Source of the DNA: a virus
Lineage: Duplodnaviria; Caudoviricetes
IMG/VR virus record: IMGVR_UViG_3300027759_000132
Location: 1 to 47,906 of that record
DNA: 47,906 nt
Direction: 5' to 3' (one strand)
The first letter of the stretch is position 1; every line of letters begins with the position of its first letter. The translations under genes were made by a program, and so were the position numbers. The notes under the pieces are model-generated. The model did no database searches, was not told the DNA's origin, and worked only from the letters and a program-made list of their open reading frames with translations. Of this stretch, positions 1 through 47,906 are shown one piece after another.

Positions 1-1
1 A

Positions 2-52
2 GAATTGAATCGTATCGCTCCAGAACTGGCTAAGGAACAAGCTAAGAAATGA
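2..52 (+). CDS. 3' end of an upstream gene (partial, ...ELNRIAPELAKEQAKK*)
   Basis: Frame 2 is open from the window edge to TGA at 50-52, which overlaps the next ATG (ATGA coupling). Confidence 0.55.
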   Translation, partial: ELNRIAPELAKEQAKK

Positions 53-291
53 TTCCACAAGATGAAGAAACTCACACGCAACTCATGCGGGCGTTTAACG
101 AGTACTTCAAAGCAAATCAACGTTGGATCAACAAAGGCACACGCCGTGCTGGGGAACAAACACGATACTGGCTTGCCCAGATTCGTATTATTTCACGTGA
201 ACGGCGAAAATTAATACAAGATTGGCGTCACAGTGTGGACGCTCACAAGGCTCAGAAGAAGCAGGTTCCAGGAGACGCAGACACTAACTAG
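49..291 (+). CDS. Small basic helical protein, possibly DNA-binding (histone-like/Hc1-like phage family)
   Basis: 80 aa, Arg/Lys-rich. The pattern 'F.EY..AN..W..KG..RAG...R..L..I....ERR..IQ' resembles small phage nucleoid-type proteins. Confidence 0.5.
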   Translation: MIPQDEETHTQLMRAFNEYFKANQRWINKGTRRAGEQTRYWLAQIRIISRERRKLIQDWRHSVDAHKAQKKQVPGDADTN

Positions 292-294
292 TGT

Positions 295-723
295 ATGTCT
301 TGGACTTATGAAAATACAATTATAGAAACCTTACCCGAAGAATGTGTAGGTTTCGTATATCTCATAACCAATACAATCTCTGGACGTATGTATATAGGCA
401 AAAAATTAGCCAAGTTCGCAAAAACATCCTACAAGATGGTCAAACTCAAGAACGGAACTAAGAAACGAAAGAAAATACGGTCAAAAATTGATTCGGATTG
501 GCGAGATTATTATGGCTCGAATCTAGAATTAAACGTGGACGTATTAAAATTAGGCAAAGAAAACTTCACTCGAGAAATACTATACTACTGCACATCCAAG
601 GCGCAATGCTCTTACTTCGAGGCCAGAGAACAATTTTCCCGCAAAGTTCTAGAATCAAAAGACTATTATAACGGACAGATATCTGTCCGTGTACATGGTT
701 CACATATACTCAAAGCTCAATAA
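295..723 (+). CDS. Short GIY-YIG endonuclease-family protein (Seg-like catalytic domain only)
   Basis: GFVYLITN...MYIGKK motif, YYGS, a conserved Glu (YFEAREQ) and terminal YYN. No C-terminal NUMOD/HTH DNA-binding extension is visible. Confidence 0.85.
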   Translation: MSWTYENTIIETLPEECVGFVYLITNTISGRMYIGKKLAKFAKTSYKMVKLKNGTKKRKKIRSKIDSDWRDYYGSNLELNVDVLKLGKENFTREILYYCTSKAQCSYFEAREQFSRKVLESKDYYNGQISVRVHGSHILKAQ

Positions 724-749
724 TTCAGGCCTTTTAACTGCCAAATAAG

Positions 750-1192
750 CCCGCACAGGCGACTAAATTGTGCCCTTAAAGCTGGATCACGGATCGCAGT
801 CAATGGAATTCCTTACCTTGGCGGAAGGGTTTAAAATCACTATCGTAACAGACGAGGATTGGATATGCCTATAACCAGTTTGATTTTAAAGAGAAAATAT
901 TTAAAAGGCTAAAAGAGGGAGAAATACCCGCGGCTATTGGCATGTTAACGTATGCTTATAGACCTGCCGTTGTAATTAAGACTCAGCTCGTGGTACCGGA
1001 CAACCGCCACTGTAATGCTGTAACGTTAAGTGAACTGCTCAACTCAGATAATGTTCATTTTTAGCCCGCCAGGGCTAAGTGTGACTACACAATCTAGATA
1101 ATATTTACAGTGCTTCGCACTTGACTATAAACACAATAAGACATTAGAAAAAGCTCGAGCGAAAGCGAAGAGCAGATGTACGCAGTACATCT
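750..1192 (+). ncRNA. Candidate large structured non-coding element (RNA and/or ssDNA hairpin cluster)
   Basis: No ORF of 60 aa or more in ~490 nt. About a dozen consecutive or nested stems, e.g. 830-839/881-890 (10 bp perfect), 1061-1067/1072-1078, 1174-1181/1185-1192. Confidence 0.6.
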
Positions 1193-1200
1193 TTCAATAC

Positions 1201-1208
1201 TATAAATA
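1201..1208 (+). promoter_or_regulatory. T4-type late promoter TATAAATA
   Basis: Exact gp55 consensus 7 nt upstream of ATG 1216. Confidence 0.8.
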
Positions 1209-1215
1209 ACATATC

Positions 1216-2040
1216 ATGAAGATTTTAGACATTATAACTGAAGCAAGCACTCCAACAGAATTGCCTGGTGAGTTGCAGACTCTCGTATCTAACTGGATCA
1301 CTAAAAATCCAGACAAGATGAAAGGCGCAGACGCCAAGGTAATGACTCGTTACAATCCTAACATGATAACGCTGTTCAAGAAAGTTATGATTTTTGCTCC
1401 TCTTGTGCAGTTAAACTTAAACCTGTATGCGCTGGAGCAAATAGCCGCAGAACCTTTAGCAAAATTCCAAACCAGCAGTCCTGCATTTGCGGCATACACT
1501 CAAGAACAAAAAGACGCTTATATTACACAATCTAGAGAATTATACTACGGTGTATTTGCCGCTCAGACTGTGATACCTATGCTTGGCCGGTGGATAAGAG
1601 GAGGTGTTCCTGTAGTTAAAGAAATGTTTGATCTACTAGAATCTTCATTTGGCAAGTTGGGCGGCAAGTTGGGTTCTATAGTTAAAATATTTGTTGCTGT
1701 TGGCATTGAAGGATTTATATTATTCTTAGCTACACCGGCTGGTATTGCGTGGATGTCGGACAGCATATTCATGCCAATTATTCGCATGTCAGGAACTGGA
1801 GTAGCATGGACCTGGGACAAGGTATGGCCCATGATACAAAAATATACAGGCCTGCCGATAAGCGATGTCAATCCTGAAACTACTGCCGCAGTTAAACGTG
1901 ATATATCTCAGAATTCATTTGGTAATATAAAACTGATGGATCCTCAACAGTTTAAACAAAATCAAGATGCCATGTGGAAACGTGTAGACAGCAATCCTAG
2001 ATTTGCACCGCCTCCGCCTAACAAAAACTTAAACTATTAA
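1216..2040 (+). CDS. Hypothetical late protein, probably head-packaged, with hydrophobic segments
   Basis: Late promoter; N-terminus MKILDIITEA with an I-x-E protease-type site; hydrophobic stretch IVKIFVAVGIEGFILFLATPAGIAW. Confidence 0.6.
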   Translation: MKILDIITEASTPTELPGELQTLVSNWITKNPDKMKGADAKVMTRYNPNMITLFKKVMIFAPLVQLNLNLYALEQIAAEPLAKFQTSSPAFAAYTQEQKDAYITQSRELYYGVFAAQTVIPMLGRWIRGGVPVVKEMFDLLESSFGKLGGKLGSIVKIFVAVGIEGFILFLATPAGIAWMSDSIFMPIIRMSGTGVAWTWDKVWPMIQKYTGLPISDVNPETTAAVKRDISQNSFGNIKLMDPQQFKQNQDAMWKRVDSNPRFAPPPPNKNLNY

Positions 2041-2252
2041 ATTAACGCCATTCCGCTTTTCTTTGTAATTTCAATATTGTCTTGCACAATTGCGTTCATT
2101 AACTGGATATCTTCCAGACTTAAATCAAACATTAAATTATCTATGGTCACACCGCCACGCATGTACCAGCATAATCGATACAATTGCGATTTGTAATTTT
2201 TAATACCTTCTTCTAGCCTAGTTAGATAATTTTCAATCTCACTATCGCTCAT
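2037..2252 (-). CDS. gp51-like baseplate hub/tail assembly protein; probably the C-terminal part of a frameshift fusion
   Basis: Directly follows the gp26-like gene; LCWYMRGG motif; no well-spaced Shine-Dalgarno; in the -1 frame relative to the upstream slippery site. Confidence 0.6.
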   Translation of the reverse strand: MSDSEIENYLTRLEEGIKNYKSQLYRLCWYMRGGVTIDNLMFDLSLEDIQLMNAIVQDNIEITKKSGMALI

Positions 2253-2257
2253 TCCAA

Positions 2258-3085
2258 CTAGGCCTTGACGAAAAAACTTGTTTGGTCCATGGTAATTGCA
2301 ATTTGATTTTCTGCACTACACTCATTACATATAGCCGCAATCTTAGGAATTTCCCAAGCAACTCTATTTGCTTCAACTTTGGCTTTGACAGCATCAAAAA
2401 TATCTTTGTCACAGTTATCTAACCATTCAACAATAAATTCTCTTTGTTCAACTATTTGGTCGCCTGTATCAACACTGGCAATTTGTAAAAGTATAGCTTG
2501 ATGTTGAATTGCAGTTAGCTTGGTATACAGCTCATTTACTAAAATACCTTGCTGTTGTTCGTCAGTCATTTCTGTTATTTGTTTTAATTGACGTTGCAAT
2601 TGAAAATTCTGCATTTGAAATCCAGTCCATTGCTTGTAAGTCAGTGGATGAATTTTAATAGATAAATCTTTTAATACAATTTTATTGTCGTACTGGCAAG
2701 AATTATAATGCTCAACAACTGTGCCCAGTTCGATGTCATAATCATTAACAGAATTACAGGCTGTACACTGATGAGTTACTGACATGGCATTGCCTTGGGT
2801 GGCAATTCTAATGGCTGTTAATATTGGATCCATGTCTAACAAGCACAACTCCCAGCCGTCTTGTATTGTTGGGCAACAGCTTTCAATTACTTTAACAGTA
2901 GCTTCGCCTGTAAGTAGCGCATCTGGAGTTTTCATTAGTATTTCGTCCATGCCAGTCATGCCAAATACAGCAACGTTGTCAGGATCTCCATTCAGCGTTC
3001 CTGGAGCATTGTATACTCCTTTGCTGGGTAGTTTGATGTACACCTTAGGTTGTCTAAAATACTTTTTCAATGGGTTATTGGCCAT
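2258..3085 (-). CDS. T4 gp26-like baseplate hub assembly protein/chaperone
   Basis: NPLKKYFRQPKVYIKLPSKG, MT..DE...KTPDALL, AIRIAT.G, two CxxC pairs, ends ..SFF..; GGAGA RBS at 3091-3095 (minus strand). Confidence 0.75.
   Translation of the reverse strand: MANNPLKKYFRQPKVYIKLPSKGVYNAPGTLNGDPDNVAVFGMTGMDEILMKTPDALLTGEATVKVIESCCPTIQDGWELCLLDMDPILTAIRIATQGNAMSVTHQCTACNSVNDYDIELGTVVEHYNSCQYDNKIVLKDLSIKIHPLTYKQWTGFQMQNFQLQRQLKQITEMTDEQQQGILVNELYTKLTAIQHQAILLQIASVDTGDQIVEQREFIVEWLDNCDKDIFDAVKAKVEANRVAWEIPKIAAICNECSAENQIAITMDQTSFFVKA
2270..2276 (-). other. Predicted -1 ribosomal frameshift heptamer T TTT TTC
   Basis: Zero frame AGT TTT TTC GTC AAG GCC TAG; -1 frame TTT TTT CGT CAA GGC CTA GTT GGA ATG runs without a stop into the 2252 ORF. 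Confidence 0.65.
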
Positions 3086-3096
3086 TATTATCTCCA

Positions 3097-3104
3097 GATA
3101 AATA
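3097..3104 (+). promoter_or_regulatory. Late promoter variant GATAAATA for the tape-measure/portal operon
   Basis: 7/8 match to TATAAATA in the short divergent intergenic region. Confidence 0.6.
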
Positions 3105-3114
3105 TCATATGTAG

Positions 3115-3122
3115 TATTTATA
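3115..3122 (-). promoter_or_regulatory. Late promoter TATAAATA for the gp26-like gene
   Basis: tatttata on + is the exact consensus on -, about 30 nt upstream of ATG 3085. Confidence 0.75.
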
Positions 3123-3147
3123 TACGCATTTTATACTGGAAAAATAT

Positions 3148-5253
3148 ATGGTCCAAGAAGTAACAAACGCTGAACTTAAAAAAGAATTAGAAGCCTTAAG
3201 ATCACAAATGAAAAGTAATTCAGCCGGGCGAATATTTGATAGCGGAGATGAAAGTGCTATAGGGAAACTAATTAAATCAATTACCGGTGTTGCTATAGAA
3301 GGTGTTAGTGCAGTTGCAGATTTAGCAGAAAAATCCATGAGTAATACTGCTGATGCCGGTGATGCCATTAAAACTGTTACTACTATTATCAAACAACTTG
3401 GTGAACCTGGCAGACTAGCAGGCGGCGCACTTGACATGCTAGGTAATATTCTTGGTCAAACGCTGGGCAACTGGCAAAAATTCAGTACCGAAGGTTTAAA
3501 CTTTGCAGGTAATGCAGTAGCGTTCCGTGCGTCAGTGATGCGCACTGGCATGAGTTTTGACGAATTTGGTGAAAGTATAGACAAAATTAAACCTGCGCTA
3601 TTTCAACTAGGTATTGGTATTGCAGGAGGCCTAGAAGCGTTTGGAGAAATTTCCAAACGTATGAATCATCCAGAGATGCAGGTAGCATTAAACACCATGG
3701 GTATATTGCCCAAGGAAGCTAATGAAATTTTAGCTATGACTGTGCGTCTTGGCAGATCAAATATGGCTCAGCTGGATGAAGCTGGCAAACAAAAGTTATT
3801 AGAAAGCACATTAGGGCTAGCCAGAGAAATGGATACAATGGCTAAACTAACTGGTATTAGCCGTAGAGAACAACAAAAGAATATTGAAACTATAGAAAAC
3901 GATGCACGAGTACGTGCTAGAATGTCACAGTTAATGAGTGATCCAGAAAGAAGCAAGGGCCTTGGTGATATTATATCAGCTGGTGGTGTTTTACCTCCTG
4001 AAGCACGAAAAGCACTGTCAGAAACTATTGCTGGTGCTGGTATTATGACTAGTGAAAAACTATCTGATTTAAATCTCACATACGGTAGCAAAGTGGCACA
4101 GATGTATATTAAGATTGGTCAATTGTCTGATGGCACAGCAAAAGATCAAGAAGAAGCCGCAAAATTGACTAAAGAATTAATTCCAGCCATGGTGGAAGGT
4201 CGTAGACAAATGGCGCAATTTGTTCGCCTTGGTGCAAATACTTCAGCAATGGGTATGGAAGCATATGATAAAGATGGCGCGGCCAGTAACTTTGAAAACA
4301 CTGTCAGAAATGAATTTGAAAAATTAAAGAAAAATAATCCTAACATCACATTAAAAGAAGCAGAAGATGAAGCATTCCGTCGAGCAAAAGCACAGTCAGA
4401 AGGCAAGTTGATCGAAGACATGACAATTATGGTTAAAAATGCTAAGGGCGAACTGGAAAAAACAGTATTAAGAGCAAGAGATAATGAGGGAAATTATGTA
4501 CGAACTGATCCTACAAAAATTGCTACACAGATGGCCACAACTGTAAAAGCCGTAGCTACCGGAGTCGGAGTAACTATCAATGAAGGCATAGCTAAATTTA
4601 ACGACACCATTATTGAATTTGAAGAAAAAGGCGGCAAACTTGTACCAACAGAAGCTAGTCTAGCAATGATGAAAGCGGCCAATGGCGCGGCTGAAAAGGA
4701 AGACGAGAAGGGTAACAAACTAGCAGTTAATATTGGTACAGTGTTTGGAGAAAAAATGACAACCTGGATAGGTGCAAATACTACAGCTATGACAGAGTTA
4801 CCAACTAAGATGGCGGATGCGTTTGCGGCCATATATAATGGTTTAGCACCGTTAAAACCAAGAGCACTTGGTAGCAAAGGATCTACTGGTGATTGGTTTG
4901 AAAATGGGCCTCAAGGTATTCTAATGGGCGAAGGTGGCGAAAGCGAATCAGTAGTACCTTATAGTCAGCGCGGTGCATTTATTAGAGATAACTTAGACAG
5001 TATAGGATTAGGCGGCGCAGGTATGAGCTCTATACTGAGAAATATACCAGCAATGGTCAGCAGTGGTACACAAAATGTGGAACAAGCAGTAGCGCAAATG
5101 GCTGGAGCAATGCCCGACTCTAATTTATTAGCTGAGAAACTAGATAAGATAAGTAGTATTATGGCATCTGTAGAAAGAAGTATGCGAAATGCAGAAGGCT
5201 ATGCTAACGAAACAGCTAAGAACACTAGAGAAATTGGCGGCATTGTCGCTTAA
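3148..5253 (+). CDS. Tape-measure / tail length determinant-like protein (gp29 analogue)
   Basis: 701 aa, helical, Ala/Gly/Leu/Lys-rich; 'LAREMDTMAKLTGISRREQQ'; C-terminal 'GE.G.ESVVP' typical of tape-measure C-termini; adjacent to the gp26/gp51-like cassette. Confidence 0.65.
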   Translation: MVQEVTNAELKKELEALRSQMKSNSAGRIFDSGDESAIGKLIKSITGVAIEGVSAVADLAEKSMSNTADAGDAIKTVTTIIKQLGEPGRLAGGALDMLGNILGQTLGNWQKFSTEGLNFAGNAVAFRASVMRTGMSFDEFGESIDKIKPALFQLGIGIAGGLEAFGEISKRMNHPEMQVALNTMGILPKEANEILAMTVRLGRSNMAQLDEAGKQKLLESTLGLAREMDTMAKLTGISRREQQKNIETIENDARVRARMSQLMSDPERSKGLGDIISAGGVLPPEARKALSETIAGAGIMTSEKLSDLNLTYGSKVAQMYIKIGQLSDGTAKDQEEAAKLTKELIPAMVEGRRQMAQFVRLGANTSAMGMEAYDKDGAASNFENTVRNEFEKLKKNNPNITLKEAEDEAFRRAKAQSEGKLIEDMTIMVKNAKGELEKTVLRARDNEGNYVRTDPTKIATQMATTVKAVATGVGVTINEGIAKFNDTIIEFEEKGGKLVPTEASLAMMKAANGAAEKEDEKGNKLAVNIGTVFGEKMTTWIGANTTAMTELPTKMADAFAAIYNGLAPLKPRALGSKGSTGDWFENGPQGILMGEGGESESVVPYSQRGAFIRDNLDSIGLGGAGMSSILRNIPAMVSSGTQNVEQAVAQMAGAMPDSNLLAEKLDKISSIMASVERSMRNAEGYANETAKNTREIGGIVA

Positions 5254-5267
5254 GGACCACATATAAT

Positions 5268-7004
5268 ATGAGTTGGAAGAAATTTTTTACACCAGTACCT
5301 GTTGGTTCAAGCGGCCGTAGTCCAATTGGCAACAACATGTCCGGCCCTGGTATGGGTCCTGCTAAAACAAACTACTCAAGTTACTTGCCAGATGTATACA
5401 GTGGCAGTCCAAATCGTATAGATCGTTATAATCAATACGAAACAATGGATGCAGATCCTGAAGTTAATGCGGCACTTGATATTTTAGCAGAGTTTTGTAC
5501 ACAAAAAAACAAAGATGGTAACAATGCGGCCTTTAGTATTCAATGGCGTAGCAAAGCTACCAACGCTGAAACAAAGATTCTTAACGAATATTTGAATCAG
5601 TGGGTTAAACTACAACAATTTGATGTACGTATTTTCCGCATCTTACGCAATACATTTAAGTTTGGCGATAGTTTCTTTATTCGTGATCCTGAAACACAAA
5701 AGTGGTTTTATGTTGATCCAAGCAAAGTAGTTAAAATTATTGCCAACGAAAGCGAAGGTAAAAAGCCAGAGCAGTATGTTATTCGCGATATTAATCCTAA
5801 TTTTCAAAATTTAGTTGCTACTGCTATTGCACCCAACGTAAAAGATGTAAATCGCGGTGGTACTAATACAGGAACAGCCAGCGGCGGTATGGCCGCACGT
5901 GGTATGACTGGCGCTTATCCAAATACAGGCGGCTCACGATTTGACAAACAAGAGAATGAAGTAGCAGTTAACGCTGAACACGTTATACATTTGTCATTAA
6001 GTGAAGGTTTAGATAACAATTACCCGTTTGGTAACAGCTTATTAGAAAACATCTTTAAAGTTTACAAGCAAAAAGAACTGTTAGAAGATGCTATTCTTAT
6101 CTATCGTATACAACGTGCTCCAGAAAGACGCATCTTTCACATAGATGTAGGTAACATGCCCAGTCACTTGGCCATGGCGTTTGTGGAAAGAGTCAAAGAC
6201 CAGATCCATCAACGTAGAATTCCTAGCCAAAATGGTGGCGGTCAGAACGTTATCGATTCAGCATACAACCCATTAAGCATCAATGAAGACTATTTCTTTC
6301 CTAAATCAGCAGACGGACGTGGTAGTGATGTTACAACATTGCCTGGCGGAACTAACTTAGGCGAGATTGACGACTTAAAATACTTTACCAACAAGCTATT
6401 CCGCGGCTTGCGTATACCAAGTAGCTATTTGCCTACTGGTGCCGACGATAGTAACAGCAGTTACAACGATGGTCGTGTAGGCACAGCATACATTCAAGAG
6501 CTACGCTTTAACAAGTATTGTGAACGCTTACAAGCGTTGATATCTAGTTCGTTTGATATTGAATTTAAACGTTACATGCACACACGTGGCGTTAATATTG
6601 ATGCCACATTGTTTGATTTAAAGTTTAACGAACCTTTAAACTTTGCAAGTAGTCGTCAAGCGGCCCTGGATACAGAGCGTATCAACACATTTAATACTAT
6701 TCAACAAGTGCCTTACATGAGTCATCGCTTTGCATTAAAGCGTTTCTTAGGTCTAACCGAAGACGAGATTGCAGAAAACGAACGTCTATGGGCAGAAGAA
6801 CAAGGCGAAGGCAGTCCAAATGCCACTGACAGTGCTGGCGAATTACGTAGTGCAGGCTTGTCTGCCGGCGGCATTGCTGGAGATGTTGAAGGTGCAGGCG
6901 ATTTAAGTGCTCCAGAAGGAATGGAAAATCCGTTAGCACCTCCTCCGGGTATGGAAGCAACAGGCGCTATGCCTGGGGCACCAGGAACACCGCCACCGGC
7001 ATAA
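5268..7004 (+). CDS. gp20: Portal vertex protein (T4 gp20 family)
   Basis: LLEDAILIYRIQRAPERRIFHIDVGNMP, EDYFFP, TLPGGTNLGEIDD.KYF..KL.R.L.IP.S motifs. Confidence 0.96.
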   Translation: MSWKKFFTPVPVGSSGRSPIGNNMSGPGMGPAKTNYSSYLPDVYSGSPNRIDRYNQYETMDADPEVNAALDILAEFCTQKNKDGNNAAFSIQWRSKATNAETKILNEYLNQWVKLQQFDVRIFRILRNTFKFGDSFFIRDPETQKWFYVDPSKVVKIIANESEGKKPEQYVIRDINPNFQNLVATAIAPNVKDVNRGGTNTGTASGGMAARGMTGAYPNTGGSRFDKQENEVAVNAEHVIHLSLSEGLDNNYPFGNSLLENIFKVYKQKELLEDAILIYRIQRAPERRIFHIDVGNMPSHLAMAFVERVKDQIHQRRIPSQNGGGQNVIDSAYNPLSINEDYFFPKSADGRGSDVTTLPGGTNLGEIDDLKYFTNKLFRGLRIPSSYLPTGADDSNSSYNDGRVGTAYIQELRFNKYCERLQALISSSFDIEFKRYMHTRGVNIDATLFDLKFNEPLNFASSRQAALDTERINTFNTIQQVPYMSHRFALKRFLGLTEDEIAENERLWAEEQGEGSPNATDSAGELRSAGLSAGGIAGDVEGAGDLSAPEGMENPLAPPPGMEATGAMPGAPGTPPPA

Positions 7005-7007
7005 ATA
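7000..7007 (+). promoter_or_regulatory. Late promoter variant CATAAATA overlapping the portal stop codon
   Basis: TAAATA core 4 nt before ATG 7012; no SD sequence visible. Confidence 0.55.
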
Positions 7008-7011
7008 CAAG

Positions 7012-7254
7012 ATGATTCTTAGAGAACTATTTTACATTGACCCTTCATCACGTAATGTCAACAACGACATGCGTTATAATCCTATGAACGATCAATCTGT
7101 TATGCGAAAGTCTGACACACGCAAGACTAGATTATCTCTATCACAAATTAACGAACTTCGCAAAGGTAGCGAAGCACATATACTAGAACAAGAAAACGAA
7201 TTAACATTTGTTAACAAAATGTATGCTAAACCACCGGCACCAGCACCAGCATAA
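7012..7254 (+). CDS. Small head-module protein (possible prohead core component)
   Basis: 80 aa between portal and protease; DTRKTRL.L.QIN.LR motif; position of T4 gp67/gp68. Confidence 0.6.
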   Translation: MILRELFYIDPSSRNVNNDMRYNPMNDQSVMRKSDTRKTRLSLSQINELRKGSEAHILEQENELTFVNKMYAKPPAPAPA

Positions 7255-7288
7255 GTAGTTTAGTATAAAACGGCTTAATTTTGCACTA

Positions 7289-7321
7289 TATCAGCATGTA
7301 TTTTGCTGATACGTGTAAATA
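7289..7321 (+). promoter_or_regulatory. 8-bp inverted repeat followed by late promoter variant TGTAAATA
   Basis: tatcagca 7289-7296 / tgctgata 7304-7311; TGTAAATA 7314-7321; AGGAG RBS before ATG 7359. Confidence 0.5.
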
Positions 7322-7358
7322 TCATACAGCCTTGTAATCATATTCACAGGAGACAAAC

Positions 7359-8381
7359 ATGACTGATCGTACACAATTCGAGCAAATGCTCGAGGCTTTG
7401 ATTAATGAAGATAAATCAACAGCCCAAGAAATATTCCATAACATCGTAGTAGCAAAATCTCGCGAAATCTATGAAGAATTATTAGAAAGCGATTTTGGTA
7501 AAGATGATGACAAACAAGAAGATGAATCAGCAGATGATTCAGCAGATGATTCAGCAGATGATTCAGCAGAAGGCGATGACTTCAGCGCAGACGATGCAAC
7601 TGATGACATGATCGGTGACGTTGATGCAGACAGCGAAGAAGATTCAGCAGAACCAGAAGGTGACGTTGAAGATCGCGTACAAGATTTAGAAGATGCTTTA
7701 GAAGATCTAAAAGCAGAATTCGAACAGCTAATGGCTGGCGAAGAAGGCGGCGAAATGCCAGCAGACGACATGGGCATGGACGACATGGGCGACGAAGAAA
7801 TGCCAGCAGACGACATGGGCGGCGATGAGTTTGGCGCAGAAGATCCAAGCATTGAAGACGAAAGCATGGGAATGGACGCAGGCGGTCAAACATTGAACGT
7901 TAAGCACACATTTGCAGAAGATGACGAACAATTGATTCGTGAGTACATTGAAAAAGTTGGAACAAACTGGGAAAGCTATAATGCAGGTGAAGGCGGCCAT
8001 GTAGGCGCACAAGCTGGTAGCGTAACTGGTTCAACAAACACCAAGTCAATTGTTGCAGGTAAGAACGATATGGGTGGCACTTCTAAGAACATGACCCAAG
8101 GCGGCGTAGAAGTTAAAGCTGATATTGGCGCTCGTTCAACAGTTCAAGGCAATGGCGTAATGAAACCAAACGTAGTTCCTAACCCAGATGCTAAAGGTAA
8201 CATTAATGTTCCAGGCGGCAAAGCTGGTAAGACTGGTTTCAAAACACAAGTTAAAGGTGGTGGTATCGACCGTCAATCAGGTTTTAACAAACCAGGTGGC
8301 ATGGCAGGTGCTGGCACAGGCGAGATGGGCGGACAACGCGGTGAGCAATTGACCAAAAGTCCACTTAACGCACGTAAGTAA
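7359..8381 (+). CDS. Highly acidic prohead core/scaffold-like protein
   Basis: Asp/Glu-rich low-complexity N-half with a coiled coil (VEDRVQDLEDALEDLKAEFEQLM); Gly/Lys-rich C-half; located in the head module. Confidence 0.65.
   Translation: MTDRTQFEQMLEALINEDKSTAQEIFHNIVVAKSREIYEELLESDFGKDDDKQEDESADDSADDSADDSAEGDDFSADDATDDMIGDVDADSEEDSAEPEGDVEDRVQDLEDALEDLKAEFEQLMAGEEGGEMPADDMGMDDMGDEEMPADDMGGDEFGAEDPSIEDESMGMDAGGQTLNVKHTFAEDDEQLIREYIEKVGTNWESYNAGEGGHVGAQAGSVTGSTNTKSIVAGKNDMGGTSKNMTQGGVEVKADIGARSTVQGNGVMKPNVVPNPDAKGNINVPGGKAGKTGFKTQVKGGGIDRQSGFNKPGGMAGAGTGEMGGQRGEQLTKSPLNARK
7521..7568 (+). repeat. In-frame 12-bp tandem repeat x4 (GATGAWTCAGCA; DESA/DDSA)
   Basis: Four copies read directly, the first with one mismatch. 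Confidence 0.9.
7752..7820 (+). repeat. 24-bp direct repeat (EMPADDMG) at 7752-7775 and 7797-7820
   Basis: gaaatgccagcagacgacatgggc occurs twice, identical. Confidence 0.9.
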
Positions 8382-8404
8382 TTAAAAAGAGACTATACTA
8401 AAGT

Positions 8405-9034
8405 ATGTCACTATACCTCCGAGAGAATCTCAGTTTCAACGAAGCAAAAATGGTCGTTGAGTCTGATGACAAAGATGGGAAAAGTTTATACATGTCCGGG
8501 ATTTGTATCCAGGGCGGTATAAAAAACGCCAACCAGCGTGTTTACCCAGTGCAAGAGATTGGCAAGGCTGTCAAAACCCTTAACGATCAGATTCAAAACG
8601 GCTATTCAGTTCTCGGAGAAGTGGATCATCCAGATGATCTAAAAATAAATTTGGACCGCGTAAGTCACATGATAACAAATATGTGGATGGACGGCCCAAA
8701 TGGTTACGGCAAACTTAAAATTTTGCCAACTCCTATGGGGCAACTAATTCGCACAATGCTGGAAAGCGGAGTGAAATTAGGTGTCTCCAGCAGGGGGTCC
8801 GGTAACGTCAAGAGTGACGGGTCCGGTGAAGTATCAGATTTTGAGATCATCACAGTAGATATGGTGGCTCAACCTAGTGCTCCAGGAGCATACCCTACAC
8901 CAATTTATGAACACCTTATGAATAATAAGGGCGGATTAAGTGCCTTACGCATAGCGCAAGAGGTGAAAGGTGATCCTAAAGCACAGAAATATCTCAAAGA
9001 GAGCTTATTGTCAATAATAAGCAAACTCCAATAA
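8405..9034 (+). CDS. gp21: Prohead core protease (T4 gp21 family)
   Basis: N.NQRVYP, GEVDHP, RVSH, LGVSSRGSG (catalytic Ser), DMVAQPSAPGAYP. Confidence 0.95.
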   Translation: MSLYLRENLSFNEAKMVVESDDKDGKSLYMSGICIQGGIKNANQRVYPVQEIGKAVKTLNDQIQNGYSVLGEVDHPDDLKINLDRVSHMITNMWMDGPNGYGKLKILPTPMGQLIRTMLESGVKLGVSSRGSGNVKSDGSGEVSDFEIITVDMVAQPSAPGAYPTPIYEHLMNNKGGLSALRIAQEVKGDPKAQKYLKESLLSIISKLQ

Positions 9035-9046
9035 AAGGAGAATCAC

Positions 9047-10147
9047 ATGTTGGAAGCACTTAAATCTTTATTTGAAAACAACGTGATTTCTGAAGAGATC
9101 CAAGCTGAACTTGAAAAGGCTTTCGAGACTCGTTTATCCGAGTCACGTCAAGTACTAACTCAAGAACTACGCGAAGAATTTTCACAAAAATACGAACATG
9201 ACAAACAAGTTATGATTGACGCGGTCGATACAATGATCAGCGAACAATTAGCACAAGAGATTGTCGAATTTACAGAAGATCGTAATCAACTAGCTGAAAT
9301 GAAAGCAAAATATGCTGTCAAGATGAAGAAAGATGCAGAGACAATGAAGGAATTCGTTACTCGTCAACTAGCTTCTGAAGTTTTAGAGTTGCATGAAGAT
9401 CAAAAAGTAATGGCAAGCAAGTTTGGAATGTTGGAAAGTTTCGTAGTAGAAGCATTGGCCCAAGAAATTACAGAGTTTTACAAAGACAAGCAAGACCTTG
9501 CTGAGACCAAGGTACGTTTAGTCCGTGAAGGACGTCAACAACTTGCACAAGTAAAAGAGAAATTTGTCCAACGTGCGGCAAAGATGGTTGATTCACTAGT
9601 AACAGAAAGTTTAACAACTGAACTTACTAGCTTGAAAGAAGACATCGAGTCAGCACGTAAATCAGATTTTGGTCGTAAGATGTTTGAAGCTTTTGCTTCA
9701 GAATATCAGACTAGTTACTTAAATGAGAAATCAGAAACTGCGAAATTGCTCAAAGTCATAGACTTGAAAACAGCTGAACTTACAGAAGCGCAAGCACATG
9801 TTATTTTAGCACAAAAGGTAATAGAAAGCAAGAAAGCAGAAACAACACGTTTAGGCGAAAGCATTGAACGTCAAAAGATCATGAACGAATTACTTGCACC
9901 ACTTAACGGTGAGCAAAAAGTAATTATGAGTGAATTAATGGAGAGCGTGAAAACAGCAAAACTAGTTGATAGTTTTGACAAGTATCTACCTACTGTTATA
10001 GCAGGTAATGCTCCACAAAAACAAAAACAGGCACTAACTGAGGCAAAAGAAATCACAGGAAACAAAGTTTCCAACACCAATCGTAGCAGTGAGAGCGAAA
10101 ACAATAACATTATTGATATCCGCCGTCTTGCTGGACTAAAAATTTAA
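9047..10147 (+). CDS. gp22: Prohead core scaffold protein (T4 gp22-like)
   Basis: Long Glu/Lys coiled coil between protease and capsid; FGRKMFEAFASEY motif. Confidence 0.8.
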   Translation: MLEALKSLFENNVISEEIQAELEKAFETRLSESRQVLTQELREEFSQKYEHDKQVMIDAVDTMISEQLAQEIVEFTEDRNQLAEMKAKYAVKMKKDAETMKEFVTRQLASEVLELHEDQKVMASKFGMLESFVVEALAQEITEFYKDKQDLAETKVRLVREGRQQLAQVKEKFVQRAAKMVDSLVTESLTTELTSLKEDIESARKSDFGRKMFEAFASEYQTSYLNEKSETAKLLKVIDLKTAELTEAQAHVILAQKVIESKKAETTRLGESIERQKIMNELLAPLNGEQKVIMSELMESVKTAKLVDSFDKYLPTVIAGNAPQKQKQALTEAKEITGNKVSNTNRSSESENNNIIDIRRLAGLKI

Positions 10148-10158
10148 GGAGAATTTAA

Positions 10159-11334
10159 ATGTCAGAACTACTAAACGGACGTTGGGCAGAAACTAAGGAA
10201 GCACTTTTAGAAGGCCTAAACGGCACTAAAAAATCAGTAATGTCGGTTACACTAGAAAATACTCGCAAGTATTTGATGGAATCCCCAACAGCTGGTGCTA
10301 CCTCTGCCGGTAACGTTGCCACACTAAATCGCGTAATCCTTCCAGTGATTCGCCGCGTTATGCCTACAGTCATTGCTAATGAACTAGTTGGCGTACAACC
10401 AATGACTGGTCCAGTTGGACAAATTCACACATTACGTGTGCGTTATGCAGACTCTTCAAACAGCACAGTAGCTGGTGAAGAAGCATTGAGTCCATTCAAG
10501 ATTGCAGAAGCTTACTCAGGAAACGACGTTTCCGCAGGTGCCGCCGCTAAAGCCGCTAGTACAGCAACTTTAGAAGGTCAAGCTGGTAAGCGTATGTCAA
10601 TTCAAATCTTGAAGCAAACTGTTGAAGCAAAGACTCGTAAGTTATCAGCTCGCTGGACTTTCGAAGCCGCGCAAGATGCACAAGCTCAACAAGGTATTGA
10701 CGTAGAAGCAGAAATTATGGCCGCTTTAGCACAAGAAATTACTGCTGAAATCGACCAAGAAGTATTGGCTAGCTTGCTTTCATTAGCAGGTACAGCTACA
10801 CAGACTTATGACCAAGCCGCTGTATCTGGTACAGCTACATTCGTTGGTGACGAGCATGCCGCATTGGCAGTTCAAATCAACCGTGTTGCTAACTTGATCG
10901 CTCAGCGTACACGTCGTGGTGCTGGTAACTATGCTGTTGTTAGCCCATTTGCATTGACAATCCTACAATCTGCTACTACAAGCGCATTTGCTCGTACAAC
11001 AGAAGGCGTTTTCGAAGCTCCAACAAACACCAAGTATGTTGGTACATTGAACAATGCTATGAAGGTTTATGTAAACAGCTATGCCGGTGACTCACAAGAC
11101 ATTCTTGTTGGTTACAAAGGTTCTAGCGAGTCAGATGCACCAGCGTTCTATTGCCCATACATTCCATTGATGAGCAGTGGCGTTGTTTTAGATCCATCAA
11201 CATTTGAACCAGTCGTATCATTCATGACACGTTATGGCTATGTTGAATTGTCTAACACAGCATCTTCTCTAGGTAATGCGGCTGACTACTTAGGTCGTGT
11301 TGCTATTACTTCAGGTAACGTTAAATTCAGTTAA
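10159..11334 (+). CDS. gp23: Major capsid protein (T4 gp23 family)
   Basis: IRRVMP..IA.ELVGVQPMTGP, VEAKTRKL.A.WT.E.AQD, AFYCPYIPL, FMTRYG; strong SD TAAGGAG. Confidence 0.97.
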   Translation: MSELLNGRWAETKEALLEGLNGTKKSVMSVTLENTRKYLMESPTAGATSAGNVATLNRVILPVIRRVMPTVIANELVGVQPMTGPVGQIHTLRVRYADSSNSTVAGEEALSPFKIAEAYSGNDVSAGAAAKAASTATLEGQAGKRMSIQILKQTVEAKTRKLSARWTFEAAQDAQAQQGIDVEAEIMAALAQEITAEIDQEVLASLLSLAGTATQTYDQAAVSGTATFVGDEHAALAVQINRVANLIAQRTRRGAGNYAVVSPFALTILQSATTSAFARTTEGVFEAPTNTKYVGTLNNAMKVYVNSYAGDSQDILVGYKGSSESDAPAFYCPYIPLMSSGVVLDPSTFEPVVSFMTRYGYVELSNTASSLGNAADYLGRVAITSGNVKFS

Positions 11335-11363
11335 TCTGAAAGTAACATTATTGTTATAAGACT

Positions 11364-11390
11364 AAGGACTTCTTCGGAAGTCCTTTTTCG
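11364..11390 (+). terminator. Intrinsic terminator after the capsid gene
   Basis: aaggacttc-TTCG-gaagtcctt stem with cUUCGg tetraloop and T-tract. Confidence 0.92.
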
Positions 11391-11396
11391 TTTCCA

Positions 11397-11471
11397 GCTA
11401 AATACATAGTAATGATCCACATGGTGTGGATTTTATGCGGATATCCAACCGCGTACGGCCTAGAACGCCGT
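11397..11471 (+). promoter_or_regulatory. Late promoter (GCTAAATA) plus three-hairpin 5' leader
   Basis: Stems 11415-11431, 11434-11455 and 11455-11471 upstream of SD TAAGGAG. Confidence 0.6.
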
Positions 11472-11493
11472 TATTTCTTAAGGAGAAAATAAA

Positions 11494-12462
11494 ATGGGAC
11501 GTCCTTTAGCAAAAAGATTTTTTGGTGCTAGCGGTGTAAGTAGTCTAGGTGGTGAATTAGTATCCACACTAGCATTTACAGCGGCTAACAACTCAAGTGG
11601 TTTTACCAACGGTTCAACAACTCAAGCAACATTCAGCGCACCGCAGATTGCAGGTGGTACTACAGCAACTGGTACAATCGTAACTGGTCCAGCTGGCGCA
11701 ATTTTACAACTAACAGCTGGTAACGGTAGTGGCACAACACTAACAGGTTCAGGTACAGCAGTAGCAGTAACACAAACATTTACTGGACTAGTTCAAAAAG
11801 CAACTAACGGTTCAGGTTCAGGCGCTGTGTTCACAGTGGCACGTACTGGAGGTACTAGCTACGGTGCTAACACTACAGTAACTTGTACCACAGCAGGAAC
11901 TGGTTATGTTTCTGGTAACACAGTTACTATTGACGGCGCACTATTAGGTGGTGTTACTACAACAAACGATTTGACAGTTACTCTGGGCGGTTCGGTTGCT
12001 ACTACTGGCACAATTACCAGTATTACAATTACCAATGTTGGTTCAGGTTATACAACTGCTCCAACACTAAGCTACTCAACTGGTACAATTGGTACATTGA
12101 CTATCACTGCATCTTTAACAAGTTCACAGCAAGACGCTATTGTTTGTCAAGGTATCACAAGTGGTTCAACAAATCGTACAACTGGTAACGACATTATCAA
12201 GCAAGTGTCAACTCGTCGTTATAGAATTCAAACTCAAGACGGTACAGCAGTTTGTACATTAAAAGCAAGTGCTCCATCAGCGGCTGGCGAAATGGCTATT
12301 GTTGCCACTGATGCTAGTTCTGGCACTTACTATGTTACTAAGTTGACAAAAAACAGAGCAACATTAACACGCGGTACAGGCACAGTTTATACTGATGGTG
12401 CGTCAGTTCCTTGGACTTTTGGAACTGCTGATGCTAACACATGTAAGATTCCAAGTGCTTAA
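11494..12462 (+). CDS. Virion structural protein, possibly head decoration/fibre
   Basis: First gene after the capsid, with its own promoter and strong SD; MGRPL.K..FG start; Thr/Gly-rich; G.GY repeats. Confidence 0.7.
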   Translation: MGRPLAKRFFGASGVSSLGGELVSTLAFTAANNSSGFTNGSTTQATFSAPQIAGGTTATGTIVTGPAGAILQLTAGNGSGTTLTGSGTAVAVTQTFTGLVQKATNGSGSGAVFTVARTGGTSYGANTTVTCTTAGTGYVSGNTVTIDGALLGGVTTTNDLTVTLGGSVATTGTITSITITNVGSGYTTAPTLSYSTGTIGTLTITASLTSSQQDAIVCQGITSGSTNRTTGNDIIKQVSTRRYRIQTQDGTAVCTLKASAPSAAGEMAIVATDASSGTYYVTKLTKNRATLTRGTGTVYTDGASVPWTFGTADANTCKIPSA

Positions 12463-12467
12463 TAACT

Positions 12468-12493
12468 AACAGGGGAGCGCAAGCTCCCTGTTT
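12468..12493 (+). terminator. GCAA-tetraloop hairpin; weak terminator or stabiliser
   Basis: aacaggggagc-GCAA-gctccctgttt with one bulge and a short T tail. Confidence 0.6.
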
Positions 12494-12503
12494 AGGATAA
12501 CTA

Positions 12504-13772
12504 ATGTCAAGAATAGTAAAAATAAATAACGGAGACTACAAAGTCGTTGTAGGAACCAATGCCACACCTGCTAATATCGTATTAGATACAGTGGGCAATG
12601 CTGGCGCGGCATTAAATTATGGCAGTGTGACCATTAACGGAAATTTAAACGTTAAAGGTGCAACAACTTATGTTGAATCTGTAAACAGTTATGTTAAAGA
12701 TGTTATTTTTGAATTAAATTATAATCCTGCGGATACAGTTACTTCAGGCATTAGTGCGGCAAACAATTATCGTTCAGGAATTCAAATCAATCGCGGTGTG
12801 TTATCAGCCGCCCAATTTATTTTTGATGAATCTGTTACTCATTACGATCCTAATTTAGGTACTAGTGCTCCAGGTTCATTTGTAGCACGTACCGCAGACG
12901 GAGTATTGACCAGTGTGCAACTGGCCGCGGTGGGTACTCAAGCAGGGTTTGATATTAACTTTGACTTGAACAATACAGTAAACGTTTTAAGTATTGCTCG
13001 CGGTATAGCTACTGTGGGCAATGTTCCTTATTATAGTCGTGTAACTCAAGATGACCATATTCCTAATAGAAAATTTGTTACAAATTATGTAGCGGCTGGA
13101 GCATTTTTACCAGGCGTTGCAGACGTTAATCAAATTTATTCTGGCGACACAACAATTCGAGTTTTTGATTCAAGTGTTAGTGCAACCAGAGTAGCAACAT
13201 TAACAGGTGCGGCTATTTCAGGAGCTAATCCAGGAATATTAACATTTACAGCATCAACTGGTGACACAGTACAAGCAGGTATGTTATTAAGTGGTGGCGG
13301 CGTTACAGGCGGCACTTATATAGTTTCTGGTAGCGGACTTAATTGGACTTTAAACCAAGCGGCCAGCGGAGTTCCAACAGTAGGAACCTATACAGAACCG
13401 TTCAGTCCATCGGATCCAAGCCCAATTGCTGAAACAAGCCAAGTGGTATTTACAGTAGACGGCACCATAAGAGCACAGTTAAACAACAATGGTTTTTATA
13501 TTGATAATATTAAAATTAAAACCAATACAATTAAAAATTATGATGGCTCTAACGATTTAGTGTTAGGAGCAAACAACGGCAACATTCAAGTAGCGGCCAC
13601 GCTGACTCTTAATAACCAATCACTGCCAACATATACAACTGGCGGTACAAAAGTTTATTCAAATAGCAGTCCAGGACCAGGAAAGTCTGGAATATTTTTT
13701 GTAAATAGTACAAACTATGCTGACGAACTAGTGGCTAAGAATAGAGCATTACTTTTAAGTATGATATTTTAA
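12504..13772 (+). CDS. Virion structural/fibre protein
   Basis: V.INGNL.V.G.TT.V.S....VKD..F.LN and SGIQINRG segments typical of phage fibres; ends in hydrophobic helix RALLLSMIF. Confidence 0.7.
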   Translation: MSRIVKINNGDYKVVVGTNATPANIVLDTVGNAGAALNYGSVTINGNLNVKGATTYVESVNSYVKDVIFELNYNPADTVTSGISAANNYRSGIQINRGVLSAAQFIFDESVTHYDPNLGTSAPGSFVARTADGVLTSVQLAAVGTQAGFDINFDLNNTVNVLSIARGIATVGNVPYYSRVTQDDHIPNRKFVTNYVAAGAFLPGVADVNQIYSGDTTIRVFDSSVSATRVATLTGAAISGANPGILTFTASTGDTVQAGMLLSGGGVTGGTYIVSGSGLNWTLNQAASGVPTVGTYTEPFSPSDPSPIAETSQVVFTVDGTIRAQLNNNGFYIDNIKIKTNTIKNYDGSNDLVLGANNGNIQVAATLTLNNQSLPTYTTGGTKVYSNSSPGPGKSGIFFVNSTNYADELVAKNRALLLSMIF

Positions 13773-13781
13773 GGATAGAAC

Positions 13782-14384
13782 ATGGCATTAACTTGTACAG
13801 CAATTAACGCGGCAAACACAACATTATATACTAGCAGTGGTAATAATGCAATCACTACTTTGATTGTTTCAAATGTAAACACTTACAGCGCGGCAACTCC
13901 AACTATTGGACAAAGCAATTTGAATTTGTTTATAGTTCCAGGCGGCGGAACACCTAATTTTAGCAATTTAATTGTTAGCGCACTGCCATTGCCAGCAGGG
14001 GAAACATTTACATTTGACAATGAAAAAATTGTTATGAGTAACGGCGACTCTTTGGTAGCAACATCAAGTGCTCCTACAGGAATTACTGCCAACGCTGTGA
14101 GTGTGACAATAACAAGCTACAGTGCAAAAAGCGGAACAGGACCGTATCTAGTGACTTTTAATATTCCAACAACAGCCAGTTTAGCCACAAGCGGTGGAGT
14201 TGGTTCTTATTTTAGTATAATTGGTAATGCCAATGCACTTTATAATGGAGTGTACTTGTGTACAGCAAGTACTAATACAACAATTCAATTAAGTTACACA
14301 GCAGATCCGGGTGTGTACGGTGCTGGAACAACTTACTTAAACATCAGTAGTTTAGTAGCTACTGTAAGTACATTGAGTGTATAA
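13782..14384 (+). CDS. Small beta-rich virion protein with an internal inserted module
   Basis: TTLYTS...AITT.IV.N...LPAGETFTFDNEKIVM.NGD core, similar in pattern to 18518 and 38433. Confidence 0.65.
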   Translation: MALTCTAINAANTTLYTSSGNNAITTLIVSNVNTYSAATPTIGQSNLNLFIVPGGGTPNFSNLIVSALPLPAGETFTFDNEKIVMSNGDSLVATSSAPTGITANAVSVTITSYSAKSGTGPYLVTFNIPTTASLATSGGVGSYFSIIGNANALYNGVYLCTASTNTTIQLSYTADPGVYGAGTTYLNISSLVATVSTLSV

Positions 14385-15538
14385 TGCGATTTTTAAGAAA
14401 TATAAACCTTAATCCTAAAGCACCACACGATCAGCGACTGGTTATTACCAAAGCTGACGAAGTGCAGTTTAATACACAAGCCAGTTTAAAATTGCCTAGT
14501 GGTAGTACGGCTCAACGTGCTGTAAGTCCCACTGCGGGTATGATGCGTCTTAACACTGACACTAATCAAGTTGAAATTTATCAAAGTTCTAGTTGGCGCA
14601 GTCTTCGTTATAAAGAAAGCGGTGCAATTGCCCTACAAAATTTAGGCAACGGTGACGGCATTAGTACGTTATACGGCCCGTTGAGTCCAGCACCACCTAG
14701 TGTATCACAAAGTGGATATACTTGGACTGGCGCAAATTTAATGATATACGTTGAGAATGTATTTCAGTTATTCAACACAAACTATTTGATTGCACAAAAT
14801 CCAACAGTCAATGCAACCGTGAACACTATAGCTAACAGTGGTGCAACTAGTATTATTTTAAATAGCGTGGCTGATATTATTGTTGGATCAGCAATTACAA
14901 CAACATCTCCAACTACAACAGTATCAACAACAGTTAATACTACCGCAGTTACCGCAACTTACGTTAGCGGCGGCGTAGCCAGTACAACTATGGCGGTTAC
15001 TGCAAAAAGCGGTACATTTGTAGATGGCCAAAAGATTGTTAATACTGCTGGATTTTTAAGCGGACAATATATTGCTAGCGGTTCGGCAACTACTAGTTTT
15101 GTTTTAAATGCAGTGGCAAACACACAACCAAGCGGTACTATTACATTTGCATCGTGGGGCGGCAGTACCAATTTGATTGTTGCCAGCACTGCTGGTATTG
15201 TTGCAGGAATGTTTGTAAACGGCATTGGATTCAATAGCGGACAAACTGTTATTAGTGCTTCAGGATCTGTCGTAGTTTTAAGCGCACCACCAGATTCAAC
15301 TCCTACCGGAACTGTGATTTTTACAAGTAGCGCAAGCGGAACGGTATTTGCGGCCAGTACTATAGTCACAGCAGTTAATGGATACACTAACACAATTACA
15401 ATTAATAATGCTACCACAGCTTCACTTGCTGTTGGTAGAGATATTACTATGACATTGCCTACAGGATACTATGTTCGCTTTACAGGTCCAGCGGCCGCAA
15501 CAAAACCAATCACAGTCATCTCAGGTTTTGACAGTTAA
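14384..15538 (+). CDS. Virion structural/fibre protein
   Basis: LKLPSGSTAQR...GMMRLNTD...EIY...W module; Thr/Ser-rich beta modules; TAATG coupling with the previous gene. Confidence 0.7.
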   Translation: MRFLRNINLNPKAPHDQRLVITKADEVQFNTQASLKLPSGSTAQRAVSPTAGMMRLNTDTNQVEIYQSSSWRSLRYKESGAIALQNLGNGDGISTLYGPLSPAPPSVSQSGYTWTGANLMIYVENVFQLFNTNYLIAQNPTVNATVNTIANSGATSIILNSVADIIVGSAITTTSPTTTVSTTVNTTAVTATYVSGGVASTTMAVTAKSGTFVDGQKIVNTAGFLSGQYIASGSATTSFVLNAVANTQPSGTITFASWGGSTNLIVASTAGIVAGMFVNGIGFNSGQTVISASGSVVVLSAPPDSTPTGTVIFTSSASGTVFAASTIVTAVNGYTNTITINNATTASLAVGRDITMTLPTGYYVRFTGPAAATKPITVISGFDS

Positions 15539-15548
15539 GGAGTAGCTG

Positions 15549-16673
15549 ATGGCTCTCGATTTAACGCCAGAATATGCACAAAGTCTAGGCCGAATTAGCG
15601 GACCATTACTGTCGCCTAACTTGGAATTCCAAGGCGATGATATACAATTTGATACTGATTTATTATACATAGACGTTGTTAACAAACGTATTGGTATCAA
15701 TAATTATGGTACTAGCCCTGAAACATTATATCTTGGAAATGTCACAGGCGATCAGTCACTATTTTCAACAAATTTAATAGTAGATGGCGTTACCACAACA
15801 AATTCTAATTGGACTATTAGTAGCAATACTATACAGTTATCTAGCGGTGTATTATATCTAACTCCTAATCAAACCAGCAATCCAACTATTACAGCTAACG
15901 GTGTTGGTAGTGCAAACGTCAACATCACTGACAGATTACTTGCTACTAAAAACATAAACGAGAGCTTATACCTAACTCCGGATAATATTGGTATTGTTCA
16001 AGTTACTGGTAATATGCAAGTCACCGGAGTCGGCAGTTTAACTTATGTCACTGGTAACGTGACAGTTGATGGTAATTACATTGCTGGCAGTGTAATTAAT
16101 TTAGGCGATGCTACAAGTGATACTATTACATTCACAGCAGACGAAAATTCAAATCTAGTACCTAGTGCTAATAATACTTACAATCTTGGATCTGCTACAA
16201 AATATTGGAATAATTTATACGGCACAACGTTAACAGGAACTGGAGTATTGGCCACAACTGCTGTGCTTGGCGGAATAAACCTTACTGGTAATATAATTTC
16301 TAGTGCTAACAACACTCTTGATATTACTATTAACCCTGCGGGAACAGGCAATGTAACATTTAATGGATTAGTACCATTTACTGGTAATAACATTAATAAT
16401 AACACAACTAGAATTTATAATGCTCCGTATTATCTGTTGTCAACTAGCGATGGATATATTAATTTTACAGGCAATAACGGTATTGTTTTTCCAATAGGAA
16501 CTAGTAATCAACGCAATACTGCAATATTAGGCACCACTCGATACAATACAGATCTTGGACATCTTGAAATTTATAACGGCACTAGCTGGCAAAACAGTCT
16601 AGGAAGTATTCCGTTAGCAACTGCTACAGATGTCAGCGACTCTGCTGTAATTTACGACCTTATACTAGGTTAA
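15549..16673 (+). CDS. Fibre-like structural protein (paralog of 16796)
   Basis: LGRISGPLL..NL N-terminus; GN..V.G repeats; P.GT..QR...G..RYNTD C-terminal module. Confidence 0.7.
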   Translation: MALDLTPEYAQSLGRISGPLLSPNLEFQGDDIQFDTDLLYIDVVNKRIGINNYGTSPETLYLGNVTGDQSLFSTNLIVDGVTTTNSNWTISSNTIQLSSGVLYLTPNQTSNPTITANGVGSANVNITDRLLATKNINESLYLTPDNIGIVQVTGNMQVTGVGSLTYVTGNVTVDGNYIAGSVINLGDATSDTITFTADENSNLVPSANNTYNLGSATKYWNNLYGTTLTGTGVLATTAVLGGINLTGNIISSANNTLDITINPAGTGNVTFNGLVPFTGNNINNNTTRIYNAPYYLLSTSDGYINFTGNNGIVFPIGTSNQRNTAILGTTRYNTDLGHLEIYNGTSWQNSLGSIPLATATDVSDSAVIYDLILG

Positions 16674-16685
16674 AAACTCCAAACC

Positions 16686-16790
16686 GCTAAATACTATTAC
16701 TGTAAGAACTGACCAAGTTTTTACGATACTCAACAGCGAGGCCCGCTATGCAAGGTGGCTATATCCGTGAAATTCGGTGGTAAAGGAGAG
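16686..16790 (+). promoter_or_regulatory. Late promoter (GCTAAATA) plus structured ~100-nt leader
   Basis: Stems 16702-16710/16716-16724, 16735-16738/16744-16747, 16765-16767/16775-16777, then AAGGAG. Confidence 0.5.
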
Positions 16791-16795
16791 GCAGG

Positions 16796-18514
16796 ATGGC
16801 CCTTGGTCGAATTAGTGGTCCGCTCTTAAAGTCGAATCTACTTCGTAACGGTGTAGACTTGGCATTTGAGACGAATCTATTGTACTTGGATGTTACAAAT
16901 CGCCGCGTTGGTATTAATACCGATACTCCTTCACACGATTTGCAAGTTGCTGGAACTGCTAGAGTAACTACGCTAAATGTCAGCGGAGCAAGTACTCTTG
17001 GCAACATTACATTTAGTCCAAATTCAATTCAAAGTGCCAGCAATCAAATCAATTTGTCTGCTGGCGGATCTAATCCTGTAGTTTATCAAGGTATTTTACA
17101 AGTTGGTAATTTACAACTAACTGCAAACACGCTAACTACACTACTACCAAATCAAAATATCAGTTTAACTACAACCGGTACTGGTGCTGTAGTTGTAAAC
17201 AATAATTTAACAGTTACTGGCAATTTATACACACAAGGTAATTTAACAGTTGATGGTGTAGTCACTATCAAAGGTAACATTACTATTGGTGATCAGACTA
17301 CTGATACCGTGGCAATCACTGCTGGAATTAGTAGCGATTTGATTCCAGCAACAACCGCTACATATAATTTAGGTTCATCTGTTGGTCCAGCGTACTGGAA
17401 TAATGTATATGCTACTAACAGCTATTACAATAGCATTACAGTAACAAATTTTCAAAATAACAATTTAGTTTTTAGTACAAACACCATCACTGATACAGTA
17501 AACAATGCTGATATTCAGTTTGCCACAACAGGTACTGGTGGAATTGTACTTGGTAATGTCAAAGTCAGTTCTAACAGTATTACTAACATTGTATCTAATG
17601 CTGTTACAACGTTCAATCAAACTACCGGAACTGCCAGCTTTACTGGTTCTATTGCCAGTGCAACCGCAGTAACATTTACTGGAAGCGTTGCATTAACTAC
17701 CTTAACAGTAACAAGTACACCAAGCGGTGCGGGAATTGTTGTTGGCCAAAGTATCAGCGGCGGAACAATTCCAACAGGAACGTATATTGTTTCTAATTTA
17801 TCAGGTACTGGCACAAGCTCAACCAGTACCTGGGCCATTAGTAATTCATTTACACAGGTCAGTACACCGATTACTGCCCAGTTGGCAACATTAACAGTTA
17901 CAGCAGTTACCGCAGGTCCAATTAACTCTGGAATGATACTAGCTGGTAGTGGTGTAACTGCCAATACAGTTGTTATTAGTCAAAATACAGCATCAACTGC
18001 GGCGGTAGCAAGCCCAACATTTTCAAGTGGCGGCACACAAGGCGCATACACATTTGTAGTAAGTTCTGGCACTGGCATTTTAAAAAATCAATTTATATCT
18101 GGTACTGGAATTCCAATAAACACATTTGTAAGCAATGTGTCAGGAACCAACGTTACGCTAACCAAAGCATTTACAACACAAGCTAGCGGAACATATAATT
18201 TTTATACACCTGGCACACAAGGTACATACTATGTAAGTCCAGCGCAATCTGCAAGTTCAACAGCCATTACTGGAACAGTAATTGGCTATGTTTATATTGG
18301 CGGCACTAACGGAGTTGTTATCCCATCAGGAACAACATTACAACGTCCTGGTAGCCCAACAACTGGAATGATTCGATTCAATACAGACTCAGAAAGTTTA
18401 GCTATTGAAGTTTTTACTGGAAGCTCTTGGGCAGGCGTTGCAGGAGCATCTGCAGGTATTACTGTTAATCAAGCTAGCGATTCGGCCGCACAATGGGCAC
18501 TAGCATTAGGATAA
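16796..18514 (+). CDS. Fibre-like structural protein
   Basis: MALGRISGPLLKSNL, RVGINT.TP...LQV.G, IPSGTT.QRP....GMIRFNTD; ends AQWALALG. Confidence 0.75.
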   Translation: MALGRISGPLLKSNLLRNGVDLAFETNLLYLDVTNRRVGINTDTPSHDLQVAGTARVTTLNVSGASTLGNITFSPNSIQSASNQINLSAGGSNPVVYQGILQVGNLQLTANTLTTLLPNQNISLTTTGTGAVVVNNNLTVTGNLYTQGNLTVDGVVTIKGNITIGDQTTDTVAITAGISSDLIPATTATYNLGSSVGPAYWNNVYATNSYYNSITVTNFQNNNLVFSTNTITDTVNNADIQFATTGTGGIVLGNVKVSSNSITNIVSNAVTTFNQTTGTASFTGSIASATAVTFTGSVALTTLTVTSTPSGAGIVVGQSISGGTIPTGTYIVSNLSGTGTSSTSTWAISNSFTQVSTPITAQLATLTVTAVTAGPINSGMILAGSGVTANTVVISQNTASTAAVASPTFSSGGTQGAYTFVVSSGTGILKNQFISGTGIPINTFVSNVSGTNVTLTKAFTTQASGTYNFYTPGTQGTYYVSPAQSASSTAITGTVIGYVYIGGTNGVVIPSGTTLQRPGSPTTGMIRFNTDSESLAIEVFTGSSWAGVAGASAGITVNQASDSAAQWALALG

Positions 18515-18517
18515 AAT

Positions 18518-19072
18518 ATGGCAACCACATTTAAAAATGCAATAAGTACAGCAGTAGGCACAACACCAATTATTGTGTACACTGCGGCAAGCAACGTTCG
18601 AGTAACAATTTTAGGTATTAGTTTTGCAAACGTATCTAGCGGATGGGTCACAGCAAGTGTAATAATAACAGATCCAGCTCCTGGCGGAACATTTACAGCT
18701 AATCAAAGTACTGTAACTAACACATCTGTGTTAACTAATGTTAATACATTTAACAATATTTCAGTTGGTGCAAGCGTAACTGGCACTGGTATACCTGCCA
18801 GTACAACAATTAGTAGTTTTGATGCAGTAGCAAAAACAATTACAATAAGCAATGCGGCAACATCAACAGCAACAGCAAACACTATTACTTTTGTAGGAAC
18901 AACAGCCGCTACTAGTTATTATATTAAAGATGTAATTGTGCCGGCCAATCAAAGTTTAAGAGTTATTAACGGCGGCGAGCGACTAGTATTAGGTGCAAGT
19001 AATACATTATCAGTAGTGACCAATACTGCAACTAGTTGCGATGTTATCGTAAGTTTAGTTGAAATTATTTAA
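18518..19072 (+). CDS. Small beta-rich virion protein with an internal inserted module
   Basis: MATTFKN...VYT...TILG...AN core; VP.N.SL....GGERLVL; follows a fibre that ends in ALALG. Confidence 0.65.
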   Translation: MATTFKNAISTAVGTTPIIVYTAASNVRVTILGISFANVSSGWVTASVIITDPAPGGTFTANQSTVTNTSVLTNVNTFNNISVGASVTGTGIPASTTISSFDAVAKTITISNAATSTATANTITFVGTTAATSYYIKDVIVPANQSLRVINGGERLVLGASNTLSVVTNTATSCDVIVSLVEII

Positions 19073-19083
19073 GGATTAATATT

Positions 19084-19440
19084 ATGGCCATGAATTATGT
19101 AGGCGATGTAAGCAACAATGAGTTACTGGGTGCCGGCCAAAGTAGATACTTTTACGGATTACGCAGAACGGAAGACGGCACTTTGTTTTTTGTCAAAGTA
19201 GATCAGATAACTGGAACAGACACAATTACAATTAATGTGGCTGGCCCAAATGCCAACAACTTTGAAGATTTTGAATACGGTGTAGACTATTTTGACGGCC
19301 GCAGTGCAGTAGATCATAGCAGACCTTATCCTAATTTATATTATGATCAGTATCGCTGGGATACTAAAAACATGTATTATTATATCAATCCACAAGGCGA
19401 ATTAGTCGCACGTATTAATCAAGCATACGTTTATAGTTAA
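19084..19440 (+). CDS. Hypothetical virion protein
   Basis: 118 aa aromatic-rich ORF in operon context with an RBS (YFYGLRR..DG.L; Y.QYRWD....YYI...GELV.R). Confidence 0.65.
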   Translation: MAMNYVGDVSNNELLGAGQSRYFYGLRRTEDGTLFFVKVDQITGTDTITINVAGPNANNFEDFEYGVDYFDGRSAVDHSRPYPNLYYDQYRWDTKNMYYYINPQGELVARINQAYVYS

Positions 19441-19449
19441 GGAATAAAA

Positions 19450-22400
19450 ATGGCAGAGTTTAAAATAAACAGATTACGTTACACATGGTCAGGTCCCTGG
19501 GTAGCAAATACAGCGTATGGAAAAGATTCTGTTGTACAATACAGCGGAAAGACTTATGCTTGTTTAATTGCACATACAGCAGATGCTAGCAATTTTTATA
19601 ACGATTTAAATCACGTTACCCCACAAGGCGCATCAACTCCGTACTGGGCACTTATACTTGACGGCAAAACATTTAGAGGCCCTTGGATTACAGGGCGAGT
19701 TTATAATACTGGTAACATTGTTTCTTTTGGTGGACAAGTTTACACTTGCGTAACCCCGCATACTAGTACTGCATTTGCTACAGATGCTACTAATTGGATT
19801 CAATATACTCAATTTTCAAATTGGAATAACGCCTGGTCTCCTAGTACAGTTTACGGGTTGGGAGATATTGTAAAATATGGCGGCATAATTTATCGTTGCA
19901 CTGTCAATCATACATCATCTAGCAGTGTTGCTCTTGCGGCAGATCCAGAAATTGCGTCTGGCCTTGAAGCAGATTTGTCTAAGTGGACTGTAGTTAACAG
20001 CGGTATTGATTATAAAGGGTTATGGAATGTTGTAGGCGGAGTTCCACAACCAGGCGGCACAGTAAGATACAAATTAAACGACATTGTAAAATTTGGTGCA
20101 AACTTATGGCAATGTAGTGCTGGACATAGTTCTATTGCAACATTTAATACATCACGCTGGACTTTATGGATACCAGGAGAAGAATATGCAAATACATGGT
20201 CACTTACCACTGGATTTCAACTTGGCGATATTGTAAGCTATGGCGGGTACGAGTACATTAGTAATATATCAAATAATATAGGTAACATTCCTTCTACTGA
20301 TTCAGTTAGCTGGACATTGTTTACAAAAAATTACAATTTACGCGGCACATGGGATGCAATTGCAAACTATAGAGTTGGAGATACTGTACGTAAAAATGGT
20401 CGATTATATATTGCCCTATTTGATAACATTAACTCGGATCCTACTACAAATATTAACCCATTACAATATACAGCAACAGGAAGTAGCAATAAAACTGTTA
20501 AAGTTAGTGACTCTAGTACAATTAAACCAGGTATGATTATCAGCGGAACTGGATTTACGTTAGGGCAAACAGTTGTTACTGTTGTTGACGGTACTACTAT
20601 TACTTTAGATAGAGGCCCGGACGGAACTCCGGCGGATAATCAAAGCCTAACGTTTACAGGCGTTGGTGCTAATTGGCAATTGATTAGTTCTAACAACGAA
20701 TGGTCAAATTTTTGGACAGCACTTGATACTGTATCTTACAGCGTGGGCGATTTAGTTATTTGGCAAAATGCAACTTATATGTGTATTCAGAGTCACACAA
20801 ATGGTAGCAGTGGCGCCAAGCGACCAGATTTAGATTTGTTAAATCAATACTGGACATTGTTTATTAATCACGATAAGAATAATGCTTTAAATTCTTACGG
20901 AGATATTGAAGCATACAGCGCCGGACAACCTACTGCAATTCCAGTTAGTACTGATTCGTTTGCTCTAAAGGCAGTTGCTACAGGCTCTAACGTATTACCA
21001 ACGTGGGCACAGATTATGAACACTAATAATGTGTTTTATGTAGCTCCAACAGGTACAGACGGCCCTAGTAGTGCTGGCTGGGGCAAAACTCTTGACCGTC
21101 CGTATAAGACCATTGCTTATGCATGTCAAGTAGCAGGCGCAGGAACTACAAATTTAAATGCATATAAAGTATTAGATGGCAATAAATCTTGGCTTACTGC
21201 TGAAATGTATCAGTGGATGATTTATCAAAAAACAAATAGCCAAGCACCATTTAGCCCAAGCTCTGTATTTGATCAAGCTAAAACAATTCGCGATGCAGGA
21301 TATGTTATCGATGCTGTTTTGTATGACATTACTCGAGGTGGAAATAGCCAAACAGTACAAACAGCACTTGCGTATTTTGCACAAGAAAGTACAACTACAT
21401 TTATTAATGCGACTGTTACAGCAGAAATGCCTTACTTTATTGCGGCGTTACAACAGCTATTATCACTTGTTGGAAATGTGTTGGACGATACAAACCCAAG
21501 TCAAAATTATCAAGCATTGAATAATGTTCCAGTGCTAAGTCGTGTTTCTAGGATTGCTAATGCAACAATTGTTGGCTCGCCTATCTTCCCAGCATTGACT
21601 AATATTGAAGTAACAGCAAGTCCAGCTATTACAACATTATTTGGATATATTATAACAGCACTGACAAATTCTAGTACTGCATCATTGCCTGCACCCAACT
21701 CAGGCGCAACTATTACTATTAACGTAAAAACAGGAACATATAACGAAACATTGCCTATTTCAGTTCCAGCTAACTGTGCAATTTGCGGCGATGAATTACG
21801 CGGCACAGTAGTACAACCAGCAGTTAGATTAATTTTAACAATCACTGGAGCCAACGATTCAACAAAGTTGTTTACAGTTTCTAGCACTGCTGGATTAACA
21901 AACAATATGCCGTTTATGTTAACCACTGCTACAGCTGGATTATCTGCTGGTACAATTTACTATATTGTTGGATCTTCTATTACATCAACTCAATTTGGAG
22001 TTAGCGCATTGCCTAGCGGAACATTACAAACATTGACGCTAGCGACAAATGTTTCAATAACTGCGTATGCAGGCGATTGCTTAAAAAATATGTTCTTAAT
22101 GCGCAACGGTAGCGGATTGCGTAACATGACATTAAACGGCTTGCTAGGCGCATTAGGCCCAATTAATTCTTTCTTAACTGCTCGCCCAACAGGCGGATCG
22201 TATGTAAGTCTTGATCCAGGCAAAGGTCCAGCAGATACTAGTGCTTGGATTTTTAAACGTAGTCCTTATATTCAAAACGTAACTACTTTTGGTTACGGAT
22301 GCACTGGTTTAAAAATTGATGGAACATTGCACAATGGAGGCAACAAATCTATAGTATGTAACGATTTCACACAAGTGATAGGCGATGGTGTAGGTATTTG

Positions 22401-25400
22401 GGTAACAGGGCCAAGTTCAGTTTGCGAAGCGGTTAGTGTGTTTGCATATTATGGTTATGCCGGATATTTGGCAGAAGACGGCGGACGTTTACGTGCAACT
22501 AATGGTAATACCAGCTATGGTACATTTGGTGTTATTGCAGAAGGATATGATCCTACAGAAGCACCTGTTACCGGAATTGTGTTTAACCAAAGTTCACAAG
22601 TTCAAGCACAAGTGGCCACATCATTGGGATCTCAAGCCCAATTAATTAGAATGTCATATTCTAACGCAGGATCTTCATACAATACAACTACTACAAACGT
22701 CTTAGCCTATAGTAATAATTTTCAAGGAGCATCTTGGACTCCTACTAATTTAACATTGACTAAGAATACAGTTAGTCCTTTAACCGGATTAACTGATGCA
22801 TGGTTGCTATCGTCAGCTGGCGGCTCTGGAAATATTGCACAAGCAATTACAATTCCAGCGGCAGGCGCAGTATATACAAACATTGCCGGTGTGGGCGGTT
22901 CTGGTACTAACGCAACATTTAATATTACAGTAACAGCTACTACGTATGTTGTTACTGTTAACAACGGCGGATCTGGATATATCGGTAATGATCAAATTAC
23001 TATTTCTGGAGCATTATTAGGCGGAACTAATCCTGCAAATAACCTTACAGTAACAGTATTTTCATTATCAGGAAGTTCTATTTCAACAGTAACATTACCA
23101 TCTGCAGGTGTAGTTGGTAATACTGTTCCGGTTGGCAGTGCATTAAAATATACAACTAGCTTGTATGTTAAACAAGGAACAGCACCGTCCTGTGATTTGT
23201 TAGTTACATTTAGCGGATCAACAACAGTAACTAACGGCGTGAACTTTAATTTTGCTACAGGCGCAATAACTACTACTGCATTAGGTAGTGGAACTATTAC
23301 AGCACCTGCGTTATCTGGCAAAGAAGTTTTACCAAACGGCTGGTACAGATTATGGTTTTCAACAGCAGATTCTACTGGATTGAATACAACTGCCACAGTG
23401 ATATTTTATCCTTCAAGTAGCGCATCTAGTGGAGGCACTTATGCTTATGCTGGCCAGTATGAAATTGCTGGAGTTATTACTCCTGCTGAACCATCATTTT
23501 ATCTCGATGTTGCTGGCACTACAAAATATACAGCATACGCAAACTATACAATTACTGGCGCAGGTACCGGCGCATTAGCAATCGGCGACGAAATAAGATC
23601 AAATTCTATATTTGAAACTCGTGTAACTGGTGGCGGCACTGGATATCAGACAGCTAGTAACAATGCTCAGGCAGGTAATAATCAACAGATTACACTTGCG
23701 CAGTCCGATACTTTATTATTATCTAACTATGTAGGCATGCGTTTGTTTATTAATAGTGGTACTGGCGCTGGGCAATACGGATATATTACGTATTATGATA
23801 GCGTTACTAAAATTGCTCAGTTGGCAAAAGATTCTTTTGCTCCTATAGAAATTACTACAACTGATACAACAACATTAACAATTAATCCGCAAGCATCTAT
23901 TGCACCTTTATATATTGGACAACCTGTACAATTTATTCCAACGTATTATAACACAACAGTTAATACAATTGGCATTACTCAAATGCAATTAATAAGTGTA
24001 TCTGGAGGTACTACTAATGCTATATTTGTAAACAGTGTAGCAGGTCTTGCTGTGAATATGCCAGTAACATTTACTACTAATGATACACAGTTAATTAGTA
24101 CGTTGACTGCTGGGTTTGTTTACTACATTTCGTCAATCGATACTGTTGCAAATAGTTTTAGAATTACTAATCAAATCTATAGTGCAGTTGATTGGTTGTT
24201 AACCACTGCCGTTCCAAATCTTGGATTTAACATCAACATAAACTATCCTTCTTATACAAATTATTTGCAAGGATTAACATCAAACATGGTGGTTAATTTT
24301 CCAATTACATTTACTGGAACCAGCGTTGGCGGTTTAACAGTTGGAACTACATATTACATCAATGACGTAGTAGATGGTAGCAATTTTACAGTATCGTCTT
24401 CTTTAAATACTGTTACGGTAACTGCGGCAAGTAGTTCTACTCAAGCACTTACTGTATCAAGCGTTTCATCATTAACACCGCTAAATCCAATCGTGTTTAC
24501 TAATACTAGTACTACTGGTATTATAGCTAAACAAAAATATTATATTAGTAAGTTAGTTGATTCAACTAGTTTTCAGATATCCACAATATTAACATCTGTT
24601 ACAGTGACATCAGTGTCCAGCCCCGGAACTGGTAATTTGTTTACTTGTAGTTCTACGGCAGGATTTGGAGGAGCACCAACTTATCAACCAATTATGTTTG
24701 TAGGGAATACATTTGGCGGAGTGGTAGCTGAAACTGTATATTATATACTAGGTGTTGCAGGTGACGGTTTCTCGTTTACAATTAGTAGTACCCCAGGCGG
24801 ACAAGCATTTGGTTCAGGGCCTGCATCCGGTATAATGACTGCTAAAACTTGTTTAACTACCAGTTTAAAAACATTAACAACAGTAGCTAGCATGAGTGCC
24901 ACAGGTACAACAACATCAACTAGAACCAAATTCACAGCAGGCTACAGCAACATCAACGGTACATTTTCTACATCATTGTTTAGCACAGTGCAACAAGGAA
25001 CAACTTATTATGTTAATACAATTTCAGCTACTGGATTTACAGTTGCTAGTTCATTAGCCAATGTGGGTGTAACTATATTTGCGCAAAGTGCAGGTACCGG
25101 ATCAATGAATGTTGTGGCGTCGGGCTGGGATCATCAAAATCCAGCAACTCCAATAGCCGCATTGTTAGATGCTTCTTCAGTTTACTTTATTGAACCAAGA
25201 CCTATTTACAGCACACCTAGCTTTGTACAAACCTCAGCAGTTTCTACTATATCATTAGCCCCAGGAACTAGCTATACTTCAATGGCGTATGGTAATAACT
25301 ATTGGATCGCTTTCCCTAACGGCAATGCTACCGCGGCAGGCTCAATAGATGGACTAACATGGACTAACATAACATTGCCGTTTACTGCTAGCTGGTCTGG

Positions 25401-27822
25401 AGTTGCATATGGTAACGGTTATTATGTTGGTGTGGCATCGGGCACTGCCAATGCTGTGAGATCTGTTTCAGGATTGGGTTGGAGAACTATATCGTTAGGA
25501 GCCACAGCCAATTGGATTGGAGTTACCTATGGCAACGGTTTATTTGTTGCAATTCCATCAGATAATACTGCCACAGCATATTCAACAAACTTTGGCGCAA
25601 CCTGGTCAGCTGGTGCACTTCCTGGCAAAACATCATTCACAGCGACTGGTGCGGCACAACTTAGCACAACGCAAGCACAATTTGGAATAAGTTCGCTATA
25701 CTTGGATGGGACTGCCAACACTTATATTTCAACGCCGTCAAATGCAGATTATGGTTATGGTACAGGCGATTTTACTATTGAGTTCTTTTGGCGACCAACT
25801 GCTCTCGGTGTTCAACAAGTACTAGTCGATCAACGTACTACGGGAAACGATGTAGCAATATATTTAGAAATGAACACAAGTGGAAACATAAGATTATTTG
25901 TTAGTAATTCCTACCAAATTACATCTAGCGTAGCTTGCACAGCAGGTTCGTGGAATCACGTAGCATTATCAAGAGCTAGCGGAACAACTAGATTATTTGT
26001 TAATGGAACATTAACTCCTACAACTTATACAGATTCCAATAATTACGCCGCACGACCAATGGTAATAGGTGCATGGTACACTACTGCTATTCTACTAGCT
26101 ATTGGCTATATTGATGAATTTAGAGTTACCAAAGGTTCTAGTAGATATAGTACAACATTTACTCCACCGGCGTCAGCTTTTACAAACGATGCTAACACTG
26201 TAGCATTGTTACATTTTGACGGTGCTAACACCAGTACCACAATGTCCAATGCTATTCCAGCAGGCACTTATGTGGCAATGACATACGGTAATGGCAGATT
26301 TGTGGCAATTACCTCAGGTGGTACAGCGGCCGCATACAGTACCAATGGTATCACATGGACAGCAAGCACTTTACCATCCAGCACCACATGGACCAGCATT
26401 GCATTTGGTCAAGGCATGTTTGTTGCAGTTTCCAACACATCATCAGTATCAGCTTATAGTCAAGACGGTGCGACATGGTTATCTGGAAATATGGCTATAT
26501 ATGCAGATAAAATCAGTTATGGACAAGGTGTATTCATTGCATTATCTTCAGCTGGTTCAAGCGGCTGGACCAGTGAAGACGGATCAAACTGGCTGTCACA
26601 AACTATTACCAACGACGGATATGGCGCAATGGCATTTGGCTTTTACGCCAACAACGTAGGCGGCGTAATATCTTACATTGGCAGATTTGCAACATTATCT
26701 GGTACCAATACTGGTAGCGGAATAGCGGCAGGTTGTAAAACAAAATCAAGAGCAATAATTACATCTGGCGTTATTACTCAACTTAATAGTTGGGAACCAG
26801 GGTCTGGATATACTAACACACCAACTGTAACATTTACAGACCCCAACGTAACAAGTCTTGCCACAGTTGTGCCACGTTTAAGTAGCGGCACATTGTCTAG
26901 TCCAACGTTTGTAGCAAAAGGAACGGGATACAACAACACATCGACATCAATCCAAGTAAATGGCAATGGGTATGCCGACGCATTCCAGGCTGGACTTACA
27001 ATTATTTTAGATCAATTGTCTAGACTACCATTACCAGGTGATAACTTGGTAATTACCGGAGTTAATCAAGTTTATAAAGTAACTACAGCAACAACAGTAT
27101 TTGGAACAACAGCACCAAATATTCAAGCAAACGTGTCAATATCTCCGGGTATGACAACTGTATTAAGTCCTCCAAACGGCGCTACTATCAGCATTAGACA
27201 AAAATATAGTCAAGTACGCTTAACAGGACATGACTTTTTAAATATTGGTTACGGAAACGTAACACAATCAAACTATCCTGGTGTTCCTCCTGTGACTTCG
27301 TTGAAACAAGAGCAACAAATTATTGAAACCAACTACGGTAAAGTATTTTATGCTAGTACTGACCAAGATGGTAACTTTAAAGTTGGTAGTTTGTTTGGGG
27401 TTCAACAGGCAACTGGTATTGTAACATTAAGCGCCAGTCAGTTTGGACTAACAGGATTGAACACTTTGAGTTTAGGCGGCATTGCAGTAGGCGGATCTAG
27501 CGTAGTTGTTAGTCAGTTTAGTACCGATGGTAACTTTGTTGCTAACAGTGATAACGTTATCCCAACACAAAAAGCTATTAAAACTTACCTAACTAGTCGT
27601 TTAAGTCAGGGTGGTTCAAACACAGAAACTGGACAATTAACAGCAGGTAGCGTATTAGTTGGCGGCCCAAACAAAATAGCGTCAACAGTACCAAATGGTC
27701 AAGTTGGATCTGTCATTAAGATGACAAGTAAAGTGAACTTTACTGGAGCAACTACAGGTATTGATGGTAATATGCCAGCATTTTTCTTCTTTATGCAACA
27801 TTCGACAAAGAAAGGCAGATAA
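19450..27822 (+). CDS. Giant multidomain virion fibre/spike protein (2790 aa)
   Basis: N-terminal W....Y..GD.V.YGG..Y.C...H repeats (CBM5/12-like); beta-helix-like region (RSPYIQNVTTFG, NDFTQV); propeller-type AYGNG.FVA repeats; LamG-like domain. Confidence 0.8.
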   Translation: MAEFKINRLRYTWSGPWVANTAYGKDSVVQYSGKTYACLIAHTADASNFYNDLNHVTPQGASTPYWALILDGKTFRGPWITGRVYNTGNIVSFGGQVYTCVTPHTSTAFATDATNWIQYTQFSNWNNAWSPSTVYGLGDIVKYGGIIYRCTVNHTSSSSVALAADPEIASGLEADLSKWTVVNSGIDYKGLWNVVGGVPQPGGTVRYKLNDIVKFGANLWQCSAGHSSIATFNTSRWTLWIPGEEYANTWSLTTGFQLGDIVSYGGYEYISNISNNIGNIPSTDSVSWTLFTKNYNLRGTWDAIANYRVGDTVRKNGRLYIALFDNINSDPTTNINPLQYTATGSSNKTVKVSDSSTIKPGMIISGTGFTLGQTVVTVVDGTTITLDRGPDGTPADNQSLTFTGVGANWQLISSNNEWSNFWTALDTVSYSVGDLVIWQNATYMCIQSHTNGSSGAKRPDLDLLNQYWTLFINHDKNNALNSYGDIEAYSAGQPTAIPVSTDSFALKAVATGSNVLPTWAQIMNTNNVFYVAPTGTDGPSSAGWGKTLDRPYKTIAYACQVAGAGTTNLNAYKVLDGNKSWLTAEMYQWMIYQKTNSQAPFSPSSVFDQAKTIRDAGYVIDAVLYDITRGGNSQTVQTALAYFAQESTTTFINATVTAEMPYFIAALQQLLSLVGNVLDDTNPSQNYQALNNVPVLSRVSRIANATIVGSPIFPALTNIEVTASPAITTLFGYIITALTNSSTASLPAPNSGATITINVKTGTYNETLPISVPANCAICGDELRGTVVQPAVRLILTITGANDSTKLFTVSSTAGLTNNMPFMLTTATAGLSAGTIYYIVGSSITSTQFGVSALPSGTLQTLTLATNVSITAYAGDCLKNMFLMRNGSGLRNMTLNGLLGALGPINSFLTARPTGGSYVSLDPGKGPADTSAWIFKRSPYIQNVTTFGYGCTGLKIDGTLHNGGNKSIVCNDFTQVIGDGVGIWVTGPSSVCEAVSVFAYYGYAGYLAEDGGRLRATNGNTSYGTFGVIAEGYDPTEAPVTGIVFNQSSQVQAQVATSLGSQAQLIRMSYSNAGSSYNTTTTNVLAYSNNFQGASWTPTNLTLTKNTVSPLTGLTDAWLLSSAGGSGNIAQAITIPAAGAVYTNIAGVGGSGTNATFNITVTATTYVVTVNNGGSGYIGNDQITISGALLGGTNPANNLTVTVFSLSGSSISTVTLPSAGVVGNTVPVGSALKYTTSLYVKQGTAPSCDLLVTFSGSTTVTNGVNFNFATGAITTTALGSGTITAPALSGKEVLPNGWYRLWFSTADSTGLNTTATVIFYPSSSASSGGTYAYAGQYEIAGVITPAEPSFYLDVAGTTKYTAYANYTITGAGTGALAIGDEIRSNSIFETRVTGGGTGYQTASNNAQAGNNQQITLAQSDTLLLSNYVGMRLFINSGTGAGQYGYITYYDSVTKIAQLAKDSFAPIEITTTDTTTLTINPQASIAPLYIGQPVQFIPTYYNTTVNTIGITQMQLISVSGGTTNAIFVNSVAGLAVNMPVTFTTNDTQLISTLTAGFVYYISSIDTVANSFRITNQIYSAVDWLLTTAVPNLGFNININYPSYTNYLQGLTSNMVVNFPITFTGTSVGGLTVGTTYYINDVVDGSNFTVSSSLNTVTVTAASSSTQALTVSSVSSLTPLNPIVFTNTSTTGIIAKQKYYISKLVDSTSFQISTILTSVTVTSVSSPGTGNLFTCSSTAGFGGAPTYQPIMFVGNTFGGVVAETVYYILGVAGDGFSFTISSTPGGQAFGSGPASGIMTAKTCLTTSLKTLTTVASMSATGTTTSTRTKFTAGYSNINGTFSTSLFSTVQQGTTYYVNTISATGFTVASSLANVGVTIFAQSAGTGSMNVVASGWDHQNPATPIAALLDASSVYFIEPRPIYSTPSFVQTSAVSTISLAPGTSYTSMAYGNNYWIAFPNGNATAAGSIDGLTWTNITLPFTASWSGVAYGNGYYVGVASGTANAVRSVSGLGWRTISLGATANWIGVTYGNGLFVAIPSDNTATAYSTNFGATWSAGALPGKTSFTATGAAQLSTTQAQFGISSLYLDGTANTYISTPSNADYGYGTGDFTIEFFWRPTALGVQQVLVDQRTTGNDVAIYLEMNTSGNIRLFVSNSYQITSSVACTAGSWNHVALSRASGTTRLFVNGTLTPTTYTDSNNYAARPMVIGAWYTTAILLAIGYIDEFRVTKGSSRYSTTFTPPASAFTNDANTVALLHFDGANTSTTMSNAIPAGTYVAMTYGNGRFVAITSGGTAAAYSTNGITWTASTLPSSTTWTSIAFGQGMFVAVSNTSSVSAYSQDGATWLSGNMAIYADKISYGQGVFIALSSAGSSGWTSEDGSNWLSQTITNDGYGAMAFGFYANNVGGVISYIGRFATLSGTNTGSGIAAGCKTKSRAIITSGVITQLNSWEPGSGYTNTPTVTFTDPNVTSLATVVPRLSSGTLSSPTFVAKGTGYNNTSTSIQVNGNGYADAFQAGLTIILDQLSRLPLPGDNLVITGVNQVYKVTTATTVFGTTAPNIQANVSISPGMTTVLSPPNGATISIRQKYSQVRLTGHDFLNIGYGNVTQSNYPGVPPVTSLKQEQQIIETNYGKVFYASTDQDGNFKVGSLFGVQQATGIVTLSASQFGLTGLNTLSLGGIAVGGSSVVVSQFSTDGNFVANSDNVIPTQKAIKTYLTSRLSQGGSNTETGQLTAGSVLVGGPNKIASTVPNGQVGSVIKMTSKVNFTGATTGIDGNMPAFFFFMQHSTKKGR

Positions 27823-27861
27823 GCTGGAAATTAACAACTAAGAATTGAAAAATTGTATTAA

Positions 27862-27869
27862 GATAAATA
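27862..27869 (+). promoter_or_regulatory. Late promoter variant GATAAATA
   Basis: TAAATA core upstream of GAGGA RBS and ATG 27888. Confidence 0.6.
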
Positions 27870-27887
27870 TTATCAGAGGAACATAAA

Positions 27888-30800
27888 ATGGCAGAATTTA
27901 AACTAGGTAGAATTAAGTTTGTATATCAAGGTGCATGGGCCGCTAGTACAGCGTATGTTGTAGACGACGTTGTTTCAGTAGGCGGAAAAACTTATATTTG
28001 TGTGGTTAGTCACACTGCATCTGCGGCATTTGCCACAGACTTAAATTTCAATCCTACAAAATGGAATGTGGTTGCTGATGGAGCTAAATGGCTTGGCGCT
28101 TGGGCAAATAATACTTCTTATAATATTAATGATCAAGTATTATACGGCGGAATTGTTTACCAAGCGAATACTGCACACACTAGTGTTGCAACTTCAACAC
28201 CTGTAACTGTAACAGGCGCATCAGGAGTTGGCGGCACTGCAACAATTACATTTTCTGCATTACCAGTAGCACCGTTTGCTGTTGGATCAAGCATTACAGT
28301 TGCTGGCATTACTACTACAGCATCTGGGTATAATGCTACTGCAACAGTTACCGCTTGTACAACAACAAGCGTATCTTATTCAAACGGAACAACAGCAACG
28401 TATACTACCGGTGGTACTATTGTAGGCACTAACTTAACTGGTTTGGAATATGATTCTGGTAAATGGGACGCATTTGCTTCTAGTTTTAGCTGGCAAGGTG
28501 CGTGGACCACTAACACACGATACAAAGCTCGTGACTTAATTACATACGGCGGTATTACATATCTATGTAACACTCCTCACCTTAGTGCCAATACTGCCGC
28601 ACTAGGACAAGAAGCTGATTCAAGTAAGTGGGATACTTTCAATGCTGGTATCACTTATTTAGGCGCATGGAGCGGAAGTTCTGTACGCTATAAAATTAAT
28701 GACGTTGTTAAGTATGGTGCTGATTTATGGATTTGTACAACATATCATACATCAGTAACAGCATTTGATAATACAAAATGGAGTATTTTTGTTAACGGAT
28801 TCCAATTTGAAAATAGTTGGACTGGCGGAAATACTTACCAGATAGGCGACATTGTATCATACGGTGGCTATGCTTATATTTGTAAACAAAACCACTCAAC
28901 AAGTCAAACCCCAACTGCAACAAGTTCTGCATACTGGGACGTTTACACAACCGGTTTTAGTTATCAAGGTGATTGGTCAAGTGCAGGAAATTATTATGTA
29001 GGTTCGATTGTGCGCCTTGGCGGATACACATACACTGCAATTGCAGATAATACAACTAGAACTCCGACAATTAACAGTACAATTCTTACAACAAATTTTG
29101 TTAACGTTGATTCTGTAACTGGGTTAGTTGATAGTTTACCTATCAGCGTAGCATCTAGTATTGGCGGATTGTTAAACACAAACACATATTATGTTATTGG
29201 ATCGACAGTAGCAAGCACAACTGGTAATTTTACAGGTTGTTCGATCAGCAACGGCGCGGCCGGTGCAGGAACAATATTATCTATCTCATCTGTAGCATCT
29301 GGTGCAAACCCACAAATTGGTATGTTTGTAACAGGACTTGGAATAACCGCAGGAACATATATTGTTTCTGGATCAGGTTTAACATGGCAAGTTAATAACA
29401 GCCAGTATACTGGCGGTACTACAATTAACATTACTGGTACAATTAATCAATTTAAAGTTAGTTCAACAGCAGGTTCTAGCACAGCAGTTACATTATCTGC
29501 AACAGCAGGTCAGTCAGTAATTGCTACTACAAATAACACACCTCCATTTGCAACATTTTGGACAAGATTAAATCCAGGTATTCGTTATAATGCAACTAAC
29601 GGAACTTATACTGGTATAAGTGCAACAAACGTTTCAAGTGCAGGTTCTAGCGCAACATTTAACGTAACTCGCAGTAATTCAGTTTATACTGTTACAATTA
29701 ATGCCGGCGGAACTGGATATGTTAATGCTGATACTCTTAAGATATTAGGTACAAGTGTTGGCGGATTGAGCCCAGCAAACGACATTTCTATTACGGTTAC
29801 AAACGCCAGCGGCGGTGTAATTCAATCAGCTGGAATTACAACAACTGGTAATGCGGTAACATGGACTACTGGTACAACTTATGTACTTGGCGATGCTGTT
29901 TACTTTGGTGCAAGCAGTTACATCTGCGTAAGCGCACACATCGCTACAAGCGGCAATCGCCCAGATGCAGATACCGTAGGAACATATTGGAATTTATTAG
30001 CGGCAGGTACTAACAGTGCAGTATTGACCACCCAGGGTGACATGTACTATTACGGAGCTCTTGGCGCAACACGTTTGCCAATCGGCACTGATGGACAAAT
30101 ACTTCGCGTATCTGGATCGTCACCTGCATGGAGTTATTTTGGTATTGTAAACAACGTAGTTTATGTTTCTCCAGCAGGAACAGATAGCGTTGGTTTAGGC
30201 CAAGGTTTAACTATTGATAAACCATGGAAGAGTGTTCGTTATGCGGCCAAATTAGTTGAAGACGGATATTTAAATCCTAATGCAACAAGTTTATTAGCAA
30301 GAAACAAACAATTTATAATTAAAGAAGTTAGCAACTATGTTTCATATACATACCAAGCTAGTATAACAGGTACAAGTGGCGGAGCATTATTAACCGGTAA
30401 CACATCTGGTTTATATGTTGGCATGCCAATAACATTTACAGCACAAACTGGTAGTCTTACAATTACAGGTTCTGCTATAAATTATTCTACAGTTTATTAT
30501 GTACAAGCAATTACACCAAGTACTAGTTTCACAGTTGCGGCTACTTACAACGGAGTAGCATTAACAGCGGCTGGTACTGGTACTGCTACAGTAAAATATT
30601 ATACAAGTCTTTCATCTGAAATTGAACGTGATGCAGGCTATGTTCTTGAAGGCGTTATTTTTGATTTAGGTCATGGCGGCACAGCTAAAACTGTAGCCAA
30701 TGCCCGAGCATATATTAATACTGCTGGTACAGGATATATTAATAGTGCTGTACAAGCTCAAGCATCTGTTATAGTTGGAGCAAACACATATCTATCAACA

Positions 30801-33800
30801 CTATTAGGTAATGTTCTTGCAGAAACTGCACCATCAAGCAACTATCAAACATTGAATAGCGTTGCAAGTCCTGCAACACAAATATTTGACGGATTAATTA
30901 ATGCAGAAACAGGAGTAACTACTACTGCTCAAGCACTAGTTACAATTGTAACTAACGCAGTAACAGCTGGTGTTAGCGCAGGCATTCCTGTTGCACAACA
31001 ACCACAAACAACTATTAATGTTAAAACTGGTACTTACAATGAAGTATTACCAATTATAATTCCTTCATACACCGCAGTTGTTGGTGATGAATTACGCTCA
31101 ACTGTAATTCAGCCACAGCCTGCGATTGCAAATTTAGTTAATGATAAACCAAAATCAATTAACAGTTTAAATCGTGTTAAGGCACTAGTAAGCAACTTAG
31201 TATCCAATACTGTTATTACAAATAGTACTGGGCATGCTTATGTATTGACTACAACTGCGGCTAGCAGTTCTGGCGGTACTAGTACTCTTACATTTGCAAC
31301 ACAAACAGTTGCACCATTTACTGTAGGACAAAAGATTACAGTTAGCGGAGTAACACCTAACGGATTTAACGGATCTAAAATAGTAACTGCATGTACAACA
31401 ACTACAGTTTCTTTCAGCGGTGCAACAGCAGGCCCACAAACAGTAGCAGGTATTGTATCTAATCAAGATACAAGTTTATCAGCAGGCAATGCTGGTTCAC
31501 AAACAACAGTTAACAGTGTAGTAACTAACATTGCTACAATGCAAAATATTTTAAACAATGGTATTGCACAAGCTCCTGCATATAGTTTTACCAACCCAGC
31601 CAACTATAACACAACTTATTTGACTGGTTTTGGAGATGCTAAAGCACAAATCGTACAAAACTATCAGTTTATCAAAGACGAAATATCAGCTTTCTTAAAC
31701 GTAAACTATAATTCAGTTTGGGTAGCATTAGGTGCTAGCGGTCAAGCAAACTGCCAACGCGATGTTGGTTACTTGCTAGATGCATTACAACACGATATGA
31801 CTTATGGTTGTAATAATCAAAGTTTGATTGCAGGCTCAACATACTATTCAAATTATATCTTGACAATTGCATCAACAGAAAAAACAGCTACCTTAGCGGC
31901 TTATCGAAGACTACAAACTGTTGTATATCAAATTTCTACAAAGACAGGTGTGTCGGCTAGTGCAGGTAATGCTACAAGTCAGGTTACAACTGGAAACGCA
32001 GGCACAACAGCGGCCGCAGTATTTGCGGCTCAACGTGTCGGAGATGTATATTACTGGATTAATAATTCTGCTAGTAACACATCAACATTCAATGCGGCAA
32101 CTACAGTGACAAACGGCGCAACTACTGTTACATTTACAACTATCAATTCTGGAACACCTACACCAGGAGCGTTGTTAACAGCTACCAATCCGTTAACTGG
32201 CGCGGCAATATTCCCAGTGGGAACATATCTTGTAAACCAAGTATCTGGAGTTTCAACTGTAGCTACTGGTAACTATTCAAGCGGTGGTGCACCGACTGCA
32301 CAAACTTTTGTACTATCTACTGCGGTAAACGTAGCGGCTGGACAACTGGTAGTTGGTACAGGTGTACCAGCAGGTTCATATGTTATTTCAACATACACTA
32401 GCGGCACAACAATTACATTAGTTGACTATTGGGGAGCTCCAGCGTTGTTAACAACACAAGCTTCTGGTACATATAGTTTCTATGCACCTAATACAACAGG
32501 TACATATAACATTAGCACAACTAATACAGCAACTACTGGTACATATTCAGTAACTGGATCCAACTCAATGACTCCAGTAGCTAGCGGTGCAATGAGTACT
32601 AGTACTGCGGCAGGTTTAGCCTATAGTGCAATTGCAAGTGCTCGTACTGAAATTCAAAACGATACAGTATCTTGGGTACAAAAATATTATCAAACATTAA
32701 ACTTTGCCACAGCAACTTGTTTTAGAGATGCAGGTTTGATTGCAGATGCGTTAGCATATGACGTTGGTTTAGGAACTAACTTTAACAGTATTGTTGCGGC
32801 TAAATCATATTTTAGAGCAATCAGTTCAGCACAATATGTTATTGCTAATCAATTAGCGGCTGAGATTGGCGCTGTTAACTTTATTGGATATAAAGTTAAA
32901 AACATTGCGGCCAATAGTTCTGTTATTACTACTAGCGAAATTATTAACGATGCAGTTGCAAACATTTTAGGTAAAACAACTACAACCTTAACAACTGCAA
33001 CTACAAGTACAAACGTACTAACAGTTAGTAGCACAAACAACATGATAGTAGGACAAGCAATATCATTTACTGGATTGCCAGCAAATATTACAACTACCGC
33101 CAGTGCTATTTCAAGTAGTGTTATCACATTAGGCGCTAGTGTATCTAGTTTAGGAATTGCTAACGGACAACAAGTTTACTTTACCGGCGCAGTATTTGGT
33201 ACAGTACAAGGTAATCAAATTTACTATGTAATCAGCGCAACAGGTAGCACAATTCAAATTGCGGCTACATTAGGTGGCGCGGCGATTACATTGGTAAACG
33301 GTTCGGGTACTATGGGCGTTGTAGTTAATGCGGCTGGCGGATTATATCCAAACAACATATATTGGATTAACAGTATTCCAAGCGGCACAACTTTAACTAT
33401 CACATCAACATATCCTGGCACATTCCCAGGAACAGCAACTACTATTACCAACACAGTTGGTAGCATGACTGCCACTGCTACAGTTGGCGTAACTGTCCAG
33501 ACTAATGGTACTATCACGTATAATAATACGCAAGGAACAATTCAAGGCGCAGAAATTCTTCGTGCCAACAAACAATTCCTTGCATACGAAGCAGTTGCCT
33601 ACACTAATTTAAGTTATGGCGGCGGAGCAAATGCAGTAACAACAACAGCGGCCACTGGCAACGTAATCACAACCAGTGCTAGTCATAACTTCACTGTTGG
33701 AGATCCAGTGATATTCTCTGGTGCAACAACAATTACTGCTTCAGTTACTGGCACAACAATTTCAAGTGACGGCACTAGACCAAATCAACTTACTGTTAGT

Positions 33801-36800
33801 TCAACTACAGGATTTGTGATTGGTATGAAAATTGTTCTTACTGGATCAGCTATCAGCAACTTGTCTGCTGGCACATATTATGTAAAAACCATACCAGACA
33901 GCACACATATTACAGTAAGTAGCGGTTACAACGGCACAGTCTTTTCAATTACTTCAACACAATCTGGGACAATGCCAGCAACTGTTGGCGGTGTAATTGG
34001 TAATTTGGTGTTAAACACAACATACTATGTTTTAACCACTCCAAGCACAACATCATTTACAATTACAGCAGTGCAAAATAGTTCTACTCCATTTGCATTA
34101 ATTGATGCTACTGGTTTAGTAACAGCACGTTATTCATATGATTTGGTAAAATGTGTACGTGACACTAACTCCTTTATCGATGCTATTGTTTACGATTTGC
34201 AATATACAGGAAACTACAAAACACGCAGAGCAGTTGAGCTTTATTTGAATGCTGTCAACGGATCGTTATTATCAGACATGTTCCGTGTTCGTAATGGTAC
34301 AGGATTACGTAATTGTACCTTAAACGGTCTAACAGGAACTTTAACTGCACCAAACATATATGGAACAAAGCGTCCAACAGCAGGTGCGTTTGTTGCATTA
34401 GATCCAGGTTTTGGTCCACAGGATACAAACGTTTGGGTTTCAACACGTTCGCATTACTCACAAAACGTAACAATGTTTGGTACAGCATGTACTGGTGCTA
34501 AGATTGACGGCGCACTACACGCAGGCGGCAACCGCTCAATGGTTAAAAACGACTTTACAACAATCTTGTCAGACGGAATTGGTGTATGGTGTACTGGTGC
34601 TAGCTCATTAACTGAATTAGTTTCAGTGTTTAACTACTATGGATATTCAGGCTACTTAGCAGAATTAGGCGGACGTATTCGTGCAACTAACGGTAACAGC
34701 TCATATGGTACATATGGTGTCATTGCGGAAGGAACAGACACTTACGAAACTCCAATCAATGCTACATTGAATAACCGTTCAGCACAAGGACAAATTACTA
34801 ACGTTGTAACAGATACACTTAATAAGATATTGCGTTACGAATTTGGTAATGCAGGACAAAACTATACTAATACTGTTCACACTACAAGCGGTGCAGGTTA
34901 CGGTATTACTACCATAGCAGATGAATTCCGTGATAGCGCAATATTTGAAACACGTTTGACAGACAACGGAGATGCTACATCGACATCTGTTGGCGGTACA
35001 AGTTATGTTTCAGTGGCTAATACTGCTCAAAGCAGTACTATTGGAATTTTAAACCTTGCGGCTACAGACAACGCATTGAGTTCAGCGTATGTAGGTATGC
35101 GTGTCCAACTTACTGGCGGTACTGGTGTTGGTCAATATGCTAATATCTTAACATATAATAACGGTAACAAACAAGCTCAAGTTTATAAAGATAGCTTTAC
35201 AAACTTAACAGTTACCGCCACAACAGCATCTAGCGATTTATTAACCGTGGCAAGTACTGCAACATTGTATGCTAACATGCCAATTTATCTTGGAGCTGAT
35301 GTAGGCGGAGCATTAGGAAATACATTATACTATGTAAAAACTATTTCTAGTGCTACACAATTTACAATCAGTACAACTAGCGGTGGAAGTGCATTTGATA
35401 TAACTTCAGATACATCTGCACAAACTGTAACATTGTATGCGGCAGGATGGGATCACGTTGTTCCAGGTTCAACTATTAGTAATGGTCCTGATTTAACAAC
35501 AACATACATTCTTGAGCCACGTATTAGTTATACCGGCCCAGGTTATACTGCTACTGCAAGAACGTTAAGTGCTACAGCAACATGGACTGCGGCCGCATAC
35601 GGCGCAGGAAACTTTGTTGCAATTTCTAGTGGCGGTACAGCAACTAGTTACAGCACAAATGGTACTTCTTGGACAGCGGCAGGCGCACAACCTAGTAGCC
35701 AAACATGGAAAGATATTGTATATGGTGGCGGACAAGGTGCAACAGCAGTTGCGGTACTTGGCGGTTTTGGCGGTTCAGGAGCAGTATTAGTTGCTAATTT
35801 AGGTACAGGAGCAACTGCCCAACAAATTGCCAGTGTAACAATTGTCAACGGCGGTGTTGGTTATACAACTCCTCCAACTATTGTGTTTACTAGTGCAAGC
35901 GGTTCTGGTGCCCAAGCAATTTGTACAGTATTGAACGGAGCAATTGCTTCCGTGACAATTAATGTTCCAGGTTCAGGTTATTTGACTGTTCCAACTGTAG
36001 TTGCGGCTACCGACAGAGTTTCTAGCTTTACTACAGTTACATGGGGCAAAACTTATTTGTCAACTCCAACTGTTACTGTTAGTACACCAGGCGGAATCAG
36101 TGCAACAGCATGGGGTTCTGGTGGTTCAGCAACACAAGGAACATATTATTCTTACAATAATGCAGGTACTACTAATTTCTATCTATGCGGTATTAGCGGA
36201 ACATTTACATCAAGTGGTCCAATCCATACTACTGGAACAACAACTAACGGTACTGCAAGTTTAACATATTATGGTACATTGGCAACTGGTACAGCAGTAT
36301 TGATTAACGCAGGCGTAAGCAGTATTACATTAGTAAACAGCGGTTCTGGTTATACAACAATTCCAACAGTTACTATTACTGATAGTAATTCAAGATTTGT
36401 AGCGATTGCAAACGGTTCAACATCAAGTTCAGTTGTTGCTCCAACAGCATTAACTACAACATGGTCAGCTGGCGCGGCTACTGGCAAATCAGACTTGGTA
36501 TCTATTGCTTATGGTAATGGTGTTTATATTGCAGTTGGTGGTACAACAAATACTGCAAGTGCTGTATCAGCTACAGATCCAACAGGCACAGGTGCATGGA
36601 TTGATCGTTCTAGTGCTATTACAGCTACATCAACCGGTTTCTACAACGCAATTGCGTTTGGTAATGGTTACTTTGTAGCAATCAACGGCGGCGGCGGTAA
36701 TAAGACATCTACTAGCCAAGCTAACCCAGGATTATGGGCCGCAGGCGGCAACTTGCCAGCAAGCACAACATGGACTAGCGTTGCATTTGGTAATAACAGA

Positions 36801-38420
36801 TTTGTTGCACTAGCAATTACCGGTGCAGTAGCATACTCAGTAGACAATGCTACTACATGGACTGCATGCCCTAGCTCAACAGGAACTACTGGAAGTATTC
36901 TTAGCTCTAGCTATACATGGAGCAAAATTAGTTATGGACAAGGTTTATTCTTTGCGATAGCTCAAGGTACTACTGTATGTGCTACTAGCCCAGACGGTAT
37001 TAACTGGACTGTTCGAGCAATGCCAAGTTCAAGCAACTGGCAAGGTCTTGCATTTGGTAACCCAAGTAACAAACCAGTATGGGCCGCGGTAAGTAACACT
37101 AGCGGAACAGTTGGTGCAAGCATTAGAACAGGCGCTCAAGCACTCGGTCGTATGCGAGCAATTGGTGGAAGCGTAAACGAAATCCGTATGATTGAACCAG
37201 GTTCAGGATATCCAAAAGGTGCGGTTACTGCAACTACAAGTTCTACCAATATCATTACAACGGACGATACTACTAACTTAGTTGATAGCCAGCCAGTTGA
37301 ATTTACTGGTGCTACTACAGGCGGGTTGTTATTGAATGTTACATACTATGTAATTGGTTCTACTATTGTTAGCAACACTAGCTTTAAAGTTAGTGCTACA
37401 CCAGGAAGTGCTACACCAGTTACATTAACTACAACTACAGGATTGTCTGGCACATATCGTGCAGGCCCAATTGTTACACAAATTGATCCTAACAAAGTTA
37501 AAACAGCAACAACTCGTGTACGTAACGGTGATGGCGTGTTAGGTAATCCAAGTATTCCTGCTCGAGGTACAAACAATGCTACTGCTACTGCTCAAACTCA
37601 AGGCGACGGATACAGTGATTTGTATCAAGTTAGCAGTTTCGTAGCTGTGGCAAACTTATATTCTGTACCAACAGCAGGTGCAAACGTACAATTTGCAAGT
37701 ATTGGTGGAACAAGCCAGTGGTATAAATTGGTTAGTGTAACTATTACAGGCGGATTAGTTGGTAATTATCAAGCAACGTTCCAAATTAACCCTGCATTAA
37801 CTACAGCATTGGCTCCAGCACACGGCGATCCAATTACAACTCGTTTGAAATACTCACAAGTACGTTTAACAGGACACGACTTCTTGTACATTGGTACCGG
37901 TAATTTCACAAGCACCAACTACCCATACGTCGATCCAACACTAGCGATCCAAGCTAATCAAACTAATAGTTCAGGCGGCGGACGAGTGTTCTTTACAAGT
38001 ACTGACCAAGACGGTAACTTTAACGTTGGTAACTTGTTTGGAGTTCAACAGGCAACTGGTACTGCTACATTGAATGCTAATGCGTTTAACTTAGCTGGTT
38101 TGCAGAGCTTGCAGTTGGGTGCAGTTACATTGGGTGTTGGATCAGCAATTATTACTAGCTTTTCAACAGATCCATACTTTACAGCCAACAGCGATAACGT
38201 TGTTCCAACACAAAAAGCTATCAAAGCGTATATTACTGCGCAGATTGGTGGTGGATCGAGCTCATTGAACGTAAATACATTACAAGCTGGACAAGTATAT
38301 CTTGCGAATAATACGATATCTAACTTCTATGGAACTCAACTTTTAGTAACTTCTAAGATGAATTTCACAGGCGGTATCGACGGTGCGCCAGTAGCAATGG
38401 CATACTTCTTACAAAAATAA
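27888..38420 (+). CDS. Giant multidomain virion fibre/spike protein (3510 aa), paralog of 19450
   Basis: Same scaffold: MAEFK start, CBM-like repeats, VKTGTYNE.LPI, GDELR, RATNGN.SYGT, QVRLTGHDFL.IG.GN, STDQDGNF.VG, PTQKAIK.Y. Confidence 0.8.
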   Translation: MAEFKLGRIKFVYQGAWAASTAYVVDDVVSVGGKTYICVVSHTASAAFATDLNFNPTKWNVVADGAKWLGAWANNTSYNINDQVLYGGIVYQANTAHTSVATSTPVTVTGASGVGGTATITFSALPVAPFAVGSSITVAGITTTASGYNATATVTACTTTSVSYSNGTTATYTTGGTIVGTNLTGLEYDSGKWDAFASSFSWQGAWTTNTRYKARDLITYGGITYLCNTPHLSANTAALGQEADSSKWDTFNAGITYLGAWSGSSVRYKINDVVKYGADLWICTTYHTSVTAFDNTKWSIFVNGFQFENSWTGGNTYQIGDIVSYGGYAYICKQNHSTSQTPTATSSAYWDVYTTGFSYQGDWSSAGNYYVGSIVRLGGYTYTAIADNTTRTPTINSTILTTNFVNVDSVTGLVDSLPISVASSIGGLLNTNTYYVIGSTVASTTGNFTGCSISNGAAGAGTILSISSVASGANPQIGMFVTGLGITAGTYIVSGSGLTWQVNNSQYTGGTTINITGTINQFKVSSTAGSSTAVTLSATAGQSVIATTNNTPPFATFWTRLNPGIRYNATNGTYTGISATNVSSAGSSATFNVTRSNSVYTVTINAGGTGYVNADTLKILGTSVGGLSPANDISITVTNASGGVIQSAGITTTGNAVTWTTGTTYVLGDAVYFGASSYICVSAHIATSGNRPDADTVGTYWNLLAAGTNSAVLTTQGDMYYYGALGATRLPIGTDGQILRVSGSSPAWSYFGIVNNVVYVSPAGTDSVGLGQGLTIDKPWKSVRYAAKLVEDGYLNPNATSLLARNKQFIIKEVSNYVSYTYQASITGTSGGALLTGNTSGLYVGMPITFTAQTGSLTITGSAINYSTVYYVQAITPSTSFTVAATYNGVALTAAGTGTATVKYYTSLSSEIERDAGYVLEGVIFDLGHGGTAKTVANARAYINTAGTGYINSAVQAQASVIVGANTYLSTLLGNVLAETAPSSNYQTLNSVASPATQIFDGLINAETGVTTTAQALVTIVTNAVTAGVSAGIPVAQQPQTTINVKTGTYNEVLPIIIPSYTAVVGDELRSTVIQPQPAIANLVNDKPKSINSLNRVKALVSNLVSNTVITNSTGHAYVLTTTAASSSGGTSTLTFATQTVAPFTVGQKITVSGVTPNGFNGSKIVTACTTTTVSFSGATAGPQTVAGIVSNQDTSLSAGNAGSQTTVNSVVTNIATMQNILNNGIAQAPAYSFTNPANYNTTYLTGFGDAKAQIVQNYQFIKDEISAFLNVNYNSVWVALGASGQANCQRDVGYLLDALQHDMTYGCNNQSLIAGSTYYSNYILTIASTEKTATLAAYRRLQTVVYQISTKTGVSASAGNATSQVTTGNAGTTAAAVFAAQRVGDVYYWINNSASNTSTFNAATTVTNGATTVTFTTINSGTPTPGALLTATNPLTGAAIFPVGTYLVNQVSGVSTVATGNYSSGGAPTAQTFVLSTAVNVAAGQLVVGTGVPAGSYVISTYTSGTTITLVDYWGAPALLTTQASGTYSFYAPNTTGTYNISTTNTATTGTYSVTGSNSMTPVASGAMSTSTAAGLAYSAIASARTEIQNDTVSWVQKYYQTLNFATATCFRDAGLIADALAYDVGLGTNFNSIVAAKSYFRAISSAQYVIANQLAAEIGAVNFIGYKVKNIAANSSVITTSEIINDAVANILGKTTTTLTTATTSTNVLTVSSTNNMIVGQAISFTGLPANITTTASAISSSVITLGASVSSLGIANGQQVYFTGAVFGTVQGNQIYYVISATGSTIQIAATLGGAAITLVNGSGTMGVVVNAAGGLYPNNIYWINSIPSGTTLTITSTYPGTFPGTATTITNTVGSMTATATVGVTVQTNGTITYNNTQGTIQGAEILRANKQFLAYEAVAYTNLSYGGGANAVTTTAATGNVITTSASHNFTVGDPVIFSGATTITASVTGTTISSDGTRPNQLTVSSTTGFVIGMKIVLTGSAISNLSAGTYYVKTIPDSTHITVSSGYNGTVFSITSTQSGTMPATVGGVIGNLVLNTTYYVLTTPSTTSFTITAVQNSSTPFALIDATGLVTARYSYDLVKCVRDTNSFIDAIVYDLQYTGNYKTRRAVELYLNAVNGSLLSDMFRVRNGTGLRNCTLNGLTGTLTAPNIYGTKRPTAGAFVALDPGFGPQDTNVWVSTRSHYSQNVTMFGTACTGAKIDGALHAGGNRSMVKNDFTTILSDGIGVWCTGASSLTELVSVFNYYGYSGYLAELGGRIRATNGNSSYGTYGVIAEGTDTYETPINATLNNRSAQGQITNVVTDTLNKILRYEFGNAGQNYTNTVHTTSGAGYGITTIADEFRDSAIFETRLTDNGDATSTSVGGTSYVSVANTAQSSTIGILNLAATDNALSSAYVGMRVQLTGGTGVGQYANILTYNNGNKQAQVYKDSFTNLTVTATTASSDLLTVASTATLYANMPIYLGADVGGALGNTLYYVKTISSATQFTISTTSGGSAFDITSDTSAQTVTLYAAGWDHVVPGSTISNGPDLTTTYILEPRISYTGPGYTATARTLSATATWTAAAYGAGNFVAISSGGTATSYSTNGTSWTAAGAQPSSQTWKDIVYGGGQGATAVAVLGGFGGSGAVLVANLGTGATAQQIASVTIVNGGVGYTTPPTIVFTSASGSGAQAICTVLNGAIASVTINVPGSGYLTVPTVVAATDRVSSFTTVTWGKTYLSTPTVTVSTPGGISATAWGSGGSATQGTYYSYNNAGTTNFYLCGISGTFTSSGPIHTTGTTTNGTASLTYYGTLATGTAVLINAGVSSITLVNSGSGYTTIPTVTITDSNSRFVAIANGSTSSSVVAPTALTTTWSAGAATGKSDLVSIAYGNGVYIAVGGTTNTASAVSATDPTGTGAWIDRSSAITATSTGFYNAIAFGNGYFVAINGGGGNKTSTSQANPGLWAAGGNLPASTTWTSVAFGNNRFVALAITGAVAYSVDNATTWTACPSSTGTTGSILSSSYTWSKISYGQGLFFAIAQGTTVCATSPDGINWTVRAMPSSSNWQGLAFGNPSNKPVWAAVSNTSGTVGASIRTGAQALGRMRAIGGSVNEIRMIEPGSGYPKGAVTATTSSTNIITTDDTTNLVDSQPVEFTGATTGGLLLNVTYYVIGSTIVSNTSFKVSATPGSATPVTLTTTTGLSGTYRAGPIVTQIDPNKVKTATTRVRNGDGVLGNPSIPARGTNNATATAQTQGDGYSDLYQVSSFVAVANLYSVPTAGANVQFASIGGTSQWYKLVSVTITGGLVGNYQATFQINPALTTALAPAHGDPITTRLKYSQVRLTGHDFLYIGTGNFTSTNYPYVDPTLAIQANQTNSSGGGRVFFTSTDQDGNFNVGNLFGVQQATGTATLNANAFNLAGLQSLQLGAVTLGVGSAIITSFSTDPYFTANSDNVVPTQKAIKAYITAQIGGGSSSLNVNTLQAGQVYLANNTISNFYGTQLLVTSKMNFTGGIDGAPVAMAYFLQK

Positions 38421-38432
38421 CGGAGAATTAAT

Positions 38433-38771
38433 ATGGCAACAGGAAGATTAGGAACACAGTTTTTATCATCAGGAACAATCGCAATATCAGCGGGTACACC
38501 TGTATATACTGTGACAACAGGTTACTATGGTGTGTTTAACGTTTCGTTTACAAACCAAAGCCCAACAGCATCTGTAAATATTCGATTAGCAATATCGACT
38601 ACTACTACACCTGCTAATAGTGAATATTTAGAATATTTGACTACAGTACCACCAAACGGTGTATTTGAACGTACGGGTCTTGTAGCACAAAGTGGATTAA
38701 ACGTAATGACATCATCAAACGGTACCGCAGTAAGTGTTAACGTTTACGGCATTGAAACAAGTACAAGTTAA
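38433..38771 (+). CDS. Small beta-rich virion protein
   Basis: MATGRLG...VYTV...N...NIRLA...EYLEY...GVFERTGLV...V.VYGIE; GGAG RBS. Confidence 0.7.
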   Translation: MATGRLGTQFLSSGTIAISAGTPVYTVTTGYYGVFNVSFTNQSPTASVNIRLAISTTTTPANSEYLEYLTTVPPNGVFERTGLVAQSGLNVMTSSNGTAVSVNVYGIETSTS

Positions 38772-38790
38772 TATTAAAGAGAGATAAAAT

Positions 38791-39714
38791 ATGGCACGTT
38801 ATAATACCGTAGTATCGTCTACGTCAACAACGACAACAGCATCATTGTTAACACCTAATGCAGGTTTGTTTACAAAATTTACTGGAACTGCTCCATATAC
38901 TGTGACCATCGGTGACCCAGTACCTTATGCTGGTCAACAACAGGTATTTTATAACGGTACAAGTGGAGATGTTACAGTAACATTTACGCCAGTTAGCGGC
39001 GGAACGTTTATTGGTCCAGCTTCAAGCGGCACTACTAGCCAGGTAATTCCAACACTTACTAGTTTAACAATTTACAGTGATGGCACAAACTGGGTAACAG
39101 CATTTGACGGCGGCGGCCCATTAGTAGCTACTACTGGTACATTTAATAATGCAGTTTCATTAACTGCTACATCAGGAACATTTGCAGTTAACAGTAATAA
39201 ATTTACAGTTGATCATGCTACTGGTAATACCCTAGCGGCAGGTACTTTAACTGTAACTGGCGCAGTAATTTTAAACAGTACAGACAGTGTTACCATTCCA
39301 AGAGGTACAACTGCACAACGTAATGCAACTGGTGTTGCAGGTATGATGCGTTATAACTCTGATAGAAAATATGTTGAAGTTTTTAATGCACAGGGTTGGC
39401 AATCAGTTGGCGTAAATTCATGGAATTACGTAGATTTTGCCAACGCTGGCGGCAGTGCGGTAGCTGGAGATTTTTGTTGGGTAAGTACAAGCAGTAGTTC
39501 AGTGACAATCACATTGCCAGGAAGCCCACTTAAAGGCGATACAATTCGTTTTGTTGATGTGGCAAGAACATTTAGTGCTAGAAACTTAACTGTAGCACGT
39601 AACGGAAATCCAATTCAAGGCGATGCGGCAGATTTAACAGTAAATACAAACGGTGCGGCATTTGATTTAATTTTTTATAATGCAACATACGGTTGGAGAA
39701 TCTTCTCAATCTAA
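38791..39714 (+). CDS. Tail fibre/baseplate-associated structural protein
   Basis: IP.GTTAQR...GMMRYN.D module; C-terminal ITLP.SP..GD.I.FVD....F...NLTV.RNG..IQG.A.DL.V......F.L.F....GW domain common in T4-like fibres. Confidence 0.7.
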   Translation: MARYNTVVSSTSTTTTASLLTPNAGLFTKFTGTAPYTVTIGDPVPYAGQQQVFYNGTSGDVTVTFTPVSGGTFIGPASSGTTSQVIPTLTSLTIYSDGTNWVTAFDGGGPLVATTGTFNNAVSLTATSGTFAVNSNKFTVDHATGNTLAAGTLTVTGAVILNSTDSVTIPRGTTAQRNATGVAGMMRYNSDRKYVEVFNAQGWQSVGVNSWNYVDFANAGGSAVAGDFCWVSTSSSSVTITLPGSPLKGDTIRFVDVARTFSARNLTVARNGNPIQGDAADLTVNTNGAAFDLIFYNATYGWRIFSI

Positions 39715-39732
39715 AAAGATTATTGGAAAATT

Positions 39733-40512
39733 ATGGCAAATTATCAAGATTACAGACAAGTACCTTCGGATCAGATTACAGCCTCGTCTGTGACCAATGC
39801 AAAACTAAGCATAGATGCTCGCCATTGCTTTTGTACACAGTGGGTATACGGAAGTTCAGACCAATGTGCTACAGGATGTTGCTGTCAATGGACACCTCCT
39901 ACTGGTGTGCGCAGAGCATTTTTTGAAGCATGGGGTGCTGGCGGAAACGGACATGGCTATTGCGTATGTGATCGTTGCCAGCATATGAAAGGTGCCCAAG
40001 GTGGATATTATAATAGTAAAATGATTTCAACATGCGATCAATGGCAATACACAGTATGTGCCGGCGGTGTGTATCGTTGTTTAAGTATTGAATGTACTGC
40101 TTGTAACGGATGTACAAGTTATGTTAACGGTTGTAATTTAAGTAATTTTTGTGCAATTGGCGGTTATACTGGAGAAGCTGACGGTAACTGGGCTAACCCT
40201 TGTTTTAGCTATTGGAACTGTTGTTTAGGTCCACAGTCCAATGGCGGCGACTTTGGAATGGGTAACCACTCTGGAGTATGGTCTGGACCATTTAACTGTC
40301 ACTGTCATTGCGCATGGACAATGCCTACTGCGGCTCCTTTTATGGCTGGCGAAGTAGAACAACATGGACAAGTATGCTGGATGCGCTGTGGTTGCTGGAC
40401 TAGCCCTTATGCACACGGCGCCCAAGGAGCATTTGCGTCATACTGCGGTACTGTTTGCTGTGGTCAAGGCGCTACAGGCGGCGCAGGCGTTGTTAAAATA
40501 ACATATCAGTAA
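39733..40512 (+). CDS. Cys/Gly-rich protein, paralog 1 (glycine-rich adhesin-like fold)
   Basis: About 29 Cys in 259 aa; W..P.GV....FEAWGAGG.G, YTVCAGG, GG.GVVKITY skeleton of phage glycine-rich domains. Confidence 0.7.
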   Translation: MANYQDYRQVPSDQITASSVTNAKLSIDARHCFCTQWVYGSSDQCATGCCCQWTPPTGVRRAFFEAWGAGGNGHGYCVCDRCQHMKGAQGGYYNSKMISTCDQWQYTVCAGGVYRCLSIECTACNGCTSYVNGCNLSNFCAIGGYTGEADGNWANPCFSYWNCCLGPQSNGGDFGMGNHSGVWSGPFNCHCHCAWTMPTAAPFMAGEVEQHGQVCWMRCGCWTSPYAHGAQGAFASYCGTVCCGQGATGGAGVVKITYQ

Positions 40513-40532
40513 ATAGGAATAATAAATGGCAA
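40509..40532 (+). repeat. 24-bp junction repeat, copy 1 (stop, TAAATA box, AGGA RBS, start)
   Basis: gtaaataggaataataaatggcaa, identical to 41308-41331. Confidence 0.9.
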
Positions 40533-41311
40533 CGTATTCAAGTTATAGAGCATTAGATCCAGACGAAATTGCAGACGGCGCATTATGTGATGCAAATTTT
40601 GATGCTGATGCGGCAAAGAATTTTGGCGTAAAATGGGTATACGGAGATCCTGGCAACTGTACTCCTGGTTGTTGCTGTCTTTGGACGACACCAAGTTATG
40701 TACAACGTGTAACATTTGACGTTTGGGGTGCCGGCGGCAATGGGCACGGTGCATGTGTTTGTGATCGTTGCCAGCACTATCAAGGCGCGGCAGGCGGCGG
40801 CTACACCACTTTAACAGTTAGTACATGCCCAGGCTGGCAATATACAGTTTGCGCCGGCGGAGTTTACCGTTGTAACAGTATCGAATGTTATGCTTGTAAT
40901 GGTTGTACCAGTTATGTCAATGGATGTTTTATAAGCGGTAACTTTTGTGCTTGTGGCGGAACTAGTGGAAATGCTGAATCTAGTTGGAACACTTATTGTA
41001 ATAGCTGTAGTAACTATTGTAGAAACGGCCGCGATAACGGAGCAGACTTTAATTTAGTTCCGCATACAGGTCCATGGACCGGCGGCAACGTATTTTGTCA
41101 TTGCCATAACCATGAAGAAATGCCAAACAGCGCACCAATTATTGGTACTACTGTAATTGGGCAAATACGTGAATGCTGGATGCGCTGTGGTTGTTGGACT
41201 AGCCCTTATGGACATGGCGGACAAGGTGCTATGACTACATATTGCGGAACAGTATGTTGTGGTCAAGGTGCTACAGGTGGTTCTGGTTTAGTTAAAATAA
41301 CCTACATGTAA
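40526..41311 (+). CDS. Cys/Gly-rich protein, paralog 2
   Basis: About 28 Cys in 261 aa; same motif order as paralog 1. Confidence 0.7.
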   Translation: MATYSSYRALDPDEIADGALCDANFDADAAKNFGVKWVYGDPGNCTPGCCCLWTTPSYVQRVTFDVWGAGGNGHGACVCDRCQHYQGAAGGGYTTLTVSTCPGWQYTVCAGGVYRCNSIECYACNGCTSYVNGCFISGNFCACGGTSGNAESSWNTYCNSCSNYCRNGRDNGADFNLVPHTGPWTGGNVFCHCHNHEEMPNSAPIIGTTVIGQIRECWMRCGCWTSPYGHGGQGAMTTYCGTVCCGQGATGGSGLVKITYM

Positions 41312-41331
41312 ATAGGAATAATAAATGGCAA
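41308..41331 (+). repeat. 24-bp junction repeat, copy 2
   Basis: Identical to 40509-40532. Confidence 0.9.
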
Positions 41332-42137
41332 GCTATACAAGTTATAAAGCAGGTAGAGTTACATCGGTTAATATTGTTTCTGGAGCGATCGGAAACGCAC
41401 AATTAGCGCCGGGTGTGCGTAATACATATTGCACATTTTGGGTTTTTGGTGACCAGGGTAACTGTACACCGGGATGTTGCTGTGGCTGGGCAGTCCCAGC
41501 AAGCGTAAAAAGTGTAACATTTGAAGCATGGGGCGCCGGCGGCAATGGATCAGGTGCATGTAGTTGCGACCGCTGTCAACACTATGTCGGTGCATCAGGA
41601 GGCATGACTAACAAAGTGGCTATTTGTAGCTTTGTTGGATGTGTATATACCATTTGCGCAGGCGGAGTTTACCGTTGTAACAGTATCGAATGTGCAGGAT
41701 GTTGCGGATGTACTAGTTATGTTAACGGTTATAATTTAAGTAATTTCTGTGCATGCGGCGGCGGCGCTGGTTGTTCAACAGGCGACTGGACCGATTCGTG
41801 TTTCAGTTATATGTCTAGCTGTCAAAACAGCGGAACTCCAGGCGGACATTTTGCCAACTATACACACCAAGGCGCATTTACAGCGTCTGGACCATTTACA
41901 TATCCTGGAGATGCATGTCACTGTTGGAAACGTATTCAGCATACAACAACTGCGGCTACTGGATTATCAAGCGGACAGCAATGGGTAAGTTTAGCTGAGT
42001 GTTGGATTCGTTGCGGATGCTGGCTTGCACCATTAGGTTCGGGCGGACAAAACGCACAAACTACATATTGCGGCTCTGGCTGTTGCGGCCAAGGCGCTAC
42101 CGGTGGTTCCGGTGTTGTTAAAATAACCTACTTTTAA
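41325..42137 (+). CDS. Cys/Gly-rich protein, paralog 3
   Basis: About 29 Cys in 270 aa; same motif order. Confidence 0.7.
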   Translation: MASYTSYKAGRVTSVNIVSGAIGNAQLAPGVRNTYCTFWVFGDQGNCTPGCCCGWAVPASVKSVTFEAWGAGGNGSGACSCDRCQHYVGASGGMTNKVAICSFVGCVYTICAGGVYRCNSIECAGCCGCTSYVNGYNLSNFCACGGGAGCSTGDWTDSCFSYMSSCQNSGTPGGHFANYTHQGAFTASGPFTYPGDACHCWKRIQHTTTAATGLSSGQQWVSLAECWIRCGCWLAPLGSGGQNAQTTYCGSGCCGQGATGGSGVVKITYF

Positions 42138-42168
42138 TTGAATAAATAAGACACAAGGAGATATACAA

Positions 42169-42885
42169 ATGCCAATGGTTTCTGTAGAATATGAATACGC
42201 AATAGTTAATCAGTTTTATACTGATCACAGCTTCACGCAAGGTAAAAAGCGTACAACAACCTATGACGGTCCAGATAAAATCTACTTAATCGTTGATCAA
42301 GTCACTGGAGAAGAAACACATGGTCCTCTTACTGCTGAAGAAAAAGCAGATGGACGACCAGTTCCGTTAGGAAGTATGTACTATGAAGTAGATTGCATCG
42401 AAAACCCACTATTTTGTCAGCTTCGAGGACACATTATTGATGAAGCCGAAGAAGATCATACACATACTGTAATTCATCCTGATAGTCCTGATATTCCAGG
42501 ATATAAACAATTAACATATCAAGAGCCATTATTGCCTCGCAATATGTACGACAAATATTGTACTAAGGTAAATTTAGAAACTGGTGAATTAACAATTCCA
42601 GTCTACACTCCGTTGGAATCATTATTTGGCCATGGAATGAAAGAAGAAGTTACATGGGAATACATTAGAAGAAAGCGTGACATGGAACTTAAAAATTCAG
42701 ATATGAACGTTGGCGGAGATATTCCAATGAGTGTACAAGCACCTTGGTTAGAATACAGACGACTATTACGAGAATTACCAGACGTTTTGAAAGATGTACC
42801 GCCTGCAATTGTGCTGAGAATGTTCCCAGCCCACCCAGATGAAGACAAACCGCCACAAGGTTCGTTTACACAATCGATTATCTAA
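42169..42885 (+). CDS. Tail fibre assembly chaperone-like protein
   Basis: C-terminal W..IR..RD..L..SD...W..YR..LR.LP motif; AATAAATA box at 42141-42148 and AAGGAG RBS. Confidence 0.75.
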   Translation: MPMVSVEYEYAIVNQFYTDHSFTQGKKRTTTYDGPDKIYLIVDQVTGEETHGPLTAEEKADGRPVPLGSMYYEVDCIENPLFCQLRGHIIDEAEEDHTHTVIHPDSPDIPGYKQLTYQEPLLPRNMYDKYCTKVNLETGELTIPVYTPLESLFGHGMKEEVTWEYIRRKRDMELKNSDMNVGGDIPMSVQAPWLEYRRLLRELPDVLKDVPPAIVLRMFPAHPDEDKPPQGSFTQSII

Positions 42886-42898
42886 TACTAATTGAGTT

Positions 42899-42931
42899 AA
42901 AAAAGCACAGCTTCGGTTGTGCTTTTTTTTT
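42899..42931 (+). terminator. Intrinsic terminator closing the structural operon (A-tract suggests it is bidirectional)
   Basis: aaaaaagcacagc-TTCG-gttgtgcttttttttt. Confidence 0.92.
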
Positions 42932-42948
42932 GGCTGTGCTATACTAGC

Positions 42949-42956
42949 TATAAATA
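42949..42956 (+). promoter_or_regulatory. T4-type late promoter TATAAATA for the enzyme cluster
   Basis: Exact consensus just after the terminator, before the AAGGA RBS. Confidence 0.8.
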
Positions 42957-42982
42957 TCTCACAATCTAAAGGATACATTTTA

Positions 42983-44014
42983 ATGTCAAGATCATCAGCG
43001 TTTTTTATTAACGGCGGCGCAGGACGAGTAATTTGCTCAATTCCAGCTTTTGAAAAATTTATGGAAGAATCGCCCGAAGATGATTTTATTATTGTATGCG
43101 AAGGCGGCATGGACTTTTTCAAAGGCCACCCAACATTGCATACTCGGGCCTACGATGTAAGTCATAAAGGTCTATTTGAACAATTTATCAAAGACAGAAA
43201 TTGTATTACACCAGAACCTTATAGATTGTGGGAATATTATAATCAAAAATGTAGCCTAGCACAAGCATTTGATATTATTATCAATAATAAAGGTGTAAGA
43301 AAACTTGAAGATCCAAAGATTTATATTAATAAATTAGAAATGGTTCAAGGAGCAAATGTAGTTGAGGAAATTAAACAAGTTACAGGCTTCGATAAAGTTA
43401 TTGTAGTCCAACCATTTGGACGTAGTGTCGAAACTGTTGGAGATTTTATTATCGATAATACTTCTCGTAGTTTTCAATTAAACAATGTAATCAGTATAAT
43501 CGATATTCTTAAAAAAGAATACGGCGTTATCATCATGAGTGAAATTCCTTTAAAATTAACTGACAACGATGGCGGCAAGTACCCAGTTGCCCAACCGCAA
43601 ATTCCAAATTTGCGAGGATGGACAGGTGTTATTCAAGTTGCAGATCATTTTTTAGGTTGCGATAGTGTGGGTCAGCATATTGTTAAAGGACTTGGTAAAA
43701 CTGCAACGGTTATTACTGGTAGCACTTATCCTATTAATATTTCATATCCCGATGATCCAGATTTTGATATTATCGATGTGGGCGATGGCAAACGTGTTTA
43801 CAGTCCAATTCGTGTAGCAATGGATGAAGAACGTGATCGTCTAAATGACGAAGCTATGGAGTTATCTGAAAAACAGATCAAAGAAGTAGTTAATGCTATT
43901 CGTAGACGTTTAGGTACTTCTACTAAATCAACTACCACTGCGGAAATTGAACAAAAAAAAACTAAACTAGTACCTGGTACTAGTCCAGTACCTACATACA
44001 ACACAGGAAAATAA
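42983..44014 (+). CDS. GT-B glycosyltransferase, GT9 (heptosyltransferase)-like; start corrected to 42983
   Basis: GGAGRVICSIPA resembles G.GD.....P; IVVQPFG; ADHFLGCDSVGQHI matches the GT9 'ad.fig.DSG..H' motif. Confidence 0.65.
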   Translation: MSRSSAFFINGGAGRVICSIPAFEKFMEESPEDDFIIVCEGGMDFFKGHPTLHTRAYDVSHKGLFEQFIKDRNCITPEPYRLWEYYNQKCSLAQAFDIIINNKGVRKLEDPKIYINKLEMVQGANVVEEIKQVTGFDKVIVVQPFGRSVETVGDFIIDNTSRSFQLNNVISIIDILKKEYGVIIMSEIPLKLTDNDGGKYPVAQPQIPNLRGWTGVIQVADHFLGCDSVGQHIVKGLGKTATVITGSTYPINISYPDDPDFDIIDVGDGKRVYSPIRVAMDEERDRLNDEAMELSEKQIKEVVNAIRRRLGTSTKSTTTAEIEQKKTKLVPGTSPVPTYNTGK

Positions 44015-44016
44015 TT

Positions 44017-45831
44017 ATGAGTTTATGGATTGCAGGTGTAACACGCGGCCACAACGCAGGTGTATGTTTATTAAAAGACGGAGAAATTGTTTTCTCTAGC
44101 GAGGAAGAACGTTTTAGTCGTCACAAATATGATGGTGGTCCGTTTGCGGCCATGGTTAAGATTAAAGAATACACAGACAAATTAGATTATCTAGTAATTG
44201 CACATACACAGACTCTAGAGTCAAGTGCGGCCCGTGTAGATTTTACAGGCGACGATGTGTATACAGGGCTAGCTCGCAAGCTAGGGCTCATTGATCAAAG
44301 TCCAGGTATTGATATTTACAATCATCCACAAGTAATTGATTATAGCGAACAACATCATAAGTTACACGCTTCTATTGCGTTTTATCGCAGTGGTTTTAAA
44401 GAAGCAGTGGCAGTTATTGTTGATGGCGCTGGTACATTTTTAAAAATTAATTCATCTAACGGTCCTGCAACTGCTTGGGAATTAGAAAGTATTTTTGAAT
44501 GCCGTTATCCAGCAGAGTTTAAAACACTATATCGTCACATTGGAGGTAACGGTCCATGGGTGCAAGCACATATTCCAGATATGGATTCGTCATCAATTAA
44601 AGGCGAATATGGTACGCATGAATGTATCATAGACGATACTGCTGGAATTACCAAAGCATACGAAGCAGTTACACGTTATTGCGGTTGGCAACCAATTGAA
44701 GCTGGCAAAACAATGGGATTATTTCCTTATGGAAAGCCTAATGATAATATTCCTAAGCTATACACAGACATTGACGGCAAAGCTAAATGGAAAACAACTG
44801 ATAGAAATATAGTTGTACCTACATATCCTAACGGAGCAGTAATTAACGAAGGGCGATATACTGAACTAGCAACGCCTGATGGATATAATAAAGATGTTAC
44901 ACTACTGCAAAACCGTAGAGACATGGCATACGCTGTACAAACACAAAGTCAAGACATGGTTGTTGACCTGATTCGTAAAGCAGTTGAACTATCTGGACAT
45001 AATAATGTTGTTATTTGCGGTGGTTATGGATTAAATTGTGTTGCTAACTATCATTACTTAGACAAATTAAAAGACGACGGTATCAATTTGTATGTTGAAC
45101 CTATTAGTAGCGATGCTGGTACTTGTATTGGCGCCGCACTAGCAATGCATTATCAAATTACTAAAGATAAACGAGTACGCCCATACGCAGAAAGTCTTTA
45201 TTTAGGTCCTAAATATTGTTACAGCAATGAGCAAATTCAAGCAACTGCTGACAAGTACGATGCTGATAGCGTAGAAACAGTTACTAAAGAACAAGTAGTA
45301 GCACTATTGCGTAAGAAAAACATTGTTGCCATGTTCCAAGGTGGAGCAGAAGCTGGCCCACGTGCGCTAGGTAATCGTAGTTTGTTATTTGATCCAACAA
45401 ATCTTGACGGTAAGGACTATGTTAATCGTGTGAAACGCCGTGAATACTTCCGTCCTTTTGCTGGAAGTATCTTACACGAACACGCACATGAGTGGTTTGA
45501 TATGCGTGGTCTAGAACAAAGCCCACACATGATGTATGCTATGAATTGTCAACCTGGTGTTGCTGAGAAAATTCCTAGCATTATCCACGTGGATGGTACA
45601 TGCCGTATACAAACAGTTAAGCGTGAACAAAATGAACACTACTATGATTTAATCACAGAGTTTTATAAAGCAAGCGGTATGCCTATTTTGTTTAATACTA
45701 GTTTTAATCTTGGCGGCGAACCGCTAGTTGAAACATTAGACGATGCATTACGTACACTAGCAAATAGTGATATTGAATATCTATATTTGCCTGAATATGA
45801 CAAATTAATCAAGGTATCAAACAATGGATAA
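44017..45831 (+). CDS. Carbamoyltransferase (NodU/CmcH/TobZ family)
   Basis: HNAG....DGEI....EEERFSR.K, HH..HA, VDGAG, GKTMGL..YG, GG..LNCVAN, EAGPRALGNRS, KRRE.FRPFA, HVDGTCR.QTV, NTSFN..GEP. Confidence 0.95.
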   Translation: MSLWIAGVTRGHNAGVCLLKDGEIVFSSEEERFSRHKYDGGPFAAMVKIKEYTDKLDYLVIAHTQTLESSAARVDFTGDDVYTGLARKLGLIDQSPGIDIYNHPQVIDYSEQHHKLHASIAFYRSGFKEAVAVIVDGAGTFLKINSSNGPATAWELESIFECRYPAEFKTLYRHIGGNGPWVQAHIPDMDSSSIKGEYGTHECIIDDTAGITKAYEAVTRYCGWQPIEAGKTMGLFPYGKPNDNIPKLYTDIDGKAKWKTTDRNIVVPTYPNGAVINEGRYTELATPDGYNKDVTLLQNRRDMAYAVQTQSQDMVVDLIRKAVELSGHNNVVICGGYGLNCVANYHYLDKLKDDGINLYVEPISSDAGTCIGAALAMHYQITKDKRVRPYAESLYLGPKYCYSNEQIQATADKYDADSVETVTKEQVVALLRKKNIVAMFQGGAEAGPRALGNRSLLFDPTNLDGKDYVNRVKRREYFRPFAGSILHEHAHEWFDMRGLEQSPHMMYAMNCQPGVAEKIPSIIHVDGTCRIQTVKREQNEHYYDLITEFYKASGMPILFNTSFNLGGEPLVETLDDALRTLANSDIEYLYLPEYDKLIKVSNNG

Positions 45832-46501
45832 TAGTTTATGGTTATTTGGCGACAGCTTTTCTGCACAGCCAAATGTTGAATGTGATTTTATAGTATGGCC
45901 CGAGTTAATTGCTCGACATTTTAAATTGCCGCACTACTGGAACTGGGCAAGAATGGGCTGTGCAAATGATTTTATCTTCCACGAATTTACATCGCATATT
46001 AATGAAATGAAAGAAGGTGATTTTGTAATTGTACAAACAACAAGTCCTAATCGACAGTGGTTCTTTGAAGATCCTGAAGTATGCAATTATCTAATACAGG
46101 ATCTTGAAAAGTATGTTACTGCTGATCAAAAGAAAGCAGTTGATCATTATATTAAACATTTGCAAAGTGACAAAATTGATGATTTAAGATATACACAATT
46201 TGGTCTAGCACTAGAGCGACTTGGCGCAATGGTACCGCATTTACGAATTTTAGTATTGCCCGCATTTTACACTTTGCCAGGAATAATTGGACATCTAACA
46301 CAAGTCTCGGATGGCGAGCATGTATCAGTAACTCCTGAAGCTATTACAAAATGGTATAAGGACAATGATGGTAATGACCCAAGGGTTATGCATTTATCTA
46401 AACAAAATCATCCAATCTTAGCACAAAAAATTATTGAATTTTTTGAAACAGGTAAGAGTATCGATCTAACTACCGGATTTGATCAAGGCTTTATAAAATA
46501 A
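45824..46501 (+). CDS. SGNH/GDSL-like hydrolase or acyltransferase-fold protein
   Basis: LFGDSFS block I; N.A..GC.ND block II; C-terminal DPR..HLS...H..LA. Confidence 0.6.
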   Translation: MDNSLWLFGDSFSAQPNVECDFIVWPELIARHFKLPHYWNWARMGCANDFIFHEFTSHINEMKEGDFVIVQTTSPNRQWFFEDPEVCNYLIQDLEKYVTADQKKAVDHYIKHLQSDKIDDLRYTQFGLALERLGAMVPHLRILVLPAFYTLPGIIGHLTQVSDGEHVSVTPEAITKWYKDNDGNDPRVMHLSKQNHPILAQKIIEFFETGKSIDLTTGFDQGFIK

Positions 46502-47906
46502 TGTATAAAATTAAACCAGTGGATTCAGTAGCTATCGTAGGCGGCGGTACTAGTGCTTGGATGACAGCGGCTATGTTGTCTCATAAATTACCCCATTTAA
46601 AAATTACAATTATAGACAAAGAGCAGGGCACACCGGTAGGAGTAGGAGAAGGAACACTACTTAGTTTTGATCACGTTATGCGAGAGTGTGGTTTTCAATC
46701 TCAGGATTGGTTTACTGCTGTAGATGCGGCAAGTAAAGCAGGAATTTTATTTCCAGGTTGGAGCAACGGACAATATAAAGATGTATGGCATCCGTTTTTG
46801 TTTGTTACTTTAGGTAGCGTACAAACTAGTTTATATGATGTGTGGTCACGTAATCAGGATTACGATTTTAAACGTTATGCTAACGGTTTATATGAATCTG
46901 CCATTGAACACGATATGGTAGATATTACACAGTTGAATAATCACGCCTATCATATTGACGCAAGTAAATTAGTATTATTTTTCCAAGAAAAATTAAAAAA
47001 TAGACATCAAATTACTAGTATTAAATCCGAAGTTGTTGACGTGTTGCGCGATAGCGATACTCACGAAGTAGTCGAATTAGTTCTTAATAACGGACAACGA
47101 ATATCTGCAGATTTATATGTAGATTGCACAGGATTTAAAGCAATATTAAATCATAATCCTGATCGTGTTGATTTAGAAGGTAGATTGTTTTGTGATACTG
47201 CTATTGCCGGGCATGTTCCTTATAACGATATCGATAAAGAATTGCATCCGTATGTTATTAGTGAACAAGTAGAACACGGTTGGGTATGGAATATTCCTGT
47301 ACAATCTCGTATAGGATCAGGATTAGTGTTTAATAGAACACAAACTAGTATTGAAGAAGCTAAAGAATTCTTTGTTAATTATTGGGATAATCGTATTTCT
47401 AAAGATAGTTTAAAAGTAATCGATTGGACACCATATTATAAAAATAATATATGGGAAAAGAACGTAGTTAGTATTGGACTTAGTGCCGGATTTATTGAAC
47501 CATTAGAAAGCACAGGCGTTGCATTAATTATTATAGGTATTGAAAACCTAATTACTTGCATAGCTAGTCATGCATATACAGACGGACAAGTACAATACTA
47601 TAACAATATTATGAAAAATTATTTTGAAGATAGTATTGACTTTGTTAGCATGCATTATGCCAATCCTACACGTGAAGGTAAACTGTGGGATTGGGTACGT
47701 GAAACATTTATTAAATCTTCAAAACAAGAATTTTACGAAAATCAAATGTCAAGAACTGATAATATTAACTTGCCCGTTAACGGATTTGGCTATATGTTTG
47801 CTAGCCCTAATTGGATTTGTTGGTTAGTACAAATGGGATATAAACTAAGTCCGTCATACGCTAACGGATTATCTGATCAGCAAACAAAAAAAGAAATGTT
47901 ATTGTG
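46501..47906 (+). CDS. Flavin-dependent (tryptophan halogenase-like) enzyme, 3'-truncated by the window edge; not in the ORF track
   Basis: Translated by hand: VAIVGGGTSAWMTAA, VGVGEGT, ASKAGILFPGW (catalytic Lys position), DLYVDCTGF, GWVWNIP (WxWxIP), FIEPLESTG. Confidence 0.9.
   Translation, partial: MYKIKPVDSVAIVGGGTSAWMTAAMLSHKLPHLKITIIDKEQGTPVGVGEGTLLSFDHVMRECGFQSQDWFTAVDAASKAGILFPGWSNGQYKDVWHPFLFVTLGSVQTSLYDVWSRNQDYDFKRYANGLYESAIEHDMVDITQLNNHAYHIDASKLVLFFQEKLKNRHQITSIKSEVVDVLRDSDTHEVVELVLNNGQRISADLYVDCTGFKAILNHNPDRVDLEGRLFCDTAIAGHVPYNDIDKELHPYVISEQVEHGWVWNIPVQSRIGSGLVFNRTQTSIEEAKEFFVNYWDNRISKDSLKVIDWTPYYKNNIWEKNVVSIGLSAGFIEPLESTGVALIIIGIENLITCIASHAYTDGQVQYYNNIMKNYFEDSIDFVSMHYANPTREGKLWDWVRETFIKSSKQEFYENQMSRTDNINLPVNGFGYMFASPNWICWLVQMGYKLSPSYANGLSDQQTKKEMLL

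Follow-up and report, generated by a model that had tools for sequence, protein, structure and literature searches.

A copy of the Polynucleobacter-1 RNA gene (Rfam RF01718) is found at 740..1102 (+ strand, ends approximate) of a 47,906-nt stretch of giant-phage DNA, here called the window (IMGVR_UViG_3300027759_000132, Caudoviricetes; record 13% complete). This copy carries added anatomy that is absent from the literature found: two 7-nt boxes that match each other (twin boxes) and, past the second one, a tail of hairpins of a DNA type. The predicted RNA (~365 nt) most likely grips the DNA that it came from and may start the copying of this DNA. A role of the gene as an RNA-primed, ColE1-like replication origin is proposed tentatively. 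With similar reserve, an RNA family of T4-related jumbo phages is proposed, extending from lake and marine phages to the cultured E. coli phage 121Q, in which a reprogrammable 7-nt box would address the phage's own DNA and open it for replication or for a resolvase cut.

The gap 724-1215 and its RNA family

T4-type portal, prohead protease and major head genes are present in the window. The gap 724-1215 ranks largest among the 30 gaps between called ORFs, 23 of which are below 60 nt. A first-pass annotation had described it as a region tiled with stems, without any ORF and without a terminator separating it from the GIY-YIG gene that precedes it. The gap and all of the stems listed are found in the sequence, and no terminator-like site was found between the gene and the element. 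No sizeable ORF is present; the only ones are a 40-aa ORF (942-1064) and the end of one 45-aa reverse ORF. The extent first given to the element (724..1105) is modified at both ends: the conserved part begins at ~740, and a conserved tail of DNA hairpins continues over 1110-1192. The usual upstream neighbour is a basic helical protein of 80 aa with no family match (49..291, + strand). The site TATAAATA (1201..1208, + strand), which is T4-late-promoter-like, lies outside the element and would serve the next gene. Elsewhere in the window, a freshwater-2 RNA (Rfam RF02980, 75.1 bits) is found at 11415-11496 (+ strand), in the gap that separates the major head gene from the ORF after it, and a gp26/gp51-like hub gene followed by a 71-aa ORF at 2037-3085 (- strand).

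The RNA had been presented as unrecognised. The Rfam search, which had been proposed as a check, gives a confident match to a known family: RF01718 is matched over the full model (1-141) at 748..890 (+ strand), with 82.7 bits for a gathering threshold of 37. The Polynucleobacter-1 motif was published in 2010 from freshwater and estuary sequences, with no function given in the available part of the paper (Weinberg et al., PMC2864571). Its supplementary alignment (file 5, parts 206-207) includes 16 sequences, many of 280-300 nt, with one pseudoknot, and extends to the equivalent of window position ~1030. About 80% of the RNA is thus already in print, without function. The window RNA has the same helices and the same loop-to-3′ pseudoknot as the published alignment in the parts consulted; the twin boxes and the hairpin tail lie beyond the end of this alignment. 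The literature covered (which excludes subscription papers) yielded nothing about the boxes or about what Polynucleobacter-1 does; the motif itself turned up there only in the 2010 paper and in two genome papers.

Relatives that lack the Rfam domain exist: 11 of 12 diverged loci give no RF01718 match, and the domain is reduced or different in a clade with an inverted GIY-YIG gene. Pattern scanning of genome contigs returned mostly chance hits, with weak profile matches in 4 of 120 loci. The best of these matches is L280 2095-2170 (contig of a Chloroflexota MAG; E = 2.7e-5).

Fold, twin boxes and hairpin tail

Folding alone is weak evidence for the element (energy z = -2.0 on the + strand, -0.6 on the - strand); comparison across relatives is strong evidence. 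It supports the earlier claim of a structured + strand RNA, of ~365 nt and usually located directly 3′ of a GIY-YIG gene. The core pattern is present in 75 of the 80 loci fetched via the GIY-YIG gene, the remaining 5 ending less than 300 nt from it. Five chance pattern loci were dropped, and 8 more before the counts on 117, 106 and 101 loci given here. Co-varying columns were judged against a home-made tree-based null (not R-scape), and the fold was scored on 76 sequences chosen out of 117 representatives. The structure of 85 pairs was derived from these same 76 sequences and is therefore favoured by them: 83.9% of its cells are paired, with two-sided change in 60 of the 85 pairs. Its score is reached by none of 500 shuffles; slid controls give 36-45%.

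Four pseudoknots are found among the supported pairings. Pairing 740-744/818-822 is among the top co-varying pairs (402 of 436 cells paired, 117-sequence set). The short knot 748-751/758-761, which crosses helix 753-757/769-773, is paired in 221 of 230 cells of the same set. Both knots (740..822, + strand) show weaker pairing on the 76-sequence alignment, through misalignment. In the third, the loop (946-950) of a long hairpin (930-967) pairs with 1024-1028 (930..1028, + strand); it is 97% paired in the 76 relatives, with 5 of 5 pairs changing on both sides. This is the pseudoknot of the 2010 alignment, and the only one of the four that stands in the published structure line as far as that source was available. 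The fourth (969-973/1000-1004; 99.7% paired in the 76 relatives) crosses 984-987/1017-1020 and 990-993/1007-1010 and forms with them the most conserved core (967..1020, + strand).

Several of the helices proposed from the window sequence are retained: 753-757/769-773, 830-839/881-890, 984-987/1017-1020 and 990-993/1007-1010 are 97, 81, 97 and 99% paired, with two-sided changes. Stem 997-999/1004-1006 is 95% paired and never changes on both sides; its 4-nt loop, first read as a plain hairpin loop, is in fact part of the pseudoknot with 969-973. Helices 1028-1035/1053-1060 (62% and 44% paired) and 1079-1090 (71% paired) are not conserved. The argument that G-U pairs favour the + strand holds among the 117 sequences (233 G-U versus 42 A-C at 41 paired columns).

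Box 1 (AGATAAT after ACTC; 1046..1052, + strand) is unpaired and variable, and matches box 2 (AGATAAT after ATCT; 1096..1102, + strand), the proposed DNA landing site. The two are separated by a hairpin (1061..1078, + strand), past which lies a conserved GTGAC-like motif (1081-1085). Columns 1052/1102 and 1046/1096, which are among the top co-varying ones, change by identity and not by complementarity. Flanking motifs anchored 157 of the 238 candidate elements. Box 1 is identical to box 2 in 151 of these 157 distinct elements, which include 17 box sequences; shuffling of the box pairing gives a mean of 24 and a maximum of 37 identical pairs (2000 shuffles). The 6 mismatches correspond to 2 mis-anchored elements and 4 boxes off by one base. 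Among the 81 unanchored elements, 73 more diverged ones were examined separately: 69 could be scored, of which 51 match at 7/7 and 11 at 6/7 positions (control: 1 of 69 at 7/7). The three bases preceding the boxes always differ (CTC versus TCT), a difference that the anchoring demanded; because of it, the boxes are not a plain duplication. Box-to-box spacing is 45-62 nt and is not phased.

No complement or third copy of the boxes is enriched within 1.2 kb, and no box-complementary co-varying column was found in neighbouring columns. At homologous gene positions of 7 large contigs, the best candidate partner is found in 3 of 7, no better than permuted boxes. A 12-nt match to box 2 is found in contig G001 near 62.6 kb and in no other contig. 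Identity of free sequence, combined with the lack of a partner on the same strand, would be expected from pairing with the opposite DNA strand. A tree of 85 GIY-YIG proteins requires no fewer than 31 box changes (mean of shuffles: 44), and no GIY-YIG residue explaining the box sequence was found on this tree. Contig G006 (330 kb, 93% complete) holds two copies with different, self-matched box pairs: ACATGAA twice after the nuclease gene, and AGATAGA twice 180 kb away. A single-copy element per genome is rejected on this basis. A Box C/D or K-turn reading was also rejected, as it fails for boxes such as ACCACAG and GCATAAT.

Variant elements that lack the usual core motif and keep the twin boxes and the tail are found in G006 (130.5-131.0 kb), L369, L370 and L373. 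In L083, box 1 and the hairpin past the core are deleted between repeats (natural loss or assembly collapse).

The tail includes a mini-hairpin 8 nt past box 2 (1110..1120, - strand; GCGAAGC on the template strand) and, on the RNA-like strand (1155..1192, + strand), the mini-hairpin GCGAAAGC (1159-1166) and an 8-bp hairpin with a C-GCA-G loop (1174-1192). Within 150 nt past box 2, 135 of 153 tails have GCGN(N)AGC (shuffled: 4.5; inside the RNA: 6 of 154) and 114 have C-GNA-G triloop hairpins (shuffled: 1.3). The two strands are ordered: template-strand hairpins lie 0-19 nt past box 2 (73 sites), RNA-like-strand ones 40-99 nt past it (81 sites). Mini-hairpins also occur elsewhere (15-86 per contig); in 6 of 8 contigs, just one of them was counted at the element. 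According to the available part of PMC13037366, such mini-hairpins have a much higher stability as DNA than as RNA, and they are found at the G4 origin, RSF1010 ssiA and N4 promoters.

The nuclease slot and cultured jumbo phages

The gene preceding the element (295..723, + strand) encodes a SegE-type GIY-YIG nuclease of 142 aa (PHROG 447; PF19835, 108.7 bits for a cut-off of 25) with a Lys-rich beta-hairpin (residues 40-66). The predicted model (pLDDT 78) has the GIY-YIG fold (Z 8.5, rmsd 2.5 over 78 residues with 1ln0, I-TevI; Z 5.2 with T4 EndoII); a Foldseek search gave no match at E <= 0.001. Y22, Y33, G35, E109 and N126 are invariant in 28 relatives, among which column identity is 80%; they are presumably the counterparts of I-TevI residues, in a mapping that covers no catalytic Arg. 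The protein shares its fold with I-TevI and T4 endonuclease II and has no separate DNA-binding domain. Unlike a homing endonuclease, it is found in a fixed slot after gp46 and behaves as a housekeeping enzyme.

The slot after gp55-gp47-gp46 is occupied in 8 contigs by the GIY-YIG protein (5) or by a RusA-like PD-(D/E)xK protein (3); in the resolvase slot of the cultured phages BF, GAP32 and 121Q, endonuclease VII is found. As RusA-like and endonuclease VII genes fill the same slot, the GIY-YIG protein is read as an exchangeable resolvase: the exchange suggests a resolvase role for PHROG 447, and the 142-aa protein is likely to be the junction resolvase of the gp47/gp46 operon. An endonuclease VII search of 5 contigs gave no match and is uninformative, the controls being silent too. 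Interchange of three nuclease types is seen where the slot after gp46 is compared in G001, G004, G006-G010, the window and L670-L672. PHROG 447 is labelled 'NAD synthetase' in many records.

Linkage between the RNA and the GIY-YIG gene had been expected, and it is found in part. Among 101 loci found from the RNA side, 70 have the gene next to the RNA and in the same orientation, 16 have it inverted, and in 7 an inserted gene stands between the two; a PD-(D/E)xK nuclease is present instead in 3, and neither nuclease is found within 1.5 kb in 5. In the cultured phages Melnitz, S-SRM01, phiN3 and P-HM1, the GIY-YIG family is present, there is no room for the RNA and the whole record has no exact core match. 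The RNA as a partner or guide of this nuclease, suggested at first, is thus weakly supported at best, since the gene can be inverted, displaced, replaced or absent and its family occurs without the RNA in these four phages. The GIY-YIG protein is probably a neighbouring resolvase and not the RNA's partner. Twin boxes are found after PD-(D/E)xK genes in 30 of 36 loci and in 23 of 55 further loci (shuffled: 2.4%); among the latter, 32 have no twin box under the rule used, and 50 have a gap of at least 267 nt. Structured gaps of ~800 nt or more with near-matching boxes (6/7, by eye) follow the PD-(D/E)xK gene of L376 and L378.

Large gaps are also found at the syntenic slot of cultured jumbo phages (BF, 803 nt; Phosso, 1014 nt; PA5oct also); no large gap adjoins the resolvase gene of SCTP-2. 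RNA profiles and Rfam gave no match in the BF, Phosso, PA5oct and SCTP-2 gaps, nor did blastn of the core against cultured phages. In Sinorhizobium phage Phosso (L668 1100-2500), an RNase HI gene lies directly beside the gap. The BF gap matches 62 records, including NC_041917, NC_019401 and KM507819, at 2-5 places per record among the matches listed (40 of the 62); BF-like elements may thus be multi-copy in cultured jumbo phages. A CGTT(G/A)C...G(C/T)AAC pairing, with two-sided change in GAP32, is found in BF, GAP32, 121Q, Munch, XaC1 and phAPEC6. The same six phages have a 7-nt repeat (TCGTCAG, CGTCAAG or GCGTCAA) around a hairpin, the copies being 59-87 nt apart, and similar tails. The look-alike element is at the same slot in 121Q, GAP32 and BF, and outside the resolvase slot in XaC1 and phAPEC6. 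Homology of the cultured-phage element to Polynucleobacter-1 would follow from synteny and architecture only, with no score.

Possible roles of the element

In the tentative origin reading, the gene would be transcribed and the knotted transcript would present box 1 unpaired. Box 1 RNA would hybridise to the template strand of the DNA where the identical box 2 lies, ~50 bases downstream. The RNA-DNA hybrid would likely hold the DNA open; the flanking DNA hairpins would then form and replication would start, the primer being processed probably by a host enzyme. The RNA does have a segment able to pair with downstream template DNA, since box 1 equals box 2 and has no co-varying partner. Points against this reading include the shortness of a 7-9-bp hybrid, the large invariant core, which box pairing leaves unexplained, the presence of mini-hairpins elsewhere in the genomes, and the 32 further PD-(D/E)xK loci with no twin box under the rule used.

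Known origins offer partial parallels, here limited to the available parts of the sources. Like ColE1 RNA II (PMC4412123, PMC5043065), the element would have a long folded RNA, a segment pairing with the template and an opened region downstream. In ColE1, a run of rG has to pair with a run of dC in the template (PMC4412123). ColE1 has a fixed G/C stretch and an antisense RNA I, whereas the window element has a free 7-nt code. T4 oriF and oriG combine a promoter with a persistent hybrid (PMC4412123). The likeness is in the T4-related phage and in a transcript proposed to stay hybridised and to prime; the difference is that oriF/oriG consist of a middle promoter and an unwinding element, and that part of the source describes neither a large knotted RNA nor matched boxes (PMC4412123).

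Contigs of relatives from 4 metatranscriptomes cover ~232-1230, one of them spanning 555-1040, strand, ends and level being invisible in contigs; 24 runs carry small shares (maximum 0.19) of the stretch. In 12 of the 16 loci with an inverted gene, a sigma70-like promoter site is directed towards the RNA, and G010 has a perfect one. Promoter-like sites are found at 3 of 116 same-strand loci; none was found for the RNA in the window. Raw skew tracks the coding strand. After correction for strand, 3 of 7 contigs have a skew peak close to the element; its sign is that of a terminus rather than an origin, and this third-position test is confounded by the boundary between early and late genes. RNase H (PF00075) is absent in 5 of 5 contigs, two of which are at least 90% complete. 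Reverse transcriptase (PF00078) was found in none of 4 contigs, one of them 99% complete (control positive in 3 of 14); a retron or DRT ncRNA was rejected for want of this linked enzyme.

The other readings account for part of these data. An unlikely, though not negligible, one is a trans-acting scaffold or regulatory RNA, with the twin boxes as two sites for one phage or host protein or as RNA-RNA oligomer contacts and the tail as a terminator region. The elaborate fold, the own promoter in 12 of 16 inverted loci, the relocated second copy in G006 and the 3-5 partial matches per record in GAP32/121Q-like phages (among the matches listed) would fit it, as would the AGGC(A/T)A repeats shared by the RNA and some gene leaders (4 of 8 contigs). 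However, a tolerant protein would not need exact box matches in 151 of 157 elements, the two G006 copies carry different boxes, and the tail loops are of the DNA C-GNA-G type, on both strands. A second reading, rather improbable, makes the first-suggested nuclease partner more specific: the RNA would bind the small nuclease and box 1 would guide a cut at its own box 2, leading to recombination-dependent replication or packaging. The identity rule would suit a guide. A small nuclease gene is found at most 1.5 kb upstream in 96 of the 101 RNA-side loci, and in the model the basic beta-hairpin could bind RNA. The slot is nevertheless occupied by three unrelated folds (GIY-YIG, RusA-like PD-(D/E)xK, endonuclease VII), the same box is found with different nucleases, the GIY-YIG family exists without the RNA in the four phages named above, and 4 contigs, two of which are near-identical, show no genome-wide depletion of their own boxes. 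OMEGA/HEARO RNAs and the IS110 bridge RNA are structured RNAs, the former located beside an IscB/IsrB/TnpB-type nuclease. As in these systems, a structured RNA lies by a nuclease gene and carries a short stretch that is also found as a DNA site within the element itself. Unlike in them, there is no IscB, TnpB or recombinase, the nuclease is exchangeable, invertible or absent, and the position is conserved, not mobile. An OMEGA/HEARO RNA-guided nuclease was rejected, the protein being GIY-YIG and the RNA-nuclease pairing not obligate.

A ribozyme role is quite improbable; in it, the RNA would cleave itself, ligate or circularise, with the invariant pseudoknot core acting at both boxes in turn. 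The compact core with invariant bases and crossed helices would suit such a role, but no internal guide complementary to the boxes is found, no ribozyme family is matched up to E 10 (Rfam), the element is not inserted in a gene, and the core is replaced in the box-keeping variant of G006 (130.5-131 kb). The helix order is also unlike that of group I introns, which have a P3/P7 core with P4-P6 and P8. A group I intron with a homing endonuclease was rejected on this ground and because the element is intergenic and has no Rfam intron match to E 10. A role as a packaging or prohead RNA that works with portal or terminase, its boxes serving to mark phage DNA as own, is very improbable: the element precedes the portal gene by ~4 kb in the window and is at most 10 kb away from this gene in the contigs fetched, and its long-range knots could be intermolecular, but the promoter-like sites are of the sigma70 (early) type, one G006 copy is 180 kb away, and the position tracks the gp47/gp46 operon as much as head genes. 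Cis-regulation of a neighbouring gene, with the element as its leader or 3′ UTR, is hardly to be expected. The element does sit directly between genes, and the motif's row in the available part of the 2010 table ('y y ?') marks cis-regulation as probable (PMC2864571). Against this, the upstream gene is inverted in 16 of 101 loci, and the next gene, with its own late-promoter-like site, is on the opposite strand in 48 of 106, which disfavours a leader role.

Polynucleobacter-1 has been without function since 2010, and the matched boxes make its function genetically testable. Cultured jumbo phages of E. coli, Cronobacter and Serratia with look-alike elements provide an experimental system. The origin reading, if true, would explain how replication starts in a large group of jumbo phages, and the natural RNAs would then include one that finds DNA through a short code open to change.

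AGGC(A/T)A repeats are present in the RNA, and in 4 of 8 contigs a few genes have at least two of them in their leaders. Two or three of them are found in the leader of one conserved gene (G001, 148.3 kb; G004, 43.5 kb; G007, 6.9 kb; G008, 147.1 kb).
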